64,000 nucleotides of DNA. Origin: an uncultured Methanosarcinales archaeon (GTDB lineage Archaea; Nanobdellota; Nanobdellia; Woesearchaeales; GW2011-AR15). The notes beneath the pieces were generated by a model. It was not told the DNA's origin. It ran no database searches and was given only the letters and a program-made list of their open reading frames with translations. How positions within the stretch are numbered: position 1 is the first letter of the stretch; every line of letters begins with the position of its first letter. Where the stretch lies: NCBI GenBank assembly GCA_964392465.1, contig CAYMPC010000001.1, positions 5,481 to 69,480 of the forward strand, in the 5' to 3' direction. Positions 1 through 64,000 of the stretch are shown in pieces. The position numbers and the translations under genes were made by a program.

Positions 1-23
1 AAAAAAGAGGGGTGGGTGAAAAA

Positions 24-842
24 ATGATAGTTAAAGATGAATTTCTTAGCAAATTAAGAAGATATTTCAATTTAAACTTGTATGAAGTAAAAATTTGGGC
101 AGCTTTATTATCCAGAGGCGTATCTACAGCAGGGGAACTTTCCGATATAGCGAATGTTCCAAGATCAAGATCATATGATGTTCTAGAAACCCTAGAAAAA
201 AAAGGGTTTGTTGTAATGAAAGTAGGCAAACCTATAAAATATATTGCTGTTCCTCCTGCAGAAGTGGTTGAAAGAGTTAAAAAGAACGTAAGGAAGGATG
301 CAGAAGAATCTGTTAAAAGGCTCGAAAGCCTAAAAAACACAGATGTACTTCAAGAGTTATCCGCATTACATACACAAGGCGTTGAATTAATAGAACCAAG
401 CGAGTTAAGTGGAAGTTTAAGAGGCAGACATAACCTTTATAATCATTTGGAAATGACCATAAAAGAAGCAGAAAAATCTGTCATAATAATGTCAACAGAG
501 CAGGGCTTTTTAAGAAAAATAGAAGCCTTTTCGCCAGTTTTTGAAGAATTAATTAAAAGGGGAGTAAAAATAAGGATTGCCGCTCCAATATCAAAAGAAA
601 ATGAAAAACAGGCAAAAGAGCTTTCAAAATTTGCTGAAGTAAGAAATACAAAGACAAAAGCAAGATTTGTTGTTGTGGATAACGAAGAACTGATATTTAT
701 GGTTACAAACGATACAGAAGTACATCCAACCTATGATATTGGTATTTGGGTAAATACACCTTTCTTTGCATCTGCATTAGGAGAATTATTTGACTTAGCG
801 TGGAAAGAAATGAAGCCTTTGGAAGCAGTAAAGAAAAATTAA
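24..842 (+). CDS. TrmB-family transcriptional regulator (N-terminal winged HTH)
   Basis: N-terminus LYEVKIWAALLSRGVSTAGELSDIANVPRSRSYDVLETLEKKGFV is a TrmB-type HTH. The track ORF begins at GTG 12. ATG at 24 follows a GAGGGGTGGGTGA ribosome-binding site. Confidence 0.7.
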   Translation: MIVKDEFLSKLRRYFNLNLYEVKIWAALLSRGVSTAGELSDIANVPRSRSYDVLETLEKKGFVVMKVGKPIKYIAVPPAEVVERVKKNVRKDAEESVKRLESLKNTDVLQELSALHTQGVELIEPSELSGSLRGRHNLYNHLEMTIKEAEKSVIIMSTEQGFLRKIEAFSPVFEELIKRGVKIRIAAPISKENEKQAKELSKFAEVRNTKTKARFVVVDNEELIFMVTNDTEVHPTYDIGIWVNTPFFASALGELFDLAWKEMKPLEAVKKN

Positions 843-848
843 AAAATT

Positions 849-1259
849 TTATTCTTTTTTTGTTTCTTTTGATTTTGTTGCTTTTTTTGGTTTAGTTGTT
901 TCTTTTTTTTCAGTTTTCTGTGGTTTTTCTTTTTTTGTTTCTTTTTCTTTTATTACTGTTTTTTCTGTAACTTGTTCCAGCTTTTTCACTTTTTTTGGTT
1001 TTTGTTTGCTCTCTTTAGTCTTAGGTTCAATTACCTCAATTTCTTCTTTTTTAAGAGCATCTATTATTTCTGTATGTGAAGCACTCTTCTTTATTTTAAG
1101 AACTTTATTTAAGGGTTCTAGATGTTTTACATTACATCTTTTTCTTCTTGTTTGTCCATCAATTAAAACAAAGCAACCATCTAGAATTTCTAGAATAACA
1201 GCTTTTTTGCCGGCATCTCTTCCAGCTATCTTTACACATAATCTACCTATTTCAATCAT
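849..1259 (-). CDS. rpl14e: 50S ribosomal protein L14e (KOW fold) with long Lys-rich C-terminal tail
   Basis: IEIGRLCVKIAGRDAGKKAVI KOW motif typical of L14e. The C-terminal ~60 aa are K/E/T-rich low complexity. Confidence 0.65.
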   Translation of the reverse strand: MIEIGRLCVKIAGRDAGKKAVILEILDGCFVLIDGQTRRKRCNVKHLEPLNKVLKIKKSASHTEIIDALKKEEIEVIEPKTKESKQKPKKVKKLEQVTEKTVIKEKETKKEKPQKTEKKETTKPKKATKSKETKKE

Positions 1260-1319
1260 TTTCTTTCACCTCGATCTCTTATTTTATTTTTAATGTGTTG
1301 TCGCCAATCACAAAAGAGA

Positions 1320-1586
1320 TTACACTCTTGACTGTTCCTTAATTGCTTTTCTAGAACAACTTGAGCATAAATATCCACCAAACTTTCTTTCAGGCCTTTT
1401 TTTGGAAATACTTGTTTTTTTTAACTTAAAATCTCTTCCTTTTGACATCCCTTTCAATTCCTTTTTGCATATTGCACAGGAAGGTAGTTTATTATTTCTT
1501 CTAACATGATGAATAACTACTTTTCCACCGGGTAACTTTTTATTTACCCTTCTGAATGTTCTCGACCTGAATCTTGGTGCTGGCAT
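1320..1586 (-). CDS. rpl34e: 50S ribosomal protein L34e
   Basis: MPAPRFRSRTFRRVNKKLPGG plus C-x2-C...C-x2-C zinc motif. Start moved to the internal ATG (1586), which has a TTTATAAA box about 25 nt upstream on the coding strand. Confidence 0.7.
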   Translation of the reverse strand: MPAPRFRSRTFRRVNKKLPGGKVVIHHVRRNNKLPSCAICKKELKGMSKGRDFKLKKTSISKKRPERKFGGYLCSSCSRKAIKEQSRV

Positions 1587-1661
1587 AGTTTCTTGGAAAA
1601 AAAGATGATTTATAAAGATATCGTTAAGGTTAAGAGAAAACATACCAATAGAAAGAACGCC

Positions 1662-2468
1662 TCAATAAATATCAAGAAGTTTCCTAAGAACCATGCTAAA
1701 AATTAAAGAGAAGGCAATATAAACACCAAACCAACTCCATCCGCCAACCCAAGGTATCTCTTTTATTACAGGAACATCTTCAAAAGGAATAATCTTTCTG
1801 TTGTTAATCGTGATCTTGTTTAATCCATTCTCTTCAGATCCTGAAAAAAATAAGAAGTTTTTCCTAAAATCTTTCTCTACTGCAGCATATTCTCTCTTTT
1901 CAGAGATAATTACCTCTTTTACATAAGCTTTATCTTTATAATTCAAAACTATATTTTCTTCTACTTGGTTGTTAGCAAAAATCTCCCACGTAACTTCCCT
2001 TTTTATTTCTTTTGTAATGCTTTCTCCATCTGACAAATAGAAGGGTTCAGGGAGACTTATTGAAATATTCCCTTCTGCTTTCTCATCAAATAAAACAGTC
2101 AAAACAAAAGGTTGGCCAGGCATAATAGGATAATACCCTAAATGAGAGTTAAGCCATCCAAAAACAAGTAAAATAGGGATAAAAGTGTATAACGTAGGTT
2201 TCATAGAATGACTCATATAAGTCATATTTATTTCCATAAATCTTGAATTTATTTTGGTTAATTTTTTAGGATTATTCCTGTGTTCTTTCATCTCTTTCTG
2301 GAGTTTTTTCTGTTCTTCTCTTATCTCTTTCATCAACTTTTGATTTGTCAAAAATTTAATAGCAAAAGTTATTATCAACGAGAGAATAAGTGAAATTAAG
2401 ATAATTGCTATTGCAGGGTGAATATATAATAACCATCCAAGTATTGGATCTAAAAAGGAACTAGCCAT
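1662..2468 (-). CDS. membrane protein, DUF106/EMC3-TMCO1-like (archaeal Oxa1/YidC-like insertase candidate)
   Basis: N-terminal TM helix followed by a charged coiled-coil (KEIREEQKKLQKEMKEHR) and a C-terminal TM helix. This architecture resembles archaeal DUF106 proteins and it sits next to r-protein genes. Assigned from architecture only. Confidence 0.4.
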   Translation of the reverse strand: MASSFLDPILGWLLYIHPAIAIILISLILSLIITFAIKFLTNQKLMKEIREEQKKLQKEMKEHRNNPKKLTKINSRFMEINMTYMSHSMKPTLYTFIPILLVFGWLNSHLGYYPIMPGQPFVLTVLFDEKAEGNISISLPEPFYLSDGESITKEIKREVTWEIFANNQVEENIVLNYKDKAYVKEVIISEKREYAAVEKDFRKNFLFFSGSEENGLNKITINNRKIIPFEDVPVIKEIPWVGGWSWFGVYIAFSLIFSMVLRKLLDIY

Positions 2469-2563
2469 TTACCAAAAGAAAAGATGGAGATATATAAAAG
2501 TTTAGGAAAAGAGGAAAAGGTACAAGTATAAGTTATATAAACAAAATTACATTCTTTCTTATA

Positions 2564-4756
2564 ATGATTAAAGACTTTGAGCCAAGATTATATCAGCAGA
2601 CTATCTTAGCGACAGCAGCAGTAAAAAACACACTAGTTGTATTGCCCACAGGATTAGGAAAAACATATATTTTTCTTTTATTAGCTGCGCAAAGGTTTAA
2701 ACAGTATCCTAACTCAAAAATCTTATTATTGGGACCAACCAGACCCTTAATTAACCAATATTATGAGCTTTTTTTGAAACATTTTGACATTGAAAAAGAA
2801 AAAATGGTTGTTTTCACAGGGTTAGTTAGCCCTGAAAAAAGAGAAAGGCTATGGAAGGATGCAAAAATAATATTTTCAACACCGCAAGGCTTGGAAAATG
2901 ATATTATCTCTAATAAAATAAATCTTGAGGAAGTATCTCTTTTGGGATTTGATGAAGCACATAGGGCATCAGGAGATTATCCATATGGTTGGATTGCGCA
3001 GCAATACTTTAAAAAATCAAAAACCCCTAGAATCTTAGCATTGACAGCCAGCCCAGGGTCAGATATAGAAAAAATATCAGAAGTATGCAAAGTACTTCAT
3101 ATAGACGAAATAGAAATAAGAACAGAAAATGATCCAGATGTAAAACAATATATACAGAAAGTAGATATAAAGTGGATTTATGTTGAATTGCCAAAACATT
3201 TCAAAGAAGTACAAAAACATCTTAAGGATTGCTTTAATTATAAATTATCTAACCTAAAGGAAATAAACCGAGAAATAAAAAAAGAAATATCTACAAAAAG
3301 AGATTTGCTTGAATTACAGTCTAATATCTTATCTGAGATTTCTCACGGGAATAAAGATTACGAGATAATGAAAAGTCTTTCTTTAATTGCAGAACTAATT
3401 AAAGTAGAGCATTGTCTTGAATTATTGGAAAGCCAAGGAATATCTCCTTTACTTGAATTTATGGAAGGACTTGTCTCAAAAGCACAGACAACAAAAGTAA
3501 TGGCAGTTAAAAATCTTGTAATTGATTTAAATTTTAAAACAGCTTTGATAATAACAAGAAAACTAAAAGATATGAATATTGAACATCCTAAATATGAGGA
3601 ACTAAAAAGAATTCTTCCTTTATATGCAAAACATCAAAATAAAAAAGTAATAATCTTTAGTCAGTATAGAGATTCGATTTCTAGTCTGGCTTCTGTAGTA
3701 AATAAAATACAAGGAGTAAATGCAAAGATTTTTGTAGGTCAGCAAAAAAAAAAAGATACAGGGCTAAGTCAAAAAGAACAGATACAGCTCATATCTCAAT
3801 TCAAAAATAATGATTTTAATGTTATGATTATGTCTAGTGTTGGGGAAGAAGGCCTCGATATTCCTTCTGTTGACTGCGTAATCTTCTATGAGCCTGTACC
3901 TAGTGCAATCAGAACAATCCAAAGGAGAGGAAGAACAGGAAGACAGGAAGAAGGAGAAGTGATTGTTTTAGTTGCAAAGGGAACAAGAGATGAAGCATAT
4001 CGGTGGGCATCTTATCATAAAGAAAAAAGAATGCATGATATTCTTTTACAACTAAAAAAAAGATTTAACCCCATTAAAATAGAAAAAAAACTTTCAGAGT
4101 TTATAATGCCTGAAGAAGGGATAGAGATATATGCAGACTATCGAGAAAAAAGCTCCGGCATAATAAAAAAAATGGTTGATTTGGGCATAAAAATAAATCT
4201 AAAGGCATTAGATATAGGAGATTATTTGCTCAGTTCAAGACTGTGTGTTGAGCATAAAACAATTTCGGATTTTATAGACTCTTTAATAGACAAAAGGTTT
4301 TTTACTCAGCTTAAAGATATGAAAAAATATGAAAGGCAATTAATTCTTTTAGAAGGAGAAGAAGATCTATATGCGCAAAGAAAACTTCATCCTAATGCAA
4401 TAAGGGGCATGTTATCTACTATTTGTGTTGATTATGGCATCCCAATATTAACAGTAAAAAACACAGAGGAAGCGGCATTATTATTAGCGATGATTGCAAA
4501 AAGAGAACAAAGTTCTGAAAACAGGGAATTTACATTTCATAGTTCAAAACCATTGACATTGAAGCAACAGCAGGAATATATTATTTCAGCATTGCCCGGA
4601 GTTGGCTCAGTTCTGTCTAAACCATTATTAAAAAAATTTGGGTCTGTAAAGAAGGTAATAACTGCAAAAGAGGCAGAATTAAAAGAAGTTGAATTAATAG
4701 GAGAAAAAAAAGCGTCAAATATAAGAGAAGTGCTTGATTCAGAATACAAAGAATAA
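2564..4756 (+). CDS. hef: Hef helicase-nuclease (SF2 helicase + ERCC4/XPF nuclease + HhH2)
   Basis: Walker A LPTGLGKTY, DEAH box (GFDEAHRA), helicase-C motif QRRGRTGR, ERCC4 signature GDY...ERK (LDIGDYLL...YERQLILLEGEE), C-terminal HhH2 (LPGVGSVLSKPLLKKFGSV). Confidence 0.85.
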   Translation: MIKDFEPRLYQQTILATAAVKNTLVVLPTGLGKTYIFLLLAAQRFKQYPNSKILLLGPTRPLINQYYELFLKHFDIEKEKMVVFTGLVSPEKRERLWKDAKIIFSTPQGLENDIISNKINLEEVSLLGFDEAHRASGDYPYGWIAQQYFKKSKTPRILALTASPGSDIEKISEVCKVLHIDEIEIRTENDPDVKQYIQKVDIKWIYVELPKHFKEVQKHLKDCFNYKLSNLKEINREIKKEISTKRDLLELQSNILSEISHGNKDYEIMKSLSLIAELIKVEHCLELLESQGISPLLEFMEGLVSKAQTTKVMAVKNLVIDLNFKTALIITRKLKDMNIEHPKYEELKRILPLYAKHQNKKVIIFSQYRDSISSLASVVNKIQGVNAKIFVGQQKKKDTGLSQKEQIQLISQFKNNDFNVMIMSSVGEEGLDIPSVDCVIFYEPVPSAIRTIQRRGRTGRQEEGEVIVLVAKGTRDEAYRWASYHKEKRMHDILLQLKKRFNPIKIEKKLSEFIMPEEGIEIYADYREKSSGIIKKMVDLGIKINLKALDIGDYLLSSRLCVEHKTISDFIDSLIDKRFFTQLKDMKKYERQLILLEGEEDLYAQRKLHPNAIRGMLSTICVDYGIPILTVKNTEEAALLLAMIAKREQSSENREFTFHSSKPLTLKQQQEYIISALPGVGSVLSKPLLKKFGSVKKVITAKEAELKEVELIGEKKASNIREVLDSEYKE

Positions 4757-4757
4757 T

Positions 4758-5000
4758 TTAATTCATGTCATCATCAGCAGAAAAAATAGGCTCAATGCTT
4801 TTAATTCCTTCCATGACTCTTAACTTATTCCTTACAAATTTTCTGAATTCAGAAGAATCAGCAGTTTCTATCTTAGCTATAATATCATATCTTCCAAATA
4901 CTTCATGGACCTCTTTCATCTCATCAAATTTAGACAAGGCAGCTTTTACTATTCCTATTTTACCGTGCTCTGCCCTTAACAAGAGATAAACTAGTGTCAT
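4758..5000 (-). CDS. stand-alone Lrp/AsnC C-terminal (RAM) ligand-binding domain protein
   Basis: 80 aa with the beta-alpha-beta-beta-alpha-beta pattern and conserved residues of the AsnC C-terminal domain (VKAALSKFDEMKEVHEVFGRYDIIAKIE). No HTH. Confidence 0.6.
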   Translation of the reverse strand: MTLVYLLLRAEHGKIGIVKAALSKFDEMKEVHEVFGRYDIIAKIETADSSEFRKFVRNKLRVMEGIKSIEPIFSADDDMN

Positions 5001-5029
5001 AATTATCTTAATTTCTGTTTTATATAAAA

Positions 5030-5533
5030 ATGTTTTTAAAGAAAAAACAATTAATCTATATTATGAAAATTGTTGAGCTTCATAGAGAAAACATAAATCA
5101 AATATTGGCGCTAGATACAAACCACACACCAAAAAGGCCGCAATATTCTAGATACTCAAAAAAAGATATTCAATATTTATTTGATAATCCTGATAAATGT
5201 AAATGCTTTGGAATTTTTGACAAAAAAAAGCTAATAGGATATAGCGGATACAGAGCAGATTGGAGTTCATATGGCTCAAGCAAAGAAGGAAAATATGAAA
5301 TTTGTGCATTAGTTGTTCACAAAAAATATAGAAAAAAAGGGCTTGGTAAAAAATTATTTTTATACACTATTCAACAACTAAAAAGGAACGTTCATCCAAA
5401 AGAAATTTATTTGTCTGTTTCACAGTATAATCTCTCCGCACTTACTCTCTACTTAAAAAATGGTTTTATAATATTTGACTTTAAGAAAAAAATATTTGAT
5501 AATCTAGATAGGCTTTATTTAAAATTAGAATAA
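5030..5533 (+). CDS. GNAT family N-acetyltransferase
   Basis: Acetyl-CoA binding motif ALVVHKKYRKKGLGKKLF. The true start may be ATG 5063. A TTATATAAAAA box lies at 5021-5031. Confidence 0.65.
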   Translation: MFLKKKQLIYIMKIVELHRENINQILALDTNHTPKRPQYSRYSKKDIQYLFDNPDKCKCFGIFDKKKLIGYSGYRADWSSYGSSKEGKYEICALVVHKKYRKKGLGKKLFLYTIQQLKRNVHPKEIYLSVSQYNLSALTLYLKNGFIIFDFKKKIFDNLDRLYLKLE

Positions 5534-5597
5534 ATAGATTATTTCTATATTATGAGACACAGCAAATTTTAAATACTTTTCCTATTTAGAAAAAAAC

Positions 5598-6095
5598 ATG
5601 TCAGAAAAAAAATTAAAAATAGGTTGGTTCTCTTTTTCATGTTGTGAAGATTCTACTATTGTGTTTGTGGAATTGATGAATGACAATTATTTCAAATGGA
5701 AAGAGCTTGTTGAATTTAGGCATGTTCGTGTTCTTAAATCTAAAAATGAGCTTTCTGATATAGATGTTGCGTTTGTAGAGGGTGCCATAGCTACAGAAAA
5801 AGACGAAGAATATGTTAAACAAATCAGGGCAGTGTCAAAAAAGCTTGTTGCGATAGGCGCATGTGCAGTCCAAGGAAATCCTTCTGCGCAAAGAAATGAA
5901 TTTAATGATGCAAAAAAGAACAAGATACAAGAGTATATTATAAGGTGGGGGCTGAATCAAAAGGTCAAAACTTTAAAAGAAGTAGTCAAAGTAGATGATG
6001 AAGTAGATGGTTGCCCTATGAGTGAGGAACATTTTTTAGCAGTCTTAAATAAATATTTAAAAGAGTTTGGTATTGTCGGTGAAGGAAATGCATAA
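5598..6095 (+). CDS. [NiFe]-hydrogenase small subunit, minimal NuoB-like form (proximal Fe-S cluster only)
   Basis: CCxxE-type motif (FSFSCCEDS), VAIGACAVQGNP and DGCP motifs matching proximal-cluster ligands. Only 165 aa with no ferredoxin-like C-terminal domain. Overlaps the large-subunit gene start. Confidence 0.7.
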   Translation: MSEKKLKIGWFSFSCCEDSTIVFVELMNDNYFKWKELVEFRHVRVLKSKNELSDIDVAFVEGAIATEKDEEYVKQIRAVSKKLVAIGACAVQGNPSAQRNEFNDAKKNKIQEYIIRWGLNQKVKTLKEVVKVDDEVDGCPMSEEHFLAVLNKYLKEFGIVGEGNA

Positions 6096-7377
6096 TGTAG
6101 ATATTGATTTAACTATTGATCATTTAAGTAAGATAGAAGGACACGGAGAGCTGGACTTGAAAGTAAGAGAAGGAAAGGTTGAGCACATCCATTTCAAAAT
6201 AACAGAAAACAAAAGATTTTATACAACTGCAATAGAAGGAAAGCCTTTTATTGCTGCACCATCCTTGATGTCAAGGATATGTGGTACGTGTAGCATTGCA
6301 CATCTTCTCTGTTGCATTACTTCAATAGAAAAAGCACTTGATTATAAACCTTCAGAACAAATTCAAATTTTAAGAAAGCTAACAATGTATTCTTTAATGA
6401 TAAGAGATCATGCACTCCATTTATATTTTTTCTCGCTCCCAGACGTTTTAGGAAAAGATTCTATTCTTGATTTTGATGACAAAGATACCTTTGAACATGA
6501 CTTAGTCCATCAGGCATTTGAGATAAAAGCAGCAGGTAACAATTTATCAAAATTAATAGCTGGAAAAGCAGTCCATGCACCCTTTCCAATGGTAGGAGGA
6601 TTTACTCATTTTCCTGATAAAGAAGGGATAAAAAAATCAATAGAAGAATTAAAAAGAATAAGGCGTTATGTTTTCAATATAATTAAAGTATTCGAGAACT
6701 GGAATGCAAGGCTTGAGAGAGAAACAACGTTTGTTGCACAAATAACAAATGATTTTAGTTTCATTGGTGGTAATATAAAAACATCTAAAGGTCTCATAAT
6801 TGATGAATCTTCTTATACAGAACACCTTGAAAAGGTAGTTATTCCTTACTCTACTTCAACGGGATATAAATTTGAGGAAGGAAATTACTTTGTTGGAGCA
6901 CTGGCTAGATTGAATTTGAATAAAGAAGCGTTGCATCCAAATACAAAAAGAGATGCAGCTGCATTCCTCGCTCTTTTTCCTAGTAAAAATGTATTTTACA
7001 ATAACTTAGCACAGGCAATAGAGATATTACATTCAATAGATCATTCTATAGAACTTTTGGAAAAAACAGAATTTCTGCCAGAGAGATTAAACCTAATAAA
7101 ATCAAAAAAAGGTTCTGGCGTAGGTGTGATTGAAGCTCCAAGAGGGACATTATATTATAAAGTTGATATAAATGAATCAGGGATGATAGAGCATGCAGAT
7201 GTAATTGTGCCAACACAGCAAAATCAGATTAATATAGAAAATGACATAAAAACCTTTGTAGAAAACAATTTAGATATGGAAAAAGACAATATGGCATTGG
7301 AAATAGAAAAAATAATAAGAGCATATGATCCATGTATGAGCTGTGCTACTCACTTTCTGAAAATAAACTGGTTATAA
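6088..7377 (+). CDS. [NiFe]-hydrogenase large subunit
   Basis: N-terminal L1 motif RICGTCSIAH and C-terminal L2 motif DPCMSCATH followed by a short extension (FLKINWL) typical of the protease-cleaved C-terminus. ATG 6088 has a GGTGAAGGAA ribosome-binding site and overlaps the small-subunit stop (6093-6095). Confidence 0.85.
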   Translation: MHNVDIDLTIDHLSKIEGHGELDLKVREGKVEHIHFKITENKRFYTTAIEGKPFIAAPSLMSRICGTCSIAHLLCCITSIEKALDYKPSEQIQILRKLTMYSLMIRDHALHLYFFSLPDVLGKDSILDFDDKDTFEHDLVHQAFEIKAAGNNLSKLIAGKAVHAPFPMVGGFTHFPDKEGIKKSIEELKRIRRYVFNIIKVFENWNARLERETTFVAQITNDFSFIGGNIKTSKGLIIDESSYTEHLEKVVIPYSTSTGYKFEEGNYFVGALARLNLNKEALHPNTKRDAAAFLALFPSKNVFYNNLAQAIEILHSIDHSIELLEKTEFLPERLNLIKSKKGSGVGVIEAPRGTLYYKVDINESGMIEHADVIVPTQQNQINIENDIKTFVENNLDMEKDNMALEIEKIIRAYDPCMSCATHFLKINWL

Positions 7378-7744
7378 TTTTTTTTATTTCTGAAACCGCC
7401 TTTTTTTCTTCAATTTTTTCAGGAACACATATAATATTAACCTTGTTAATCATCCCAAATTTTTTCATCAATTTTAGATTATAGCCAAGATCAAAATCAT
7501 GTAAAGAGCATATCTTTTGTGTTTCAATTTTTTTAATATCATTTAAAAGTACCACTTCATTAATATCAATAACAGTGTCAATAATAGTTAAATTTTTGTT
7601 TTCTGGATTTATTTCCTCGCTTGGATCCATTTCTATGAATTCAAATTTAGGCATCTCTTTCTTTAGTAAAGGAATTAATCTTATAGGGAGAGAATCTTTT
7701 TCAATAAGGAGATTACCAAAAACATAAACTTTTTCTGTTTTCAT
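7346..7744 (-). CDS. hydrogenase maturation endopeptidase (HycI/HybD family)
   Basis: 132 aa. N-terminal VFGNLLIEKDSLPIRL resembles the GNxLxxDDGxG motif of hydrogenase maturation proteases. Positioned immediately after the large subunit and convergently overlapping its last 32 nt. Confidence 0.55.
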   Translation of the reverse strand: MKTEKVYVFGNLLIEKDSLPIRLIPLLKKEMPKFEFIEMDPSEEINPENKNLTIIDTVIDINEVVLLNDIKKIETQKICSLHDFDLGYNLKLMKKFGMINKVNIICVPEKIEEKKAVSEIKKIITSLFSESE

Positions 7745-7812
7745 TGTCTTTACTTCAATTTAAATTAAAGCAAACCAAAACTATTAAAACTTTTTCTTAA
7801 TTCACATTACAA

Positions 7813-8736
7813 ATGATATGTGTAATAGCTTTAGTTGTTTTTGGAATTTTAGGGATATTTAGCGCAAGCTATAGGAAATTAGCAGCAAAAGCATTTGACT
7901 GCGTTTTCAGGAGAATTACATTAAGACCTTGCCAAGCAGGAGTAGACCAACAGCTCAGGACAGGTATTTTATCTTATTTTTCAAAAAAGAATGTAAAAGT
8001 AGCAAGGCTTATTGCTAAACATTTTGAGATAATATCATGGTTTTTCACTATTCTTCTTGTCTTATCTATAATATTTAGTATAAGAGGAATCTATTTTTAT
8101 GTTGTATATGGTAATTGTAATGGAGAAGACACTAACCAGTTTTGCATATTTGATGCTTTGCATCCTAACGAAGCAACATGTGAAGATCCAAACCTACCCC
8201 AAAACAAAAATTTTTCAATTACACCTTCTGTAGATGATGATCCTTTTTTTGGTCTTGAAGATGCGAAAGTGACAATAATTGAATTTGGATGCTATTCATG
8301 TCCCTATACAAAAAAAGCAGAACCTATTGTAAAAGAGATATTAAAAAATTATGAAGGTAAAATAAGGTTTGTTTATAGGGATTTTCATATTCCAACACAC
8401 CCTGGTTCGGATATAAGGGCAGTTGCGGCAGAATGTGCAAAGGAGCAAGGTAAATATTGGGAGTATCATGATCTTCTTTTTGAAAATCAAGAACAAAATT
8501 TGACAATTTTAGAATTAAAGCAAATGGCAAAAAGTCTTGGCTTAAATGACGGGTTTGATGTTTGTTTAGATAACATGAAATATTTAAATGAGACAATTAA
8601 AGATTTTGATGATGGAAAACTTGCAGGTGTATACGGAACACCAACATTTTTTATAAACAATCAAGTAGTTGTTGGTTCTAAACCATATGTTTATTTTAAA
8701 AATATTATTGAAAGCGAACTAAAAAAATCTCCATAA
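7813..8736 (+). CDS. membrane-anchored thioredoxin-fold thiol:disulfide oxidoreductase (DsbA-like domain with Cys-rich N-terminal membrane region)
   Basis: Two N-terminal TM helices with Cys pairs (CVFRRITLRPC, CNGEDTNQFC), then a DsbA-like domain with CxxC (FGCYSCPYT) and a cis-Pro region (YGTPTFFIN). Confidence 0.55.
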   Translation: MICVIALVVFGILGIFSASYRKLAAKAFDCVFRRITLRPCQAGVDQQLRTGILSYFSKKNVKVARLIAKHFEIISWFFTILLVLSIIFSIRGIYFYVVYGNCNGEDTNQFCIFDALHPNEATCEDPNLPQNKNFSITPSVDDDPFFGLEDAKVTIIEFGCYSCPYTKKAEPIVKEILKNYEGKIRFVYRDFHIPTHPGSDIRAVAAECAKEQGKYWEYHDLLFENQEQNLTILELKQMAKSLGLNDGFDVCLDNMKYLNETIKDFDDGKLAGVYGTPTFFINNQVVVGSKPYVYFKNIIESELKKSP

Positions 8737-8740
8737 ACCT

Positions 8741-9463
8741 TCAAAGATAAGAGTATATTTTATTGCAAGCAGGGCAATTTTTTCTCTTTTTTACTTTAAT
8801 CTTGTCAAATGCATTTTTCCATATATCAAACCGTATTAATTTTTTTTCATACTCTTTTTTCATTAATATCTTCAAAGTTTCATTAACCATTAAGCTTCCT
8901 ATTATAGCAGAATTGGTATTTAATATACCTGAATTATTACAGTTAAAGCAAGATTCTTTATCAAAGACACATGAAAAACAAGGGTTTCCCGAAATAACAT
9001 TGAAAACATAACCAGTATCTCCTGCAACCATTCCTGTTATAAATGGAATTTTATTTTTTAGACAAAAGTCATTTAAAAGAAACCTACTTACAAGATTGTC
9101 GGTGCATCCTAAAATAATATTGTGCTTTTTAATTAAACGAAATATGTTTTTTGAAGAGATATGCTCTCTAATTATATTAATCTCTATTTCGGAATTTATT
9201 TTTGATAATTTCTGTTTTGCACATGCTACTTTTGATTTTCCTATATCTTTTTCATCAAAAAGCACCTGTCTTTGAAGATTATTTAGTACTACCTTATCTT
9301 GGTCTATTAAAGTTAATTTTCCAATTCCTGCCCTAGTAAGTAATTCAGAGCAAACACCTCCTAATGCCCCTATACCAACAACGCAGACAGAACTTTTCAA
9401 TAATCTTAACTGGCCCATCTTTCCGATATTTTTATATAGTAGCTGTCTTGAATACCTATCCAT
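8741..9463 (-). CDS. ThiF/MoeB/HesA-family E1-like adenylyltransferase
   Basis: RYSRQL start, Rossmann VVGIGALGG, and a C-terminal CxxC...CxxC zinc site (CFSC...CPAC). Confidence 0.8.
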   Translation of the reverse strand: MDRYSRQLLYKNIGKMGQLRLLKSSVCVVGIGALGGVCSELLTRAGIGKLTLIDQDKVVLNNLQRQVLFDEKDIGKSKVACAKQKLSKINSEIEINIIREHISSKNIFRLIKKHNIILGCTDNLVSRFLLNDFCLKNKIPFITGMVAGDTGYVFNVISGNPCFSCVFDKESCFNCNNSGILNTNSAIIGSLMVNETLKILMKKEYEKKLIRFDIWKNAFDKIKVKKRKNCPACNKIYSYL

Positions 9464-9513
9464 AAAAATATAAAAAAGGGATAGGTTTTTATTTTTTAGG
9501 AAAACCTTTTAAA

Positions 9514-10203
9514 ATGGTTTATAACGTAAAAATAATTGATATAAAAAAAGAGTTGGAAGATACATCAACCTTTTTTTTGGAAAAACCTAAAGGATTTACT
9601 TATGTAGCGGGCCAATATGGGATTTTTGAGCATAAGATAGCCGAAGAGATAATTAGAAGATCTTATTCTTTTTCTTCCTCTCCTACAGAAGACCATTTGG
9701 CAATAACAGTTAGATATATTCCTAATGGTAAAATGACAACTTACCTCTTTGGGTTATCAAAAGGCGACATTCTCACTTTTAATGGTGCATTTGGAAAGTT
9801 TACACTTGAAAATCAACAGAAAGTAGTTCTTATAGGGGGAGGTTCAGGCGTTACTCCTTTTAGAGCAATGGCTAAATATGCAATTGATATGAACCTTACT
9901 ACAGAAATAGTTCTTATTTATGGCGCAAGATCTCCCAGAGAAATATTGTTTGATAAGGAATTCCAATCTTTTTTATCGCATACAAACTTTAAATTATTTC
10001 TAACAGTTGACAAACCAGATTCAACATGGAAATATCATACTGGTTTTGTTAATGCAGACTTTATAAAAGAAGCAACAAAAAACGAACTTTTTGACAAAAC
10101 TTATTTTTTATGCGGCCCACCTATTATGCTTACTTCTATTCAAGAAGCTATTATGAAATTAGGTGTCCATGAAGAAAAAATCATATTAGACGCTTGGGGT
10201 TAA
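9514..10203 (+). CDS. FAD/NAD(P)-binding oxidoreductase, ferredoxin-NADP reductase fold (sulfhydrogenase gamma / PyrK-like, lacking the C-terminal Fe-S Cys motif)
   Basis: FAD motif RRSYSFSS, NAD(P) motif LIGGGSGVTPF, C-terminal CGPP. Confidence 0.7.
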   Translation: MVYNVKIIDIKKELEDTSTFFLEKPKGFTYVAGQYGIFEHKIAEEIIRRSYSFSSSPTEDHLAITVRYIPNGKMTTYLFGLSKGDILTFNGAFGKFTLENQQKVVLIGGGSGVTPFRAMAKYAIDMNLTTEIVLIYGARSPREILFDKEFQSFLSHTNFKLFLTVDKPDSTWKYHTGFVNADFIKEATKNELFDKTYFLCGPPIMLTSIQEAIMKLGVHEEKIILDAWG

Positions 10204-10246
10204 TTTATCTTTTTTCTTGTTTCTTTTGTAGTTAATTTTTTCAATA

Positions 10247-10320
10247 GGCATTATAATGCCCATTATAACGCATTATAATACGCATTATATAATGTTATAA
10301 TGCCCATTATAACAATTATT
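10247..10320. repeat. array of about 6 CATTATAA(T/C) units including a perfect 14-bp palindrome GGCATTATAATGCC
   Basis: Read directly: ggcattataatgcc cattataacg cattataatacg cattatataatg ttataatgcc cattataac. Lies between convergent genes. Confidence 0.6.
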
Positions 10321-10337
10321 TAATAGACGAGAAAGGA

Positions 10338-11051
10338 CTATCTTATATTAAAAAGGGTCTTAACCATCTCAGAATTTTTTATACTAAAAACTTTCGCTCC
10401 ATTCGGAGCAACAAATTCTTCAATTATAGGTTTTTTAACTTTAAGGGCGTTCATGTAGACCCTTACACTATTAATAGATTTATTCAGCTTTAAAGCAATC
10501 TGATCATATGTTAATGGTTTACTCTCGTTAAAAAGTAACGTTAAAAGCTCTCTTTCTGGATTTGTTAATACATAACTATCTTTCTCACTAACTTCAACAA
10601 CTTTTTCAATACTTTTTTGATTTGAGGTATCAAGCTGTTTTTTAATCTCAGATTTTAGTTCTTCAATAACCTCTTCCTTCAAAGATTCTTTGCTTTTTTC
10701 AGCTTCCTTAAGTTTAAAAGTGAGATATTCTTCAAGTATTTTATGATAGCTCTCAAAATCTTCCCTTAATTTTTTCCTAAAAGAACGCCTTAATTCATTT
10801 ATTTCCTCCTTCAAACCAGTATTGCTACTATTAAGATACTCGATCCACGTAGAAATATTCTTTATTTGCTCTATAATTTCTCTTTTGTGCCTTATATTGC
10901 TCTCTTCTATTGATGAAGTATAAGAATGAAGATTTTTGCTGTATAAATGAAGATGATTTAACCTGTCTTGTTGTTTTATCATTTCTTTTTTCAAAGGAGA
11001 AAGATCTATGTTTGCTGCCTCTTTTTTGAAAAAACTATCTAAAACACCCAT
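10338..11051 (-). CDS. coiled-coil protein with C-terminal winged-HTH (TrmB/MarR-like)
   Basis: Long heptad-rich charged region, then LTNPERELLTLLFNESKPLTYDQIALKLNKSINSVRVYMNALKVKKPI. Start set to ATG 11051. The upstream TTTATAAT box fits better than the track's 11114. Confidence 0.5.
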   Translation of the reverse strand: MGVLDSFFKKEAANIDLSPLKKEMIKQQDRLNHLHLYSKNLHSYTSSIEESNIRHKREIIEQIKNISTWIEYLNSSNTGLKEEINELRRSFRKKLREDFESYHKILEEYLTFKLKEAEKSKESLKEEVIEELKSEIKKQLDTSNQKSIEKVVEVSEKDSYVLTNPERELLTLLFNESKPLTYDQIALKLNKSINSVRVYMNALKVKKPIIEEFVAPNGAKVFSIKNSEMVKTLFNIR

Positions 11052-11141
11052 CTTGAATATAAAAAGTGACTTTTTCTTTATAATCTTTTCTGATTTTTTT
11101 AAATTTTTTATCAAAAAATAAAAAACATTTAATATTATTCC

Positions 11142-11843
11142 TTGTTTTTATTTATAAAAATGGGCAAGAACAGGAGTTTTATTGTAATACCTGCTTACAA
11201 TGAAGAAAAAAAAATATTTCAGGTATTAGTTGACTTAAAAAAAAAAGGATATAATAATATAATAGTAGTAGATGATGGTTCTTCAGATAAAACAATCGAA
11301 ATTGCAAAAAAAACAGGAGTCTATGTTTTAGAACATATAATTAATAGGGGTCAAGGAGCTTCATTAAAGACAGGAATAGATTTTGCTTTGCAAAAAGGAG
11401 CAGAGATAATTGTTACTTTTGATGCAGATGGGCAGTTTTTAGCAGAAGAAATATCAAATGTAACAGAACCGATAATAAAAAAAGAGGTAGACATCGTTTT
11501 AGGTTCAAGATTTTTAGGAAAGGCAATAAATATTCCTTTTCTAAAAAAAATAGTTTTGAAATTAGGCGTTTTTGTCGTATACTTATTATATGGCATAAAA
11601 ATAACAGATTCACAAAGTGGGTTCAGGGCATTGTCTAGGCATGCAGCAGATAGAATAAGTATTACAGCAGACAGGATGGAACATGCAGGAGAAATTTTTT
11701 CAGAAATAATGAGAAATAATCTTAAATACAAAGAAATACCTATTACAGTTATATACGATAAATATAGCATAACTAAAGGCCAGGAATGGGACAGAAGTTT
11801 TGTCCTAGGGATAAAAATGCTTTTAAAAAGATTTATTAGATAA
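11142..11843 (+). CDS. family-2 glycosyltransferase (GT-A fold)
   Basis: SFIVIPAYNEE...VVDDGSSDKT...FDADGQ (DxD) motifs. Possible alternative start at 11160. Confidence 0.75.
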   Translation: MFLFIKMGKNRSFIVIPAYNEEKKIFQVLVDLKKKGYNNIIVVDDGSSDKTIEIAKKTGVYVLEHIINRGQGASLKTGIDFALQKGAEIIVTFDADGQFLAEEISNVTEPIIKKEVDIVLGSRFLGKAINIPFLKKIVLKLGVFVVYLLYGIKITDSQSGFRALSRHAADRISITADRMEHAGEIFSEIMRNNLKYKEIPITVIYDKYSITKGQEWDRSFVLGIKMLLKRFIR

Positions 11844-11856
11844 GGGAGATGTAAAA

Positions 11857-12192
11857 ATGATAACACCAATTCAAATCATGGCGGTTGTTTTTGTAACTTT
11901 TGCTGCAAGTAGGGCAGTTCTTAGAGCAAAGGATAAAAAAATTAATATGATAGAATTATTATTTTGGCTTGGGATATGGGGAGGTTTGATTTTTGTTGTT
12001 TTCTTTCCAAGTGTAATAAGTTACATTGCAAATCTTCTCGGTATAGGAAGGGGTATTGATGTTATTGTATATACCAGCATAGGCCTGCTCTTTTACTTGA
12101 TATTCAGATTATACGTAAAGTTAGAAGAGTCTGAGAGAGAAATCACAAAAGTAGTAAGGGAAATCTCTTTCATCAATAAAAAGAGAAAATGA
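11857..12192 (+). CDS. small membrane protein, DUF2304-like (GT2-associated)
   Basis: Three predicted TM helices. This small membrane-protein type commonly follows GT2 genes. Overlaps the next gene by 4 nt. Confidence 0.4.
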   Translation: MITPIQIMAVVFVTFAASRAVLRAKDKKINMIELLFWLGIWGGLIFVVFFPSVISYIANLLGIGRGIDVIVYTSIGLLFYLIFRLYVKLEESEREITKVVREISFINKKRK

Positions 12193-13334
12193 ACATACTC
12201 TTAATAACAGAATATTTTCCAGAAAAAGATAATTCTGATATTTCAGGGGGAGTTGAATCCAGAGCATATAATATAGCTAAAAATCTTGCAAAAAAACACG
12301 ATATTACTATTTTAACGTCATGGAGAAAAGGGCTAAAAAGAAAGGAAATTTTTTCTGGATTCAAAGTACTTAGAGTTGGTCCAAATCACGAATATACTAA
12401 TCAGGCAGGGTTCTTTTCAAGGATTAATCTTGCTTCTGCTTTAGTAGAAGAAGGGATAAAGCAAAAAAACATAGATATAATCGATTCTTATAATTTTACA
12501 ACATATTTACCAGCATATAAAATAGCAAAAAAACTGAAAAAACCAGTTATAGCTACATATCATGAAACATGGATAGGAAATTGGGTAAAAAACAAAGGAA
12601 TAATAACAGGGATACCCTATGAATTATATGAAAGGCTCCTTTTATTCCTGAATTTTGATTTGTATATTAGTGTAAGTAACTTTACGAAAGATAGGCTTAT
12701 AAAAAACAGGATAAAAAAAGAGAAAATAATTGTAATCCCTAATGGCGTCGATTTAAAAAAATTGAAAAGAACAGATGCAAAAAAGGAAAAACAGCCCACT
12801 TTATGTTTTATAGGCAGATTGGTCGAGACAAAGAGAGTTGATATATTAATAAGGGCAATTAAACAAGTCAAGTCAACAATTCCCAATATTCAATGTAATA
12901 TAATAGGAAAAGGGAAGGAATTGTCAAAATTAAAACAACTTACTTCTGATCTAGATTTACAGGAGAACATACATTTCTTAGGATTTATTGAGAAGAATGA
13001 AGATGTCATGGGGATTTTGAAATCGGCTCATGTTTTTTGTCATCCTAGCATACTTGAAGGATTTGGAATTATACTTTTAGAAGCAATGGCTTTAGAAGTT
13101 CCTTATGTCTGTTCAGACATTCTGCCTTTTAGAGAAGCGACACAAAACGGGAAAGGCGGATTTTTATTTAAATCAAAAGATTATAAAGAGATGGCAGAAA
13201 AGATTATTGTTTTACTGGAAAACAAAGAATTATACAATGAAAAGAGAGAAGAAGAAAAACAGAATATAATTCAATTTGATTGGGAACTCATTACTAATCA
13301 AATAGAAAAGGCATACATTAATCTAATTGAATAA
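12189..13334 (+). CDS. family-4 (GT-B) glycosyltransferase
   Basis: C-terminal EGFGIILLEAMALEVPYVCSD (E-x7-E motif) and a GRLVETKRVD region. Confidence 0.8.
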   Translation: MNILLITEYFPEKDNSDISGGVESRAYNIAKNLAKKHDITILTSWRKGLKRKEIFSGFKVLRVGPNHEYTNQAGFFSRINLASALVEEGIKQKNIDIIDSYNFTTYLPAYKIAKKLKKPVIATYHETWIGNWVKNKGIITGIPYELYERLLLFLNFDLYISVSNFTKDRLIKNRIKKEKIIVIPNGVDLKKLKRTDAKKEKQPTLCFIGRLVETKRVDILIRAIKQVKSTIPNIQCNIIGKGKELSKLKQLTSDLDLQENIHFLGFIEKNEDVMGILKSAHVFCHPSILEGFGIILLEAMALEVPYVCSDILPFREATQNGKGGFLFKSKDYKEMAEKIIVLLENKELYNEKREEEKQNIIQFDWELITNQIEKAYINLIE

Positions 13335-13386
13335 TTGTATAAGTTCATAAGTCATCTTTATATAACCTGACAGTTTCTTAAGGCAT

Positions 13387-14079
13387 ATGGATAGGATAAT
13401 TCTTCTCCCAAATAATGAAGTTATTGAATCATTAATCAAAGAATATAGTTCTGGTTATGTTACTGGGATATATGGGAACGCGGCTTCCGGAAAAACAACT
13501 TCTTGTCTTTTAGCAGCAATAGAAGCAGCAAAGACAAAAAAAGTTATTTTTGTTGACACAGAGACAAGCTTTAGCACAGATAGATTAAAGCAAATGGATA
13601 AAGAGAACTTTGAAAAAATTCTTGAAAATATATTCTTGCTGCAGCCAAAATCATTTGAAGAACAACATGAAACAATCTTAAAATTACACAGCCTGTGCGA
13701 CAATGATAAAATTTCTCTTGTAATCGTTGATACAATTGGCAATCATTACAGGGTTGCAATAAAAGAAAACCCACAACATATAAATACGATGATGGCACAG
13801 CAAGTTCAGACATTGATAAGGATAGCCAGAGATATGAATAAAGTGGTTCTTATTACAAATCAAGTGGTTAGTAGGATGAATTCAAAAGATGAGATAGACA
13901 TGGTTGGCGGAAAATTAATCTCAAACATGTGCAGATGCATCATTGAATTGAATAAGAAAGAGCCTAAGAGATATGCAACACTCATTAAATACAAGATGGA
14001 AGACGAAAGCATAACTAGCCCAAACAAAGGAAAAAAAGTTGAATTTGAAATAACGGAAAAAGGTCTTTTTTTATGCTAA
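13387..14079 (+). CDS. radB: RadB-like recombinase paralog (RecA/RadA core without the N-terminal HhH domain)
   Basis: Walker A GNAASGKTT, Walker B LVIVDTIG, about 230 aa. Confidence 0.65.
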   Translation: MDRIILLPNNEVIESLIKEYSSGYVTGIYGNAASGKTTSCLLAAIEAAKTKKVIFVDTETSFSTDRLKQMDKENFEKILENIFLLQPKSFEEQHETILKLHSLCDNDKISLVIVDTIGNHYRVAIKENPQHINTMMAQQVQTLIRIARDMNKVVLITNQVVSRMNSKDEIDMVGGKLISNMCRCIIELNKKEPKRYATLIKYKMEDESITSPNKGKKVEFEITEKGLFLC

Positions 14080-14112
14080 AATAGTTTTTGATATAAAACC
14101 TATTTTTTCAAA

Positions 14113-14955
14113 CTATAATTTATTTGCAGTTAATCCATTAAAGACTCTATTTACGTTTTTGAAACCTGCTTTTTGCATTCTAGTAATAATTCCTATTCTA
14201 ATGTCTAAACCCCTTTTACTCCCAGGATCTCCTGTATAATGAAATATTTTCCCCCCCTTTTTTAATATCCTAAATAACTCATTATAAAACTCTTGTGAGT
14301 AAAGCATGGTTGACAGCGCTTGCCTAGGAGGATCATGTATTATCTTGTCAAAATAATAAGCCTTAAATTTTTTTACTTCTTCAAAAGAATCCCCAATAAT
14401 TCTTTTAATTTTACTGTTTTCAAAAAGTTCTCTTGAATACGGATTAATCTTTTCAATCTCTATTACGTTTTTGTCTTTTTCTATTGTGAATACCAAGTCT
14501 GCTGTTTTTGATGCCATAATTGCAGTATAACCCAAACCAGTACAAGTGTCAAGAACAACACCCACACATGGATTAATATAAGATATTTTTTCTTTAGTGT
14601 CTTCTTTTGGAGAATACCTCTTTGTAACATGCATTCTTATTCCAGATATCTCTAAGGTTGGCCATTTATCTAATCCAGTAGGAACTAATTTGTAAAAATT
14701 ATTTGTTTCCTCTGAAAAAATAGAAACAGGTAATATAGTGTTTTTTTCTATAGAAAAGCACATGGTATCTTTTTTAATTATCTTTTTTATATCCTCAAGA
14801 AAAATTATTTCCTTCTCCTGAAAAAAAAATTTATCTTCTTTAATCTTAACCCTTTCCTTTGTTATACCAAGATTTAAAGAGACATCGACATCACTAATTT
14901 TTTTAAGATATGCATCTAGTAAGGTTTTTGCTTGATAAGCAGAAATTAATAACAT
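14113..14955 (-). CDS. class I SAM-dependent methyltransferase (D-P-P-R motif; putative RNA N-methyltransferase)
   Basis: Motif I VLDTCTGLGYTAI and motif IV IIHDPPR. The N-terminal roughly 130-aa extra domain may bind RNA. Confidence 0.5.
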   Translation of the reverse strand: MLLISAYQAKTLLDAYLKKISDVDVSLNLGITKERVKIKEDKFFFQEKEIIFLEDIKKIIKKDTMCFSIEKNTILPVSIFSEETNNFYKLVPTGLDKWPTLEISGIRMHVTKRYSPKEDTKEKISYINPCVGVVLDTCTGLGYTAIMASKTADLVFTIEKDKNVIEIEKINPYSRELFENSKIKRIIGDSFEEVKKFKAYYFDKIIHDPPRQALSTMLYSQEFYNELFRILKKGGKIFHYTGDPGSKRGLDIRIGIITRMQKAGFKNVNRVFNGLTANKL

Positions 14956-14986
14956 AATAACATAGAAAAAAAGAAGAAATAAAAAC

Positions 14987-15580
14987 TTATTCTACCATGA
15001 ATTCTTCCATGCTGATTTTTAAGTCTTTTTCATCATGTCCTTTAAATTTCATATACTCTCTGGCTACAATATAGAACAAAAGACCAAGGCTCTTCTTTCC
15101 TTTATTATTGCATGGAACAACAAGATCAACATTATTTGCTTGGTTATTTGTATCACATAAGGCAATAACAGGTATACCAATTTTTAATGCATCCTGAACA
15201 ACATTCCTATCAGGCCAGGCATCTGTAACAACAACAATTTTTGCTTCAATATATGTTTTTAAGTTAGGATTGGTTAATGCTCCAGGAGGATATCTTCCGG
15301 CATAATACTTGCAACCAATTGCTTTCCCAAATAATTTAACAGGCAACCATCCATTTTCCCTTCTACTAACAACAAGAATCTCATGTGGCTCATATTTTGA
15401 AAGCATGTTTGCCATCAATCTTATTCTTTCATCTATCTTTTGCACATTTAAAACAGATAATCCATCTGCTCTTGTTTTATATATAAAGTTCTCCATAAAT
15501 TTAGATTTAAATTTTGTTCCTATATGTATTCCTGCCTTAAGATAAACATCATTTGGCACTAGTAGACTTTCTTCATTCAT
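14987..15580 (-). CDS. rps2: 30S ribosomal protein S2 (uS2)
   Basis: Archaeal uS2 signature throughout (LLVPNDVYLKAGIHIGT...VVVTDAWPDRNVVQDALKIGIPVIALCDTN). Confidence 0.85.
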   Translation of the reverse strand: MNEESLLVPNDVYLKAGIHIGTKFKSKFMENFIYKTRADGLSVLNVQKIDERIRLMANMLSKYEPHEILVVSRRENGWLPVKLFGKAIGCKYYAGRYPPGALTNPNLKTYIEAKIVVVTDAWPDRNVVQDALKIGIPVIALCDTNNQANNVDLVVPCNNKGKKSLGLLFYIVAREYMKFKGHDEKDLKISMEEFMVE

Positions 15581-15764
15581 TTTTTCACCTTTATTATTAG
15601 TTCTTATTTGTTTTAACCTTCTATTTTGACAGTAAAGACAAGAAGACTTTACTGCTTTTTTATCGCCTCAGCAGTTATACAGAGCCCTTTAATTTTTTTT
15701 AAAGATTAAAGCTAATCTTCTGTATTCGGCAATAATGCAAAGGAGATATGATATATTTATAAAA

Positions 15765-17489
15765 CTATCTGCTTTTTTTCTTTCCTTTGGAGATAATAAA
15801 ACCAATTAATACACCCATAAATAAACCACCAAGAAAAAACAAAAAATATTCTCTTTTAAGTTTAGGCAGAGGAATTTTGCTTTTTTCAAAATAAATATCA
15901 AGGCTTCCTAACTCAAGCGCATATTCTAAATAAAGAATGCCAGAATACTTGTCGTTCTTTTTGAGAGAGTTGGCATATTCATAATAACTATATGCAAGAA
16001 TCGGAAAAACATCTCTCTTGTTTTGTTTTGCAATAACATTCTTAACACTTTTACTTCTGTCCTCAATAAAAGTATCTAGTTCATCTATTTCTATTGCCAT
16101 TGTATTAAGAACAGTATTTATTTTTGCCTTAGCTATACTAGATTTAAAAAGACAAAGCTCTGGTTCTCCGTTATTATAATCATCATAAGATTCTTTTATG
16201 GCTTTTTTAATATCTTCTGTTCCAGTTGGAAGATATAATTCAATATATTGTACTCTCTCTTCAACTTCAGATATTTTTTTAAGGCAAGAGTCATCTAAAG
16301 CACTTTTACTTAACGTATAAGTTCTTCCTGGCTTATCAAAGAAAATAGCCCAAGATCTCGCACTGTTAAGTCTTTCAATTCCATAAGCTAAATTATAAAG
16401 GCTTGCATTTGTATTATTTGTTGCAATGCTGAAAAGAGCATCGTTTAGTCTTTCCTTAGCTTCAGACAATCTATCTGTGACTACCATATAAGTTTCTAAA
16501 TCTGTAATGGTTTTCAACTTTTTGTTACTGCTAAAATTTTTATATTCATTTACCCTATCAATAGTTCCAATAATTGTCTCTTTTATTTTATCTTCATCTA
16601 ATTTTTCCTTTAATAATCTGCTATATTGTGAATTTAGTGCTGAACCAAAACAATAACTAGCAGCACTATAATATTCGCTTATGTTCAAGGAATTTTCTCC
16701 TTTCTTTAAGTATTCAAAGGACATATTAACATTTATTTCAGTATTAATGTCTGAACTAGTAATATTTACCTCATAAAAAAGCATTTCTGCTCTTTTACAC
16801 ATTTCCTTTGAAATATACCCCATTGTTTCTATATACGATTCACTTATATTGATATTCTCTTCTCTTGTGAATTTTTTTCCTGTTATTTCCTCAAGAGCCT
16901 CCTCAATTTGAGAAACTTCAACAATTTTTAGGCTGTAATTATTTTCATATTCACTGATGTTAGATTCATTCAACCCACTATATTTAGGGATTAGGATTTT
17001 TTGAATTCCTACTTCTGCAGCAGCTCCAATTTTAGGTAATACTCCGCCAACAGGACCTATTATTCCGCCTGTATTTATTGTTCCAGTCATTGTTGTTTTT
17101 GGATCTATTGGTAAATCTTCTAAAACAGAGATGGTTAATACGGCAATAGCAGCTCCGGCACTTGGTCCGCCAACAATGGCACTATTAGCTCTTATTGTGT
17201 AAAAAAAGTCATAACTATTACAGTCTCTTTCCAAAAAATTGCAGGCAACCTCTTTTGCAAACCTTGTTGAAATTTGCGTATCTATCTTTGATAAGGGAAA
17301 AGAATCTATAAATACTCTTCCAGTGCCTTCTTTTATTTCAAGATATAAATCAGCAATACTCCCTTTTTGATTTTCGTCTTCTCCTGATACCGCAAGAAGT
17401 TTTATGCTACCTGTTTTATCTGCATATGTAGAAGAAATAAATAATAAAAAAAACAACAAAACCAAAACATAACTTTTCTTCATAAACAA
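15765..17489 (-). CDS. secreted/membrane-anchored Lon-protease-domain (S16) protein lacking an AAA+ module
   Basis: Signal peptide. Lon proteolytic-domain motif SAIVGGPSAGAAIAV (catalytic Ser) and IGPVGGVLPKIGAAAEVGIQKILIPK (Lys region). A roughly 380-aa unknown domain and a C-terminal TM helix follow. Confidence 0.6.
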   Translation of the reverse strand: MFMKKSYVLVLLFFLLFISSTYADKTGSIKLLAVSGEDENQKGSIADLYLEIKEGTGRVFIDSFPLSKIDTQISTRFAKEVACNFLERDCNSYDFFYTIRANSAIVGGPSAGAAIAVLTISVLEDLPIDPKTTMTGTINTGGIIGPVGGVLPKIGAAAEVGIQKILIPKYSGLNESNISEYENNYSLKIVEVSQIEEALEEITGKKFTREENINISESYIETMGYISKEMCKRAEMLFYEVNITSSDINTEINVNMSFEYLKKGENSLNISEYYSAASYCFGSALNSQYSRLLKEKLDEDKIKETIIGTIDRVNEYKNFSSNKKLKTITDLETYMVVTDRLSEAKERLNDALFSIATNNTNASLYNLAYGIERLNSARSWAIFFDKPGRTYTLSKSALDDSCLKKISEVEERVQYIELYLPTGTEDIKKAIKESYDDYNNGEPELCLFKSSIAKAKINTVLNTMAIEIDELDTFIEDRSKSVKNVIAKQNKRDVFPILAYSYYEYANSLKKNDKYSGILYLEYALELGSLDIYFEKSKIPLPKLKREYFLFFLGGLFMGVLIGFIISKGKKKSR

Positions 17490-17590
17490 AACAAAGAAAA
17501 AAGAAGTATTTAATCTTTTGGTTTAACTGCTAAAAGTATGAAAGATAAACTTATTAAACACAGGTATTTACCTCTTTTTTGGGTGGTACA

Positions 17591-18238
17591 ATGAAACTTT
17601 TTGTTGATTCTGCGGATATTCAAAAAATAAAAGAGATGGTTGAATTAGGTTTATGTGAGGGAGTTACAACAAATCCAAGTCTAATAAAACAGGCAGGAAA
17701 GGATCATGAAAAAACAATAAAGGAGATAAGTTCTATTATAAATGGTCCAATAAGTGTTGAAACTTTAAGTACAGATGCAGAGGGGATGATAGATGAAGCA
17801 GAAGAATATGTTAAATGGGGCAAAAATATAGTGATAAAAATAGTAATGACCCAAGAAGGAATGAAAGCAGTGAAAGCATTAACAAAAAAAAACATAAAAA
17901 CAAATGTGACATTGGTCTTTACTCCTTTACAAGCATTAATTGCAGCTAAAGCAGGAGCAACTTATGTCAGTCCTTTTTTAGGCAGATTAGATGATTCAGG
18001 TAAATCAGGAATAGAAGTTTTAAAACAAATCAAACAGATTTTTGAGAATTATAAAGTAGAAACGAAGATTATTGCAGCAAGCATAAGAAACATAGACCAT
18101 CTTATCAACGCAGCACTATTAGGTGTAGATTGTGCCACAGTTCCTCCAGCAATATTATCAGAATCTCTAAAACATCCGCTTACAGAAGCAGGTATAAACA
18201 AATTTTTAGAAGATTCAAAAAACTGGAAGAAGGAATAA
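17591..18238 (+). CDS. tal: transaldolase / fructose-6-phosphate aldolase (short Tal/FSA type)
   Basis: MKLFVDSAD...GVTTNPSL...PFLGRLDD and the active-site Lys region. The track ORF begins at an upstream GTG. Confidence 0.85.
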   Translation: MKLFVDSADIQKIKEMVELGLCEGVTTNPSLIKQAGKDHEKTIKEISSIINGPISVETLSTDAEGMIDEAEEYVKWGKNIVIKIVMTQEGMKAVKALTKKNIKTNVTLVFTPLQALIAAKAGATYVSPFLGRLDDSGKSGIEVLKQIKQIFENYKVETKIIAASIRNIDHLINAALLGVDCATVPPAILSESLKHPLTEAGINKFLEDSKNWKKE

Positions 18239-18250
18239 AAATAACAAAAA

Positions 18251-18556
18251 GCGTAGAGCAGATATAAGCCACCTTTTGTAGGACTCAACATTTCTATTGG
18301 CAGTCCTCCTTAACATTCAACTATGCCCCATTATGGGTTGCACAAGCTAGGACTCACCGTTTCATCCTTCCCCTGAAAAATGTCAAAAAGTTATCTCAGC
18401 TTTGTCGCCAAAGCGTTCTTTTTTATCATCCTCTTTCAGGGAGGTCTCGTTTCTGAGTGGTTGCCATCCTTTTCAGGATCTTACTTCCGTAAGTAGCTAC
18501 AATAGTGGGTGGACTTTCCTCAGACTTACGCCCGGAAGTTAAGCTCTGCCCTACAA
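18251..18556 (-). ncRNA. rnpB: RNase P RNA (archaeal type-A-like)
   Basis: GC-rich island in AT-rich DNA. The minus strand reads ...GAGGAAAGUCCACC... (P4 5' strand) and ...ACAAAAGGUGGCUUAUA... (P4 3' strand). These pair with the same 1-nt bulge seen in bacterial P4. AGGAUGAAACGGUGAGUCC resembles the P10-P12 'GGGUGAAACGGUG' element. Terminal P1 pairing is present. Confidence 0.75.
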
Positions 18557-18609
18557 CAAGAAGCAAATCTACTTTATTTTAAAAAACTATTTGTGTTATA
18601 CATTTATAG

Positions 18610-18882
18610 CTATTTTTTGTATATCTCTTTTTCCAGTTGCCTAATTTTAATCAATTTTTTTATATTAGAAATACCCATATACATAAAATAAGATAAGGGG
18701 ATCATTAAAGCAAGAAGAGTAAAACTCGGGGAATAAGGAAAATCTAAAACAACTGTTCCCAAAACATAAATTAATTCAACAATAAAAGTTAAAGCCACAG
18801 ATTCAATCGCTAAAATCATCCTCTCTTTTCTGAGCTGATCTATTTGAAATTTTATCATCTCTGATTTTATATCTGTTTTCAT
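18610..18882 (-). CDS. small hypothetical membrane protein
   Basis: 90 aa with two hydrophobic helices. No known motif. Confidence 0.3.
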   Translation of the reverse strand: MKTDIKSEMIKFQIDQLRKERMILAIESVALTFIVELIYVLGTVVLDFPYSPSFTLLALMIPLSYFMYMGISNIKKLIKIRQLEKEIYKK

Positions 18883-18955
18883 AAAACACCTTTAACTTCA
18901 ACTAAGATTAAAGCTTTCATACTATTTAAATATATGTGTCAATTATCACTAAATT

Positions 18956-19573
18956 ATGACAGAAGAACCATTCTTATTAGTCAGCCTTGAAGAGGAAAAA
19001 GCAAAATCACTGGCGCAAGTATTAAGTAATGATACTGCAAGAAAAATTTTGGATTTTTTATCTAAGGTTGAACATTCCACAGAAACAGAAATTTCAAAGC
19101 AGATGAAAGTTCCTTTATCTACTGTCCATTATAACTTATCCCTTTTAGTGAAAACAAAATTAGTTTCTGACGAACAATTTACCTATTCAGAAAAAGGTAA
19201 ACAGATAATTCATTATTCTCTGTCAAATAAATATGTAATAATAGCTCCAAAAAAAAGTGAACTTTTAAAAGAAAAACTGAAAAAATTCCTTCCAGTCATG
19301 GCAGTTTCAACAGTTGTTTCAATTGGAATAAAATATTTATGGAACTCTTTTTCTTCTTTTTCACCTGCTCCAACTTTAATGATGGAAAAAACACTAATTG
19401 AAGAAACAGCAGACGTTGGAGCAAGAGTTGCATCTTCAAGCCAGGAGGCATTTACTCCTTTATTACAAACACAAGAATTTGCTTTGTGGTTTTTATTTGG
19501 TTCTGTTTTTACATTACTACTCTATTTTATATGGGCCGAAATAATTATCAAAAAGATAGATAAAAAACAATAG
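18956..19573 (+). CDS. membrane-tethered ArsR-type HTH regulator
   Basis: ArsR-like HTH (KILDFLSKVEHSTETEISKQMKVPLSTVHYNLSLL) followed by two C-terminal TM helices. Confidence 0.5.
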   Translation: MTEEPFLLVSLEEEKAKSLAQVLSNDTARKILDFLSKVEHSTETEISKQMKVPLSTVHYNLSLLVKTKLVSDEQFTYSEKGKQIIHYSLSNKYVIIAPKKSELLKEKLKKFLPVMAVSTVVSIGIKYLWNSFSSFSPAPTLMMEKTLIEETADVGARVASSSQEAFTPLLQTQEFALWFLFGSVFTLLLYFIWAEIIIKKIDKKQ

Positions 19574-19618
19574 CTTTTTATTCTACCTTTAATTAATTTT
19601 TCCTTAAAAAGAGGAAAA

Positions 19619-20563
19619 ATGAAGACCCCTATAATAGTTCTAAAGAGATTAACAAAATCATTTGACACTAACATAGTTCTTTCTGATATAAATCTTGAGG
19701 TAAACAAAGGCGAAATATTAGGGATTATTGGTGCATCTGGAAGTGGAAAAACAACTTTTTTGAATACGCTAATAGGATTTGTACAACCAGACAAAGGAGA
19801 CATTTTATTTAGTGATGATGGCAAAGAGTTTGTTTCTATATACGAAAATCATGATTTTATAAAAAGAAAGGTAGGTTTTGCTTCTCAGACGCCCTCTTTT
19901 TATTCAAAGCTGACAGTATATGAGAATTTAGATTATTTTGGTTCTTTATATGGTCTTTCAAAAGAAGCACGAAAACAAAATATTGAAACATTGTTAGAGT
20001 TAGTTGAACTTAGCAAAGCAAAAAAGACATTAGCAGAGAATCTTTCAGGAGGCATGCAAAGAAGATTAGATATAGCATGTTCTTTAATTCATGATCCAAG
20101 CATTTTGATTTTGGATGAACCCACATCAGATTTAGATCCTGTTCTTGGGAAACATATTTGGTATTTGGTTCAAAGAATAAACAAAAGAGGCACAACAATA
20201 GTTGTGGCAAGCCATAATTTTTTAGATATTGAAACGGTGTGTTCCAGAATAGCAATTCTTACAGAAGGAAAAATGACTAATCTTGGGACAATACAGGAAC
20301 TTACAAGCACACTCTCAAAAGGCCAGGAAATGCATATAGAAACATATCCAGGGAATTATGAAAAAATCTCAAAGCAATTAGAGGATTCTTTAATTATAAA
20401 AAAAGAGAATAGAGGAAACGAACTGGTTATTTATACAACAAAACCAGACAAGGTCTTGAACAAACTATTAACTATTTTGTCTAGACAAGAAGAACACATA
20501 ATGGATTTAAAAATAATTAGAAGAAGTTTAGGAGATGTTTTTTCAAAAGTGACAAAAAAATGA
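19619..20563 (+). CDS. ABC transporter ATP-binding protein
   Basis: Walker A GASGSGKTT, signature LSGGMQRR, Walker B ILILDEPTS. Confidence 0.85.
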   Translation: MKTPIIVLKRLTKSFDTNIVLSDINLEVNKGEILGIIGASGSGKTTFLNTLIGFVQPDKGDILFSDDGKEFVSIYENHDFIKRKVGFASQTPSFYSKLTVYENLDYFGSLYGLSKEARKQNIETLLELVELSKAKKTLAENLSGGMQRRLDIACSLIHDPSILILDEPTSDLDPVLGKHIWYLVQRINKRGTTIVVASHNFLDIETVCSRIAILTEGKMTNLGTIQELTSTLSKGQEMHIETYPGNYEKISKQLEDSLIIKKENRGNELVIYTTKPDKVLNKLLTILSRQEEHIMDLKIIRRSLGDVFSKVTKK

Positions 20564-22512
20564 AACTGTTTAGTGTAATTAAAAAAGATATAATGCTTTT
20601 ACTAAGATCTAGAATATCAAGTTTTGTTTTAATATTGGGGCCATTATTAATAATTATTCTAGTTGGTTTTTCCTTTAGTACAAGTTCTTTTAATCTAAAA
20701 ATAGGTGTTTATTCTGATAGTTATTCAGAATTAAGTGAATCCTTGATTGAAACACTAAAGGAAGATAATTATGCTGTTTCAAAATATTCAACAGAGGAGA
20801 TGTGTATTGAAGAAATTAAGGAAGGTAAGACACATGCATGTATAATTTTTCCTCCAGGTATGAGTATAACAAATGAATACAAAGAAGTAGTTAGATTATA
20901 TGTTGATCAATCAAAAATAAATTTGGCTTACCTTGTCATGTCCACTTTAACAAGTTCATTTGGGGAGAAATCAACAGAAATAAGCAAAGACTTAACCAAC
21001 AAGATAGTAGATTCTTTGTTTTATGCAAAAAACACCTTAATTAAATTAGAAAACCCACTTTCTGATGCAAAAAAGCGAAATATTGAAATCACAGAAGATA
21101 CAGAAGCGTCTATAGAAGGATTGGAAAAATTAGATTTAAGTTCAACAGATGTTAGTTTAGATGCACGCACAAACAAGATTCAATCAGAGATAGACACCCT
21201 CCTTTTAGAATCTACAAAATTAATTAAGAACAGCATGAACTTAGTAGAGAGCCTCGACGAATGGACACAAGGAAACGGAACAGCATATTTGGAGGAATTA
21301 GAATCAGAACTTCAAGAGTTAAATGTTACTTTATACACAAAACATAATGAAACCAAAAATGAAATTATCTTATTAACAGAGGAGCTTAACCAAACAATAA
21401 CAGAAATTACTGAGAAACTAGATAATGCAAGAGAAGTCAATTTTGAGGTGTTAGATAAAACTAAAAAAGTCAAAGAAAACATAATAATTGTTAAAGAAAA
21501 CACAGAAGAGATTGACAACAAGGTAGCAGAAATACTTAATAATATCAATTCAGTAGAAATAACAAATGTTGAGAACATTGCAAGCCCAATAATAACAGAA
21601 ATAAACCCAATTGTCAAATCACAAACAAACCTTGGGTTTTTGTTTCCAAGTTTGATAGTGATGCTAATTATGTTTATTGGTTTATTGCTCCCTTCCTCGT
21701 TGATTATCATGGAAAAAAAATCAAAATCTTTTTTCAGGGTTTTTACAACACCAACAAAAAACAGATTATATGTTCTTTCAACATTTATAACTAGTATGTT
21801 GATAATATTTTTCCAAGTCATGATTATCTTATTTGTTTCACAATTATATTTCAAAATCAATTTATTAAGTTCTTTTTTTATTTTATTTATTTCATTAATT
21901 ATGATTATGTCCTTATTTGTAATTATGGGTATGTTTATAGGTTATGTTTTTAACAGTGAAGAAATAGCAATGATGGCAGCGGTTTCAATAGGAAGTTTAC
22001 TTTTGTTAACTTCAGGAATAGTTTTTCCATTAGAGAGCATGCCTAACTATATATTAGATAAAGCAAAAATGAACCCAATGCTTTTGGGTTCGGAGATGTT
22101 TAAAAAATCACTTCTTTTTGGGGCAAATTTTGAATCAATCAAACAATCTTTTATGTATTTAGCTATCTTTTTTTTGACTTTCCTCTTTTTTATACTTTTA
22201 ATAAAAAAACATAAAAGAATAATTTACTTGATAAAAAAACCATTTCAAGTGAGACAAAAAAAAGAAAAACTGATGCAGCTTTTTGATTTTGCTGACAGAA
22301 AAGCAAAAACGCTTCCAGAATTCATTATTTCTCTTCATAGTATGACAAATGAAAAATTTACAGAACTGCTGAATAAATCTGCATTTTATGAATGGATGTT
22401 ATATGTTGAAAAAAATAAAGTTTTGGCAGGAAAAATAAAAAACATATCTTCAAAAGAAGAATTAAACAATTTCCTTATTGAAGAAATAAAAAAACAAACA
22501 AAAAATAAATAA
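20560..22512 (+). CDS. ABC-2 family permease with large YhgE/Pip-like extracellular coiled-coil domain
   Basis: TM1 then a roughly 300-aa charged coiled-coil ectodomain, then 5 TM helices of ABC-2 type. 4-nt overlap with the ATPase gene. Confidence 0.7.
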   Translation: MKLFSVIKKDIMLLLRSRISSFVLILGPLLIIILVGFSFSTSSFNLKIGVYSDSYSELSESLIETLKEDNYAVSKYSTEEMCIEEIKEGKTHACIIFPPGMSITNEYKEVVRLYVDQSKINLAYLVMSTLTSSFGEKSTEISKDLTNKIVDSLFYAKNTLIKLENPLSDAKKRNIEITEDTEASIEGLEKLDLSSTDVSLDARTNKIQSEIDTLLLESTKLIKNSMNLVESLDEWTQGNGTAYLEELESELQELNVTLYTKHNETKNEIILLTEELNQTITEITEKLDNAREVNFEVLDKTKKVKENIIIVKENTEEIDNKVAEILNNINSVEITNVENIASPIITEINPIVKSQTNLGFLFPSLIVMLIMFIGLLLPSSLIIMEKKSKSFFRVFTTPTKNRLYVLSTFITSMLIIFFQVMIILFVSQLYFKINLLSSFFILFISLIMIMSLFVIMGMFIGYVFNSEEIAMMAAVSIGSLLLLTSGIVFPLESMPNYILDKAKMNPMLLGSEMFKKSLLFGANFESIKQSFMYLAIFFLTFLFFILLIKKHKRIIYLIKKPFQVRQKKEKLMQLFDFADRKAKTLPEFIISLHSMTNEKFTELLNKSAFYEWMLYVEKNKVLAGKIKNISSKEELNNFLIEEIKKQTKNK

Positions 22513-22544
22513 TACTTTTAAAACATAGGATATTTCTTAAACAA

Positions 22545-23234
22545 ATGAAAACCTTTAGAAACATTTACCTTTTAGGAAGCTCACATGTGGCATCCGAAAG
22601 CATTAGGCAGGTTAAGCAGAATATTGAAAAAATTGCACCGGATATTATAGCGCTTGAACTTGACAGTGGAAGAGCATATGCACTAAAACACAAGGTTAAG
22701 AGACAAAAAAATATTGACCTTGTCAAAATATTAGGACTTCCTGGTTTTTTATTCTACCTTTTTGGAGAATTTATACAGAGAAAATTAGGCAAAATAATGA
22801 ATATAAGTCCAGGATCTGAGATGCTGACAGCTATCAGACTTGCAGAGGAAAAAAAATTGCCTGTCTTTTTTATAGATCGAGAAATTCAAATTACATTATC
22901 CAGATTTTCCAAACACGTAAAAAAAAGAGAGATACTAAAAATGTTTTTTGATGTTGTTTTTGGTTTTTTTAAAAAAGAAAAAGTAAAGATTGACTTATCA
23001 AAATTACCTTCTGAAGAATTAATAAGTTTTGTTTTGAGCGAGACAAAAGAGAGGTATCCTTCTTTTTATAAGATCCTTATTTATGAGAGAGACAGGTTTA
23101 TGGCCAACAAATTATATGCTCTCTCCTCTTCTTTTCCGGATAAAAAAATATTTGCTGTTTCTGGAGCAGGACATAGTAAAGGAATTTTGAATTATCTAGA
23201 ACAAATTTCAAAGCAAGAGCATAAATTTACTTGA
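22545..23234 (+). CDS. TraB/PrgY-family protein
   Basis: N-terminal IYLLGSSHVASESIRQV...IALELD matches the TraB-family signature (LGTAHVS-like). Confidence 0.6.
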   Translation: MKTFRNIYLLGSSHVASESIRQVKQNIEKIAPDIIALELDSGRAYALKHKVKRQKNIDLVKILGLPGFLFYLFGEFIQRKLGKIMNISPGSEMLTAIRLAEEKKLPVFFIDREIQITLSRFSKHVKKREILKMFFDVVFGFFKKEKVKIDLSKLPSEELISFVLSETKERYPSFYKILIYERDRFMANKLYALSSSFPDKKIFAVSGAGHSKGILNYLEQISKQEHKFT

Positions 23235-24096
23235 AAACCATGCTGACATAGCTCACTGAATTTTTATAATCCCCGAGGATGTCTCCTGAAGTATAATGCA
23301 TTAATAAATTGGCTTTTGGTTTTTTTTCATAGTTTTCTAGCATAGCCAAAAAGACAAGAAGTGGCATATAACCGCAAATAGTTATTCTTGTTGAATTTAT
23401 ATACTCTTTAAATCCTTGTGTGTCTAACTTTGCGATAATGTCAATTGCGCCCTTGTCAAGAGAAGTGATTCTTTCAGGAATATCTGTTGAAAAAGGGATA
23501 TAATGATAATTTCTTCCATAATGTGTAAAATCAGAACTTAAAATAAAGAGTATTTTTTTATTAATCTTTTTGAAATAATCATATAATTCTTTTCCTAATA
23601 TATTGAAATCTAAATCGTTTCCAATACCTATGGGAATAATTCTGAGTTCTTTTAGTTTGTCCCTGTTTGCATATTGCAAAAAGGGGAGCTGGACCTCAAT
23701 AGAATGTTCGTAAAGATGAATATCCTCTCTTATTTTTAATGAGGTGTTTTCACTTATTCCTTTGATGATTTCTTTATGTGTTCTTATTGTTCCAAGAGGG
23801 GTTTCCCAGTCTTCTAGAGATAATCCTGAGTTAATATCAGAATGATTAGGTGCTAAAATAACAAAAGCATCTGGAAATTCAGATTCCGCAATCTCCATAT
23901 AGCTCCATGCAGCACAAGGTCCAGAGAAAAAATATCCAGCATGTGGAGAAATTACAGCAATTATATTTTTGTTTCTTCTTTTTATAGGCAAATCTCCTGG
24001 CCCTTTTTTTGAATAAAAGCAAGCCTCTATTTGTTTATTTAACCCTTCAAAAGATCCTTCGTAAAATTGTCCTGCCACACAAGATTTTCTTACCAT
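23227..24096 (-). CDS. MEMO1-family protein (AmmeMemoRadiSam system protein B)
   Basis: AGQFYEGS...ISPHAGYFFSGP motifs characteristic of MEMO1/AmmeMemoSam-B. Confidence 0.75.
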   Translation of the reverse strand: MVRKSCVAGQFYEGSFEGLNKQIEACFYSKKGPGDLPIKRRNKNIIAVISPHAGYFFSGPCAAWSYMEIAESEFPDAFVILAPNHSDINSGLSLEDWETPLGTIRTHKEIIKGISENTSLKIREDIHLYEHSIEVQLPFLQYANRDKLKELRIIPIGIGNDLDFNILGKELYDYFKKINKKILFILSSDFTHYGRNYHYIPFSTDIPERITSLDKGAIDIIAKLDTQGFKEYINSTRITICGYMPLLVFLAMLENYEKKPKANLLMHYTSGDILGDYKNSVSYVSMVFK

Positions 24097-24199
24097 ATAA
24101 TATCATATTAGAAATACCTTTAAAAAGCTATTTGATACCATCAAAAAAACTTTTGAAATTTTAGCAACTTTTAAATAAACAAGCACTTTAATAAAAAAA

Positions 24200-25129
24200 A
24201 TGGAAATATCTGTTGTTATTGCAGCATATAATGAAGAAGAGAACATTCAAGATCTTTATACTAAAATTACTAAGGTATTAAAAGAGTTAAAAAAAGAATA
24301 TGAAATATTGATAGTAGATGACGGCTCAACAGATAGAACCTTTTTGGAATTGGAAAAGATAAACAGAAAAGACAAGAAATTAAGAATAATAAAATTTAGA
24401 AAAAATTTTGGGCAAAGCGCAGCATGGGACGCAGGATTTAATAATGCCAAAGGCAAAATTATTATAACAATGGATGCAGATCTTCAAAACGATCCAGAAG
24501 ACATTCCTAAACTGTTAGATGAACTTGAAAAAGGATATGACGTTATATCTGGGTGGAGATATGCAAGAAAAGATTCTTTTTCAAAAAAAATATTTTCTTC
24601 TTTTTCTAGATTTCTAAGAAAAAGAGTTATAGATGATAAGATACATGACTCAGGGTGCTCCTTGAAAGCCTATAAAAAAGAATGTGTTGAAGGGATTGAG
24701 TTGCATGGAGAAATGCACAGATATATTACAGAAATTATGGCATTAAAAGGATATAAAATAGGAGAACACAAGGTTAATCATTTTCAAAGGAAACACGGAA
24801 AAACAAAATATAATCTAATTAGGTTGCCAAAAGGATTCTTAGACCTTTTAGTAATTGCTTTCTGGCAAAAATATTCATCAAGGCCGATTCATTTATTTGG
24901 AGGATTGGGATTACTGATGACGTTTTTGGGAATTGTTTTAGGAGGCTATCTTGTTTTTATTAAGTTCCTTTATAATGTAGCTATATCTAACAGGCCACTC
25001 CTTTTATTAGCAGTTCTTTTTATTCTTTTAGGAATACAATTTATTGTTTTTGGATTGATAGCAGATATACTTATAAAAATGTATTATTCAGGAAATAAAA
25101 AAAACTATTCGATAGAAAAATTAATTTGA
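24200..25129 (+). CDS. polyprenyl-phosphate sugar synthase-type GT2 (DPM1/GtrB/ArnC-like) with C-terminal TM helices
   Basis: ISVVIAAYNEEENI...IVDDGSTDRT...DADLQNDP and two C-terminal TM helices. Confidence 0.8.
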   Translation: MEISVVIAAYNEEENIQDLYTKITKVLKELKKEYEILIVDDGSTDRTFLELEKINRKDKKLRIIKFRKNFGQSAAWDAGFNNAKGKIIITMDADLQNDPEDIPKLLDELEKGYDVISGWRYARKDSFSKKIFSSFSRFLRKRVIDDKIHDSGCSLKAYKKECVEGIELHGEMHRYITEIMALKGYKIGEHKVNHFQRKHGKTKYNLIRLPKGFLDLLVIAFWQKYSSRPIHLFGGLGLLMTFLGIVLGGYLVFIKFLYNVAISNRPLLLLAVLFILLGIQFIVFGLIADILIKMYYSGNKKNYSIEKLI

Positions 25130-25138
25130 ATTCTTTTT

Positions 25139-26101
25139 TTATATTTTCTTTATTAGTTTGACCCACCCAAAAAAACCAAGGAAAGCAACGTATATTAGTT
25201 GTATAATATGCAGGCTGAACGATAAAAGTACAGCATTTTCTAAGGAATATCCTAAAACAATTAAACTAATTACCCATAGACTCTCAAAAGTTCCAAAATT
25301 AGCTATCCCTCCAAAAGGAATAATACCCGAAAGAACACCCATAGGTACAACAAATAATAGAATACTCAAAGGAAGATAGAAACCTAAAGATATTATCAAG
25401 AAGAAATAGCAGAAAAACCCAAGGCCAAAAGACAAAAGAGAAAGGAAAAAAACAGAGAAAATAGTCTCTTTTTTTTTATAACTCATAAAACTTTTCAAGA
25501 AAAGAAATGTGTTCTTCTTAATATTGGCAAAAAAATTTAATTTTAAAATTTTATTTTTCCAAATTTTTTCTAAAACAGAAATTAAAAACAAAGGGTTAAA
25601 TAAAGAATAAATCACACAAATCAAAGATAGCAAAAAAACCAAAGTAAAAAAAAAGCTTTTGTTGTAATCTAATTTTAAAGGATTGGAAAAAATAAGTCCT
25701 ATAAATAACATCAAAACAATAACAACAAAATCAAATAGTCTTGCAACAATAAAAGAAGAGAAGGCCTCTTTATAATCTCCTTGTTTTGTTTTTTTAATCA
25801 AGAAAGGGTAGCTCAACTCTCCCAGTTTGAAAGGTAAAAGGTAATTTAGAAAATTATAAACAAAAACAATATCTAACATATTGCTTAGACTTGTTTTGTT
25901 TTTCAGCAAAACTCTAAACCTTACAGCCCTCACTATAAGTACAAAAGTATAAAGGACAAGTGCAATTATTAGATATTCTATTTGAATATTTTTTCCTATT
26001 TCTATATATTTATTAATATCTGTTTTTGATAGCAGCAAATAAAGAAGAATAAAACTAATAAAAAAGGAAATTAGTAATTTTATGAAATCTTTTTTTTTCA
26101 T
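25139..26101 (-). CDS. polytopic membrane protein, lysyl-PG synthase TM-region/UPF0104-like (putative lipid-linked sugar flippase)
   Basis: 8 predicted TM helices. Placed between GT2 and GT-C genes. Stop overlaps the GT-C start. Confidence 0.45.
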   Translation of the reverse strand: MKKKDFIKLLISFFISFILLYLLLSKTDINKYIEIGKNIQIEYLIIALVLYTFVLIVRAVRFRVLLKNKTSLSNMLDIVFVYNFLNYLLPFKLGELSYPFLIKKTKQGDYKEAFSSFIVARLFDFVVIVLMLFIGLIFSNPLKLDYNKSFFFTLVFLLSLICVIYSLFNPLFLISVLEKIWKNKILKLNFFANIKKNTFLFLKSFMSYKKKETIFSVFFLSLLSFGLGFFCYFFLIISLGFYLPLSILLFVVPMGVLSGIIPFGGIANFGTFESLWVISLIVLGYSLENAVLLSFSLHIIQLIYVAFLGFFGWVKLIKKI

Positions 26102-27897
26102 TCTAAGTTAATATATCTTATCTCATAAAAAGAGCCATCTGTTCTAGAATATTGCCTATTCAAAAGAGCTTTATCTTGCAGCATAGAATTAAGCGCTGTT
26201 TCATTAAAAGTGCCTCCTTTTCTGAATAAAAAAAAGATTGGCTGTACTTGCTGTTGGCTAGCTTGAAAAAATCCGAATTGAACAAGCCTATAGTTATCTC
26301 TTATATAATTCATAACTTCTTGATTTTGAAAGTAATAATTGATCCCCCACTGATACATAAAAATCCAGTTTACATTATTCTCTTCTTCGGCCTTTTTCAG
26401 ATATTCTGCTGTTGCTGGAGGTTTATACCCCTTTATTCCTGCATGCCACAACACACCAAAACTCTGCCCAGTAGAATGAAACATTCTATCTTCTTTTTGA
26501 GCGTATTCTCTAATATAATCTCCAGCAATATCCAACCCAGGAAATTGCGTGTCAAATTGTCTGTTTTTTGCCTCTATTGACTTTGCATATAAAGCAGAAT
26601 TTGGGAGGGGAAATAAGAAAATGAAAACAAAAAAAATTGCAATTTTTATTAATAATTTGCTTTGCTTTTCATTAAAAAAACCCGCTATGTTAGAAGCAAT
26701 AACATCCATAAAATAACCAATCATAAATATAATTAAGGGAGCAACAGGAAATTGATGATAGCTGTGTCCACTCAATTTATATCCCATAATAAATAAAAAC
26801 ACAAAGACAGAAATAAAATACCAAAACATGAACCTGTAACCTAATTTGTTTTTATTTTTTGAGAAGTAAAGCATAAGGAAAAGGAATGAGCCTATAAAAG
26901 CAAAATAAACGCCAATCATACTATAATTATCAGTAACATAACTCTTCATTATATTCCAAAAATCACTACTTCCTACCATGCTTAGATCAACAAGATTAAC
27001 AAGATCATAAGAATCTAAAGAATCTTGGCTGAACTCTTTGCCAAAAATATTGTTTTTTACATATATTTCTGAATAAGCCATCCATCCTGGAAACCCAGAG
27101 AAGATTATTGCAGCAACTAAAAGAGAAAAGATAGTCTTTTTAGGATCTTTTTTGAAATTAAAGATAAGCTTTTTGAAAGGAAATGTGAAAAACATGGGTA
27201 TTAAAATGACAACAAAAGTATATTTTGTTATTGAGGCAAGCATTACAAAAAGAGAAGCAAGATAAAGATATGAAAATTTATTTTCTTCCAATTGTTTTTT
27301 AATCCATTTAATATAAAATAGAACTCCTAAAAGCATAAAAAAAAGCCCGGGATTAATAACATCAATATTATGGCTGAAAAAAACATACATGGGATTTATA
27401 GCAGATAGAAAAGCGCATAATAGAGCAATATCTTCCCTTTCAAAAAGTTCTTTTATTAAAAAATAAAATACTAATACAGAGCCAAGGGAAAAAAGAATAT
27501 TTGCAAGCCTAGCTATAACTAGGCTCTCGCCAAAGATCTTAAACAAAAATCCTACAATAACACCTATCATAGGGAAAGTGTCATTGTGCTGACCATCTAA
27601 TGGTTCTCTTATGTTCTCTGTTGAATCTCTCATAGGGACAAAAAAACCATACTTGAAAAAACCCTCTCTTGCAAAATTTCTAGCTTCTGTTATATAGTGT
27701 GCAGTTTTCCAATTGTGGTATCCAATTACAGGATATTGAATGTGATAGAATCTGAGATAAAAGCCATATGCTAAAAATCCAAGTAAAAGCACAATAACTA
27801 CAATATAAGAACCATATTTTCGATTCAATTTAAGTAATTCAAATAAATTTGCTTCCTCTTCTTTAGAAATCTCAACTTTTTCTTTCTTTTTTCCCAT
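26098..27897 (-). CDS. GT-C fold glycosyltransferase (PMT/ArnT/GT39-like) with C-terminal soluble domain
   Basis: About 11 N-terminal TM helices with a DxD-like first-loop region (REPLDGQHNDTFPM), then a roughly 150-aa extracytoplasmic C-terminal domain. Confidence 0.55.
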   Translation of the reverse strand: MGKKKEKVEISKEEEANLFELLKLNRKYGSYIVVIVLLLGFLAYGFYLRFYHIQYPVIGYHNWKTAHYITEARNFAREGFFKYGFFVPMRDSTENIREPLDGQHNDTFPMIGVIVGFLFKIFGESLVIARLANILFSLGSVLVFYFLIKELFEREDIALLCAFLSAINPMYVFFSHNIDVINPGLFFMLLGVLFYIKWIKKQLEENKFSYLYLASLFVMLASITKYTFVVILIPMFFTFPFKKLIFNFKKDPKKTIFSLLVAAIIFSGFPGWMAYSEIYVKNNIFGKEFSQDSLDSYDLVNLVDLSMVGSSDFWNIMKSYVTDNYSMIGVYFAFIGSFLFLMLYFSKNKNKLGYRFMFWYFISVFVFLFIMGYKLSGHSYHQFPVAPLIIFMIGYFMDVIASNIAGFFNEKQSKLLIKIAIFFVFIFLFPLPNSALYAKSIEAKNRQFDTQFPGLDIAGDYIREYAQKEDRMFHSTGQSFGVLWHAGIKGYKPPATAEYLKKAEEENNVNWIFMYQWGINYYFQNQEVMNYIRDNYRLVQFGFFQASQQQVQPIFFLFRKGGTFNETALNSMLQDKALLNRQYSRTDGSFYEIRYINLE

Positions 27898-28157
27898 ACT
27901 AAATCAAGCCCCCACTACAAATTGAGATATTCAGAATTATATAAATTTATTGACTACTATTGACTATAAAAAATAGCAGAAACAATTAAACCCTCGAAGG
28001 ACCCCACGAATGGAGCCCTCCCAGGGAAAAAGAGGTGAATGTAAAAGTAATGTATCTACTTTAAAATAGTCACTTATTATATATAAAACTTTCTATTTTG
28101 ATTACATTTCAAAGTAGTAACAAATACTTTTTTAAAACAAGATAATGTCTAATCTAT

Positions 28158-28778
28158 ATGATCCAAAAGAAATGTGTAAAATGCAATAAAAAAGCAGAGC
28201 TTTTTCTTCCTACGTTTACCTCTTGCAGAAGTTGTTTTGTTAAAATAATAGAGAAAAGAGTTAGGAAAGAGTTTAGAGTGAATGAATTTCTTAAAAAAAA
28301 AGATAAAATTTTTTTAATTGATGATGGTAGTCCAGAAGCAAAGCTCAATATCTATTTTATAAAAAACCTCTCACAAAACCTATTTTTAAATTTAATAATA
28401 CTAAAAGCAGAAGAGTATTCTTTAGGAAAGACTTTTAAAAAAAATATTAAAAAGATCATTATTCCTTGGAACTCAGACAAAGAGGCTCTTTATTTTCTTG
28501 AATCTGTTCTGGATAATAAAAATGCAGAATATCTCGGACATTTCCTTATTAAGGGCAATTTATTTTTTAAGCCGCTTTTGCATGTTTCAAATAACGAGAT
28601 TCTTTTGTTTGCCAGGATAAAAAATATTAAATTATCACCCAAAGCATTCCTTAAAAAGGAAACTTCTTATCTCTCTGAACATCTTGAGTTATTGGAAAAT
28701 GAATTTCCTGAAGTTAAATTCAGCCTGATTAAAAGCAGCCAGGATATTAAAAACAAACTCAAAAACAAAAACAAATAA
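28158..28778 (+). CDS. zinc-ribbon protein with possible degenerate PP-loop region
   Basis: N-terminal CVKC...CRSC. IFLIDDGSPEA is a weak PP-loop-like element. Otherwise unknown. Confidence 0.3.
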   Translation: MIQKKCVKCNKKAELFLPTFTSCRSCFVKIIEKRVRKEFRVNEFLKKKDKIFLIDDGSPEAKLNIYFIKNLSQNLFLNLIILKAEEYSLGKTFKKNIKKIIIPWNSDKEALYFLESVLDNKNAEYLGHFLIKGNLFFKPLLHVSNNEILLFARIKNIKLSPKAFLKKETSYLSEHLELLENEFPEVKFSLIKSSQDIKNKLKNKNK

Positions 28779-28803
28779 ATACTTAATATTATACTAATAA
28801 ATT

Positions 28804-30147
28804 ATGAAGAAAAAAACAACCATATTTTTTTTAATTTTTCTTCTTTTTTTATTTTCAGTAATTATTATAATCTTCTTTTTTTCAAAGTCTATAAATCTAA
28901 GTTTTCCCAGCATTAAAGAGTCAAAAAAAGAAATAAATGTCTTTTTTTGTCCTGAACAGAAATGTAAAGAAAAATTAATTGAACAAATTGATAATTCCTC
29001 AGATATAAAATGCGCCTTTTATGAGCTGAATTTAGAAGACATAATAAAAAAACTAAAAGAAAAAAAAGCAGAGGTTGTTATAGAGGATTCTACTTTTAAG
29101 GAAGAAACAGGATTCAACACTGGTTTTTCAAAAGCGTTAATGCACAATAAATTTTGTGTTTTTGATAATAAAATTGTTTTTACAGGAAGTATGAATCCTA
29201 CAAAAAACGATAATTATCAAAATAATAACAATATAATTATTATTGAATCACCTGCTCTTGCTCAGAACTATCTTGAAGAATTCAAAGAACTAAAAAATAA
29301 TATTTATGGAAAAGGCGGAAAAGTAAAAAATCCCCTTATTCAATTGGGCGACACAATAATTGAAAATTATTTCTGCCCTGAAGATAACTGTAAGCTGCGT
29401 GTCATAAATGAGCTGAAAAAAGCCAACAGTTCCATATATTTTATGACCTTTAGTTTTACTGATGAGGACATAGGTAATCTATTATGGAACAAGCATTACT
29501 TAGGGTTGGATATAAAAGGGATTTTCGACAAAAACCAAATAAGCCAATACTCTAGATATGAAGAGTTAAAAGACTTTTCAATAATAGACAAAAACATGTA
29601 TAAACTACATCATAAAGTTTTCATAATAGATAATAAAACAGTAATTACAGGTTCATATAATCCTACAAGAAATGCAAATGAGTATAATGATGAAAATATA
29701 GTGATAATCAAAGACAGAGAGATAGCAAAAAGATATATTGAAGAGTTCAATAATTTATTTTTTCATGAAGAAAAAATGCCTGAACTTTCTTCTGATGTAA
29801 TAATTTATTCAGTTTTATATGATGCATTAGGAAAAGATGAAGGTAATGAATATGTCGAATTGAAAAATATAGGTATAAACACAACAGATTTAAGCTATTA
29901 TTCTTTGAGCGATAATAAAACAAACATGAGACTTTATGGAAGTTTGGAAAAGGGCAAATTAACAAAAATAATACCGAGTTTTTCTTTAAAAAACACAAAC
30001 GGCACACTCTTACTTAAACATAATGCAAAAATCATAGACTTTCTTTTTTGGGAAGGAGAATGGAGATTGGAAGCAAAGGAAGGAACTATTTTGTTTAGAA
30101 AAGAAGAAGATAATATTGGAGAAGATAGTTGGATATCATTAACTTAA
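28804..30147 (+). CDS. secreted phospholipase-D-superfamily protein with two HKD motifs (nuclease/phospholipase)
   Basis: Signal/anchor helix. HKD motifs HNKFCVFDNKIVFTGSMN and HHKVFIIDNKTVITGSYN. Extra C-terminal domain. Confidence 0.75.
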   Translation: MKKKTTIFFLIFLLFLFSVIIIIFFFSKSINLSFPSIKESKKEINVFFCPEQKCKEKLIEQIDNSSDIKCAFYELNLEDIIKKLKEKKAEVVIEDSTFKEETGFNTGFSKALMHNKFCVFDNKIVFTGSMNPTKNDNYQNNNNIIIIESPALAQNYLEEFKELKNNIYGKGGKVKNPLIQLGDTIIENYFCPEDNCKLRVINELKKANSSIYFMTFSFTDEDIGNLLWNKHYLGLDIKGIFDKNQISQYSRYEELKDFSIIDKNMYKLHHKVFIIDNKTVITGSYNPTRNANEYNDENIVIIKDREIAKRYIEEFNNLFFHEEKMPELSSDVIIYSVLYDALGKDEGNEYVELKNIGINTTDLSYYSLSDNKTNMRLYGSLEKGKLTKIIPSFSLKNTNGTLLLKHNAKIIDFLFWEGEWRLEAKEGTILFRKEEDNIGEDSWISLT

Positions 30148-30150
30148 TTC

Positions 30151-30993
30151 TCACTTAACAAAAAAGTTTTTTATTAGTTTACCGGTTTCTTTAGGATACT
30201 CAATATAGAGATTATGTCCAGAATTAGGAAATACTTTGAGTATGCTATTTTTTATATTTTCTAGTATGTCTTTTTGGGAAGAAAAATTAAAAAAAAAGTC
30301 TTTTTTGCCATATATCAAAAGCAAGGGCATGTCAATATTTTTCAACTCTTCTTTATTTATACAGAATTCTCTTGCTTTTTTCATCATTTGATATCGCAAT
30401 GCCCGGGTTCTTAAAGAATTATTTAAAGAGTTTTTCAATCCGTACTTCAAATCAAAAAAAGGAGTCGTAATATTGGAATAATCTATGTTTGATTCTCTTT
30501 TTTCTTTCATATTTTTCGATAAAAAAAAGATCAGCTCTGAAATAGGCATATAAAAAAAACCAACAAATTTTGTTTTATTTCTTATTTTATTTAAGGTGTA
30601 CGTTGAGGATATTAAAACAATCTTTTTGATTTTTATCCTTTCTTTGTACATCAAGCAGAATTTTAGTGAGACAAGACCACCAAAACTTACACCCACAATA
30701 TAAATTTCTTTTGTTTTTTCTTTTTTTAAAATAGCATTAATATCCTTTCCATAGTTTTCTAATTTGTCATCTTCGATGTTTTTTGGAAAATCTGAATTTC
30801 CTCTTCCTCTTAAATCAGGAGCAATAACAATGTATTCTTTCAAAAAATAGCTATAAAGTCTCTTAAGCATGGTATGATTTCCGTGAAAACCGCCATGTAC
30901 AAAAACAATAGTGCCCTTTATTTTCTTTTTTTGACAAGAAGGTAAACTTTTTGAATAATAAAGTTTGGTTTTATCAAAACTTTCTATAAACAT
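30151..30993 (-). CDS. alpha/beta-hydrolase fold protein
   Basis: VFVHGGFHGN and nucleophile elbow GVSFGG. Start set to internal ATG 30993, which avoids overlap with the divergent EamA gene. Confidence 0.65.
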   Translation of the reverse strand: MFIESFDKTKLYYSKSLPSCQKKKIKGTIVFVHGGFHGNHTMLKRLYSYFLKEYIVIAPDLRGRGNSDFPKNIEDDKLENYGKDINAILKKEKTKEIYIVGVSFGGLVSLKFCLMYKERIKIKKIVLISSTYTLNKIRNKTKFVGFFYMPISELIFFLSKNMKEKRESNIDYSNITTPFFDLKYGLKNSLNNSLRTRALRYQMMKKAREFCINKEELKNIDMPLLLIYGKKDFFFNFSSQKDILENIKNSILKVFPNSGHNLYIEYPKETGKLIKNFFVK

Positions 30994-31055
30994 CTGTTTT
31001 TGAAAATAATAAGATATTAAAAAGTTATTTAAACTCTCTTTTGTTCTTGGCTTAG

Positions 31056-31979
31056 ATGAGCTTTTCAATAGGAATAACAATGGCCTTAATTGCAATGTTT
31101 TGCTGGGGGATAGCAGACTTTTTGCAGGCATTGGTTATTAAGAAGATTGGCTCATTGAAGACAATGTTTTTCGGAAATTTGTTTGGAATATTCTTTTCTT
31201 TATTCTTCTTTTTTTATTTTTTCTCTTTAGGAAAGATACATATAGACCTTACAAGTTTTCTTCTTCTTTTTGGTGCAGGAATAATTGATGTTATAGGCGT
31301 ATATAATTTTATGAAATCATTTGAGATAGGAGAAATTAGTATAGTTACGCCAATATCAGCTTCTTATTCCCTTGTTACGGTAATTTTAGCATTTCTTTTT
31401 TTAGGAGAGACATTATCTTTCTTAAAAATAATTTCCATATTAATAATTCTTTTTGGAATTGTTCTTGTTTCCACAGATCTTAAGAAACTAAAAAACTTGC
31501 ATACAGCAAGAGGAGTTAAAGAGTCTTTGATAGCTCTATTTGTATGGGGATTTTATTTTTTTGTGATAGGTGTTGTTTCAAAAAGGTTATTTGATTACAC
31601 TTTTTCAGGTATGGCGCTTACTCCTTTTGAAGCAAAAGTATCTGTTGCGATTAATTTGTTTTTCTTTTCAAACATAATCAATACTGGATTGATGATTCTT
31701 TTTTCAGGCATAAAAGAAAAAAATAAATCCTTTTCAGTATTAAAAGCAAAAAACGTTCTACTCTTTATCTTTATTAACTTTGTTTTATATAATGTGGCTT
31801 GGATAGCAGTTAATTACGGCATAGCACAAGATCTTGTTTCAATTGTTACTCCTGTTAGTTCTCTTTATCCTGCATTGACTGTCGTGTTAGCATGGTTCTT
31901 TTTGAAAGAAAAACTTGTCCTTAATCAGAAAATAGGTGTTTTTTTAACTATTTTTGGGATTTTTTTAATAAGCCTATAA
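31056..31979 (+). CDS. EamA/DMT-family transporter
   Basis: 10 TM helices in two 5-TM halves typical of EamA. Confidence 0.65.
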   Translation: MSFSIGITMALIAMFCWGIADFLQALVIKKIGSLKTMFFGNLFGIFFSLFFFFYFFSLGKIHIDLTSFLLLFGAGIIDVIGVYNFMKSFEIGEISIVTPISASYSLVTVILAFLFLGETLSFLKIISILIILFGIVLVSTDLKKLKNLHTARGVKESLIALFVWGFYFFVIGVVSKRLFDYTFSGMALTPFEAKVSVAINLFFFSNIINTGLMILFSGIKEKNKSFSVLKAKNVLLFIFINFVLYNVAWIAVNYGIAQDLVSIVTPVSSLYPALTVVLAWFFLKEKLVLNQKIGVFLTIFGIFLISL

Positions 31980-32005
31980 TTCTAAAAAATATTAAAAAGG
32001 AATAA

Positions 32006-33049
32006 TTACTCAACTATACAAGTATCTATCTTAGTAAGGTTACAAAAATCAGTAGTATAATTATATGCTCCCGCATTCAAAAAAACAATCTTATCTCCTA
32101 TTTTTGGTTTATCGAGAAAAACCCTGTATCTAAATATATCCATAGAATCAGGAGTATTGCCTTTTATTGTATATGGAATACCTTTTCCTAAATTATCGTC
32201 TAATTCTCCTTCTACAAGCAATCTAATATGTGCAACAAAAGTGTCCATAGCAGCATTGTAAACAGAGCAATCTATTATTATATTATTATCATAAATACTT
32301 TTTATGTTTGCCTCTAATTTGACAGAAGGAGCAGCAATAAATCTTCCTGGTTCAATTATCATTTTTATATTCTGATTATTAAGCCATTCTTTTAATTCTT
32401 TAATTTTATAAACAATGTTTTTTATTATAGATACATTGAAATTCTTATACTCGGCAGGCAAACCACCGCCAATATTCACATAATCAATGTTTTTCCAATT
32501 ATCCTTATCTATTGTGTCTTCAAGCTCTTCTTTTATTTCCCATTCACTTACATTTTGAGTTTTTCTGTGAAAATGAATCCCAATTTTCTCAATGTTTTTA
32601 TTTCTTCTTAGCACATGAAGATATTTATTTACTTTTTTTGAATACATACCGTAAACGAAATGTTTTCCTGTATGGATTGTGTTTTCTTTCAACTTCATCC
32701 TGAGCAGAAGGGAAATCTTTTTTTTGTTTTTTTCAATATAACTTATTAAGGTATTAAGATCGTTTTCATTGTCCACTACAAATTTATCTATTCTTCTATT
32801 GAATAATATTGAAAGCTCATCTTCATCCCAAGCTTGTGAAAAATACCAAACTCTTTGTGGATCCTTTAATGTTTTAAAATCTTCAATCGTATGTACGCTG
32901 AAAAAACAATCTGTTTTTTCCTCAAGTATTTTTCCTACTTCAATATTAGTTTTATAACTATATGAAACAACATCTGCAATTTCTTTAATCTCATTATATT
33001 TTTCTAATACCTTTTTTTTGCTTAATACAAATCTTGCTTTGCTTAACAT
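32006..33049 (-). CDS. divergent fold-type-III PLP-dependent decarboxylase (Orn/DAP/Arg decarboxylase family)
   Basis: PLP-Lys region SYSYKTN, Gly loop VNIGGGLP, and EPGRFIAAP substrate-binding motif. Overlaps the deoxyhypusine synthase stop by 7 nt. Confidence 0.55.
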   Translation of the reverse strand: MLSKARFVLSKKKVLEKYNEIKEIADVVSYSYKTNIEVGKILEEKTDCFFSVHTIEDFKTLKDPQRVWYFSQAWDEDELSILFNRRIDKFVVDNENDLNTLISYIEKNKKKISLLLRMKLKENTIHTGKHFVYGMYSKKVNKYLHVLRRNKNIEKIGIHFHRKTQNVSEWEIKEELEDTIDKDNWKNIDYVNIGGGLPAEYKNFNVSIIKNIVYKIKELKEWLNNQNIKMIIEPGRFIAAPSVKLEANIKSIYDNNIIIDCSVYNAAMDTFVAHIRLLVEGELDDNLGKGIPYTIKGNTPDSMDIFRYRVFLDKPKIGDKIVFLNAGAYNYTTDFCNLTKIDTCIVE

Positions 33050-33984
33050 TTTAGTAGACCTTCTTTTTCTAATTCTTCAAGTGCTTTCATCATTACTAAA
33101 GGAAAAGTAAAGGTAACATCACCTATTACTGTTGAAACATCAGAATCATCTTTTACTTTACCCCAGCTTTTGGCTTCTTCTGTAGATGCACCAGACATGC
33201 TTCCTGAAGTACTATGCGCAGTTGTCATATAAACAGCATAATCGAGGCCCCCATTTAATAAAGCGGCCAGTATTGCATGGTGTTTTGAGATGCTTCCTCC
33301 AAGTGAGATAATACCTTTTTTGTCATCTTGTGAAGATGTAAAAAGGATATTTGCAAAATCTTTTACTACATCGATTACAAAATCAGGGTGTTTTTGCTGT
33401 AGCATGAAAAGATGAAAGCCCAAAGAACCGTCTGTTATCCCAGGACAAAAAATAGGAACTTTTTTCTTTGCTGCTTGATACAAAATTGAGTTTTTATCCT
33501 CAAGCATCATACCTATTTCATGTATCATTTCAGAGACAGGCCATCTGGCTTTTTTTTCATAAATCTTTTTCAGCATAATATTAATAGTATCTTCAAAATT
33601 CAGATAGCTTTCATTTTTTATGAATAGATTGCCTACTCTATTTACTCCTTTTTCATATAATGCAATATCATCTGATTTGAATTTCCCTATGATAAACTCC
33701 TCTCCTTTTGCTTTCATTATGTCTTCTTCTATTCCACCTACAGTTGTTACAATAATATCAATCATTCCTAATTCAATTAATTGTGCAAAAAAGCCTCTTA
33801 ATCCAGAGGTTACCATATTTGAGGTATAGGTAAAATAAATTTTTGCACCGTCTTTTTTCATTTTGACTATAACATCAACCGCTTTCTTCATTTCAGAACT
33901 TTGAAATCCAACATTTCCCATGCTTTCAACTAATTCAGAAACACTTATTCCTTTTTTCCATATTAAATCTTTAACTTTTTTCAT
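33043..33984 (-). CDS. dys: deoxyhypusine synthase
   Basis: GGSISKHH, TTAHSTSGS and the active-site EEAKSWGKV region. Start moved to ATG 33984 (track used TTG 33996). Confidence 0.85.
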   Translation of the reverse strand: MKKVKDLIWKKGISVSELVESMGNVGFQSSEMKKAVDVIVKMKKDGAKIYFTYTSNMVTSGLRGFFAQLIELGMIDIIVTTVGGIEEDIMKAKGEEFIIGKFKSDDIALYEKGVNRVGNLFIKNESYLNFEDTINIMLKKIYEKKARWPVSEMIHEIGMMLEDKNSILYQAAKKKVPIFCPGITDGSLGFHLFMLQQKHPDFVIDVVKDFANILFTSSQDDKKGIISLGGSISKHHAILAALLNGGLDYAVYMTTAHSTSGSMSGASTEEAKSWGKVKDDSDVSTVIGDVTFTFPLVMMKALEELEKEGLLKC

Positions 33985-34106
33985 AGATATCACCAAAACA
34001 GATTAAATCAATAAATTAAAAGAACACAATTTTATTAATTACGCACCCATTTTATAAACTGTGCTAACCATAAAATAAAGGAGAATAAGGATATTTAAAA
34101 AATTAA

Positions 34107-34691
34107 TTACTTTTTATCTTGATCAGTATTAGGTTTTCTTAGATGATACTCAAATTTATCTTCATATTCTCTTCTTTTTAATTCTCTTTTTATTCTTTCC
34201 AACCATCTGTACACATTAGAATGAGGGCTGCCTTTAATCAGCATCTCAATAGCTCTTCTTGCCATAGTAACAGACTCTATTGTACCAATGATACAAATTG
34301 TTTTTCCATAAACAGAAACATAAGATTCAGTAAATTCTTCAATTAATTCTCTTGTTCTTCCATTAGTTCCAATTACCCTTCCTTTTATTCTATTAAGCTG
34401 GGAAGGATTTTCAAAATCAGGCAAATTAATCATTTCGAAGGCATAATCTTGTTTTAACAGCAATAATGCAAGTTCAGGATTAAACCCTCTTCCTATTGCC
34501 CTTATGATATCTCTTGTTGAATAAAGCAGAACAGCATCTTCACCAGAAACAGTAATCTCTCCTTCTTTGCTGTCAATTGTCAACTTTGTTTTTGTATTCT
34601 CTTCTACTTGTTTCTTGATTTCTCCTTTTTTGCCTATCAAAACAGCAATCCTGTCCTTTGGAATTTTTATCTGATAGCTAAATTCAGCCAT
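34107..34691 (-). CDS. two-KH-domain RNA-binding protein (aDim2/Pno1-like)
   Basis: IPKDRIAVLIGKKGEIKK (KH GxxG) and a second KH (VIGTNGRTRELIEE), about 190 aa. Confidence 0.55.
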   Translation of the reverse strand: MAEFSYQIKIPKDRIAVLIGKKGEIKKQVEENTKTKLTIDSKEGEITVSGEDAVLLYSTRDIIRAIGRGFNPELALLLLKQDYAFEMINLPDFENPSQLNRIKGRVIGTNGRTRELIEEFTESYVSVYGKTICIIGTIESVTMARRAIEMLIKGSPHSNVYRWLERIKRELKRREYEDKFEYHLRKPNTDQDKK

Positions 34692-34788
34692 ATTCCTCAG
34701 AAAATATGGGTTGTTTTTAAAATTTGTCTAATACCTTTCAAAAAGCATCTCAATTAAATATTTAATATCGCTTTTATTCTCCTTTCTT

Positions 34789-35871
34789 ATGAAAGATATC
34801 TTTGCTGGAGATAAAATTTTAAGGCATTCTGAGAGGATTGATGAATTTTTTAAATCAGGCAATGCAAGACCAATAACAGCAGAATTTGATATGACTAATT
34901 TATGCAATAACAACTGTCCTTATTGTTTTGGTTATTACAAAAGAGAATACAATAATGCGCATATGGCTAAAGAAGAGGCAATAAAAATACTAGATGACTT
35001 AAAAGAAGAAGGGATATTGGCCATTACCTTTACTGGGGGAGGAGAGCCTCTTATGAATTCTTCTACAATAGAGGTTATGGAATATGCAGAAAAAAAAGGA
35101 TTTGAGGTTGCTCTTATAACAAATGGGCTTGCTTTGAATGAGGAATATGTCAGAAGGGCATTAAAAATTTCAACATGGATTAGAATATCAGCTGATGCTG
35201 ATTCTGCTGATACCTATGCTAAAACACATGGCATGAATGAGAAAGCATGGGATTTTGTGCTGTCTAATATTAAGAGAGCAGTTGAATTAAAAAAAGAGAC
35301 AAACTCTTCTTGTACAATAGGAGTTGGCTATTTAACTTCAGAATATACTTTTTCTAAGGAACAAATGTTAAGATTTGTGAAGCTCTTTAAAAAAATAGGA
35401 GTGGATTATGTCCAGTTTAGGCCAATTATGCCAAGATGGGATGATAAAAAAGACATAGAAAAAGATACCTCTCTTGAAATAATTAAAGAATGTTTAAAAG
35501 AGACAACTGAGGATTTCAAGGTTCTTTATTCTAAGCCGAAATATGATTTAATGGAGAAACCAAGGGAACATTGGAGACCTTATGGCCTTTGTTTAGGGGC
35601 AAATTTTACAATAGTGATAGGAGCAGACAAAAAAGTATATGTTTGTTGTCATCAAAGGGGAATTGAAAAATATGCTTTTGGAGACTTAACCAAACATACT
35701 TTTAAAGAAATCTGGAACAGAAAGCAGGCAGCCTTTGATAAAATAGATTTTAAAGACTGCCCATATCTTTGCAGAAACAATCCTTTCAACATAATCCTTT
35801 GGGAGATAAAAACAGGAAAAAGGAAAATAGAACAAATAAAAGAAAAAAGAGAGCATGAAAACTTTCTTTAG
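34789..35871 (+). CDS. radical SAM enzyme with SPASM-like C-terminal Cys cluster
   Basis: CNNNCPYC (CxxxCxxC), GGGEPLM, C-terminal CCHQ...CPYLC. Confidence 0.7.
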   Translation: MKDIFAGDKILRHSERIDEFFKSGNARPITAEFDMTNLCNNNCPYCFGYYKREYNNAHMAKEEAIKILDDLKEEGILAITFTGGGEPLMNSSTIEVMEYAEKKGFEVALITNGLALNEEYVRRALKISTWIRISADADSADTYAKTHGMNEKAWDFVLSNIKRAVELKKETNSSCTIGVGYLTSEYTFSKEQMLRFVKLFKKIGVDYVQFRPIMPRWDDKKDIEKDTSLEIIKECLKETTEDFKVLYSKPKYDLMEKPREHWRPYGLCLGANFTIVIGADKKVYVCCHQRGIEKYAFGDLTKHTFKEIWNRKQAAFDKIDFKDCPYLCRNNPFNIILWEIKTGKRKIEQIKEKREHENFL

Positions 35872-35878
35872 CGGATAT

Positions 35879-38161
35879 TTACCCATAATAAGCAGGTTTT
35901 GTCTCTTTCATCTCTTTGCCGCGAGCTGCTCTGAATTGGTTTAACAATTCTTTATATGCTTCATCAATCTCTTTTGTTATACTTGGAGCAACCTTTTTCA
36001 AAGCTTCAGTAAAGTTCACTTTAAATATTTTATCAGCTTTTATGTTTTTTCTTAAAGCAAGCATTGCAGCTTCTCTGCAAACAGCTTCTAAATCTGCTCC
36101 AGCATATCCTTCAGTTTCTAAAGCAATTTCTTTAAGATCAACATCTTTTCCAAGAGGCATACTTTTTGTATGAATCTTAAGTATTTCTAATCTTGCTTTT
36201 TCATCTGGAGAATGTACCAAAATGATTCTATCAAATCTTCCGGGTCTTAGAAGAGCAGTATCCAAAATATCAGGTCTGTTTGTTGCTCCTATAAACACAA
36301 TATCATGTAAGCCAACCATTCCATCCATTTCAGTCAGCATTTGATTGACAACTTTGTCGCTTACATGCCCTTCAGATGAATCAGAACCTCTTCTTGGAGC
36401 CAAAGAATCAATTTCATCAAAGAAGATTATTGTTGGGCTTGTTTGTCTTGCTTTTTCAAATATTTTTCTTACTGCTTTTTCAGATTCACCTACCCACTTG
36501 CTCAATAGCTCAGGACCCTTAACTAATATGAAATTAGCTTTGCTCTCTGTTGCTACAGCTTTTGCTAACAAAGTTTTTCCTGTTCCAGGCGGGCCATATA
36601 ATAAAATGCCTTTTGGAGGCTTTATACCCATTCTTTTGAATACAGCTGGATTTTTCAATGGCCACTCCACAGCTTCAATTAATTCCTGTTTTACCATTTC
36701 TAGCCCACCGATATTTTCCCATTTTACATTAGGCATTTCAATGAGAACTTCTCTTAATGCGCTCGGTCTTACAACTTTTAATGCTTCAAAGAAATTATCT
36801 TTACTTACTTTCAATTTTTCTAATACTTCTTTTGGGATTGGCTGATCTTCTTCTAATTTTAAATCTGGATATATTGTTCTCAGTAAGTTCATAGCTGCTT
36901 CTTTTGCTAATGCAGACAAATCTGCTCCAACAAATCCATGAGTAATATCTGCGAATTCTTTCAGATTTACATTTTTCTCTAGCGGCATGTTTCTTGTATG
37001 AATCTTTAATATATTCAATCTTCCTTCTTTATCAGGTACACCAATCTCTAGCTCTCTATCGAATCTTCCAGGTCTCCTTAATGCAGGATCTAGCTCATTT
37101 GGGATATTTGTTGCTCCTATTACAACAACCTTTCCTCTTGATTTCAAGCCATCCATTAAAGCCAGCAATTGTGCGACAACCCTTCTTTCTACTTCTCCTT
37201 TAGATTCTTCTCTTTTTGATGCAATTGCATCAATCTCGTCTATAAAAATTATGGAAGGCGCTCCTTTTTCTGCTTCTTCAAATTTTTTTCTTAGATTCTC
37301 TTCAGATTGTCCGTAATATTTGCTCATTATCTCTGGACCATTAATCAAAAAGAAATTTGCAGCAGTTTCATTTGCAACTGCCTTTGCCAACATAGTTTTT
37401 CCTGTTCCAGGAGGACCATGTAATAATACGCCCTTTGGAGGCTCTATTCCTAAAGCTTCAAAAAGTTCAGGGTGTTTTAATGGCAATTCTACCATTTCCC
37501 TTACTTTCTTAAGCTCTTCATCCAATCCTCCAATATCTTCATAAGTTACTTCAAGCATTTTTTCTTCTGCTACTTCAACTGCTTCAGGATTAAATTGGAC
37601 TTCTGTTTGCTCAGTAATAATAACCGGTTGTTTTGGTAAGGTATCTACAACAACAAATTTCAAATCTCCTAGACCAAAACCCATTAGACTTTCATCAAGC
37701 ATGCTGAAAAAATCATCTCCAAACAAAGGGTTTGAGGACATTGTTCTCCTTCTGGTTTTTGTTCCCCCTAATGAGACAATATCTCCTTTCAAGACAGCTC
37801 TTCCAAGTAATCCTTGTTTAAATATTACTGGATTAGCTCGTACAACAATTCCTTTTCTTTGAGGGGCAATAATTATTTTTTTTGCCTCAATAATATTTGC
37901 TTTTTTGATAGAAACAAGCTCACCTATACCTGCTTTTGCGTTTCTTCTTATAAGGCCATCCATTCTAATAATATTTAGTCCAATGTCTCCAGGATATGCC
38001 CTGTCTGTAATTGCAACTGTCTTTCTTTCTCCAGTGATTTCAATAATATCTCCGGGCCTTATTCCTAAATCATGCATAAAACCAGAATCAATCCTTACAA
38101 TTCCTTTATTTACATCATCTTGAATAGCTTCAGCAACTTTTAATTTAATATCACTTACCAT
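35879..38161 (-). CDS. cdc48: Cdc48/VCP-like AAA+ ATPase
   Basis: N-domain, two AAA modules (GPPGTGKT twice), SRH motifs. ATG 38161 used (track starts at TTG 38173). Confidence 0.9.
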
Positions 38162-38311
38162 AATCTCACCCAAAGGAATTAAAAATTAGGGAATAAATAA
38201 AGGTATCGGAAGAGCGGAAGAGCCTACGGTGATAACCTATAGATAGGTTGTCTTTATATAATAGTAAAAAAATAGTTTTTTTATATAACTTGTTTTTTTT
38301 TAAAGTTTAGC

Positions 38312-39190
38312 ATGACAAAAATAACAAAACCCCAACAATTAATACCTTTGGCCAACAAAGGAAATGATTTTTTACATGATCAAAGAGAGAGCTATAACAA
38401 TGCAACCTTATTAACAGACCCATGGAAAATTTACTTTTCTTTATCACATGAAGCAGCAATTTTTTTAGTTTCTTTTAGTAATCAATTATCTAGAGTAGGT
38501 CAAACAGGAGTACAGCTTTATGAAGATAGAACAGCATTATTAAAAAAACTTAAAGATGAAAGAGTTATAACTAAACCGCAACAAGGCGAATCCTTTGCAG
38601 ACCAATTAGAAGCAATAGGTCTTTACTATGATATGACTACTCCAAAGAATAGAGATTTAGAGGACATAGTATCTAAAGTTGTGGGATCTTTAACTTCTTC
38701 AAAAGAATATATTAATACTAATTTAAAAAATAATGAGGATATAAATAGCAGAAACTGGAACACAACAGTAGAGGAAGCAATCCAGGCATATACAGCGTTG
38801 CTATTTTTGAGAAATGCATATGAAACATCAGGCATTTTAAACTCAAAAGGTCATACAAACGGAATTAACTTGATAACCTATACTCCCAAAGGGCTAAAAG
38901 AGCTTTTTTATTCTATTTTTGAAAGAAATTATAGATTGAGTTTAGTTGACAAAGGTATTATACCACCAGAAGAAGATGGAAGAAAGGGATTTCCAAGAAT
39001 ATGGAATTTTTTAAGAGCCAGGGGGGTTGAACTTGAAAAAGAAGAAGAACTATTGAGATATGTTGATTCAATTATTCATCCTAACCGTACAGGATTTATA
39101 AGGAATATACCTCTTATTGGAGATTTTTTTACAGCAGAAGCATACAAACTTGTTTATGGAGTGAATAAATTCTCATTAAAGAAAAAATAA
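38312..39190 (+). CDS. hypothetical protein
   Basis: 292 aa with no signal peptide and no recognisable motif. Confidence 0.4.
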   Translation: MTKITKPQQLIPLANKGNDFLHDQRESYNNATLLTDPWKIYFSLSHEAAIFLVSFSNQLSRVGQTGVQLYEDRTALLKKLKDERVITKPQQGESFADQLEAIGLYYDMTTPKNRDLEDIVSKVVGSLTSSKEYINTNLKNNEDINSRNWNTTVEEAIQAYTALLFLRNAYETSGILNSKGHTNGINLITYTPKGLKELFYSIFERNYRLSLVDKGIIPPEEDGRKGFPRIWNFLRARGVELEKEEELLRYVDSIIHPNRTGFIRNIPLIGDFFTAEAYKLVYGVNKFSLKKK

Positions 39191-39195
39191 AAATT

Positions 39196-39639
39196 TTACT
39201 TCTTTTTCTTTTCTTCCTTTGTCTCTTTTGGAATCTCTTTATTAGTTATCTTTGGCAAAGGTACATGTGGAGGTAGTTGCATATCCCTTCCTAAGAATAA
39301 AGCTTCAATGCTACATCTTTCTAAAAGATTATTATATACTTCTTGAATTACTTCAGGAGGAAGTTTTTTTTCCTTTTCCCATTGTCCTAATGTTTCTTTT
39401 ACCTTTTCTTCAGTAGTAAGATATACTAGAGCGCCTTCCAGTAAAATACTTCCTACTTCAGGGTTAAAAGTAGTTGTATATGAAAATTTAAATTCTATTC
39501 CTTTTTGCTTTGATCTACCAACAACATTAGCTTCTTTTAAATTGTTTAATATTATGTTATTTTTTACCTCTATTTTACCTGTAGCTGCTTTACTTTTTTC
39601 TACATTAAATTTTGTAAAGTGAAATCCAATTATCGCCAT
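39196..39639 (-). CDS. hypothetical protein with Lys/Glu-rich tail
   Basis: 147 aa with no recognised motif. C-terminal KETKEEKKKK. Confidence 0.35.
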   Translation of the reverse strand: MAIIGFHFTKFNVEKSKAATGKIEVKNNIILNNLKEANVVGRSKQKGIEFKFSYTTTFNPEVGSILLEGALVYLTTEEKVKETLGQWEKEKKLPPEVIQEVYNNLLERCSIEALFLGRDMQLPPHVPLPKITNKEIPKETKEEKKKK

Positions 39640-39888
39640 TTCTTCATCACCTTGTTATTTGTAAAGTGTTAATTTTTTCATATATATATAAAGCTATTGC
39701 TCAAGAGAAGGAAATCTTGCCCTTTCATTGCTTAGGAACCAGGTGGACGCCATATATTTTGTTGGACACAGTCCGTATAGTATAATTAGAGCCCCTTCAG
39801 CTCCTAAAGTTGCAAAAAGGCAAGTAACATAATGTTTTTTATGTAAATTTATAAAGCTTTTTATTAACACACTGTTTCTTTAATAAAT

Positions 39889-40617
39889 ATGACTGATCAG
39901 AGCAAAGAGAAATTCAAAATATACAAAAATGTTTTTGATGAATTTACTTTATCTACTTTATTTAAATTAAGTTCTCAAGGTCATTTTGACGAGCTGATTA
40001 TTCCGATTAGGATAGGCAAAGAAGCTAATATATTCTTAGCAGATACAAAAGAAGGACATCATGTGATTGTTAAGATATATAGGTTAGCTTCCTGTAATTT
40101 TAACAAAATGTATTCTTACATTAGATCGGATCCGCGATTCATGAACCTTAAAAACAGGAGGAGATTAATTATTTTCAAATGGGTCCAGAGAGAATTCAGG
40201 AATCTTTTTATTGCAAGAGAAAAAATAAATGTCCCTCAGCCGATTGCTTTCTCAAATAATATTATCGTCATGGAATCTATAGGCCAGGATAGCCCTTCTC
40301 CTCCTTTGAAAGATAAGCCGCCGAAAAACCCAGAGGAATTTTCTTCTAAAATACTTCTTTTCATAAGAGAATTAGCCAAACTAGGAATAGTGCATGGTGA
40401 TTTATCAGAGTTTAATATTCTTAATAATAATGAAAAACCATATTTTATAGATTTTTCACAAGGGACAAGCATAGACGATTCAAACGCATTTGGGTATTTA
40501 AAAAGAGACTTAGAAAACATAAAAAGATTTTTTGAAAAATATAAAGTAAAAATTAATGCAGAGAAGGAATTTAAGGACATAACAAAAAGGCACGAAAAAA
40601 AATTATTTAGAAAATAA
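39889..40617 (+). CDS. rio1: RIO-type serine kinase (Rio1-like, no N-terminal wHTH)
   Basis: ATP-lysine region VIVKIYR, catalytic loop VHGDLSEFNIL, metal-binding IDFSQG. Confidence 0.8.
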   Translation: MTDQSKEKFKIYKNVFDEFTLSTLFKLSSQGHFDELIIPIRIGKEANIFLADTKEGHHVIVKIYRLASCNFNKMYSYIRSDPRFMNLKNRRRLIIFKWVQREFRNLFIAREKINVPQPIAFSNNIIVMESIGQDSPSPPLKDKPPKNPEEFSSKILLFIRELAKLGIVHGDLSEFNILNNNEKPYFIDFSQGTSIDDSNAFGYLKRDLENIKRFFEKYKVKINAEKEFKDITKRHEKKLFRK

Positions 40618-40674
40618 AAAAATAAAACAAAAAGAAACAATTAAAAAGAAACAGCTCTTTTTTAATTAAAAAAG

Positions 40675-40923
40675 GTGATCATTGTGGCAGACAAAAAAAA
40701 TTCAAATGATGAGCAGATAGGTTTTCATAAAGGTGCATTATCAACGCTTGCAAAAGAAAGACAAGAATTAATGAAATTAGTTAGTATAGTAGAGCAACTT
40801 ATGCAGATGCATGTTAAAGCACTGCAGGAGATGGGTGTTGATTTGCAGAAAATGGCAGAAGAAGCAGAAAAACAGCATAAGAAGCCAATAGAAGATTTAG
40901 TTGATAAAGAAAGTAGAAAATAA
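40675..40923 (+). CDS. small coiled-coil protein (hypothetical)
   Basis: 82 aa, helical. Starts at GTG, so start uncertain. Confidence 0.3.
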   Translation: MIIVADKKNSNDEQIGFHKGALSTLAKERQELMKLVSIVEQLMQMHVKALQEMGVDLQKMAEEAEKQHKKPIEDLVDKESRK

Positions 40924-40939
40924 GTTTTTTTGAATTATC

Positions 40940-41335
40940 ATGATTTCTTTTAATTTTTTTGGTCATCAAAACATACTATCGACACACAAGAACACAATAG
41001 AATTTACCAAAGAAAGTGAGGTAACTAAAAAGGGAGATTGTATTCTTGGTGTAAAATCAGATTTTAATCCCACAGACTTAAAAGAAGTATGTAAAAAAAA
41101 TAATAAAATAAAAATAAAAATTTTTGTTCAAGATTTAGTTGAAGAAATAATATGTTTTACAAATAAAGACTTTGATGATGCTCATGAAATTGTTATCAGA
41201 AAATCAGAATTTAATACAAAAAGAACCTTTGGGATAAAAGCAGATAAAGTTGCTCTAGATATAAATAGAAAAATAGTGGATAAATTGAAAAATCCTAATA
41301 TCAAAGGAAAAGTTGAGATTCTTGAAATAAAATGA
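40940..41335 (+). CDS. DUF371-like archaeal protein
   Basis: N-terminal GHQNILSTHKNTIEFTKE resembles the DUF371 signature. 131 aa. Stop overlaps the next gene start. Confidence 0.4.
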   Translation: MISFNFFGHQNILSTHKNTIEFTKESEVTKKGDCILGVKSDFNPTDLKEVCKKNNKIKIKIFVQDLVEEIICFTNKDFDDAHEIVIRKSEFNTKRTFGIKADKVALDINRKIVDKLKNPNIKGKVEILEIK

Positions 41336-41781
41336 AAAGAGCAATGAACAATAAAGAAGTAAAAGAAATTTTATTTGAATTACAAAACAGGTTTAACCTT
41401 TCTTTTACAAAAAAAGATCACTTTGACAAAGATGAAAATATTATTTTGATAAATAATGAACCTGCTTTTTTCTATTATGAAACTAAGTTAATTCCCACAC
41501 TCAAAATAATATTAAAATCCAACTTTCTTAAAAAAATAACAGTGGATATGGGAGCTGTAAAATTTGTTGTTTCTGGAGCCGATATAATGAGGCCAGGAAT
41601 AACAAAAATAGATGAAGGCATACAAAAAGAAGAGATAGTTTCTATTATTGACATGACACATTCTAAGCCATTGGCAATAGGGCTTGTATTGTTCTCTGCA
41701 GAGGAAATAAAAAACATGACCACTGGCAAGGTTATTAAAAATCTGCATTGGGTAGGAGATAAAATCTGGATTACTTACTAA
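41332..41781 (+). CDS. PUA-domain RNA-binding protein (MCT-1/Tma20-like)
   Basis: C-terminal PUA-like segment (GAVKFVVSGADIMRPGI...GLVLFSAEE). Confidence 0.5.
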   Translation: MKRAMNNKEVKEILFELQNRFNLSFTKKDHFDKDENIILINNEPAFFYYETKLIPTLKIILKSNFLKKITVDMGAVKFVVSGADIMRPGITKIDEGIQKEEIVSIIDMTHSKPLAIGLVLFSAEEIKNMTTGKVIKNLHWVGDKIWITY

Positions 41782-41836
41782 AAAGTAGTTATCTTAAGAA
41801 AGTTTTTTATATTAGTCTTTAGTTTTCAGAGTAAAA

Positions 41837-43390
41837 ATGGTAGATTTGACATTAGAGGAAACTCTAGGCGGCATCAGAGAATTTGAAGACCAATATAGGC
41901 AGATATATTTTTTACCTGTTTTTGCTAAATTAAGAGATCCAAAACAAAGAGAGATTTTTTTTGAAAGTATTCCTAAACCAAGTTCATTTGTTCCAGACTA
42001 TACCTATGAAGGAAAAAAATTTTCTCTGGAAGAAGCAGCATCCTTTTCTTTTCCAGGGTTAGAAGAAATAATAAGTAACACTTATAATTTTCTTCCAAAA
42101 ATAGAAGGAGCACTTATGAGCAATGTTTTAAGAAAGGCGCATCTAATTAACTTTACTATATTTACGATTTTAGATGAAGAGGTGTTTGGATCATTCAAGG
42201 ATCTAAAGAATAGAAAATATGAAAAAATACCCGCTTTTACTCATGCTTGGAAAACACAGCTTCTTTTACCTAAAAATGCACCTAATTGGGTTATTATTTA
42301 TGCTTTGTCACATGATTCTATTGAAGATTCACATAGACATAAAGCATTAAAAGAATGGATTAGCTTAAAAGAGGGCCAGCAACTTCCTATTTTTAGTAAG
42401 TTACTTCTTCTTGGAGCATTTCCTTTTCTTTCTCCTCTTTCTTTTGAGGAACCTCTTTCAATACCACTGTATGATAGCTTATTAGGAGATCAGACGAATC
42501 AGTTTTTAGACTTATTATACCTAGGGCAACCCAATAGCAGAGATAAGGCAAGATTGAAAAAAGGCCTAATGTTTATAACAAAAAAAGAATATCAGCCTTA
42601 TAGTACCTATCTCTCAGGTATAAAAAAGATTCGTAATGCGTATACACGTTATTGGACAATAATAACTAAGATGGATGACAGGTTTGATAATTCTCATTTT
42701 AATCCTGTTTTTTATAATAGTCATTTTCTTCAGACAGGTGAAAAATTATTAAAAGATGGAATAAAAAACGTTCAGCTTTTGAATGTAGCACAGGAAATTT
42801 ATTTAGGATTAGAAAACAGGCTTTCTGAAAAACCAATTTCTGAATTGGCAAGAGGAGAACTCTCTAAACTGGAATTTCTAAAAAGAAAGAATAGTCTTGC
42901 AGCTCTCACAAATAATAATATGAATTATTTTATGAATTATATTAGAGAGGTTTATGGCGAAAGGGTTATTTCTCTAAGATATAAATATTATTCCCAACAT
43001 ACAAAAGAAACCAAAACCGTAAATGAATGGCTAGATCTCTTAGAAAAAAGGATATATGATTATTATTCTGTTGGAGGGTTTTCCTCAAAAGATTCTGAAT
43101 TAGGGAATCCAAAAATTTTATTTAGTTTATCTGGAAGCTTAACATTGCTTGATAAATTATTTGAAGGAGAAATAGAAACTATTTTTGGGAGGTTAAATAC
43201 TTATAATGCACTATTATTATATAAATATGCAGCAATCACAAAAGTATTTTCTTGTTTATATCTTTCCCATAATCCTTTTGTAAACGGAAGGCTTGTTATA
43301 AGAGGGACAGAAGTATTAGGGCTTGATACTTTAGGAACTTATGATCAAAACCTGAGAACATATGTACTTGAAGAAAGTTTAATTAATTAA
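41837..43390 (+). CDS. large hypothetical protein (orphan)
   Basis: 517 aa, cytoplasmic, no recognised motif. Confidence 0.45.
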   Translation: MVDLTLEETLGGIREFEDQYRQIYFLPVFAKLRDPKQREIFFESIPKPSSFVPDYTYEGKKFSLEEAASFSFPGLEEIISNTYNFLPKIEGALMSNVLRKAHLINFTIFTILDEEVFGSFKDLKNRKYEKIPAFTHAWKTQLLLPKNAPNWVIIYALSHDSIEDSHRHKALKEWISLKEGQQLPIFSKLLLLGAFPFLSPLSFEEPLSIPLYDSLLGDQTNQFLDLLYLGQPNSRDKARLKKGLMFITKKEYQPYSTYLSGIKKIRNAYTRYWTIITKMDDRFDNSHFNPVFYNSHFLQTGEKLLKDGIKNVQLLNVAQEIYLGLENRLSEKPISELARGELSKLEFLKRKNSLAALTNNNMNYFMNYIREVYGERVISLRYKYYSQHTKETKTVNEWLDLLEKRIYDYYSVGGFSSKDSELGNPKILFSLSGSLTLLDKLFEGEIETIFGRLNTYNALLLYKYAAITKVFSCLYLSHNPFVNGRLVIRGTEVLGLDTLGTYDQNLRTYVLEESLIN

Positions 43391-43437
43391 ACTAATTTAC
43401 TAAAAATCCCGAAAAATAAAAATTATAAAAAATTAAA

Positions 43438-44802
43438 ATGAAAAACCTTGAACAAATGACTATAAGAGAACAACAGCGCTTTTTTGATAGACAAACCCCT
43501 AATAACTTAATTAAGGCAGGACTTGTTTCTTCTTTTCCTACTCTATTAGATATTCTTGGTTTTTCTTCACAAGATAAAAAAAGGATATGGGAAGCTGTTT
43601 TAGAAGACACAGGTATTGCTAATGGAGATTATCCTTTTTATTCTCCAATGCCTATTGAGACTTTAGCTGAATCTTCTTTTTTAACTCCTACTATAGGTGA
43701 TAATTTAAGGAGAAGTATTAGAGAAAAATACAAAGGAATAGGCAGAGAACTAGCTTATTTAAATTATAAAATTGGTTCTACTATAAATTCAAGTATACCT
43801 TCTTACTATGTTTTTGTTTCAAATGATTTAGATTTACTAAAAGCACTATTCTCAATCCAAGAGTATCACTTCGGAGAGTTAAACATACCCAAATTAGAAA
43901 AAAAAATAGATGAAAACGACCCTAGAAACAAAACACATTTGATAAAAGGAACACAAGCTTATGATTTATATCATAGATTAAGGGGAGACACCTCAATTCC
44001 TGAAACATCTCTTGAAAAATATTTGAGAGATTATCCACTAGATACAGTTATTGTTGTTACGCCAGAGGCTGCTTTTTCAGGAGGTATACCTCTCCAAGTA
44101 TATAGAAGAAAGTCGCCAATGAGTATAGCAGACAAATTCGGATATTCTATTATAGCTTATTTGTTAAATATTGCATATTCTGTCTCATTTCAAAGGCAAA
44201 AACCACCAGAAACAAGGATAAGTAAATATTCAACCTATAAAAAATGTGGAGTAAAAGATATACCAGGTTTAGCTACTATCTCTCCTTATTTTTCAACTTT
44301 TGGAGTATCAATAGAAAGTAGTAATCTAAGTTCCCTTTTAGGGATAAGAAATAAAGAAACCATCTCTGAAACAGGAGAAGTCCATTGGGATGTTAATTTT
44401 CTCAACCCAAAAGAGATAGAGCCGACATTAGGTATTTCTCCTCAAGGAATAGGAAGAATTGAAGTACATAGTTTAAGTGATATTTCACATTACTTTAGAA
44501 TGGAGCTTTTAGGGCCTACATCAAGACCAAATTTTAAAACAACGAGGAGAAGAGAAACAGAAGAGGCCCACCCAATAAAGTCAAAAAAGAAAGCAGTAGA
44601 AAAAGGATTAAAATTTGTTTCAGATAGAGTAAATAACATTTTTATGCCAGGTATAAATCTTTCTTCATACCCAGGATCTTATTATTTAGTTAATCCTTCA
44701 GGGATACCAACACCTAAATTTGGCTCATTAGTACAAACCCATGATACCAGCAGGTTAGATGATGTTATTACTTTATATAATCCCTTCCCATGGCAGCAGT
44801 AA
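43438..44802 (+). CDS. large hypothetical protein (orphan)
   Basis: 454 aa, cytoplasmic, no recognised motif. Same strand as the preceding orphan, 47 nt downstream. Confidence 0.45.
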   Translation: MKNLEQMTIREQQRFFDRQTPNNLIKAGLVSSFPTLLDILGFSSQDKKRIWEAVLEDTGIANGDYPFYSPMPIETLAESSFLTPTIGDNLRRSIREKYKGIGRELAYLNYKIGSTINSSIPSYYVFVSNDLDLLKALFSIQEYHFGELNIPKLEKKIDENDPRNKTHLIKGTQAYDLYHRLRGDTSIPETSLEKYLRDYPLDTVIVVTPEAAFSGGIPLQVYRRKSPMSIADKFGYSIIAYLLNIAYSVSFQRQKPPETRISKYSTYKKCGVKDIPGLATISPYFSTFGVSIESSNLSSLLGIRNKETISETGEVHWDVNFLNPKEIEPTLGISPQGIGRIEVHSLSDISHYFRMELLGPTSRPNFKTTRRRETEEAHPIKSKKKAVEKGLKFVSDRVNNIFMPGINLSSYPGSYYLVNPSGIPTPKFGSLVQTHDTSRLDDVITLYNPFPWQQ

Positions 44803-44810
44803 ACCTATCT

Positions 44811-45257
44811 TTATTTAGTTCTTCTCTCTTTTGGCACATAATTATACAGTTTTTTATTTACTATTCTTCCGCATCCCAAAAAATCAGAATTATTTTTAAT
44901 CAAAACAAAACCATTTAGCACGGAATCAATTTCAAAATCCTCTCCTTTCATCCATTTTTCAGCTTCTTCAGCGTTTAAGTCTAATATGTTTTTTTTTGCT
45001 ATATTTCCAATTAACTGAGAGCCTTCTATGCTTAATCTTATTTCACCATTATAAATTTCTCCAAAATAAAGACCTAGGGAATTTATTCTTAATTCATCAA
45101 TATCTATTTTTGAAAACTCATTATTCAAAATGAAAAGCCTGCTTTTTGGATTCATAAAAAAGATGTAATCTTTTTGAAACTCAGCTCCAAATTGTTCCTT
45201 AATCATTTTAAGAACATTTTTCTTTTCTTTTGAGTTTAATATTTTTAAGTTTTGCAT
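44811..45257 (-). CDS. putative Nip7-like PUA protein
   Basis: 148 aa. The C-terminal FLGCGRIVNKKLYNYVPKERR weakly resembles Nip7/UPF0113 PUA C-termini. Confidence 0.3.
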   Translation of the reverse strand: MQNLKILNSKEKKNVLKMIKEQFGAEFQKDYIFFMNPKSRLFILNNEFSKIDIDELRINSLGLYFGEIYNGEIRLSIEGSQLIGNIAKKNILDLNAEEAEKWMKGEDFEIDSVLNGFVLIKNNSDFLGCGRIVNKKLYNYVPKERRTK

Positions 45258-45306
45258 TTTACATATATTTTAAAAACATAAGATATATATAATTATATAA
45301 TCTGAC

Positions 45307-45930
45307 ATGAAAAATCATTTTATCTTTTTAATTTTGTTGTTTATCCTTATTTTTTCTCCTAGCATTCTAGCTTCAAACTTACAATATGGTGAGATTAAAT
45401 TCACAGTGATAAATTCTCCTCCAATAGTTAAGTCAATTGCTTTTTCTACAGAAAAGCCCTACTCTGATACAACACTAAGGTGTTTTCCTGAGATATATGA
45501 CGAAAGCCCTAATGATGTTTCAATAGAATACCTATGGTATATCAATGGGGAAAGAAAAGAAAATAATAAAAAAGAGATATCAGGATTTAAAGAATCAGAT
45601 TTAGTCAGGTGTGAAATTCTTCTTATAGATATTCACGGAGAAAAAGGAGATACAAAATCAGCAGAAATCAAAATTCTAGAAACCCCTATACAAGTCAAAA
45701 TAATAAAGCATTTAGTAAACCTAGTTGACAAAAAAGCATCTATCCAAGAAGTAAAAGAAAGCATAGAGATGCCCGCAATAACAGGGAGTGTTATTGGTGG
45801 AAGCAATAATCCTACAGTGAGCATCCTAATTTCTATTATACTCTTCTTGACATTATTAATAGGGTTAAATTCATTTATAGTTATAACAAAATTAAGAAAA
45901 AAACTCAAATACCCCAAACAGGATTTTTAG
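45307..45930 (+). CDS. secreted protein with C-terminal TM anchor (hypothetical)
   Basis: Signal peptide and a C-terminal hydrophobic helix followed by a basic tail. Confidence 0.4.
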   Translation: MKNHFIFLILLFILIFSPSILASNLQYGEIKFTVINSPPIVKSIAFSTEKPYSDTTLRCFPEIYDESPNDVSIEYLWYINGERKENNKKEISGFKESDLVRCEILLIDIHGEKGDTKSAEIKILETPIQVKIIKHLVNLVDKKASIQEVKESIEMPAITGSVIGGSNNPTVSILISIILFLTLLIGLNSFIVITKLRKKLKYPKQDF

Positions 45931-47683
45931 CTCTCATTATTTCTGCAATTGTTTTCAAAACATCAATCTCTCCCTGAGAAAGGTATTTTGTCAATTTTTT
46001 CATCGCCCTAAAATCTTCTTCAGGAATATAGCTGTATAATATATCTCCTTCATTAATCTGCCTGCCTACAGTAACATGATCCAAAGAAATTGCAACTTGC
46101 TTTCCTTTTGTCACGTTTTGCAGATGCTCTTTTTCATGTTGTATATCTTTAACAGTTGTTATAGAAATTCCATTTTTCATTAATTGGCTACCTGATTTAA
46201 TCTTCCCCTCAAGAATATCTACACCCACAATAGCAGGATTGCTCTGCCTGAAAACAAAATTGGGAATTAATTGTAATTTACAGGGTCTAGTAAGGTTATC
46301 AAGTTCCTTTGCTTCCATTAATCTTTTCTGCTGTTCTTTCCAGGAATCATATTCTTCTATTATCTTGTAAATAATATCGCTTGTAATTATTTTTACTCTT
46401 TCAGAACTTGATACATCAGTATCTCTTTCAACATTAAATCCAAGAAGTACTGCCTCTAATGGATCTTTTTCATAATTTGATTCAGCATCTGTCATGTCTT
46501 TTTTTGTGATTCGTCCAATACTTGCTTTTCTTAATGGAATGTTTTTTTCTTTTAATAAAAAAGTCAAAGCTTCTAAAGAACCTAGCGTATCGGCTTTGAT
46601 AATTATTCCCTTTTCCTCTGTTTTAATAATTACTTCTTGGACTTCTTTTTGTATTTCAAAAATCACTTTCTGTTTTATATCTTCAGAAAAACTTTGGATA
46701 GGCATGCCAGCAATTACATTATCTATATCAGGAGCACATATTTTAACTCCTGTTGCAGCAACAACAAAATCAACATTTTTGAATTGAGTTTTTTTATCTC
46801 GCATCTCTCTTAAAGGAACAGGACACAATAATGCCTTAACCCTAGTCTCAATTGGTTTTTCAATGCCTCCTATTATTAATTTATCATTTTTCTTAAGTAT
46901 TCCGTCATATATAATTACATCAAGGGTTTTCCCAAGTCCTTGTGTTTCTTTAATTTCAAGCACAGTTCCCTTTGCATTCCCTAAAGTATGTAATCTTAAA
47001 GATGTTTCAAGAAATTTTTGTGCTAATCCAATTAACACCATTAATAGTTCTGGAATACCATCTCCATTTACAGCAGAAACAGGAATTATGGCAACTTGTT
47101 TAGTATAATCTTCCACTCTGTCAAATCTTTCAGAATTTAATCCTAATTCAGACAGCTTTCCAACTATCTCATAAATTTTTGTATCTAATTTTTCAATCAC
47201 AAAAGGATCCTGGTTATTGATATTTTTTATAAGGTTTTTATCCAGCTGTTTATATCCGGGAATAAGATCAATTTTATTAGCAGCAATAACAAAAGGAGTT
47301 TTAAAATTCTTTAAGATTTCTATACTCTCTATTGTTTGTGGTTTTAAACCTTCATTTACATCTATTACAAGAATAGCAATGTCTGCAATGCTTCCCCCTC
47401 TTTTCCTTAATGTTGTAAAAGCAGCATGACCTGGAGTGTCAATAAAAAGCAAGCCAGGAATATTGAACTTCATCTTGTCTCCAAGAAGGGAGCCACATAT
47501 TTTTTTAACAGTTTCTAAAGGGATAATGGAGGCACCAATAGCTTGAGTAATTCCTCCTGCTTCTCCTATCTGGGTAGCACTACCTCTAATCTTATCTAAT
47601 AATTTTGTTTTTCCATGATCAACATGCCCTAAAGTTGCAATTACTATCTGCCTTAATTCGCAGTTTTGTATATTGTTTTGCAT
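45905..47683 (-). CDS. infB: translation initiation factor aIF5B (IF2 homolog)
   Basis: G1 GHVDHGKT, DTPGH, NKID, then the beta-barrel and C-terminal domains. 592 aa. Confidence 0.9.
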   Translation of the reverse strand: MQNNIQNCELRQIVIATLGHVDHGKTKLLDKIRGSATQIGEAGGITQAIGASIIPLETVKKICGSLLGDKMKFNIPGLLFIDTPGHAAFTTLRKRGGSIADIAILVIDVNEGLKPQTIESIEILKNFKTPFVIAANKIDLIPGYKQLDKNLIKNINNQDPFVIEKLDTKIYEIVGKLSELGLNSERFDRVEDYTKQVAIIPVSAVNGDGIPELLMVLIGLAQKFLETSLRLHTLGNAKGTVLEIKETQGLGKTLDVIIYDGILKKNDKLIIGGIEKPIETRVKALLCPVPLREMRDKKTQFKNVDFVVAATGVKICAPDIDNVIAGMPIQSFSEDIKQKVIFEIQKEVQEVIIKTEEKGIIIKADTLGSLEALTFLLKEKNIPLRKASIGRITKKDMTDAESNYEKDPLEAVLLGFNVERDTDVSSSERVKIITSDIIYKIIEEYDSWKEQQKRLMEAKELDNLTRPCKLQLIPNFVFRQSNPAIVGVDILEGKIKSGSQLMKNGISITTVKDIQHEKEHLQNVTKGKQVAISLDHVTVGRQINEGDILYSYIPEEDFRAMKKLTKYLSQGEIDVLKTIAEIMRAKNPVWGI

Positions 47684-47789
47684 GTCAATAAGAACTTTTC
47701 TTATATTTTTAAAGATTCTTAAAAAGAAGTTTTATTTTTTCAGATAATTTTAAATATAAAAAACCCCTTTGTAGATAAAGGGTGATAAT

Positions 47790-48155
47790 ATGAAAAAATT
47801 ATTTTTACTAGTTTTATTATTTTCTACTTTATTAATTACAGGAGCATTTGCTCATAGTTTTGTCCAAAGGATATACCCAACAGAAATTGAAAACACGGAA
47901 CAGCAGCGATTTTCGATTACATTTTATAATAGAGAGAACTACAAATTAGATGATGCGACTTTATCAGTATCTTTTCCTGATTTATATATTAAAGGAAAAT
48001 CATCCCAGTTTGATTTAAAATCAAAAGATGCAAGAAGGATGTATCTTGAAGTCGACTTTCCAGAAAATCTAAAACCTGGATATTATCCAGTTATATTTAC
48101 TATACAAAATGAAGACGTAAGGCAAAAAAAGCATTCCTGGATTCAAATAATTTAA
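47790..48155 (+). CDS. small secreted protein (hypothetical)
   Basis: Signal peptide, 121 aa. Confidence 0.4.
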   Translation: MKKLFLLVLLFSTLLITGAFAHSFVQRIYPTEIENTEQQRFSITFYNRENYKLDDATLSVSFPDLYIKGKSSQFDLKSKDARRMYLEVDFPENLKPGYYPVIFTIQNEDVRQKKHSWIQII

Positions 48156-48182
48156 TTAATCTTTCCCTTTTTCTTTTTATAT

Positions 48183-49253
48183 ATGATAATCATAACAGAA
48201 GGTCTTGCCAAAATAAAAGCAAGCCCTGAAAAAAAGATATCAAAAAAATTAGAAGTGTTTTATAACCCTATTATGAAATTAAATAGAGATGTCAGCATTT
48301 TGCTTTTAAACTCTCTTCCTGATAAAGGAATGCAGATTACAGATATACTTGCAGCAACAGGCATAAGAGGGATAAGATTTCTAAAAGAGCTAAAAAAAGG
48401 AAAAATTCAAAATATTTCTTTAAACGATTATAAAACAAAAGAAGCGATTATTGAAAATCTAAAATTAAATAATTTAGAAAAAGAGAAAAACATCTTTGTT
48501 TATGGAGAGAATGCAATAAAATTTCTTTTTGACAGCAAGGGTTTTGATTATATAGATATTGATCCTTTTGGAAGTCCAAATCCTTTTTTAGAATCTTCTA
48601 TTATAAGATTGTCAAGAAAAGGAATATTGGCAGTAACAGCAACAGATACTTCAGCACTAGCAGGAAGTTCAGAAACTGCCTGCATAAGAAAATATTGGGC
48701 AAAACCTTTAAGAAATGAGTTCATGCATGAAACAGGAATAAGGATCTTAATAAGAAAAGTACAATTGATAGGAGCAGAATATGATAAAGCCCTTTATCCT
48801 ATCTTTTCTTATTCAAAAGACCATTATTACAGAATTTTTTTCAGATGTGAAAAAGGCAGACAGAAAGCAGATGAACTATTGAAATCACACAAATATTTGA
48901 TATATAACTGGAAAACAACAGAACGAAAAGTTGTTGATACGATTTTCAATAAGGAAACAAACTTTGATTATGCAGGGCCATTATGGATAGGCAGTTTATG
49001 GGAGAAAAAGCTAGTAAATAATATGTATAAGCAAATAGATAAAAAAAATAAAAAGTTATTTGATTTAATTTCCTTGATTAAGGAAGAAAGTGCTATTGAT
49101 TCAGTAGGTTTTTATGATTTGCACAGATTAGCGCAAATCCAAAATAAGCCCATCCCCAAACTTGAAGAGGTTTTGAATAAAGATAATAAAAGGACGCATT
49201 TTTTGGGGTGGGGTGTAAAATCACATATAAACATAGAAAAGATTCATAAATAA
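48183..49253 (+). CDS. trm1: tRNA (guanine26-N2)-dimethyltransferase Trm1
   Basis: FYNPIMKLNRDVSILLL...DILAATGIRGIRF...DIDPFGSP motifs of Trm1. Confidence 0.85.
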   Translation: MIIITEGLAKIKASPEKKISKKLEVFYNPIMKLNRDVSILLLNSLPDKGMQITDILAATGIRGIRFLKELKKGKIQNISLNDYKTKEAIIENLKLNNLEKEKNIFVYGENAIKFLFDSKGFDYIDIDPFGSPNPFLESSIIRLSRKGILAVTATDTSALAGSSETACIRKYWAKPLRNEFMHETGIRILIRKVQLIGAEYDKALYPIFSYSKDHYYRIFFRCEKGRQKADELLKSHKYLIYNWKTTERKVVDTIFNKETNFDYAGPLWIGSLWEKKLVNNMYKQIDKKNKKLFDLISLIKEESAIDSVGFYDLHRLAQIQNKPIPKLEEVLNKDNKRTHFLGWGVKSHINIEKIHK

Positions 49254-49273
49254 GTCTTTTTTTTCAAGAAAAC

Positions 49274-49591
49274 ATGTCTTTCAATCAATTTGAAAATATG
49301 CTTCTAGAACACGCAATCAGAGAACTTGAAAAACAGTTGATTGAAAAAGGAGAATGGCCAGAACAAAAGCAAGGTCAACTTTACTTAGGTGGCTCTTATA
49401 CCTTTTTTCTTTTACCAAATCAAAGATTAACTATCTTATCTAACGAATATCCCCAAAAACCAAGAAAGGATATTATTCCTGTTAATTGTTATAATTTATA
49501 TACTCCAAGGCCTATTGCAGAAGCTGTTCAAGAATTTTTAGATCGGCAAAAAAACCCAGAAAAATATATGACTCCTTTTTTTATAGAATAA
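49274..49591 (+). CDS. hypothetical protein
   Basis: 105 aa, no motif. Confidence 0.35.
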   Translation: MSFNQFENMLLEHAIRELEKQLIEKGEWPEQKQGQLYLGGSYTFFLLPNQRLTILSNEYPQKPRKDIIPVNCYNLYTPRPIAEAVQEFLDRQKNPEKYMTPFFIE

Positions 49592-49607
49592 AAAAACAAT
49601 AAAATAT

Positions 49608-49886
49608 CTACCCAATAGTCCTTCTTACATCGCTAACTTCAACAGAAGCAACACCTTCAATTGTTGAAATATCTGCTTCAAGCGCATCAGTTGAACCCTT
49701 ACTTTCTGCCATTACAAATAAGATTTTAAGCATTTTTAGGCCAAAGGCAACAGGGTTTATCTCTACTTTATGATTATCCAATCCTGTAAAAGATTTAATC
49801 TTAGCTAAAGCTTCTGTCTCAATTTTTTTCAAATCAATTTCAGGAGATTCTGGCATTATATCCAAAGTTACAACAACATCTGCCAT
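49608..49886 (-). CDS. elongation factor aEF-1 beta
   Basis: 92 aa. MADVVVTLDIMPESPEIDL...VEVSDVRR is the archaeal EF-1beta pattern. Confidence 0.8.
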   Translation of the reverse strand: MADVVVTLDIMPESPEIDLKKIETEALAKIKSFTGLDNHKVEINPVAFGLKMLKILFVMAESKGSTDALEADISTIEGVASVEVSDVRRTIG

Positions 49887-49894
49887 TTTTTCAC

Positions 49895-50065
49895 CTAATT
49901 AGGCCCAACAAAACCACAGTTTGGGCATATGTACTTTGCTACAGTTCTTCTGCATTTTTCACATCTTATTATTTCATATTTTCCGCAAGAAGGGCAAAGA
50001 AATACAGCAGAACCATGCATATTTGCAATTTTTGTTTTGCATGACATACATTTCAAATCATTCAT
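49895..50065 (-). CDS. Zn-ribbon protein (COG2888-type, translation-associated)
   Basis: Four CxxC pairs (CMSC...CPSC...CEKC...CPNC). Conserved archaeal neighbour of the EF-1beta gene. ATG 50065 preferred over TTG 50077. Confidence 0.6.
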   Translation of the reverse strand: MNDLKCMSCKTKIANMHGSAVFLCPSCGKYEIIRCEKCRRTVAKYICPNCGFVGPN

Positions 50066-50131
50066 AAATATCACCAATGCTTTGGATTTAAGCCAAATTT
50101 AAAAAGATTTTGTATTGATTTTTATTATAAA

Positions 50132-50536
50132 TCAAAGAGAAGGGATACTCTCAAATATGCTTTTCAGACCAAGCTTAAGGCTACCTTTGTCTGCAATTAG
50201 ATTATGAGTATAAGGCAATAGAGACCATTGCAGGTTTAAAGTGGGATTACAAAAAATAATCTTCAAAGAAGTATTTTTTATAAAGTCCTGCCAATGTTCA
50301 ATTAAAAAAACCAAATTTTCTTTTTTATTTAGGCAGATAATAACACTTTTTTCATTTTCTGTTTTTTTAATAACGTCTTCATTTAAGACTTCTTCAATAA
50401 AATAAATTAATTTCCCTTTGTTTTTATATTCACATTGAATAGTATTCTCTTTCATCTCTTTACCTAGAAGATCTCTTTTGAAAAAATTCAGATTATCTAT
50501 ATATGCAGAAGCCCATTCTAAAAGATCCATTTTCAT
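50132..50536 (-). CDS. hypothetical protein (last gene of MinD-like operon)
   Basis: 134 aa, no motif. Confidence 0.35.
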   Translation of the reverse strand: MKMDLLEWASAYIDNLNFFKRDLLGKEMKENTIQCEYKNKGKLIYFIEEVLNEDVIKKTENEKSVIICLNKKENLVFLIEHWQDFIKNTSLKIIFCNPTLNLQWSLLPYTHNLIADKGSLKLGLKSIFESIPSL

Positions 50537-50563
50537 CTTATTTAGCTAAATTTACTTTATTTT

Positions 50564-51076
50564 TTATTTTTTGTGTTCTTTGATCTTATAAACAAGATGT
50601 GGAGAAGAAAAAGCAATAATATAAACAACAACAGAAAGTATCGGATTGATTTTTATAACATAATTTAATCTTGAAGCAACATTTTTAGAAAGTTCAAATA
50701 CTATTAGCATTATAATTAAGGAGATTATTGGCAGAACTATGCCTGCAGAGAGATAATGTTTCTTGCTTATATCAAGATCTCTGAGTAAGTGATCAACAAG
50801 AAAACCAAAACACAAGCCAACAACACTAATAACCAATAATAAAACCCACTGCGAATTGCCAAGTATTAAAGGTAGCATTGAAAAAATTACAAAAACATTT
50901 CCAATTATAACAAAAAAAAACAAGATTATATGAAGAAATTCATCTAAAACTTTTGTTTTTTTATCTTTATTTTTTTCGCCTTTTTTTAATAAATTACTTA
51001 TCTTGACAATATGTTTGTCTTGCCACCCTTTTTTTTTAAGTGCATGGCTTATTTTTTTATGATTTGTTCGGATCAT
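50564..51076 (-). CDS. small polytopic membrane protein
   Basis: 4 TM helices. Start overlaps the MinD-like gene stop by 4 nt. Confidence 0.4.
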   Translation of the reverse strand: MIRTNHKKISHALKKKGWQDKHIVKISNLLKKGEKNKDKKTKVLDEFLHIILFFFVIIGNVFVIFSMLPLILGNSQWVLLLVISVVGLCFGFLVDHLLRDLDISKKHYLSAGIVLPIISLIIMLIVFELSKNVASRLNYVIKINPILSVVVYIIAFSSPHLVYKIKEHKK

Positions 51077-51849
51077 TTCATTCCCATACGTTTCATCATG
51101 TAATCGAACATCCCTTCTGTTTTTTCAATAGATTCGACATATTTTTCACCCAATAGTGCCGAAGCTAATTCTTTATATCCCAAAGCAGAGGGAGAATTAG
51201 GATGTGTATGAATAATAGGGTTTTTCATTTGAACAGCTTCCCTCATTGTTTCATCTTCAGGAATAACAGCAATAACAGGTGTTTCAAGCATTGCCTCTAC
51301 ATCTGCTTTGCTTAACTCAAGCTCATCTTCATACGCTCTTGTAAGTATTATACCGCTTACTTTCTTTCCAAGTTCTTTGGCTTTTTTTATTGTCCTGAGA
51401 GCATCACTTATAGCAGGCAATTCAGGAGTGGAAACAACAAGGACTTCATCACCTGTTTTAATTCCCGCAATTGTTTCTTCCCTAAGTCCTCCAGAGGTAT
51501 CAATTATGATATATTCTGCCATACCGGAAAGACTCCTTATTAAGTCTGTGAGTTTTTCATAATCTATGTTACTGTTATCTTTGAAAGCTTGGCTTGCAGG
51601 GATTATTTTTAGGCCATGTGAATGCATATATAGTGCATCTGTGATTTTTTTTCCTTTGTTTAAAACATCATGTAAAGTGATTGGCACATTTGGTGCTCCA
51701 AGATAAAGAGAAACATTTGGTGTAGATAAATTTGCATCAACAACAATTACATCCTTGCTAAAAAGAGTCAATGCGGTCCCCAAATTTAATGCTGTTGTTG
51801 TTTTTCCAACACCACCTTTACTTGAGGCAATTACAATAAATTTTGTCAT
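51073..51849 (-). CDS. minD: MinD/ParA-family P-loop ATPase (archaeal MinD-like)
   Basis: Deviant Walker A SSKGGVGKTTTALNL, and DTSGG. Confidence 0.85.
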   Translation of the reverse strand: MTKFIVIASSKGGVGKTTTALNLGTALTLFSKDVIVVDANLSTPNVSLYLGAPNVPITLHDVLNKGKKITDALYMHSHGLKIIPASQAFKDNSNIDYEKLTDLIRSLSGMAEYIIIDTSGGLREETIAGIKTGDEVLVVSTPELPAISDALRTIKKAKELGKKVSGIILTRAYEDELELSKADVEAMLETPVIAVIPEDETMREAVQMKNPIIHTHPNSPSALGYKELASALLGEKYVESIEKTEGMFDYMMKRMGMK

Positions 51850-51858
51850 TTTTTAATA

Positions 51859-52320
51859 TCAAATATTACTCCTTTTTTCAATATAATCTATAAATTCCTT
51901 TAATTCATGGAACTTTTCAGTGATATTATCTATATTTACAGTGATTACTTTACCATCAACTATAGCAGTCATTGTAACATGTCTTCTAAATTCATTTGTC
52001 TTTTCATAGCTCGCTCTTTTTAGTTTTCTTAGCATTAAATAAAATTCAATATTCTCCTTAATCTTTTTTGTATCATATAATTTCAAGACAAGTTGAACTT
52101 TAGCCAAAGGAATGTCTGGTTCTTCTGCAATTCTTCCTTCTTGAATAGCCAGTTTAATTAAGACCTCTACAAGGAATTCATAAGCATTAATCATTCTATC
52201 TATAACACTTAAAAAAACATCGACAGTTCTTGTGTATTTCAATGTGACATAAATAAGATGATCTATTCTTTTTAGTTCCTCTTTAGCGTTTTCCATTGTG
52301 TCTTTCATTTTCTTCAACAA
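51859..52320 (-). CDS. hypothetical protein, paralog A
   Basis: 153 aa. The N-terminal helix pattern K..ELKRIDHLIYVTLKYT resembles that of the next ORF. Confidence 0.4.
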   Translation of the reverse strand: MLKKMKDTMENAKEELKRIDHLIYVTLKYTRTVDVFLSVIDRMINAYEFLVEVLIKLAIQEGRIAEEPDIPLAKVQLVLKLYDTKKIKENIEFYLMLRKLKRASYEKTNEFRRHVTMTAIVDGKVITVNIDNITEKFHELKEFIDYIEKRSNI

Positions 52321-52777
52321 CCCTCATTATCTCTTGCATAAATAATTTTCCTTTTGACATATAATCTTTAATCTCTTTTACAGAGATAGTATTGAGATCA
52401 TAATCTTTTGATGCAAAAACAACCTTTTCTTTTCTCACAAACTCTACATCGGATTTTTTCTGCAAGTCCATCATTTCTTTAATTTCATTCAAAAAACCAA
52501 TATATCCTTGGCTAACGTTATGTTTTTCAAAAACATTTCTACATAATTCAACCATGGCATCATAATTCTCAGTAAAGGGAGGAATCCTTTTGTAATATCT
52601 TTCATAATTAAGAAGCATTGAGATTGTACTTTCCATTGATTCATAAATATTTTTCACAACAACTTTCAGTAGTTTTGGATCCTGGACCAAGGGGTAAGTC
52701 ATTGTAAAAATATGATCAGCCAGTTTCATCTGTTTTAGAGCATTTTCTCTAAGCTCTTCATATCTTTCTTTTTCCAT
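52283..52777 (-). CDS. hypothetical protein, paralog B
   Basis: 164 aa. N-terminal ALKQMKLADHIFTMTYP resembles paralog A. Confidence 0.4.
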   Translation of the reverse strand: MEKERYEELRENALKQMKLADHIFTMTYPLVQDPKLLKVVVKNIYESMESTISMLLNYERYYKRIPPFTENYDAMVELCRNVFEKHNVSQGYIGFLNEIKEMMDLQKKSDVEFVRKEKVVFASKDYDLNTISVKEIKDYMSKGKLFMQEIMRVVEENERHNGKR

Positions 52778-52810
52778 TAGATTAGGTAAGACTCCTTTAA
52801 TATAAATATT

Positions 52811-53155
52811 TCACTCTTTTTTTAAATCTATAATAGCAGCTGCCAAATCTCCTTTGTGCTTTTTTAATGAAGCGATTGCTTCTTCTTTTGAAACATTAGT
52901 TTGCTCCACTACTGTATTTATATCATCTTCATTTATTTCAGGTTCTTCCTCTTCTAGAGGTCTATGCTCTTCTTCACCAGAAACTTGATAAGATTCCTGA
53001 CCCATCATATTAACTTTTTGAACAGAAGGATTTCTTATTATTATATCTTCATTTTTTGTCCTTATAATAACTGCAATGGCTTGAACTTCTTCTTGTTTCA
53101 TCCCAAGCTTTTTCATTGCTTGCTGCATTTGTCTTGGATTCATTCCTGGTAACAT
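52811..53155 (-). CDS. nac: nascent polypeptide-associated complex protein (NAC alpha, NAC + UBA domains)
   Basis: MNPRQMQQAMKKLGM N-terminus, NAC beta-barrel region, C-terminal UBA-like segment (EEAIASLKKHKGDLAAAIIDL). Confidence 0.8.
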   Translation of the reverse strand: MLPGMNPRQMQQAMKKLGMKQEEVQAIAVIIRTKNEDIIIRNPSVQKVNMMGQESYQVSGEEEHRPLEEEEPEINEDDINTVVEQTNVSKEEAIASLKKHKGDLAAAIIDLKKE

Positions 53156-53189
53156 TGTATAATTGCAAAATAAAAGAAATTTAAAAAGA

Positions 53190-54314
53190 TTATGAAAAGA
53201 GCAAGGTTAATTCCTCTAAAGAGAAATATTTTAGATATCTTAATAAAAAAGGATTGGTAATTCCAATTTTTAATATCATTCTTGTTACTTTATCTCTACT
53301 CTCATCATACAATATTTTTTTCATTTTTTCATTAGAAAAAATCTCAATGAGCTTATTCCAGTCTTTTTCATTAAACCTTTTCATTATATTATGAAGAACT
53401 AAATGCATTTTCAGTTCAAAGAACATATATTTTCTAACTTCTTTGTTATAATCTTTTTTCTCTTCAATACAGTTAGCCAAAAGAGTTGCGGCTTTTAAGC
53501 TTTGATTAATGCCTCCTCCTGAAGTAGCCTTCACTAAAGCTCCAGCATCTCCTATTAAATATATATTATCTTGTTGAAGTTTAAGTTTAGGGTTGAAAAC
53601 AGGGATTATACCAGATTGATTCTCAATTATCTTTTTTTTGTAATTTTTTCCAATTTTTCTTTCTATGAATCCTCTAAATAATTTTGGCGAGTTTTTGTAT
53701 GCGCTTACCCCAATTCTTACAACTTTTTTATTTATAGGTATAATCCAGGCATAACATCCTATATAAGGATAAAACTCAACAACCTTGTCATTTTCTAAAT
53801 ATGCTTGTACTTGCGTTCCAACAACATATTCTCTTTTTTCAAAAAGCCCTGCTGCTTTTGCAACAGGACTTAAGGGACCATCTGCACCTATCAAAACATC
53901 ACATTTATAAAAAACAGTTTTTCCATTATTATTTAGTTCAATTAGAATTGTTTTACCCCCTCTTGAAAATCTTTTGAAACTATGATTTTGAAAATATTTG
54001 ACTCCTTGCTTTTTTGCCAACTCTGCCAAATAATTATCAAACTTATATCTTGAAATTATATAATTCTTTTTTATTTTTGTTTCAACATATTTTCCATTTG
54101 GAGAATATATCCTTGTTCTTTCTATGGTGTTTTCTATGAACTCTTTTTTTGGTTTTATAAAATTCAGGAAATACTCACTCAATATACCGCTGCATTGAAT
54201 AGGTCTGCCAATCTCTTTTTTTTTTTCAAAAACAAAAACAGAATGCCCTTTTTTTGCTAGTAAATAAGCACTATAATTACCAGCTGGTCCTGCTCCAATT
54301 ATGCAAACTTTCAT
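53190..54314 (-). CDS. geranylgeranyl reductase-family FAD-dependent oxidoreductase
   Basis: KVCIIGAGPAG dinucleotide fold, GDAAG-like GDAGALV. ATG 54314 chosen (track ORF begins earlier). Confidence 0.8.
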   Translation of the reverse strand: MKVCIIGAGPAGNYSAYLLAKKGHSVFVFEKKKEIGRPIQCSGILSEYFLNFIKPKKEFIENTIERTRIYSPNGKYVETKIKKNYIISRYKFDNYLAELAKKQGVKYFQNHSFKRFSRGGKTILIELNNNGKTVFYKCDVLIGADGPLSPVAKAAGLFEKREYVVGTQVQAYLENDKVVEFYPYIGCYAWIIPINKKVVRIGVSAYKNSPKLFRGFIERKIGKNYKKKIIENQSGIIPVFNPKLKLQQDNIYLIGDAGALVKATSGGGINQSLKAATLLANCIEEKKDYNKEVRKYMFFELKMHLVLHNIMKRFNEKDWNKLIEIFSNEKMKKILYDESRDKVTRMILKIGITNPFLLRYLKYFSLEELTLLFS

Positions 54315-54460
54315 ATAATTTAAAGGGAATTTCTTATATTTATAAATATAGTTACTACTTTTTAATAATAAAAAACAAAACATTTATATACTACCTTTAG
54401 TTACTTATTAGTAGTTAAAATAGTTTTACACTTAGAGTTATATAAAAAAAGGTAAAAAAG

Positions 54461-56602
54461 ATGAAAAAAAACATATTTTCCTTAACCTTAATTGCTTTAT
54501 TTGTTTTCATAGTAATTTCAATAATAGATGTTTCTGCGACAGGATGTTACATCAACTGGAATGGAGGAAATCCAGGATGTAGAGCAGTTAGTAGCTGGGG
54601 CAATAATGTAGATATAAACCAATTAGTAAGAAATGCTGCTAATAACAACCCAGGTGTAGCATATATGGGTTGGTGTCCTTATGATGGGGCAACTCCTTAT
54701 GTCAGAGAGGTGATAGCAGCATGTGATTGCCCAAACTTAAATCCAAGTCCAGGACAATGCCAATCAAGTACATGTGGGGCATGTGGTAACCCAGTAACAA
54801 AATGCTCCACAGAACCAGCTCCTTATTGTGGAGATGGAAAAACTAATCAAGCATCAGAGGAATGCGATGATGGCAATTCTAATAATAATGATGCATGCCT
54901 TAATAACTGCAAGAAAGCAAAATGTGGGGATTCTTATATATGGACGGGAAAAGAAATATGCGAATTACCTAGTACTAATAATAATAGAAACTGTCCACAG
55001 CAAACAACAACCTGCTCTGGAAAAAAGACAGGAGTAAGAGATGCATATGGCAATTGTGATTCCGCATGTGGATGTGTTTTAGATTCATTTGATTATCAAT
55101 GTATAAAAGGATCATGCAATGCAGAATGTTCTGCAGATACAGATTGTAATGATCAAAATCCAAAAACACAGGATCTTTGTAATATTAATTGTGGGTGTGA
55201 GTATACACCAATATGTACAGATGAATGCTCTTTAGGAGAGACTAAATGTGTGGGAAATAAGATATATTCATGCGGTGATTATGATTCAGATCCTTGCTTG
55301 GAATGGGGATTTGAGGAAGATTGCTACTATAGGCAAGAAGGCCCAATTTATTACCAATGTGAGAATGGTTTTTCAGCAAGCTACAAAAATGTTGAAGAAG
55401 GATTTTGTAAGGACGTTTATGGTTATAATGATTATTGCGATTCAAAAATAGACAAAGTGCTTATTGATAAGATAAATTGTGGAATAACATATTGCACAAC
55501 AGAAGATAAGTGTTATGATGAAGACATATTTACTGTTGAGAAATGTACTTTAAAAGGTTGTGAAGTCTCCTCTGGAAGATGTTATGCAGAAGAGATTATT
55601 AATTTAAATTTAAAAGAGAGATGCGGCCCTGATTCTTGTATTTCATATACAGAATTAGACATATTCACTTTAGAGTATGTTGATGATTTAGAAAGCTGTG
55701 TTGAAAATGGAAATACATATTGTGCATTAGATCCAGGAAGAATATATGATACATGTATTAATGAAAATCTCCTTAATCAAGTATATTGTCAAGGCAATGA
55801 TAATGCTTTTGAGATTTTTGATTGTTCAAGCTTAACAGGTTGCTATGAGTTTAATTATTCACAATGTTTTTACTGCCCAGACGATTATGGTAATTGTTAT
55901 GAAAAAAACTGTACAAGAAAAGGAGAAGAATATAGAGAATATGGTTGTGGAAATGGAAAATGCTTTTATTCAGTTAACTGGATTGATGTAGATGAAGATA
56001 AAATAGATGATAGATGTGACTCTTGCATTGATGTAGACAAAGACGGGATATGTGACCAATTAGATAATTGTCCTTTTGTTTATAATCCAAATCAAATAGA
56101 TAATGATAAAGATGGAAGTGGAGATGCCTGCGATAATGATATAGACGGAGACGGATATCCCTCAGATATAGATTGTAATGATTGGAATCCAAATATTTAT
56201 CCAGGGGCAAAAGAAATATTAAATAACGGATTGGATGATGATTGTAATCCAAAAACTTTAGATAGGATAGCTAACACACCAAGGCAAGCAATTCAAATAG
56301 ATGTTCAGACAAGCGATGAACAAAACTTTAATCCTGGAGAAATAATGACAGTAATAGTTGCCGTATCAAATAATGGAGAAGAGACTCTCAAAAATTTACA
56401 ATTATCAGTCTCATTACCAAATTTACAGGAAAATAGTGTTAAATTAATAAGAACCCTTGATTCAGGGGATACAACAGTTAGGATATTTAGTATAAACCTA
56501 CCTTATGATTTTAAGACTCATTATGAATATTTAAGGGTTAGTGTTGGTAATGATCAATATAAAAGAACAATATATAGAGAGATTTTATTAACAACTAAAT
56601 AG
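54461..56602 (+). CDS. secreted cysteine-rich adhesin-like protein (Myxococcus-type Cys-rich repeat, thrombospondin-type-3-like Ca-binding repeats, C-terminal CARDB-like domain)
   Basis: Signal peptide. CGDGKTNQASEECDDGNSNNNDACLNNC matches the CxDG...ECDDGN...C repeat. DNCPFVYNPNQIDNDKDGSGDACDNDIDGDGYPSDIDCNDWNPN are TSP3-type DxDxDG repeats. The C-terminal NPGEIMTVIVAVSNNGEE... is CARDB-like. About 60 Cys. Confidence 0.7.
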   Translation: MKKNIFSLTLIALFVFIVISIIDVSATGCYINWNGGNPGCRAVSSWGNNVDINQLVRNAANNNPGVAYMGWCPYDGATPYVREVIAACDCPNLNPSPGQCQSSTCGACGNPVTKCSTEPAPYCGDGKTNQASEECDDGNSNNNDACLNNCKKAKCGDSYIWTGKEICELPSTNNNRNCPQQTTTCSGKKTGVRDAYGNCDSACGCVLDSFDYQCIKGSCNAECSADTDCNDQNPKTQDLCNINCGCEYTPICTDECSLGETKCVGNKIYSCGDYDSDPCLEWGFEEDCYYRQEGPIYYQCENGFSASYKNVEEGFCKDVYGYNDYCDSKIDKVLIDKINCGITYCTTEDKCYDEDIFTVEKCTLKGCEVSSGRCYAEEIINLNLKERCGPDSCISYTELDIFTLEYVDDLESCVENGNTYCALDPGRIYDTCINENLLNQVYCQGNDNAFEIFDCSSLTGCYEFNYSQCFYCPDDYGNCYEKNCTRKGEEYREYGCGNGKCFYSVNWIDVDEDKIDDRCDSCIDVDKDGICDQLDNCPFVYNPNQIDNDKDGSGDACDNDIDGDGYPSDIDCNDWNPNIYPGAKEILNNGLDDDCNPKTLDRIANTPRQAIQIDVQTSDEQNFNPGEIMTVIVAVSNNGEETLKNLQLSVSLPNLQENSVKLIRTLDSGDTTVRIFSINLPYDFKTHYEYLRVSVGNDQYKRTIYREILLTTK

Positions 56603-56813
56603 TAGTAAAAATAGAAAGATTTAAATACTAGTAATAATAACTATCGTATTATAGTGACATACTAGTTTCACTTTATAATAATAATATCAGAAACCTTTAA
56701 ATATTAGATAAAAGTAATTAACCTTAACAAATAATACATAAACAAGTTAAGAAAGGTTTCGGGGAAAAATTCAGATTCGACAGATTAGAATCAATAAATA
56801 AGGAGGAATAAAA

Positions 56814-58190
56814 ATGAATAAGAAAATAATGGCATTGATGGGACTATTTTTGATAGTTCTGAGTTTAGGATCTGCATTTGCAACTACAGATTGTGTAGAT
56901 TGCTGTGATGGAGGTCCTTGTACAGGAGATGAAGCAAATACACCTACACTGGACATTGATGAATGCCTAGTAAGGATAAATGATAGAGCAGTAAAGAACG
57001 ATGTTACTGTTTTGAAAGCTTTTGAAAGAGGCCAAGACCTTGAAATTAAAGTAGAATTTGTCTCATACCAAAGCGCAGATGATGTTCAGGTTATGGCATT
57101 CATAACAGGATATCACAGAGGAACAAAATATAGAGATCAAATATTTGATATAACCTCAACATTTGATGTCAAAGAAGATGTTTCTTATGAAAAAGTTCTT
57201 AACTTAAGATTGCCAGATGATTTTAAATTAAGTTCTGGTGATGAATTAAAATTAAGAATCGAAATCTCAGATAAGTATTCTCACAGCTTTATAAGAGAAT
57301 ATAATTTAAAAGTTGAAGCACCTGAAAATAGCGTTATAATCCAAGATATTGTTTTAGATCCAGCAGATAAAGTTCAGGCAGGAAGAGGATTATTTGCTAA
57401 TGTCAGAATAAAAAATATGGGAGACGGATCAGAAGAGAGCATAAAAGTAACAGTTGCTATTCCAACTTTGTCTTTGAAAGCAACAGAATACATTGATGAA
57501 TTAGAGTCAGATGAAGCTACAACATCAGAAGATATGTTCTTAAGAATCCCAGCATGTGCAGAGCCAGGAGATTATGTTGTCAAGGCAACAGTTGAATATG
57601 CAGATGGGGATGAAGTTGTTACAAAACAGACAACAATCCAAATATTGGAAGATGAAACCTGCCAAATAAGTACTCCTAGTACAGGAAATGATGACAAAAC
57701 AGTTGTTACAGTTCCAGGAAAGCAAGATGTAATAAAAGGAACAACAGGAACAGTATATCCAATCATCTTGGAAAATAACGGAGTTACTGATAGAGCATAT
57801 CAATTATCAGCAAGCGGTCTTGACGCTTGGGCAACATACAGGTTTGATCCAGGAGCTCTTGTTTTGATAAAAGCAGGAGAGACACAGACAGCTTACTTAT
57901 ATGTTACACCAAAAGAAGATGCACAGACAGGAGAGAAAGTGTTTATGGTAACAGTTGAGACAGCAGGAGATAAAAAACAGATAGCATTGACAGCAAACAT
58001 AATAGAAGGCCAAACACAATCACCTCTAGGAGATGTTGATTTAGGAAGCTTGAGACAAGGATTGACAATCGGTTTAATAGTTTTGGTTGTCTTGCTAGTT
58101 GTCCTAGGCCTAGTAATTGGGTTTAACAAGCTCAAAGGAAATGAAAACGAGAAAGAGCCTGAAGAAATATCAGGACAGACATATTATTAA
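56814..58190 (+). CDS. surface (S-layer-like) protein with signal peptide, Ig/CARDB-like repeats and C-terminal TM anchor
   Basis: Signal peptide MNKKIMALMGLFLIVLSLGSAFA, CVDCCDGGPC cluster, repeated beta-rich domains, C-terminal TM LTIGLIVLVVLLVVLGLVIGF + charged tail. AGGAGG ribosome-binding site 8 nt upstream and a 210-nt upstream region. Confidence 0.65.
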   Translation: MNKKIMALMGLFLIVLSLGSAFATTDCVDCCDGGPCTGDEANTPTLDIDECLVRINDRAVKNDVTVLKAFERGQDLEIKVEFVSYQSADDVQVMAFITGYHRGTKYRDQIFDITSTFDVKEDVSYEKVLNLRLPDDFKLSSGDELKLRIEISDKYSHSFIREYNLKVEAPENSVIIQDIVLDPADKVQAGRGLFANVRIKNMGDGSEESIKVTVAIPTLSLKATEYIDELESDEATTSEDMFLRIPACAEPGDYVVKATVEYADGDEVVTKQTTIQILEDETCQISTPSTGNDDKTVVTVPGKQDVIKGTTGTVYPIILENNGVTDRAYQLSASGLDAWATYRFDPGALVLIKAGETQTAYLYVTPKEDAQTGEKVFMVTVETAGDKKQIALTANIIEGQTQSPLGDVDLGSLRQGLTIGLIVLVVLLVVLGLVIGFNKLKGNENEKEPEEISGQTYY

Positions 58191-58254
58191 TTTTATTTTT
58201 TAATTTAGTTTTATTTATTATTTTTTATAAATAACAAGCAAAAGGCGATATATA

Positions 58255-59142
58255 ATGAATCCTAAAAATCAAATCATATTCCTTGTATCACTTTTTTCAA
58301 TATTAATCCTTTTACCTTTTTCATTAGCAGAGATTGTAATTCAAACAACTGGAACAGCTTCCGGTTTATCTAATGTAGAAAACTCTACATCAGGAAGTTT
58401 GGATACACATACTTTTGTTGTAAACAGATATTATCCTTCAACACCAACACAGCCACAGCAACAAACAATTCAAACATCCCTTATGATTCAGCAGATTGTT
58501 TCAGAAGCACAAATAATTCAATGCAATGAAGCAAATTTCTCTTTTAAAATAACAAACCCAAGTAGTTTATCAGAGATTTATTCTTTTTCAATAAAAGACT
58601 TTTCGGGAACAGGATATATAACTCCAAATCTGCAGCTTGCATCTAAAGAGACAAAAATAGTATACTATAAATTAGTTCCAGACTGTTCTTTGACAGGCAC
58701 TATTAATCCAAGAATATATGTTGAGACACAAAACAGCAATGAAGAAGCAGAAATTCCGGTTATATTGAAGATAGATCCAGGAAACTTTATTGGTCAAAGC
58801 GAATGTTCTTATTATTATAATACAACAATCTGTGAATCAAACTATTATGTTAAGTTTAATGAAGACACAACCTATAAGATAGATTTATCCAAATGGTTTT
58901 ATGATCCTGATGGAGACAAATTAATATATAGCGCAAAAGAAGGAGTAAACCTTAATATAAATATTAAAGGATCTATTGCTTATTTAAAACCAACAAGAGA
59001 CTGGTTTGGCAAAGAAGAGATTGTTTTCTATGCGACAGATGAAAAAGGAGGAGAAGCTATTTCAAGGAAATTCTTTGTTCATGTAGTAGATACAGAAGAA
59101 AAGGGATTTTTTGCAAAATTATTCTCTAGTTTATTTGGTTAG
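58255..59142 (+). CDS. secreted protein with cadherin-like (DPDGD) C-terminal domain
   Basis: Signal peptide, N-glycosylation sequons, WFYDPDGDKLIYS motif. Confidence 0.45.
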   Translation: MNPKNQIIFLVSLFSILILLPFSLAEIVIQTTGTASGLSNVENSTSGSLDTHTFVVNRYYPSTPTQPQQQTIQTSLMIQQIVSEAQIIQCNEANFSFKITNPSSLSEIYSFSIKDFSGTGYITPNLQLASKETKIVYYKLVPDCSLTGTINPRIYVETQNSNEEAEIPVILKIDPGNFIGQSECSYYYNTTICESNYYVKFNEDTTYKIDLSKWFYDPDGDKLIYSAKEGVNLNINIKGSIAYLKPTRDWFGKEEIVFYATDEKGGEAISRKFFVHVVDTEEKGFFAKLFSSLFG

Positions 59143-59156
59143 AATTAATATACCTT

Positions 59157-60311
59157 TTATTCTTTGTTTAATATCTCTTTTGCAGCATAAATAAACAATC
59201 CAGAGCTCCAAGCAAAGGGCATTTCTGATTTATAAATCAATCTTTTTACAGGCCTTCCTGTTTTTTCGTAGACTTCATAAACTCCCTTGTTTTCTATAAT
59301 TAAAGATGCAATTTTATCTAATATTTCTTTGCTTTCTTTTTCCATCTTTAACTTGTGTTTTGTCAATGCATTAATAGCGCCTAGCCAAAGCCAGGAAAGC
59401 CCATTATGATAATCTGATAAACCAATTAATCTTATTTGAAGCGATATTAGAGGATTAGGATAATAAGGGTGAACAGTTTTTGAGGGGATATCCTGAATAT
59501 CAAAAAGATGGGATGCCTCTTCAATATGCTTTGATTTTGAATAGTCAGCAATATCCCATAAAATAGCAAGAAGATTTCCATCTGTTGAAAAATAGTTATA
59601 TGTTTTTTCTTTATGAATCCAATCAATATAATGTTCTCCGCTCCAAAACACTTCATTAATCTTTTTTTTCACAAGCGCATGCTTTTCAAGAAATAACATC
59701 TCTTTTTTCTTATTTTTTAATATTCTATAAAGTTTGCTCATACACCTTAATGAATGACAATAGCAAACATTTGTGTACAATACTTTCCCTTTTTTTTTAA
59801 TACTATCTGCCCAATTACAATATTCTTCTTCCTCTATCAAATAATCATCATCTAAATCTTGCTGGATGGTCCATTCCATTATTTTTTCCATCTTATTTTT
59901 ATAATAATTTAAAAAAGCATAATCTCTTGTTTTTTTGACATATTCATATAATAAGATTATAAAAAGAGGATTTTGATCACAAGCGACTTTTTCTCCTTTA
60001 TCTATAAAATAAATTGGCTTTCTTTTGCTATCTTTTTTTTTTAATCCAAAATAAGAAAGAATAATACCCGAAGAAGTTTTTCCAATTCTCAAAGGAACTT
60101 GACCTTTTTTGTTTATATTATTAAAAAATAAGATAAGATTTCTTTTTACAATATCATAATCTTTTAAGCTTAGACAACCAAAACTTGCAAAAAAAGAATC
60201 TCTTGCCCAATAATCCTTAAAATGATTAAGGCCTGCAAAAATACCTTCTTCACCATAACAAGCTTTCAGATTATCCTTTGCAATGAGAATTGCCTTGTTC
60301 AAGTGGTTCAT
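59157..60311 (-). CDS. (alpha/alpha)6-barrel glycoside hydrolase (GDE_C/GH63-like)
   Basis: YWARDSFFASFG and acidic residues in the pattern of glycogen-debranching/GH63 C-terminal domains. Confidence 0.45.
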   Translation of the reverse strand: MNHLNKAILIAKDNLKACYGEEGIFAGLNHFKDYWARDSFFASFGCLSLKDYDIVKRNLILFFNNINKKGQVPLRIGKTSSGIILSYFGLKKKDSKRKPIYFIDKGEKVACDQNPLFIILLYEYVKKTRDYAFLNYYKNKMEKIMEWTIQQDLDDDYLIEEEEYCNWADSIKKKGKVLYTNVCYCHSLRCMSKLYRILKNKKKEMLFLEKHALVKKKINEVFWSGEHYIDWIHKEKTYNYFSTDGNLLAILWDIADYSKSKHIEEASHLFDIQDIPSKTVHPYYPNPLISLQIRLIGLSDYHNGLSWLWLGAINALTKHKLKMEKESKEILDKIASLIIENKGVYEVYEKTGRPVKRLIYKSEMPFAWSSGLFIYAAKEILNKE

Positions 60312-60411
60312 AAAATAGATTCAGGCAAGGTATTATATATTTTTTATGATAAAATTTATATATATAGTTAATCATATACTAGTTTAGGGATATATAGGGG
60401 GATTTTAATTT

Positions 60412-60675
60412 ATGGATGTCAAGGAACTCTTAGCATATCAAAATATGCTTCAAAAATCATTAAGAAAAGAAGAACAGACAGATAAAAAAATAGAATTATT
60501 AACAATTATTAACCATCTTACTTTTGGTCCTAGGAATATTGTCCAAAAGGAACAAATAATAATAGAAGCAATTAATCATGGTTTTACAGAAAAAGAAGTA
60601 GATCAATATCTTCATGAATTAATAAAAGAGAACATAATTTATGAATCTTCTCCAGGATTTATTAAAAAAAAATAG
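60412..60675 (+). CDS. small hypothetical protein
   Basis: 87 aa, helical. Confidence 0.3.
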   Translation: MDVKELLAYQNMLQKSLRKEEQTDKKIELLTIINHLTFGPRNIVQKEQIIIEAINHGFTEKEVDQYLHELIKENIIYESSPGFIKKK

Positions 60676-60683
60676 TAAAAACC

Positions 60684-60836
60684 TCAATTTTCGTCTTCTT
60701 CTTCAAACATATCTCCAGAACTGCATTTAGGGCATAAATACTCAGAATTATCAGTGCCTTCAATTGTAACTATCTTCATAACTCTGCCGCACTCAGCGCA
60801 CTTAACCTTTTCTTCTACATAATTTACTTCTGCCAT
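60684..60836 (-). CDS. small Zn-ribbon protein (50 aa) with acidic tail, not in ORF track
   Basis: Reverse-strand translation MAEVNYVEEKVKCAECGRVMKIVTIEGTDNSEYLCPKCSSGDMFEEEDEN. Clean ATG/TGA, CxxC...CxxC. Confidence 0.5.
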   Translation of the reverse strand: MAEVNYVEEKVKCAECGRVMKIVTIEGTDNSEYLCPKCSSGDMFEEEDEN

Positions 60837-60933
60837 TTTGACTCCAAAATAAGATTCTTTTTATAAATTTAAATGTTTTGCTTAATGTTTATAATAAGAA
60901 GAATTTTTAAAATTTATTAATTTATAAAAAAAT

Positions 60934-61800
60934 ATGAAAGTTTCTATTGGTATAATAACTTGTGAAAAAAACATTACTCCTTTGCTAAAAAGCATTAATT
61001 CTCAAAATTTGAGAAAGGTAATTGTTAGTGAAATAATTATTGTTTCCCTAAGAAAAAATAAAGATATATTCGAAAAGCAGGTTAAGGAAGAATGTGTAAA
61101 AACAACTCTTCTTTTTGAGGATTTTAGAAAAGGAAAGTATAGTGCGATAAATCTCTTCCTTAAACAAGCTAAAGAGGAAATACTTATACAATTAAGCGGA
61201 GATATAGTTCTTGATAAAAACTTTATTTATAATATAACCAAACCGCTAAAAAATAAAAAAGTTGGTATTGTTGGATCAAGACCAATCCCTTTAATTGAAA
61301 ATTCACCTTATTATCTTTCTTTTGCTACTCAACTTTTATGGAAGCTACATCATGATATATCAAAAAAGGAACCCAAATTTGGTGAAGCAATCAGTTTTAG
61401 AAACTTAATATCACATTTACCAAAAACAGCAGTGGATGAAGAAATGATAGCTTATTTAATAAAAGAGAAAGGATATCTGTCTGCATATTCAGAAAAGGCA
61501 ATAGTAATAAACAAACCTAAAAAAACACTTTCAGATTTTATACTTCAAAGAAGAAGGGTTTTTTGTGGTCATATGCAACTTTTTTATCAAAAAAACTATA
61601 AAGTTGCCACCTTAGATACTTATATTGTTTTTAAAAAATCATTAAAATACATAAATAGAAGAGATATTTTTTTCTTTCTAGTTTCTCTTTTTTTAGAGTT
61701 AAGTTCAAGAATATTTGGTTTTTTTGATTTTATTACTAAAAAAGATTATTCTATCTGGAAAATAAATGAGGACACTACATCTAACTCCTTTCCAAAATAG
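60934..61800 (+). CDS. putative GT-A-fold glycosyltransferase with C-terminal TM helix
   Basis: N-terminal VSIGIITCEKN resembles GT2 starts. No clear DxD. C-terminal hydrophobic helix. Confidence 0.35.
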   Translation: MKVSIGIITCEKNITPLLKSINSQNLRKVIVSEIIIVSLRKNKDIFEKQVKEECVKTTLLFEDFRKGKYSAINLFLKQAKEEILIQLSGDIVLDKNFIYNITKPLKNKKVGIVGSRPIPLIENSPYYLSFATQLLWKLHHDISKKEPKFGEAISFRNLISHLPKTAVDEEMIAYLIKEKGYLSAYSEKAIVINKPKKTLSDFILQRRRVFCGHMQLFYQKNYKVATLDTYIVFKKSLKYINRRDIFFFLVSLFLELSSRIFGFFDFITKKDYSIWKINEDTTSNSFPK

Positions 61801-63118
61801 AATAATGCTCGTTTTCTGTAATTTTATATTTTGATAAATCAAAGGTTATATTGTTTCTTTTATATTCGTTTTCGTGGATATTATATATTACAATAATGTT
61901 AGTATAATTAATTCTTTTTACATATTCTTTATCATTAAAATAAAAATAGTTCCTACACCCGACTTTTTCTGATCTAAAACAAACATATGGTTCCCACCCA
62001 AGCAATAGTATACTATCTTCCTTATATTTCTTTAGATTATAGCTTATTTCTTCCTGCATCTCTCTTGTTCGAGAATCAGAATAATCTATCCTATTTCCAT
62101 ATTTGCCAAAATTTAAATCAGGATATTGTAAAAATGAGAAAAATACATTTGTAATAAATATAATACCTATTATAAATAAGGTCATTTTTTTCTTTCTAGC
62201 TATTATGTTTGAAATTCCAATTGATGAAAATATAGCAAAAAAGGGTATGCAGGAAATAAAATAATGACCATATGCATTTGGAGCAAACCCTATTAAAAGA
62301 GATAGCGCAAATCCCATAATAACTTCTTTTTTAAATTTAATATCTAATCTTCTTAGTCCTAATATACTTAAAATAATAGTTCCAGAGAGTTGAGATAAAA
62401 ACATCAGCCAGTTTATTAAAGGAACATACACCATAGTTTGTAATCTATATAAAATAAATAAAACACCCTTCAAAAAATCTGAGCTAAAAATTAATAGGGT
62501 TATAAAAAGAAAAGAAAAAAAACTTATTAAAAAAAAAATATATTTATATTTTCTATTTAAAAAAAGATGATAAATTATAATAATTAAATTTATGATTAAA
62601 TTAAGTCTGGACATAACACTTAAAATTAAAAAAATTGCCGAGAAAAAGTAATTTACAGTTTTGTTACCTTTCTCTCTAATGAGAAAATAAAACCCAAAAA
62701 GAGTAAAGTGAAGTCCTATCGATTCTGACATTACAAAAAAATTTTCTAGATATGGAAGGTTGGATAAGATTACAAAAAATAAAGTAGATAACAGCGATCT
62801 TTTTTCCTCTTTAAAAATTATTTTAGTTATTTCATAAAAACTTATTATAGATAAAAAATAAAAAAAGTTATTGAAAAGTCTTATATAAAAAAAATCATTC
62901 CCAAAAAAATAGATAGGTATACTGTAGAAAATATAAGTCATTATAGGTTTTCTATCTGTGAATATGTCTTTTTTGTATAAGTTGTTATTATTAACATAAT
63001 TAACAGCAGCATTATATGCAAATTGACCTTCATCCCTTTCTATTAAAGAATCAATCCAAGCAAATCTCAAAACTAATCCAAATAATAATATCACTATAAA
63101 AATATTTTTTGTTTTCAT
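61781..63118 (-). CDS. polytopic membrane protein, GT-C-like (putative glycosyltransferase)
   Basis: About 11 TM helices, N-terminal loop RDEGQFAY (DE motif) as in GT-C enzymes. Confidence 0.4.
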   Translation of the reverse strand: MKTKNIFIVILLFGLVLRFAWIDSLIERDEGQFAYNAAVNYVNNNNLYKKDIFTDRKPIMTYIFYSIPIYFFGNDFFYIRLFNNFFYFLSIISFYEITKIIFKEEKRSLLSTLFFVILSNLPYLENFFVMSESIGLHFTLFGFYFLIREKGNKTVNYFFSAIFLILSVMSRLNLIINLIIIIYHLFLNRKYKYIFFLISFFSFLFITLLIFSSDFLKGVLFILYRLQTMVYVPLINWLMFLSQLSGTIILSILGLRRLDIKFKKEVIMGFALSLLIGFAPNAYGHYFISCIPFFAIFSSIGISNIIARKKKMTLFIIGIIFITNVFFSFLQYPDLNFGKYGNRIDYSDSRTREMQEEISYNLKKYKEDSILLLGWEPYVCFRSEKVGCRNYFYFNDKEYVKRINYTNIIVIYNIHENEYKRNNITFDLSKYKITENEHYSILERS

Positions 63119-63273
63119 TTAAGTAATAGGGGTTTCTATTTTTTACTTTGTTATTATTTATTTTTTTATTCTTTTTATTTTTTATTAAGTTTCTTCTATT
63201 AATTTTTATTACATAAATATAGTTTTAAAAAATTATATAAAATAAAGATTAATCCTTTTTAAAGGTGAGTATA

Positions 63274-63984
63274 ATGGCAGAAGCACTATATATGGAAGAT
63301 TCCTACCTTAAAGAATTTGATGCAAAGATAAAATCAGCAAAAGGTAAATATATTGTTCTTGACAAAACAGCTTTTTTCCCCAAAGGAGGAGGAGTGGAAT
63401 ATGATACAGGTGTTATGATTAGAAAAAGCGACAACAAAGAATTCAAAGTAGTGTATACAGGTAAGTTTGAAGGAGAGATAAGCCATGAGGTTGATTCAGA
63501 AGGTCTTCATGAGGGAGAAGAAGTATATTGTAGACTTAATTGGGATAGGAGATATTTATTAATGAGATACCATACTGCAGCACATGTATTAAGTGGTGTT
63601 TTTAACAGAGAATATCATCTTATGATGACAGGAAACCAATTGACTACAGAAAAAGGAAGAATAGATATGGATATGGAAGAAATGAACCTTGATACAATTA
63701 AAGAAGGTTTTGCAAAGGCAAATGAACTTGTGCATGAGGATCTTCCGGTTGAAGTTTATTATTTGAAAAGAGCAGAAGCAGAAAAAGATCCTAAGTTATT
63801 TAAACTAGCCATTGGTTTTCCGCACGAAATTCAAACAATAAGAATAGTTGATATAAAAGGATTTGATGCGCAAGCAGACGGAGGTTGTCATGTTAGAAGT
63901 TTAAAAGAGATTGGCAGAATTGTTTTTCAGGAGGCAGTAAATAAAGGTAAAAATAATAGAAGAGTGTATTTTACAGTTGACTAA
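63274..63984 (+). CDS. alaX: AlaX-M-type alanyl-tRNA editing protein
   Basis: Zinc motifs HTAAHVL (HxxxH) and GGCHV (CxxxH). ATG 63274 with AAAGGTGA ribosome-binding site (track began at GTG 63265). Confidence 0.8.
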   Translation: MAEALYMEDSYLKEFDAKIKSAKGKYIVLDKTAFFPKGGGVEYDTGVMIRKSDNKEFKVVYTGKFEGEISHEVDSEGLHEGEEVYCRLNWDRRYLLMRYHTAAHVLSGVFNREYHLMMTGNQLTTEKGRIDMDMEEMNLDTIKEGFAKANELVHEDLPVEVYYLKRAEAEKDPKLFKLAIGFPHEIQTIRIVDIKGFDAQADGGCHVRSLKEIGRIVFQEAVNKGKNNRRVYFTVD

Positions 63985-64000
63985 CTAACTAAATTAAAAA

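Follow-up and report, generated by a model that had tools for sequence, protein, structure and literature searches.

The window, by which we mean the whole 64-kb stretch of DNA that was analysed, carries a GC-rich island between a transaldolase gene and a small hydrophobic ORF, and the initial annotation had recognized by eye an RNase P RNA on the minus strand of this island. RNase P is the universal enzyme that removes the 5′ leader ends from transfer RNAs. When the entire window was scanned against Rfam 15 at gathering thresholds, with the best match per clan reported, the archaeal RNase P model RF00373 gave the sole match, at 18253–18554 on the minus strand, with a score of 155.6 bits (gathering score 84 bits), an E-value of 3.7e-44 and an alignment that runs through model positions 1–288 of 288. 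The identification is thus borne out from one end of the model to the other, and the proposed extent of 18251–18556 has only to be drawn in by 2 bases at each end. The genes and signals at the locus are:

17591–18238, plus strand: transaldolase gene (Pfam TAL_FSA, E 1.6e-59)
18049–18291, minus strand: mechanical ORF of 80 aa that clips the RNA end, with no Pfam match
18237–18250, minus strand: oligo-T tracts, TTTTT GTTA TTTTT, starting 3 nt past the RNA 3′ end, a candidate archaeal terminator
18253–18554, minus strand: RNase P RNA gene, 302 nt, full length, by RF00373 and covariation
18509–18691, plus strand: mechanical ORF of 60 aa that clips the RNA end, with no Pfam match
18573–18586, minus strand: TTTTTTAAAATAAA, a candidate archaeal TATA box spanning −32 to −19 relative to the RNA 5′ end
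18610–18882, minus strand: hydrophobic ORF of 90 aa, the upstream neighbour of the RNase P RNA gene

In our reading 18253–18554 (minus strand) is, with a probability of about 97%, the gene for the catalytic RNA subunit of an archaeal RNase P. All five conserved regions of this RNA family are present, reading GAGGAAAGUCC (CR-I), CAGAAACGA (CR-II), GAUGAAACGG (CR-III), GCAA together with AUAGUUGAAUG (CR-IV) and ACAAAAGGUGGCUUA (CR-V), and they are invariant or nearly so across 24 relatives. The three motifs from which the RNA had originally been recognized lie exactly where they were reported on the minus strand, namely GAGGAAAGUCCACC at 18521–18508, ACAAAAGGUGGCUUAUA at 18279–18263 and GGAUGAAACGGUG, the element assigned to the P10–P12 consensus, at 18367–18355. 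The G+C content of the RNase P RNA stretch is 45% compared with 25–35% in the local background, in keeping with the GC-rich island described between the two neighbouring genes, and no ORF of at least 50 aa runs across it, as had also been noted. That the island should instead encode a protein, through either the 60-aa ORF or the 80-aa ORF, has a negligible probability: both ORFs exist mechanically, but each overlaps one end of the island only, neither has a Pfam match, the longer one runs antisense through the transaldolase gene, and the relatives differ from one another by paired, compensatory changes in helices and not by codon-like changes. The 60-aa ORF is the one that the initial annotation had called spurious. 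The result bears mainly on annotation: the locus is best labelled as an RNase P RNA gene (the rnpB equivalent), with both small ORFs at its ends removed. This is an essential housekeeping gene of the ordinary kind, one that any Rfam-based annotation would pick up, and nothing here overturns existing knowledge of RNase P.

The flanks of the RNA point the same way. The candidate TATA box lies in the 55-nt gap past the stop codon of the upstream ORF, and each of the 16 relatives examined has a TATA-like box (TTTATAAA, TTTTATAT or TTTTTAAA) at about −30 to −22. Beyond the 3′ end, T-rich tracts are also found in the relatives. A candidate TATA-type promoter combined with a candidate oligo-T terminator makes this appear, from the sequence, to be an independently transcribed gene that ends at or near the Rfam boundaries. 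The RNase P RNA and transaldolase genes converge, with 14 nt between the transaldolase stop codon (18236–18238) and the RNA 3′ end (18253); as the second T5 tract overlaps that stop codon, the intervening stretch may be a shared bidirectional terminator region.

The P4 pseudoknot is formed by the first and last conserved regions, whose positions are:

18508–18521, minus strand: CR-I, GAGGAAAGUCCACC, containing the P4 5′ strand (18516–18508), in which U 18513 is bulged and A 18510 is the variable base
18265–18279, minus strand: CR-V, ACAAAAGGUGGCUUA, containing the P4 3′ strand (18273–18266), in which U 18271 pairs with A 18510

The two strands, AAG(U)CCACC and GGUGGCUU, make 8 bp around one bulged U, and 100% of P4 cells are paired in an alignment of 24 sequences; CR-I is invariant in the 24 relatives apart from the variable base. 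The RF00373 scan and the formation of P4 between the two conserved strands had both been put forward as checks on the assignment, and the RNA passed both. The initial annotation also held that a conserved bulged A is retained in P4, which is not the case: the bulge is a U, residue 42 of the RNA (18513 in the window). U42 is the equivalent of U69 of Escherichia coli, the universally conserved P4 bulge (PMC1874661).

In the bacterial P4 consensus, as in the E. coli sequence, the strands read GGG and CCC, and it was by reference to these that the ACC/GGU pairing of the window had been called a covariation. The proper comparison is with archaea, whose P4 strands read CCcCC/GGgGG in the consensus of the Rfam alignment; measured against this consensus a single pair departs, C-G having become A-U, so the change is real but concerns one pair and not three. 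We followed this pair in two samples. A collection of genomes was scanned with the 15-mer GAGGAAAGTCCDCCC, in which the 5′ strand is fixed and the variable position is anything but C; this gave at least 120 loci, of which about 90 were bacterial contigs without a P4 3′ strand downstream, i.e. chance matches, and about 27 archaeal loci among the matches listed were used. Among those matches, 25 archaeal RNAs including that of the window have the pair as A-U in 7, G-C in 9, U-A in 8 and G-U in 1. Metagenomes were scanned with both variable bases left as N and the P4-to-P4 spacing fixed at 210–240 nt, and the 90 distinct sequences obtained have A-U (45), G-C (25), G-U (8), U-A (7), C-G (3) or a mismatch (2). 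The partner tracks the 5′ base: a standard pair is present in 87 of the 89 members of the dereplicated set, compared with a mean of 56 and a maximum of 68 on shuffling, and none of 20,000 shuffles reaches 87. The covariation at this position is real, and is seen in two independent samples. As A-U is the commonest state in the lineage (45 of 90), the pair found in the window is no peculiarity of this RNA. The fourth base of CR-V, a highly conserved position, is A in the window where the consensus has G (ACAAAA versus ACAGAA); ACAAAA is common to many relatives and, in the genome sample, occurs only in Woesearchaeota loci among the matches listed. As a separate observation, five bacterial loci from Anaerolineae/Chloroflexota and related MAGs (L012, L019, L064, L088 and L090) have the P4 strands CCGCC/GGCGG. 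The usual bacterial strands are CCGGG/CCCGG, and those of these five loci resemble the archaeal pattern more than the bacterial one.

The remainder of the structure was drawn helix by helix from the Rfam alignment and projected onto a MAFFT alignment of 24 relatives of 66–82% identity. Its elements are:

18545–18554, minus strand: P1 5′ strand, pairing with 18253–18262, with 10/10 standard pairs in the window RNA
18538–18543, minus strand: P2 5′ strand, pairing with 18309–18314; 94% paired, changes on both sides in 4/6 pairs
18521–18534, minus strand: P3 hairpin, 5 bp with a GUAA loop; 92% paired, changes on both sides in 3/5 pairs
18493–18480, minus strand: P8 hairpin, CUUAC-GGAA-GUAAG, with a GGAA loop; 96% paired, changes on both sides in 3/5 pairs
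18479–18466, minus strand: P9 hairpin with a GAAA loop; 97% paired, with compensatory changes
18447–18455, minus strand: CR-II, CAGAAACGA, invariant in the 24 relatives and in agreement with the Rfam consensus ACAGAAACGA
18366–18444, minus strand: P12, made up of an 11-bp base, a GA-rich loop, a 3-bp helix, a second GA-rich loop and a 6-bp tip with a GCGA loop
18357–18366, minus strand: CR-III, GAUGAAACGG, placed by the Rfam alignment and the alignment of relatives
18314–18341, minus strand: CR-IV, comprising J5/15 (GCAA, 18341–18338) and J15/2 (GCAUAGUUGAAUG, 18326–18314), which flank P15
18327–18337, minus strand: P15 hairpin, 11 nt, 4 bp with a UAA loop; 88.5% paired, with 4/4 pairs covarying
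18280–18307, minus strand: P19-type hairpin of about 28 nt between the P2 3′ and P4 3′ strands, outside the Rfam consensus

Each of the 18 helix segments is made up of standard pairs in the window RNA. Across the 24 relatives 88.5% of cells are paired, a value that falls to 36–46% when the 3′ partners are slid by 1–3 columns; changes on both sides are seen in 62 of 89 pairs, and not one of 500 shuffles reaches any of the observed measures. Compensatory changes occur in every helix except in the unvarying parts of P4, and pairing in the helices with no line of their own above is equally consistent (P5 99%, P7 97.5%, P10 100% and P11 97% of cells). The drawn structure is derived from one aligned sequence, and for this reason RNAalifold was run as well with no structure supplied; it recovers P3, P4, P7, P8, P9, P10/P11, P12, P15 and the P19-type hairpin. 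Only 61% of P1 cells are paired, as the MAFFT register is poor at the ends, and the relatives show compensatory changes here too, for example GUAGGGCAGA/UCUGCUCUAC versus GUAGGGUAAG/CUUGCCCUAC. The CR-IV columns are likewise invariant or nearly so in the 24 relatives. A single-sequence minimum-free-energy fold (z = −2.9) mis-pairs P2, P4 and P5 and was not used as structural evidence. The initial annotation had proposed a fold with P1–P4, P10–P12 and P15 as the point to check, and each of these helices does form standard pairs, with P15 cut down to a hairpin of 4 bp.

In the specificity domain, which includes the P8 and P9 hairpins (18466–18493), the segment made by these two hairpins measures 27–30 nt in 106 of 114 archaeal RNAs. 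The base and tip of P12 are 95% and 99% paired, respectively. Its middle was at first drawn as five A-U pairs (“P12c”), which are only 32% paired in the relatives, and this was replaced by a register of 3 bp (18424–18422 with 18388–18386) that covaries and is found by RNAalifold. Two GA-rich internal loops flanking a short helix are the layout of a double K-turn that binds L7Ae (PMC5499556), and by analogy P12 is a candidate for such a double K-turn.

Two features set this RNA apart from the Rfam model, and neither was mentioned in the initial annotation. L15, P16, P17 and P6 are absent, 35 model positions being deleted at P15 in the Rfam alignment, and an extra hairpin is inserted between the P2 3′ and P4 3′ strands. 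The inserted hairpin consists of 6 bp, a 2-nt bulge, 5 bp and a GAAA loop, with changes on both sides in 10 of 10 pairs and 94% of cells paired, and homologous segments (n = 100) have a median fold z-score of −3.5. Its position corresponds to that of P19 in Bacillus-type bacterial and eukaryotic nuclear RNAs (PMC6565675, PMC12974513). The RNA thus lacks 35 consensus positions, carries a 25-nt insertion relative to the Rfam consensus and reads ACAAAA in place of ACAGAA in CR-V, departures that might be taken for those of a decayed, non-functional pseudogene copy of an RNase P RNA. The same departures are common to about 90 distinct relatives and are kept by compensatory changes, as is characteristic of purifying selection on structure; with all five conserved regions intact and the promoter and terminator motifs conserved as well, the chance that this is a pseudogene is minute, and we continue to regard it as the working RNase P RNA gene.

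Its place among the archaeal RNase P RNAs was assessed against the named types, of which a 2026 paper recognizes A, M and T only (PMC13462272). Like type A (RF00373; Methanothermobacter, Pyrococcus) it has CR-I to CR-V, a P4 pseudoknot with a bulged U, P1–P3, P5, P7, P8, P9, an interrupted P10/P11 (with an internal loop between P10 and P11) and a long P12 with GA-rich loops, and it is without the bacterial P13, P14 and P18. It differs from type A in the loss of L15, P16, P17 and P6, with P15 reduced to the 4-bp hairpin (a P15 domain of 11 nt compared with 45–49 nt in the classic type A RNAs that the scan also picked up), in the extra 28-nt hairpin between the P2 3′ and P4 3′ strands and in the ACAAAA of CR-V.

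Type M, known from the Methanococcales and Archaeoglobus, is defined by the absence of P8, L15, P16, P17 and P6 together with an elongated, uninterrupted P10/P11 (PMC1874661, PMC4919922). The window RNA shares with it the minimal P15 hairpin, with no element to recognize the tRNA 3′ RCCA, the lack of an encoded CCA in the tRNA genes of its relatives and, presumably, a heavy reliance on proteins. As the loss of L15/P16/P17/P6 is part of the type M definition, the 11-nt P15 domain and the 35 deleted model positions could be taken to make this a Methanococcus-type RNA. We consider this most improbable: P8, whose absence is the main hallmark of type M, is present and covarying, P10/P11 is interrupted and not continuous, the P19-type hairpin is missing from the M. 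jannaschii RNA (PMC6565675), and the nearest relatives are DPANN archaea and not Methanococcales. Assignment to type T (Thermoproteaceae), in which the specificity domain is almost gone, is contradicted by the presence of P7–P12, CR-II and CR-III. With P8 and the interrupted P10/P11 kept, the RNA is not of type M; with L15, P16, P17 and P6 missing, it does not have the full complement of type A either, and it is structurally between these two named archaeal types.

In its reduced P15 without L15/P16/P17/P6, and in having P19 inserted between P2 and P4 (position according to PMC6565675), the window RNA also recalls the eukaryotic nuclear RNase P RNAs such as human H1 and yeast RPR1. It differs from them in that its best Rfam match is the archaeal and not a nuclear model, its P3 forms a plain hairpin that lacks the internal loop seen in eukaryotes, its P12 is of the archaeal GA-rich (K-turn-like) kind and its genomic context is archaeal.

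The nearest relative from a genome, among the matches listed, is in a Woesearchaeota MAG (L058; 76% identity over 281 nt), with other Woesearchaeota MAGs next, and the nearest from a metagenome (L156) is 82% identical over 258 nt. To judge from the nearest relatives, the window most likely derives from a small, AT-rich, Woesearchaeota-like DPANN archaeon. Other genes in the window are archaeal, including those for the ribosomal proteins S2 and L34e, deoxyhypusine synthase, a PNO1-like KH protein and a RadB-like protein. The 114 distinct archaeal RNAs collected show a bimodal distribution of P15 domain sizes, with 8–15 nt in 92 and 35–50 nt in 20, and an extra hairpin at the P19 position is found in all 94 RNAs with a short P15. 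Carriers of this combination include Woesearchaeota, one Iainarchaeum MAG and one Bathyarchaeota MAG. In the Methanomicrobiales and some Thermoplasmata, P15 is of the classic long form and nothing is inserted at the P19 position. A short P15 always accompanied by P19 is nonetheless no rule, because the fixed P4-to-P4 spacing of 210–240 nt in the metagenome pattern excludes short-P15 RNAs without P19 and thus partly forces the association; the type M RNAs are counter-examples. Two Thermoplasmatota loci (L029, 2242–2562, and L075, 5272–5585) carry a full P15/P16/P17 of 45 nt together with a P19-type hairpin of about 33 nt, so a full P15 and P19 are not mutually exclusive.

A survey of 298 archaeal RNAs published in 2026 (“Coevolution of RNase P and the ribosome”, PMC12974513) describes P19 in various archaeal clades as probably ancestral and deletions of P6, P16 and P17 as having arisen independently in several archaeal lineages. 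The window RNA has P19 and the P6/P16/P17 deletions in common with RNAs of that survey, and the combination of P16/P17 loss with P19 falls within variation already documented; P16/P17-deleted, P19-bearing archaeal RNAs have been given no separate type name (PMC13462272). Our literature search found no paper specifically on the RNase P RNA structure of DPANN archaea or Woesearchaeota. What the present locus contributes is one more covariation-supported archaeal RNA in which the CCA-binding L15/P16/P17 module is lost and P8 and P19 are kept. One might go further and see here a coherent but unnamed fourth archaeal architecture, with a type A specificity domain (P8, interrupted P10/P11) joined to a eukaryote-like catalytic domain (minimal P15, natural P19), widespread in DPANN archaea (Woesearchaeota, Iainarchaeum) and Bathyarchaeota, the enzymes of which would be obligate monomers, as eukaryotic RNase P is, and natural archaeal-eukaryotic intermediates in holoenzyme design; we hold this broader proposal to be rather doubtful.

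How the RNA might work can be considered by analogy with the cryo-EM structure of the M. jannaschii enzyme, in which CR-I, CR-IV and CR-V make up the core around the P4 pseudoknot, the three-nucleotide linker that joins P5 to P15 supplies an A that stacks on the first pair of the acceptor stem, and T-loops of CR-II and CR-III stack against the elbow of the tRNA; the substrate is measured jointly by these two anchors (PMC6565675). The equivalents in the window RNA are the GCAA linker at 18341–18338, CR-II at 18455–18447 and CR-III at 18366–18357. Its catalytic domain comprises P1–P5, the minimal P15 and the P19-type hairpin arranged around the CR-I/CR-V P4 pseudoknot, and its specificity domain P7–P12 with CR-II and CR-III. 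By comparison with solved RNase P structures the P4 region and its bulged U are expected to hold the catalytic Mg2+ ions, the A of the GCAA linker to stack on the first acceptor-stem pair of the tRNA and the CR-II/CR-III T-loops to stack on the elbow; the linker and T-loop anchors would then measure the acceptor/T arm and set the 5′ leader junction in the active site. On this basis the window RNA is predicted to be the catalytic subunit of an RNase P ribonucleoprotein that cleaves the 5′ leaders of pre-tRNAs. It would be expected to depend on archaeal protein partners on both domains, Pop5-Rpp30 on the catalytic and Rpp21-Rpp29 on the specificity domain, with L7Ae probably on the candidate K-turns of P12. 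A scan of 28 ORFs of the window, which has about 40 more, turned up no RNase P protein gene.

With L15/P16/P17/P6 missing, no base-pairing with the tRNA 3′ CCA would take place, and the small P15 loop of M. jannaschii likewise has no element that recognizes RCCA (PMC6565675). Rfam and ARAGORN found no tRNA genes in the 64-kb window; on related contigs a 3′ CCA is encoded in 0 of 9 tRNA genes (those of the relatives and not of the window), which fits the loss of L15. In five related loci a tRNA-His(GUG) gene lies 2–5 kb from the RNase P RNA gene, a linkage that the window does not share. The tRNA genes of L058 (2947–3020), L103 (7102–7176), L046 (5044–5118), L008 (2764–2853), L128 (1327–1398) and L139 (9148–9236) encode a G at −1; the last of these is odd in having a 4-nt anticodon call, “gtgg”.

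When the M. jannaschii RNA was given an artificial P19, the enzyme became monomeric and no longer dimerized (PMC6565675). By analogy the natural P19 found here may mean that the holoenzyme is monomeric, which we offer as speculation; should the M. jannaschii result hold here too, such RNAs would offer handy natural models of a monomeric, eukaryote-like archaeal RNase P.

Some further observations were made along the way. Four AT-rich contigs from MAGs labelled “uncultured Methanosarcinales” (L008, L015, L046 and L085) have an AT-rich, Woesearchaeota-like RNA with short P15 and P19. The long P15 of the classic kind is what the scan shows for true Methanomicrobia, and the four contigs may be DPANN sequence that was mis-binned. 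In the window itself, 15765–17489 encodes a protein of 572 aa with a signal or transmembrane N-terminus that has, of Lon protease, just the C-terminal proteolytic domain (Pfam Lon_C, E 2.4e-13) and no ATPase domain. Three adjacent ORFs at 5598–7744 have N-termini that resemble, by eye, those of a [NiFe]-hydrogenase small subunit, a large subunit (with a KIEGH motif) and a maturation protease.

Follow-up and report, generated by a model that had tools for sequence, protein, structure and literature searches.

Two large adjacent genes, here called A and B, lie among translation genes in the archaeal window analyzed (the whole stretch of 64,000 nucleotides, in which archaeal RNase P RNA, aIF5B, RIO1 and EF1-beta are present), and they raise the question of whether such a genome keeps undescribed, lineage-specific machinery at this spot, as a preliminary description proposed, or a diverged form of something already known. 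That proposal holds for the restricted distribution of the two proteins and for their place outside any curated family. It does not hold for their ancestry, because A falls in the RelA/SpoT-homologue (RSH) superfamily and B has moderately supported roots in an RSH synthetase, which would make the pair a diverged known enzyme system rather than wholly new machinery. Judging from the sequence comparisons below, we credit about as much as we doubt that A and B form a split, highly diverged RSH-like hydrolase/synthetase module.

The locus and its relatives

In window coordinates, the neighborhood is made up as follows.

39889..41781, + strand: block always found before A, comprising RIO1 kinase, an ORF of about 80 aa, DUF371 and DUF1947+PUA (Pfam)
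41332..41781, upstream of A: DUF1947+PUA protein (Pfam)
41837..43390, + strand: gene A, 517 aa, ATG start (ORF call)
43391..43437, no strand: A–B spacer, 47 nt, A/T-rich, without an oligo-T run
43438..44802, + strand: gene B, 454 aa, ATG start (ORF call), encoding the partner protein
44811..47683, – strand: conserved convergent downstream block, Nip7-like PUA protein to aIF5B (Pfam)
44811..45257, – strand: PUA-like (Methyltranf_PUA/Nip7-like) protein (Pfam)
45307..45930, + strand: 207-aa ORF between the Nip7-like PUA gene and aIF5B in the window
45905..47683, – strand: aIF5B (Pfam)

The two same-strand ORFs match exactly the lengths and 47-nt gap first reported, and the Pfam neighbors agree with a placement between a PUA protein and a Nip7-like/aIF5B block. 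Nor did either protein show a convincing transmembrane segment, again as described: top 19-residue hydropathy was 1.61 for A, in an insertion that shows little conservation, and 1.45 for B. Their size, called unusual for this genome, was overstated; of the stop-to-stop ORFs in the window, 13 reach 400 aa or more, and A ranks eighth and B tenth among them. A and B are read in different frames, with stop codons separating the two ORFs, and the same holds at two related loci (L001 and L100); the GC content of the pair is that of its flanks. Both are real genes, since syntenic contigs carry homologs of each in an unchanged order (41–59% identity for A, 43% for B). The gap between them shrinks to 12, 3 and 2 nt in relatives (L001, L100 and the P0002 contig, respectively), and with gaps this short and a spacer free of oligo-T runs, A and B are probably co-transcribed.

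A and B are restricted to a small group of archaea. An exhaustive HMMER search, queried with the concatenation of A and B from the window plus separate homolog rows, brought membership to about 15 for the A family and 8 for the B family, with 22 relatives at E ≤ 1e–3 among 1.84 billion representatives; when 5.8 billion clusters were searched by word index, only two homologs of A and one of B came up. Motif scanning found no relatives in 185,579 GTDB species genomes, and in metagenomes a single partial locus, identical to P0003. Direct scans with A and B gave no match to Pfam, NCBIfam or PDB sequences (phmmer), and none to PADLOC or PHROGs. Paralogy between A and B was considered and rejected (BLASTP E = 0.31).

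The genomic slot of A is more stable than what follows it. The order RIO1, an intervening ORF, DUF371, PUA and then A is kept among relatives down to 25% identity, and this housekeeping slot is the same in seven independent contigs; the order of the upstream block is identical in L001, L100, L101/L102, L105, L106 and L107, and the downstream block recurs after the A/second-gene slot in L001, L101, L103, L105, L107 and the P0008 contig. The succession of PUA gene, A and a second gene is found in the window and in L001, L100, L105, L106 and L107. The second genes of L105, L106 and L107 replace B and cannot be aligned to it; indeed HMM methods produced no mutual alignment among the B-type, L105/L107-type and L106-type second genes. 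One lineage (L101/L102) has A without any second gene, which indicates that A can function alone. Synteny of the pair thus divides: A is always in the slot, while B is swapped in three loci and missing from one lineage, which counts in part against the preliminary proposal. Of the two-component function once proposed from the tight spacing, adjacency and probable co-transcription stand, and joint work is plausible. Conserved gene order among related genomes is, by itself, no proof of a functional link. Neither the window nor the related loci yielded a canonical RSH.

Protein A and the RSH-type HD hydrolases

Neither protein had been credited with a recognizable motif, which for A was mistaken: it carries the textbook H..HD..ED..DR..N signature, distributed as follows (all on the + strand).

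42128..42724, + strand: HD hydrolase core, residues 98–296, with a variable insertion inside (hhalign; translation check)
42212..42244, + strand: R126...P-x-F-T-H136 block, corresponding to RSH QxRxsGePYixHP, with the first metal-binding His
42311..42328, + strand: HDSIED (H159, D160 ... E163, D164), the HD metal ligands and the RSH-specific ED catalytic dyad
42362..42622, + strand: variable insertion, approximately residues 176–262, between the HD..ED and DR..N motifs (alignment)
42668..42691, + strand: KMDDRFDN (K278, D281, R282, N285), corresponding to RSH K(L)ADRxxN, with the last metal-binding Asp and the substrate-binding Asn
42734..43387, + strand: C-terminal region, residues 300–517, with invariant motifs KDxxKN, TNxNMN, GGF and LYKYAA

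Across 15 A-family sequences the most conserved residues are R126, H136, H159-D160, E163-D164, D281-R282 and N285: D281 and N285 are invariant, and conservation is 90% or higher at R126, H136, H159, D160, E163, D164, K278 and R282. The H...HD...D metal-binding tetrad (H136, H159, D160 and D281) is present and aligns to those of Rel, SpoT and MESH1. Around it, the H136 block aligns to PYI(T/N)HP of SpoT, Rel and MESH1, the aligned counterpart of ALSHDSIEDS in Rel, SpoT, MESH1 and SAH is ALLHDv(v/i)EDT, and the DRxxN motif provides a collinear second match, by hhalign and HMMER, to IKLADRxHNMR.

Profile searches agree. When the 15-member A profile was run against PDB (hmmsearch), the top 11 matches were all RSH hydrolases (E = 0.0016–0.24), including Rel of Mtb (5xnx), MESH1 (3nr1/5vxa), SAH (7qoe/7qoc), Lmo0812 (4yf1), fly Mesh1 (3nqw) and SpoT (7qpr). 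By hhalign, A matched an independent RSH profile with P = 1.8e–6 and an RSH+SAH HD profile with 96% probability (P = 4.2e–9); removing the insertion raised the latter figures to 97% and P = 5.4e–11, with a collinear second match on DRxxN, and the reversed-sequence control gave P = 0.6. The alignment maps A122–167 to SpoT 35–80 and A273–296 to SpoT 131–154, and its score rose with profile depth, from 24 to 57 to 70. By these comparisons A is a remote, statistically solid member of the RSH HD hydrolase superfamily, and because it keeps every residue that defines the RSH hydrolase active site, it is most likely active, with predicted 3'-(pyro)phosphate hydrolase function.

Single sequences give little of this signal: there was no match to Pfam HD_4 for A, its HD core or the insertion-deleted construct, and individual family members stay below the Pfam HD/HD_4 thresholds, one of the 15 matching PF01966 at E = 0.019. 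The insertion is poorly conserved and varies widely in length, being much longer in some relatives. The C-terminal region has three invariant residues (D307, K310 and N361) and a nearly invariant G433; this region had no match in any library searched, and its AF2 confidence is low. The AF2 model of A (from three sequences) is helical, with pLDDT 46 and moderate confidence only for residues 150–280, and Foldseek with this low-confidence model returned nothing significant, SAH 7p1y and SpoT 7qpr being among the noise-level matches.

The closest likeness is to the small alarmone hydrolases and MESH1 (Pfam HD_4; 3nr1, PaSpo/PbcSpo, Lmo0812), which share with A the R...P-x-x-x-H, HDxxED and K-x-x-DRxxN motifs in the same order and are, as predicted for A, single-function hydrolases encoded apart from a synthetase. 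They are, however, proteins of approximately 180–200 aa, compared with 517 aa for A, which is extended by lineage-specific N- and C-terminal regions of 95 and 220 aa, the latter conserved, and by about 90 aa (more in some relatives) inserted into the HD domain.

Candidate RSH synthetase blocks in the second gene

For B the case is built from short blocks, again all on the + strand.

44101..44139, + strand: YRRKSPMSIADKF, B 222–234, match to RSH Syn1 GRxKxxxSIxxKM, the ATP-phosphate-binding R/K block
44248..44283, + strand: GVKDIPGLATIS, B 271–282, match to the RSH Syn2 DIxGxRI strand with the catalytic Asp
44371..44472, + strand: TGEVHWD (312–318) and GRIEVHS (339–345), containing invariant residues, putatively assigned to RSH GYxSxH/EVQIRT
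44659..44703, + strand: LSSYPGSYYLVNPSG, B 408–422, match to the RSH linker/TGS-start block dLFpDEiYVFTPkG

The Syn1 candidate, which reads Y-R-R-K-S-P-x-S-I-A-D-K, is the best family-level S1 site; its K225, P227, S229 and K233 are invariant, and a single exception apiece interrupts the conservation of R223, R224 and I230. The best S2 site, VGVxDIxGxGxI (block p = 0.05), has D274 and G277 invariant and lacks the Arg. The strongest single block is the linker/TGS start (p = 0.003), which is also the top default hhalign match. Between these, T312-G313-E314-H316 and G339, E342 and H344 are invariant, and TGEVHWD and GRIEVHS are located where the GYxSxH and EVQIRT strands would be expected, at a similarity that is not significant; E342 in GRIExH may occupy the position of the synthetase catalytic Glu, in the expected order. 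The best score for the G-Y-x-S-x-H block (S3) fell below the null mean, and those for the EVQIRT and AHWxYK blocks (S4a, S4b) were not above null.

The collinear chain of RSH synthetase blocks scored z = 4.4–4.5 in the B family, for motifs that had been spotted by eye before statistical testing; the score was reached by 2 of 2000 and 5 of 5000 permutations, and the controls (the A family and nine neighbor families) ranged from –0.7 to 2.0. The invariant K225, S229, K233, D274, G277 and E342 fall on the matched blocks. A Syn1 regular expression, R.K...S...K, occurred in 7 of the 210 ORFs of at least 100 aa at all loci, and all seven are the gene directly after A, spanning two mutually unalignable families (B-type and L105/L107-type) at the same relative position. 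On full-length SpoT, the best region for B is the synthetase/TGS start and that for A is the hydrolase, which is the canonical domain order. Pfam RelA_SpoT (PF04607) was the top match for the second gene of L106, a distant relative (E = 0.0032; 18 bits against a curated threshold of 27), a match not echoed in PDB, where that gene gave only noise. Against the RSH profile, neither the L105/L107 nor the L106 second genes were significant.

Standard homology tests detected no such relationship for B itself. Its profile had no PDB match at E ≤ 10 and none in Pfam or NCBIfam; hhalign returned P = 0.03–0.13 with three references (SpoT by itself, a profile of gammaproteobacterial SpoT and a multi-phylum one of RSH), with a score that, unlike that of A, did not gain from a deeper profile and that we do not count as evidence. 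The per-sequence motif-chain test was not significant except for P0005, and the AF2 model of B (two sequences) reached pLDDT 32. An early register chosen by eye (GTQAY as Syn1, SIADKFGYS as Syn2) was dropped; the current one is preferred because family-invariant residues sit on its motif positions, although B can be placed on the synthetase domain in either of two registers with weak plausibility, which leaves the choice ambiguous. Taken with these results, derivation of B from an RSH synthetase domain is moderately supported.

Compared with long RSH proteins (Rel, SpoT and RelA), the order is shared: hydrolase (A), then synthetase-like blocks, then a LFPDEIYVFTPKG-like TGS start (B). The long RSH proteins carry HD-SYNTH-TGS-... 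in one polypeptide, whereas A and B are split over two genes, B is without recognizable GYxSxH, EVQIRT and AHWxYK, no complete TGS or later domain is detectable, and both A and B have large lineage-specific regions.

Candidate functions and competing readings

If A and B do form a split RSH-like module, A would be an HD pyrophosphohydrolase of the Mn2+ type, in the manner of SpoT, Rel, MESH1 and the small alarmone hydrolases, and B a remnant RSH synthetase (pyrophosphokinase) domain with the linker leading into TGS. B appears to keep the R-x-K-x-x-x-S-I-x-x-K phosphate-binding block, the D-x-x-G strand and the later invariant Glu, and to be without G-Y-x-S-x-H, the block that stacks the guanine acceptor. 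It might transfer pyrophosphate from ATP to a 3'-OH acceptor that may differ from GDP/GTP, perhaps another nucleotide or an RNA/tRNA 3' end, and A would then remove the group that B adds; alternatively, B may merely regulate A. These activities and substrates are inferred. Probable co-transcription, together with the fixed spot behind RIO1-DUF371-PUA and near Nip7-like/aIF5B, suggests that the target is linked to translation. A more specific version, in which the genes are a vertically inherited, archaeon-specific make-and-break RSH system acting on a non-guanosine substrate (for instance an adenosine-type alarmone or the 3' end of a tRNA or rRNA) to regulate translation as a housekeeping function in small-genome archaea, we regard as unlikely.

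Should only A be RSH-related, it would work on its own as a hydrolase like MESH1 or the SAHs, perhaps an NADPH or nucleotide 3'-phosphatase or a scavenger of host or bacterial alarmones, and B would be an unrelated partner or adaptor specific to the lineage, its likeness to RSH blocks being due to chance or convergence. We consider this possible, if somewhat doubtful. It would account for A standing alone in L101/L102, for the failure of B in every standard homology test and for a second gene that is not conserved across lineages, and MESH1-type enzymes do work without a cognate synthetase (preprint 10.1101/2021.04.30.441581). Against it, the block chain of B is an outlier relative to ten control families, the Syn1 expression is exclusive to second genes of two unalignable families, invariant residues of B coincide with the matched blocks, and Pfam RelA_SpoT matches the second gene of L106, albeit below the curated threshold. 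The split module remains our preferred reading on these points.

Two further readings concern the role of the pair. In a toxSAS/SAH-like toxin–antitoxin or defense module, B would be a pyrophosphokinase toxin with a nucleotide or the tRNA CCA end as its target, and A, as a type IV hydrolase antitoxin, would reverse the modification, an arrangement that recalls FaRel-ATfaRel, likewise two adjacent genes, one synthetase-like and the other an HD hydrolase able to undo the product (PMC7229694). SAHs can reverse tRNA pyrophosphorylation (PMC7229694; preprint 10.1101/2021.04.30.441581), and the very fast divergence of the second gene between lineages resembles that of conflict systems. Yet the genes keep a fixed spot in a housekeeping translation block down to 25% identity instead of being mobile or patchy, their GC content is that of the flanks, the proteins are two to three times the size of SAH/toxSAS, no PADLOC or PHROGs match or defense/mobile context accompanies them, the hydrolase gene comes first, and A is retained in the lineage that lacks a second gene, so we judge a toxin–antitoxin role improbable. 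Improbable to a like degree is that A and B are dead pseudo-enzymes, with a structural or regulatory role in making ribosomes or in initiating translation, and retained only as binding scaffolds beside RIO1, the PUA proteins and aIF5B. The conserved ribosome biogenesis/translation neighborhood, the large conserved non-catalytic regions (A 300–517, B 1–215) and the several catalytic blocks missing from B would fit such scaffolds, but the most conserved positions of A are metal-binding and catalytic residues, the pattern of an active enzyme, and gene order carries the limit noted above.

To our knowledge, RSH-type alarmone signaling has never been shown in archaea. The split module, as we prefer to read A and B, would be an RSH-derived pair hidden from standard annotation, with an intact hydrolase active site and a fast-evolving synthetase-like partner, and would mean that the RSH superfamily extends beyond the sequence diversity covered by present family models. 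The pair offers two clonable genes with which to ask whether some archaea have alarmone-like or tRNA-pyrophosphorylation chemistry; the non-guanosine make-and-break version would, if true, be the first circuit of an alarmone-like or RNA-pyrophosphorylation kind in archaea.

Annotated RelA/SpoT homologs have been reported from Woesearchaeota (42%) and Pacearchaeota (21%) and were inferred to be bacterial acquisitions (PMC8407392). Like A and B, these canonical DPANN proteins belong to the RSH superfamily in small-genome archaea; unlike A and B, which Pfam and NCBIfam do not see, they are found by standard annotation, whereas A and B make up tiny families of their own in a vertically conserved archaeal gene block.

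The gene pair and its genomic slot

ORFs A and B lie on one strand, 47 nt apart, with a PUA protein gene on the 5' side and Nip7-like and aIF5B genes on the 3' side; coordinates and Pfam assignments of the neighbors agree with the preliminary description in these respects.

Features of the window
18253-18554, − strand, archaeal RNase P RNA (Rfam RF00373, 155.6 bits)
41332..41781, + strand, DUF1947+PUA protein, upstream of A (Pfam)
41837..43390, + strand, ORF A, 517 aa
43438..44802, + strand, ORF B, 454 aa
44811..45257, − strand, PUA-like/Nip7-like protein, downstream of B (Pfam)
45905..47683, − strand, aIF5B, downstream of B (Pfam)

Hydropathy gave no convincing transmembrane segment in either protein. 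The unusual size once ascribed to the pair did not hold, with A and B ranking only eighth and tenth among 13 window ORFs of at least 400 aa. Neither protein matched anything in Pfam, NCBIfam, PADLOC, PHROGs or the PDB sequences. The window is archaeal by its RNase P RNA, aIF5B and RIO1; its G+C content is ~30% throughout, unbroken at the pair, and ARAGORN found no tRNA gene across the 64 kb.

A word-indexed search of 5.8 billion clusters returned only two homologs of A (58% and 41% identity) and one of B (43%), and a motif scan of 185,579 GTDB species genomes returned no relatives. Exhaustive HMMER search of 1.84 billion representatives, using a profile of the concatenated window A and B aligned with family members P0003 and P0005, gave 22 proteins at E ≤ 1e-3 (14 of the A family, eight of the B family); the resulting alignments hold 15 A sequences, including the added P0002 (22–59% identity to A), and eight B sequences (32–44% identity).

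The order RIO1, an ORF of ~80 aa, DUF371, PUA and then A was found in the window and in the related loci L001, L100, L101/L102, L105, L106 and L107, even though A in these loci is only 25–44% identical to that of the window. Downstream of the A slot comes an opposite-strand Nip7-like gene, in most cases with aIF5B after it. In the window, L001 and L100, the gene that directly follows A (the second gene) belongs to the B type and is separated from A by 47, 12 and 3 nt, respectively; every B-family contig with upstream sequence has a same-strand gene fragment before B, whose end resembles A in L103 and which carries the GGF motif of A in L104. The second gene encodes 492 and 524 aa in L105 and L107 and at least 328 aa in L106, neither type being detected by the B HMM, and it is absent from L101/L102, where A has 638 aa. 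Because the second gene varies or is missing while A is kept, A is the conserved core of the slot and the second gene its highly variable part.

Relationship of protein A to RSH hydrolases

From its sequence, protein A is an HD hydrolase of the RelA/SpoT homologue (RSH) type. In the 15-sequence alignment, R126, H136, H159, D160, E163, D164, K278, D281, R282 and N285 are invariant or at least 90% conserved, forming the pattern R...PxxxH...HDxxED...KxxDRxxN, the hallmark of the hydrolase domain in Rel, SpoT, MESH1 and small alarmone hydrolases (SAHs). When the A family profile was run against all PDB sequences, 11 of the 11 top matches were RSH-type hydrolases (M. tuberculosis Rel and human MESH1, each with E = 0.0016, along with SAHs, Lmo0812, fly Mesh1 and SpoT), in alignments covering the PYITHP/LLHDxxED and KLADRxHN motifs. 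Independent comparison profiles were built from authentic sequences, namely E. coli SpoT and RelA, 80 gammaproteobacterial SpoTs, and 15 diverse long RSHs and stand-alone HD proteins from plasmid records.

Profile comparisons of the A family
3 sequences vs. long RSH profile (hhalign): score 24, P = 0.04
15 sequences vs. long RSH profile (hhalign): score 57, P = 1.8e-6
15 sequences vs. HD profile with SAHs (hhalign): 96%, P = 4.2e-9
15 sequences minus variable insertion vs. HD profile with SAHs: 97%, P = 5.4e-11, with a collinear second match on DRxxN
Reversed control vs. HD profile with SAHs: P = 0.6

Taken singly, A sequences score below the Pfam HD and HD_4 thresholds, and for this reason the genes had looked like orphans. 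Unlike known SAHs, A has a variable insertion within the HD domain (residues ~176–262) and further regions at both ends, of 95 residues at the N terminus and 220 at the C terminus, the latter with invariant motifs of its own (KDxxKN, TNxNMN, GGF and LYKYAA). AF2 models on the shallow alignments had pLDDT values of 46 for A and 32 for B.

A long form of A, of 622–658 aa (L101/L102 8001-9917; family members P0015 and P0020), has extra HD-domain insertions and a C-terminal extension; in L101/L102 the Nip7-like gene follows it directly.

The second gene and a putative split module

B was probably derived from an RSH synthetase domain, a reading that draws on conserved blocks. Pfam and NCBIfam gave nothing for B, its family profile had no PDB match at E ≤ 10, and its hhalign comparison with RSH (P ~0.03, with no gain from a deeper profile) was not counted as evidence. 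We devised a block test with PSSMs of six conserved synthetase/TGS-start blocks from a compiled RSH alignment, scoring the B alignment for its best collinear chain, averaged over six full-length members, against a null of permuted PSSM columns. The B chain, whose motifs had been spotted ahead of testing, scored 22.9 vs. 9.6 ± 3.0 for the null (z = 4.4–4.5), a score reached in 2 of 2000 and 5 of 5000 permutations; controls (the A family and nine real neighbor families) gave z from −0.7 to 2.0. The signal comes from Syn1 (GRxKxxxSIxxKM; YRRKSPMSIADKF), Syn2 (DIxGxRI; GVKDIPGLATIS) and the dLFPDEiYVFTPkG block (LSSYPGSYYLVNPSG), with the GYxSxH, EVQIRT and AHWxYK blocks undetectable by this test. 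Invariant B residues on matched blocks are K225, P227, S229, K233, D274 and G277; also invariant are T312-G313-E314-H316 and G339, E342 and H344, both groups lying where the remaining strands would be expected, with two alignment registers possible for B on the synthetase domain.

Among the 210 ORFs with 100 aa or more across all loci, seven carry the Syn1 signature R.K...S...K, and each of these is the gene directly after A; carriers include the L105/L107 type, unalignable with B, with the motif at an equal relative position. For the L106 second gene the top Pfam match was RelA_SpoT, sub-threshold at E = 0.0032 and 18 bits vs. a 27-bit cutoff, passing through SRLKDSDKIGQK...IYDLMGGRIVV and not echoed in PDB.

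The second genes of L105 (7662-9140) and L107 (7946-9520) match each other at E = 1e-35 and nothing in Pfam; with their GRVKHSDSANIK / TRIKNSLSEDFK, D..GITI and (I/M)EI...YK motifs, these genes appear to form a separate, second annotation-invisible RelA/SpoT synthetase-like family. L107 has an additional 57-aa ORF between A and the second gene (7776-7949) and, a few genes downstream, a separate NTP_transf_2/Polbeta nucleotidyltransferase gene (10390-10908).

The most likely reading of the A–B pair is a split RSH module. A toxin–antitoxin module is disfavored by the fixed, housekeeping location, the sizes of both proteins, the lack of any PADLOC match and the retention of A where no second gene follows it. 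In the split RSH module, A would be catalytically active, hydrolyzing 3'-(pyro)phosphate esters in a Mn2+-dependent reaction, and B would be its diverged pyrophosphokinase-like partner; because the guanine-stacking block is lost, B may use an acceptor other than GDP/GTP or serve in regulation only. RSH hydrolases, synthetases and split arrangements of small alarmone synthetases and SAHs are already known. New here are two tiny annotation-invisible families, paired and locked into an archaeal translation-gene block; by sequence, one consists of enlarged HD proteins and the other of synthetase-like partners that evolve fast. Recognizable RelA/SpoT genes in many DPANN genomes have been reported as bacterial imports (PMC8407392); neither the window nor the readable related loci encode a canonical RSH. 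Synthesis of (pp)pApp and pyrophosphorylation of tRNA CCA ends are known activities of RSH enzymes, and SAH/MESH1 enzymes undo such products, MESH1 also dephosphorylating NADPH (PMC7229694; preprint 10.1101/2021.04.30.441581). From the conserved ribosome-biogenesis/translation neighborhood we infer only that a translation-linked target would be compatible.

Other genes of the neighborhood

Between RIO1 and DUF371, the window has an 82-aa ORF without Pfam family (40675-40923, + strand); since counterparts of 78–81 aa occur at the same site in every syntenic locus (L001, L100, L101, L105, L106 and L107), it is a conserved small protein tied to RIO1/DUF371. The DUF371 and DUF1947+PUA genes (40940-41781, + strand) overlap by 4 nt (41332-41335), as they do in all related loci but L106, and this overlap suggests translational coupling. 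Two ORFs without Pfam family, of 292 aa (38312-39190, + strand) and 147 aa (39196-39639, − strand), have counterparts in size and position in L001, where genes of 320 and 142 aa lie between CDC48 and RIO1. Finally, a 207-aa ORF (45307-45930, + strand) has a hydrophobic N-terminal leader and a hydrophobic C-terminal segment; its 3' end shares 26 nt with that of aIF5B, which is convergent with it, and L001 has a 212-aa ORF at the corresponding site.
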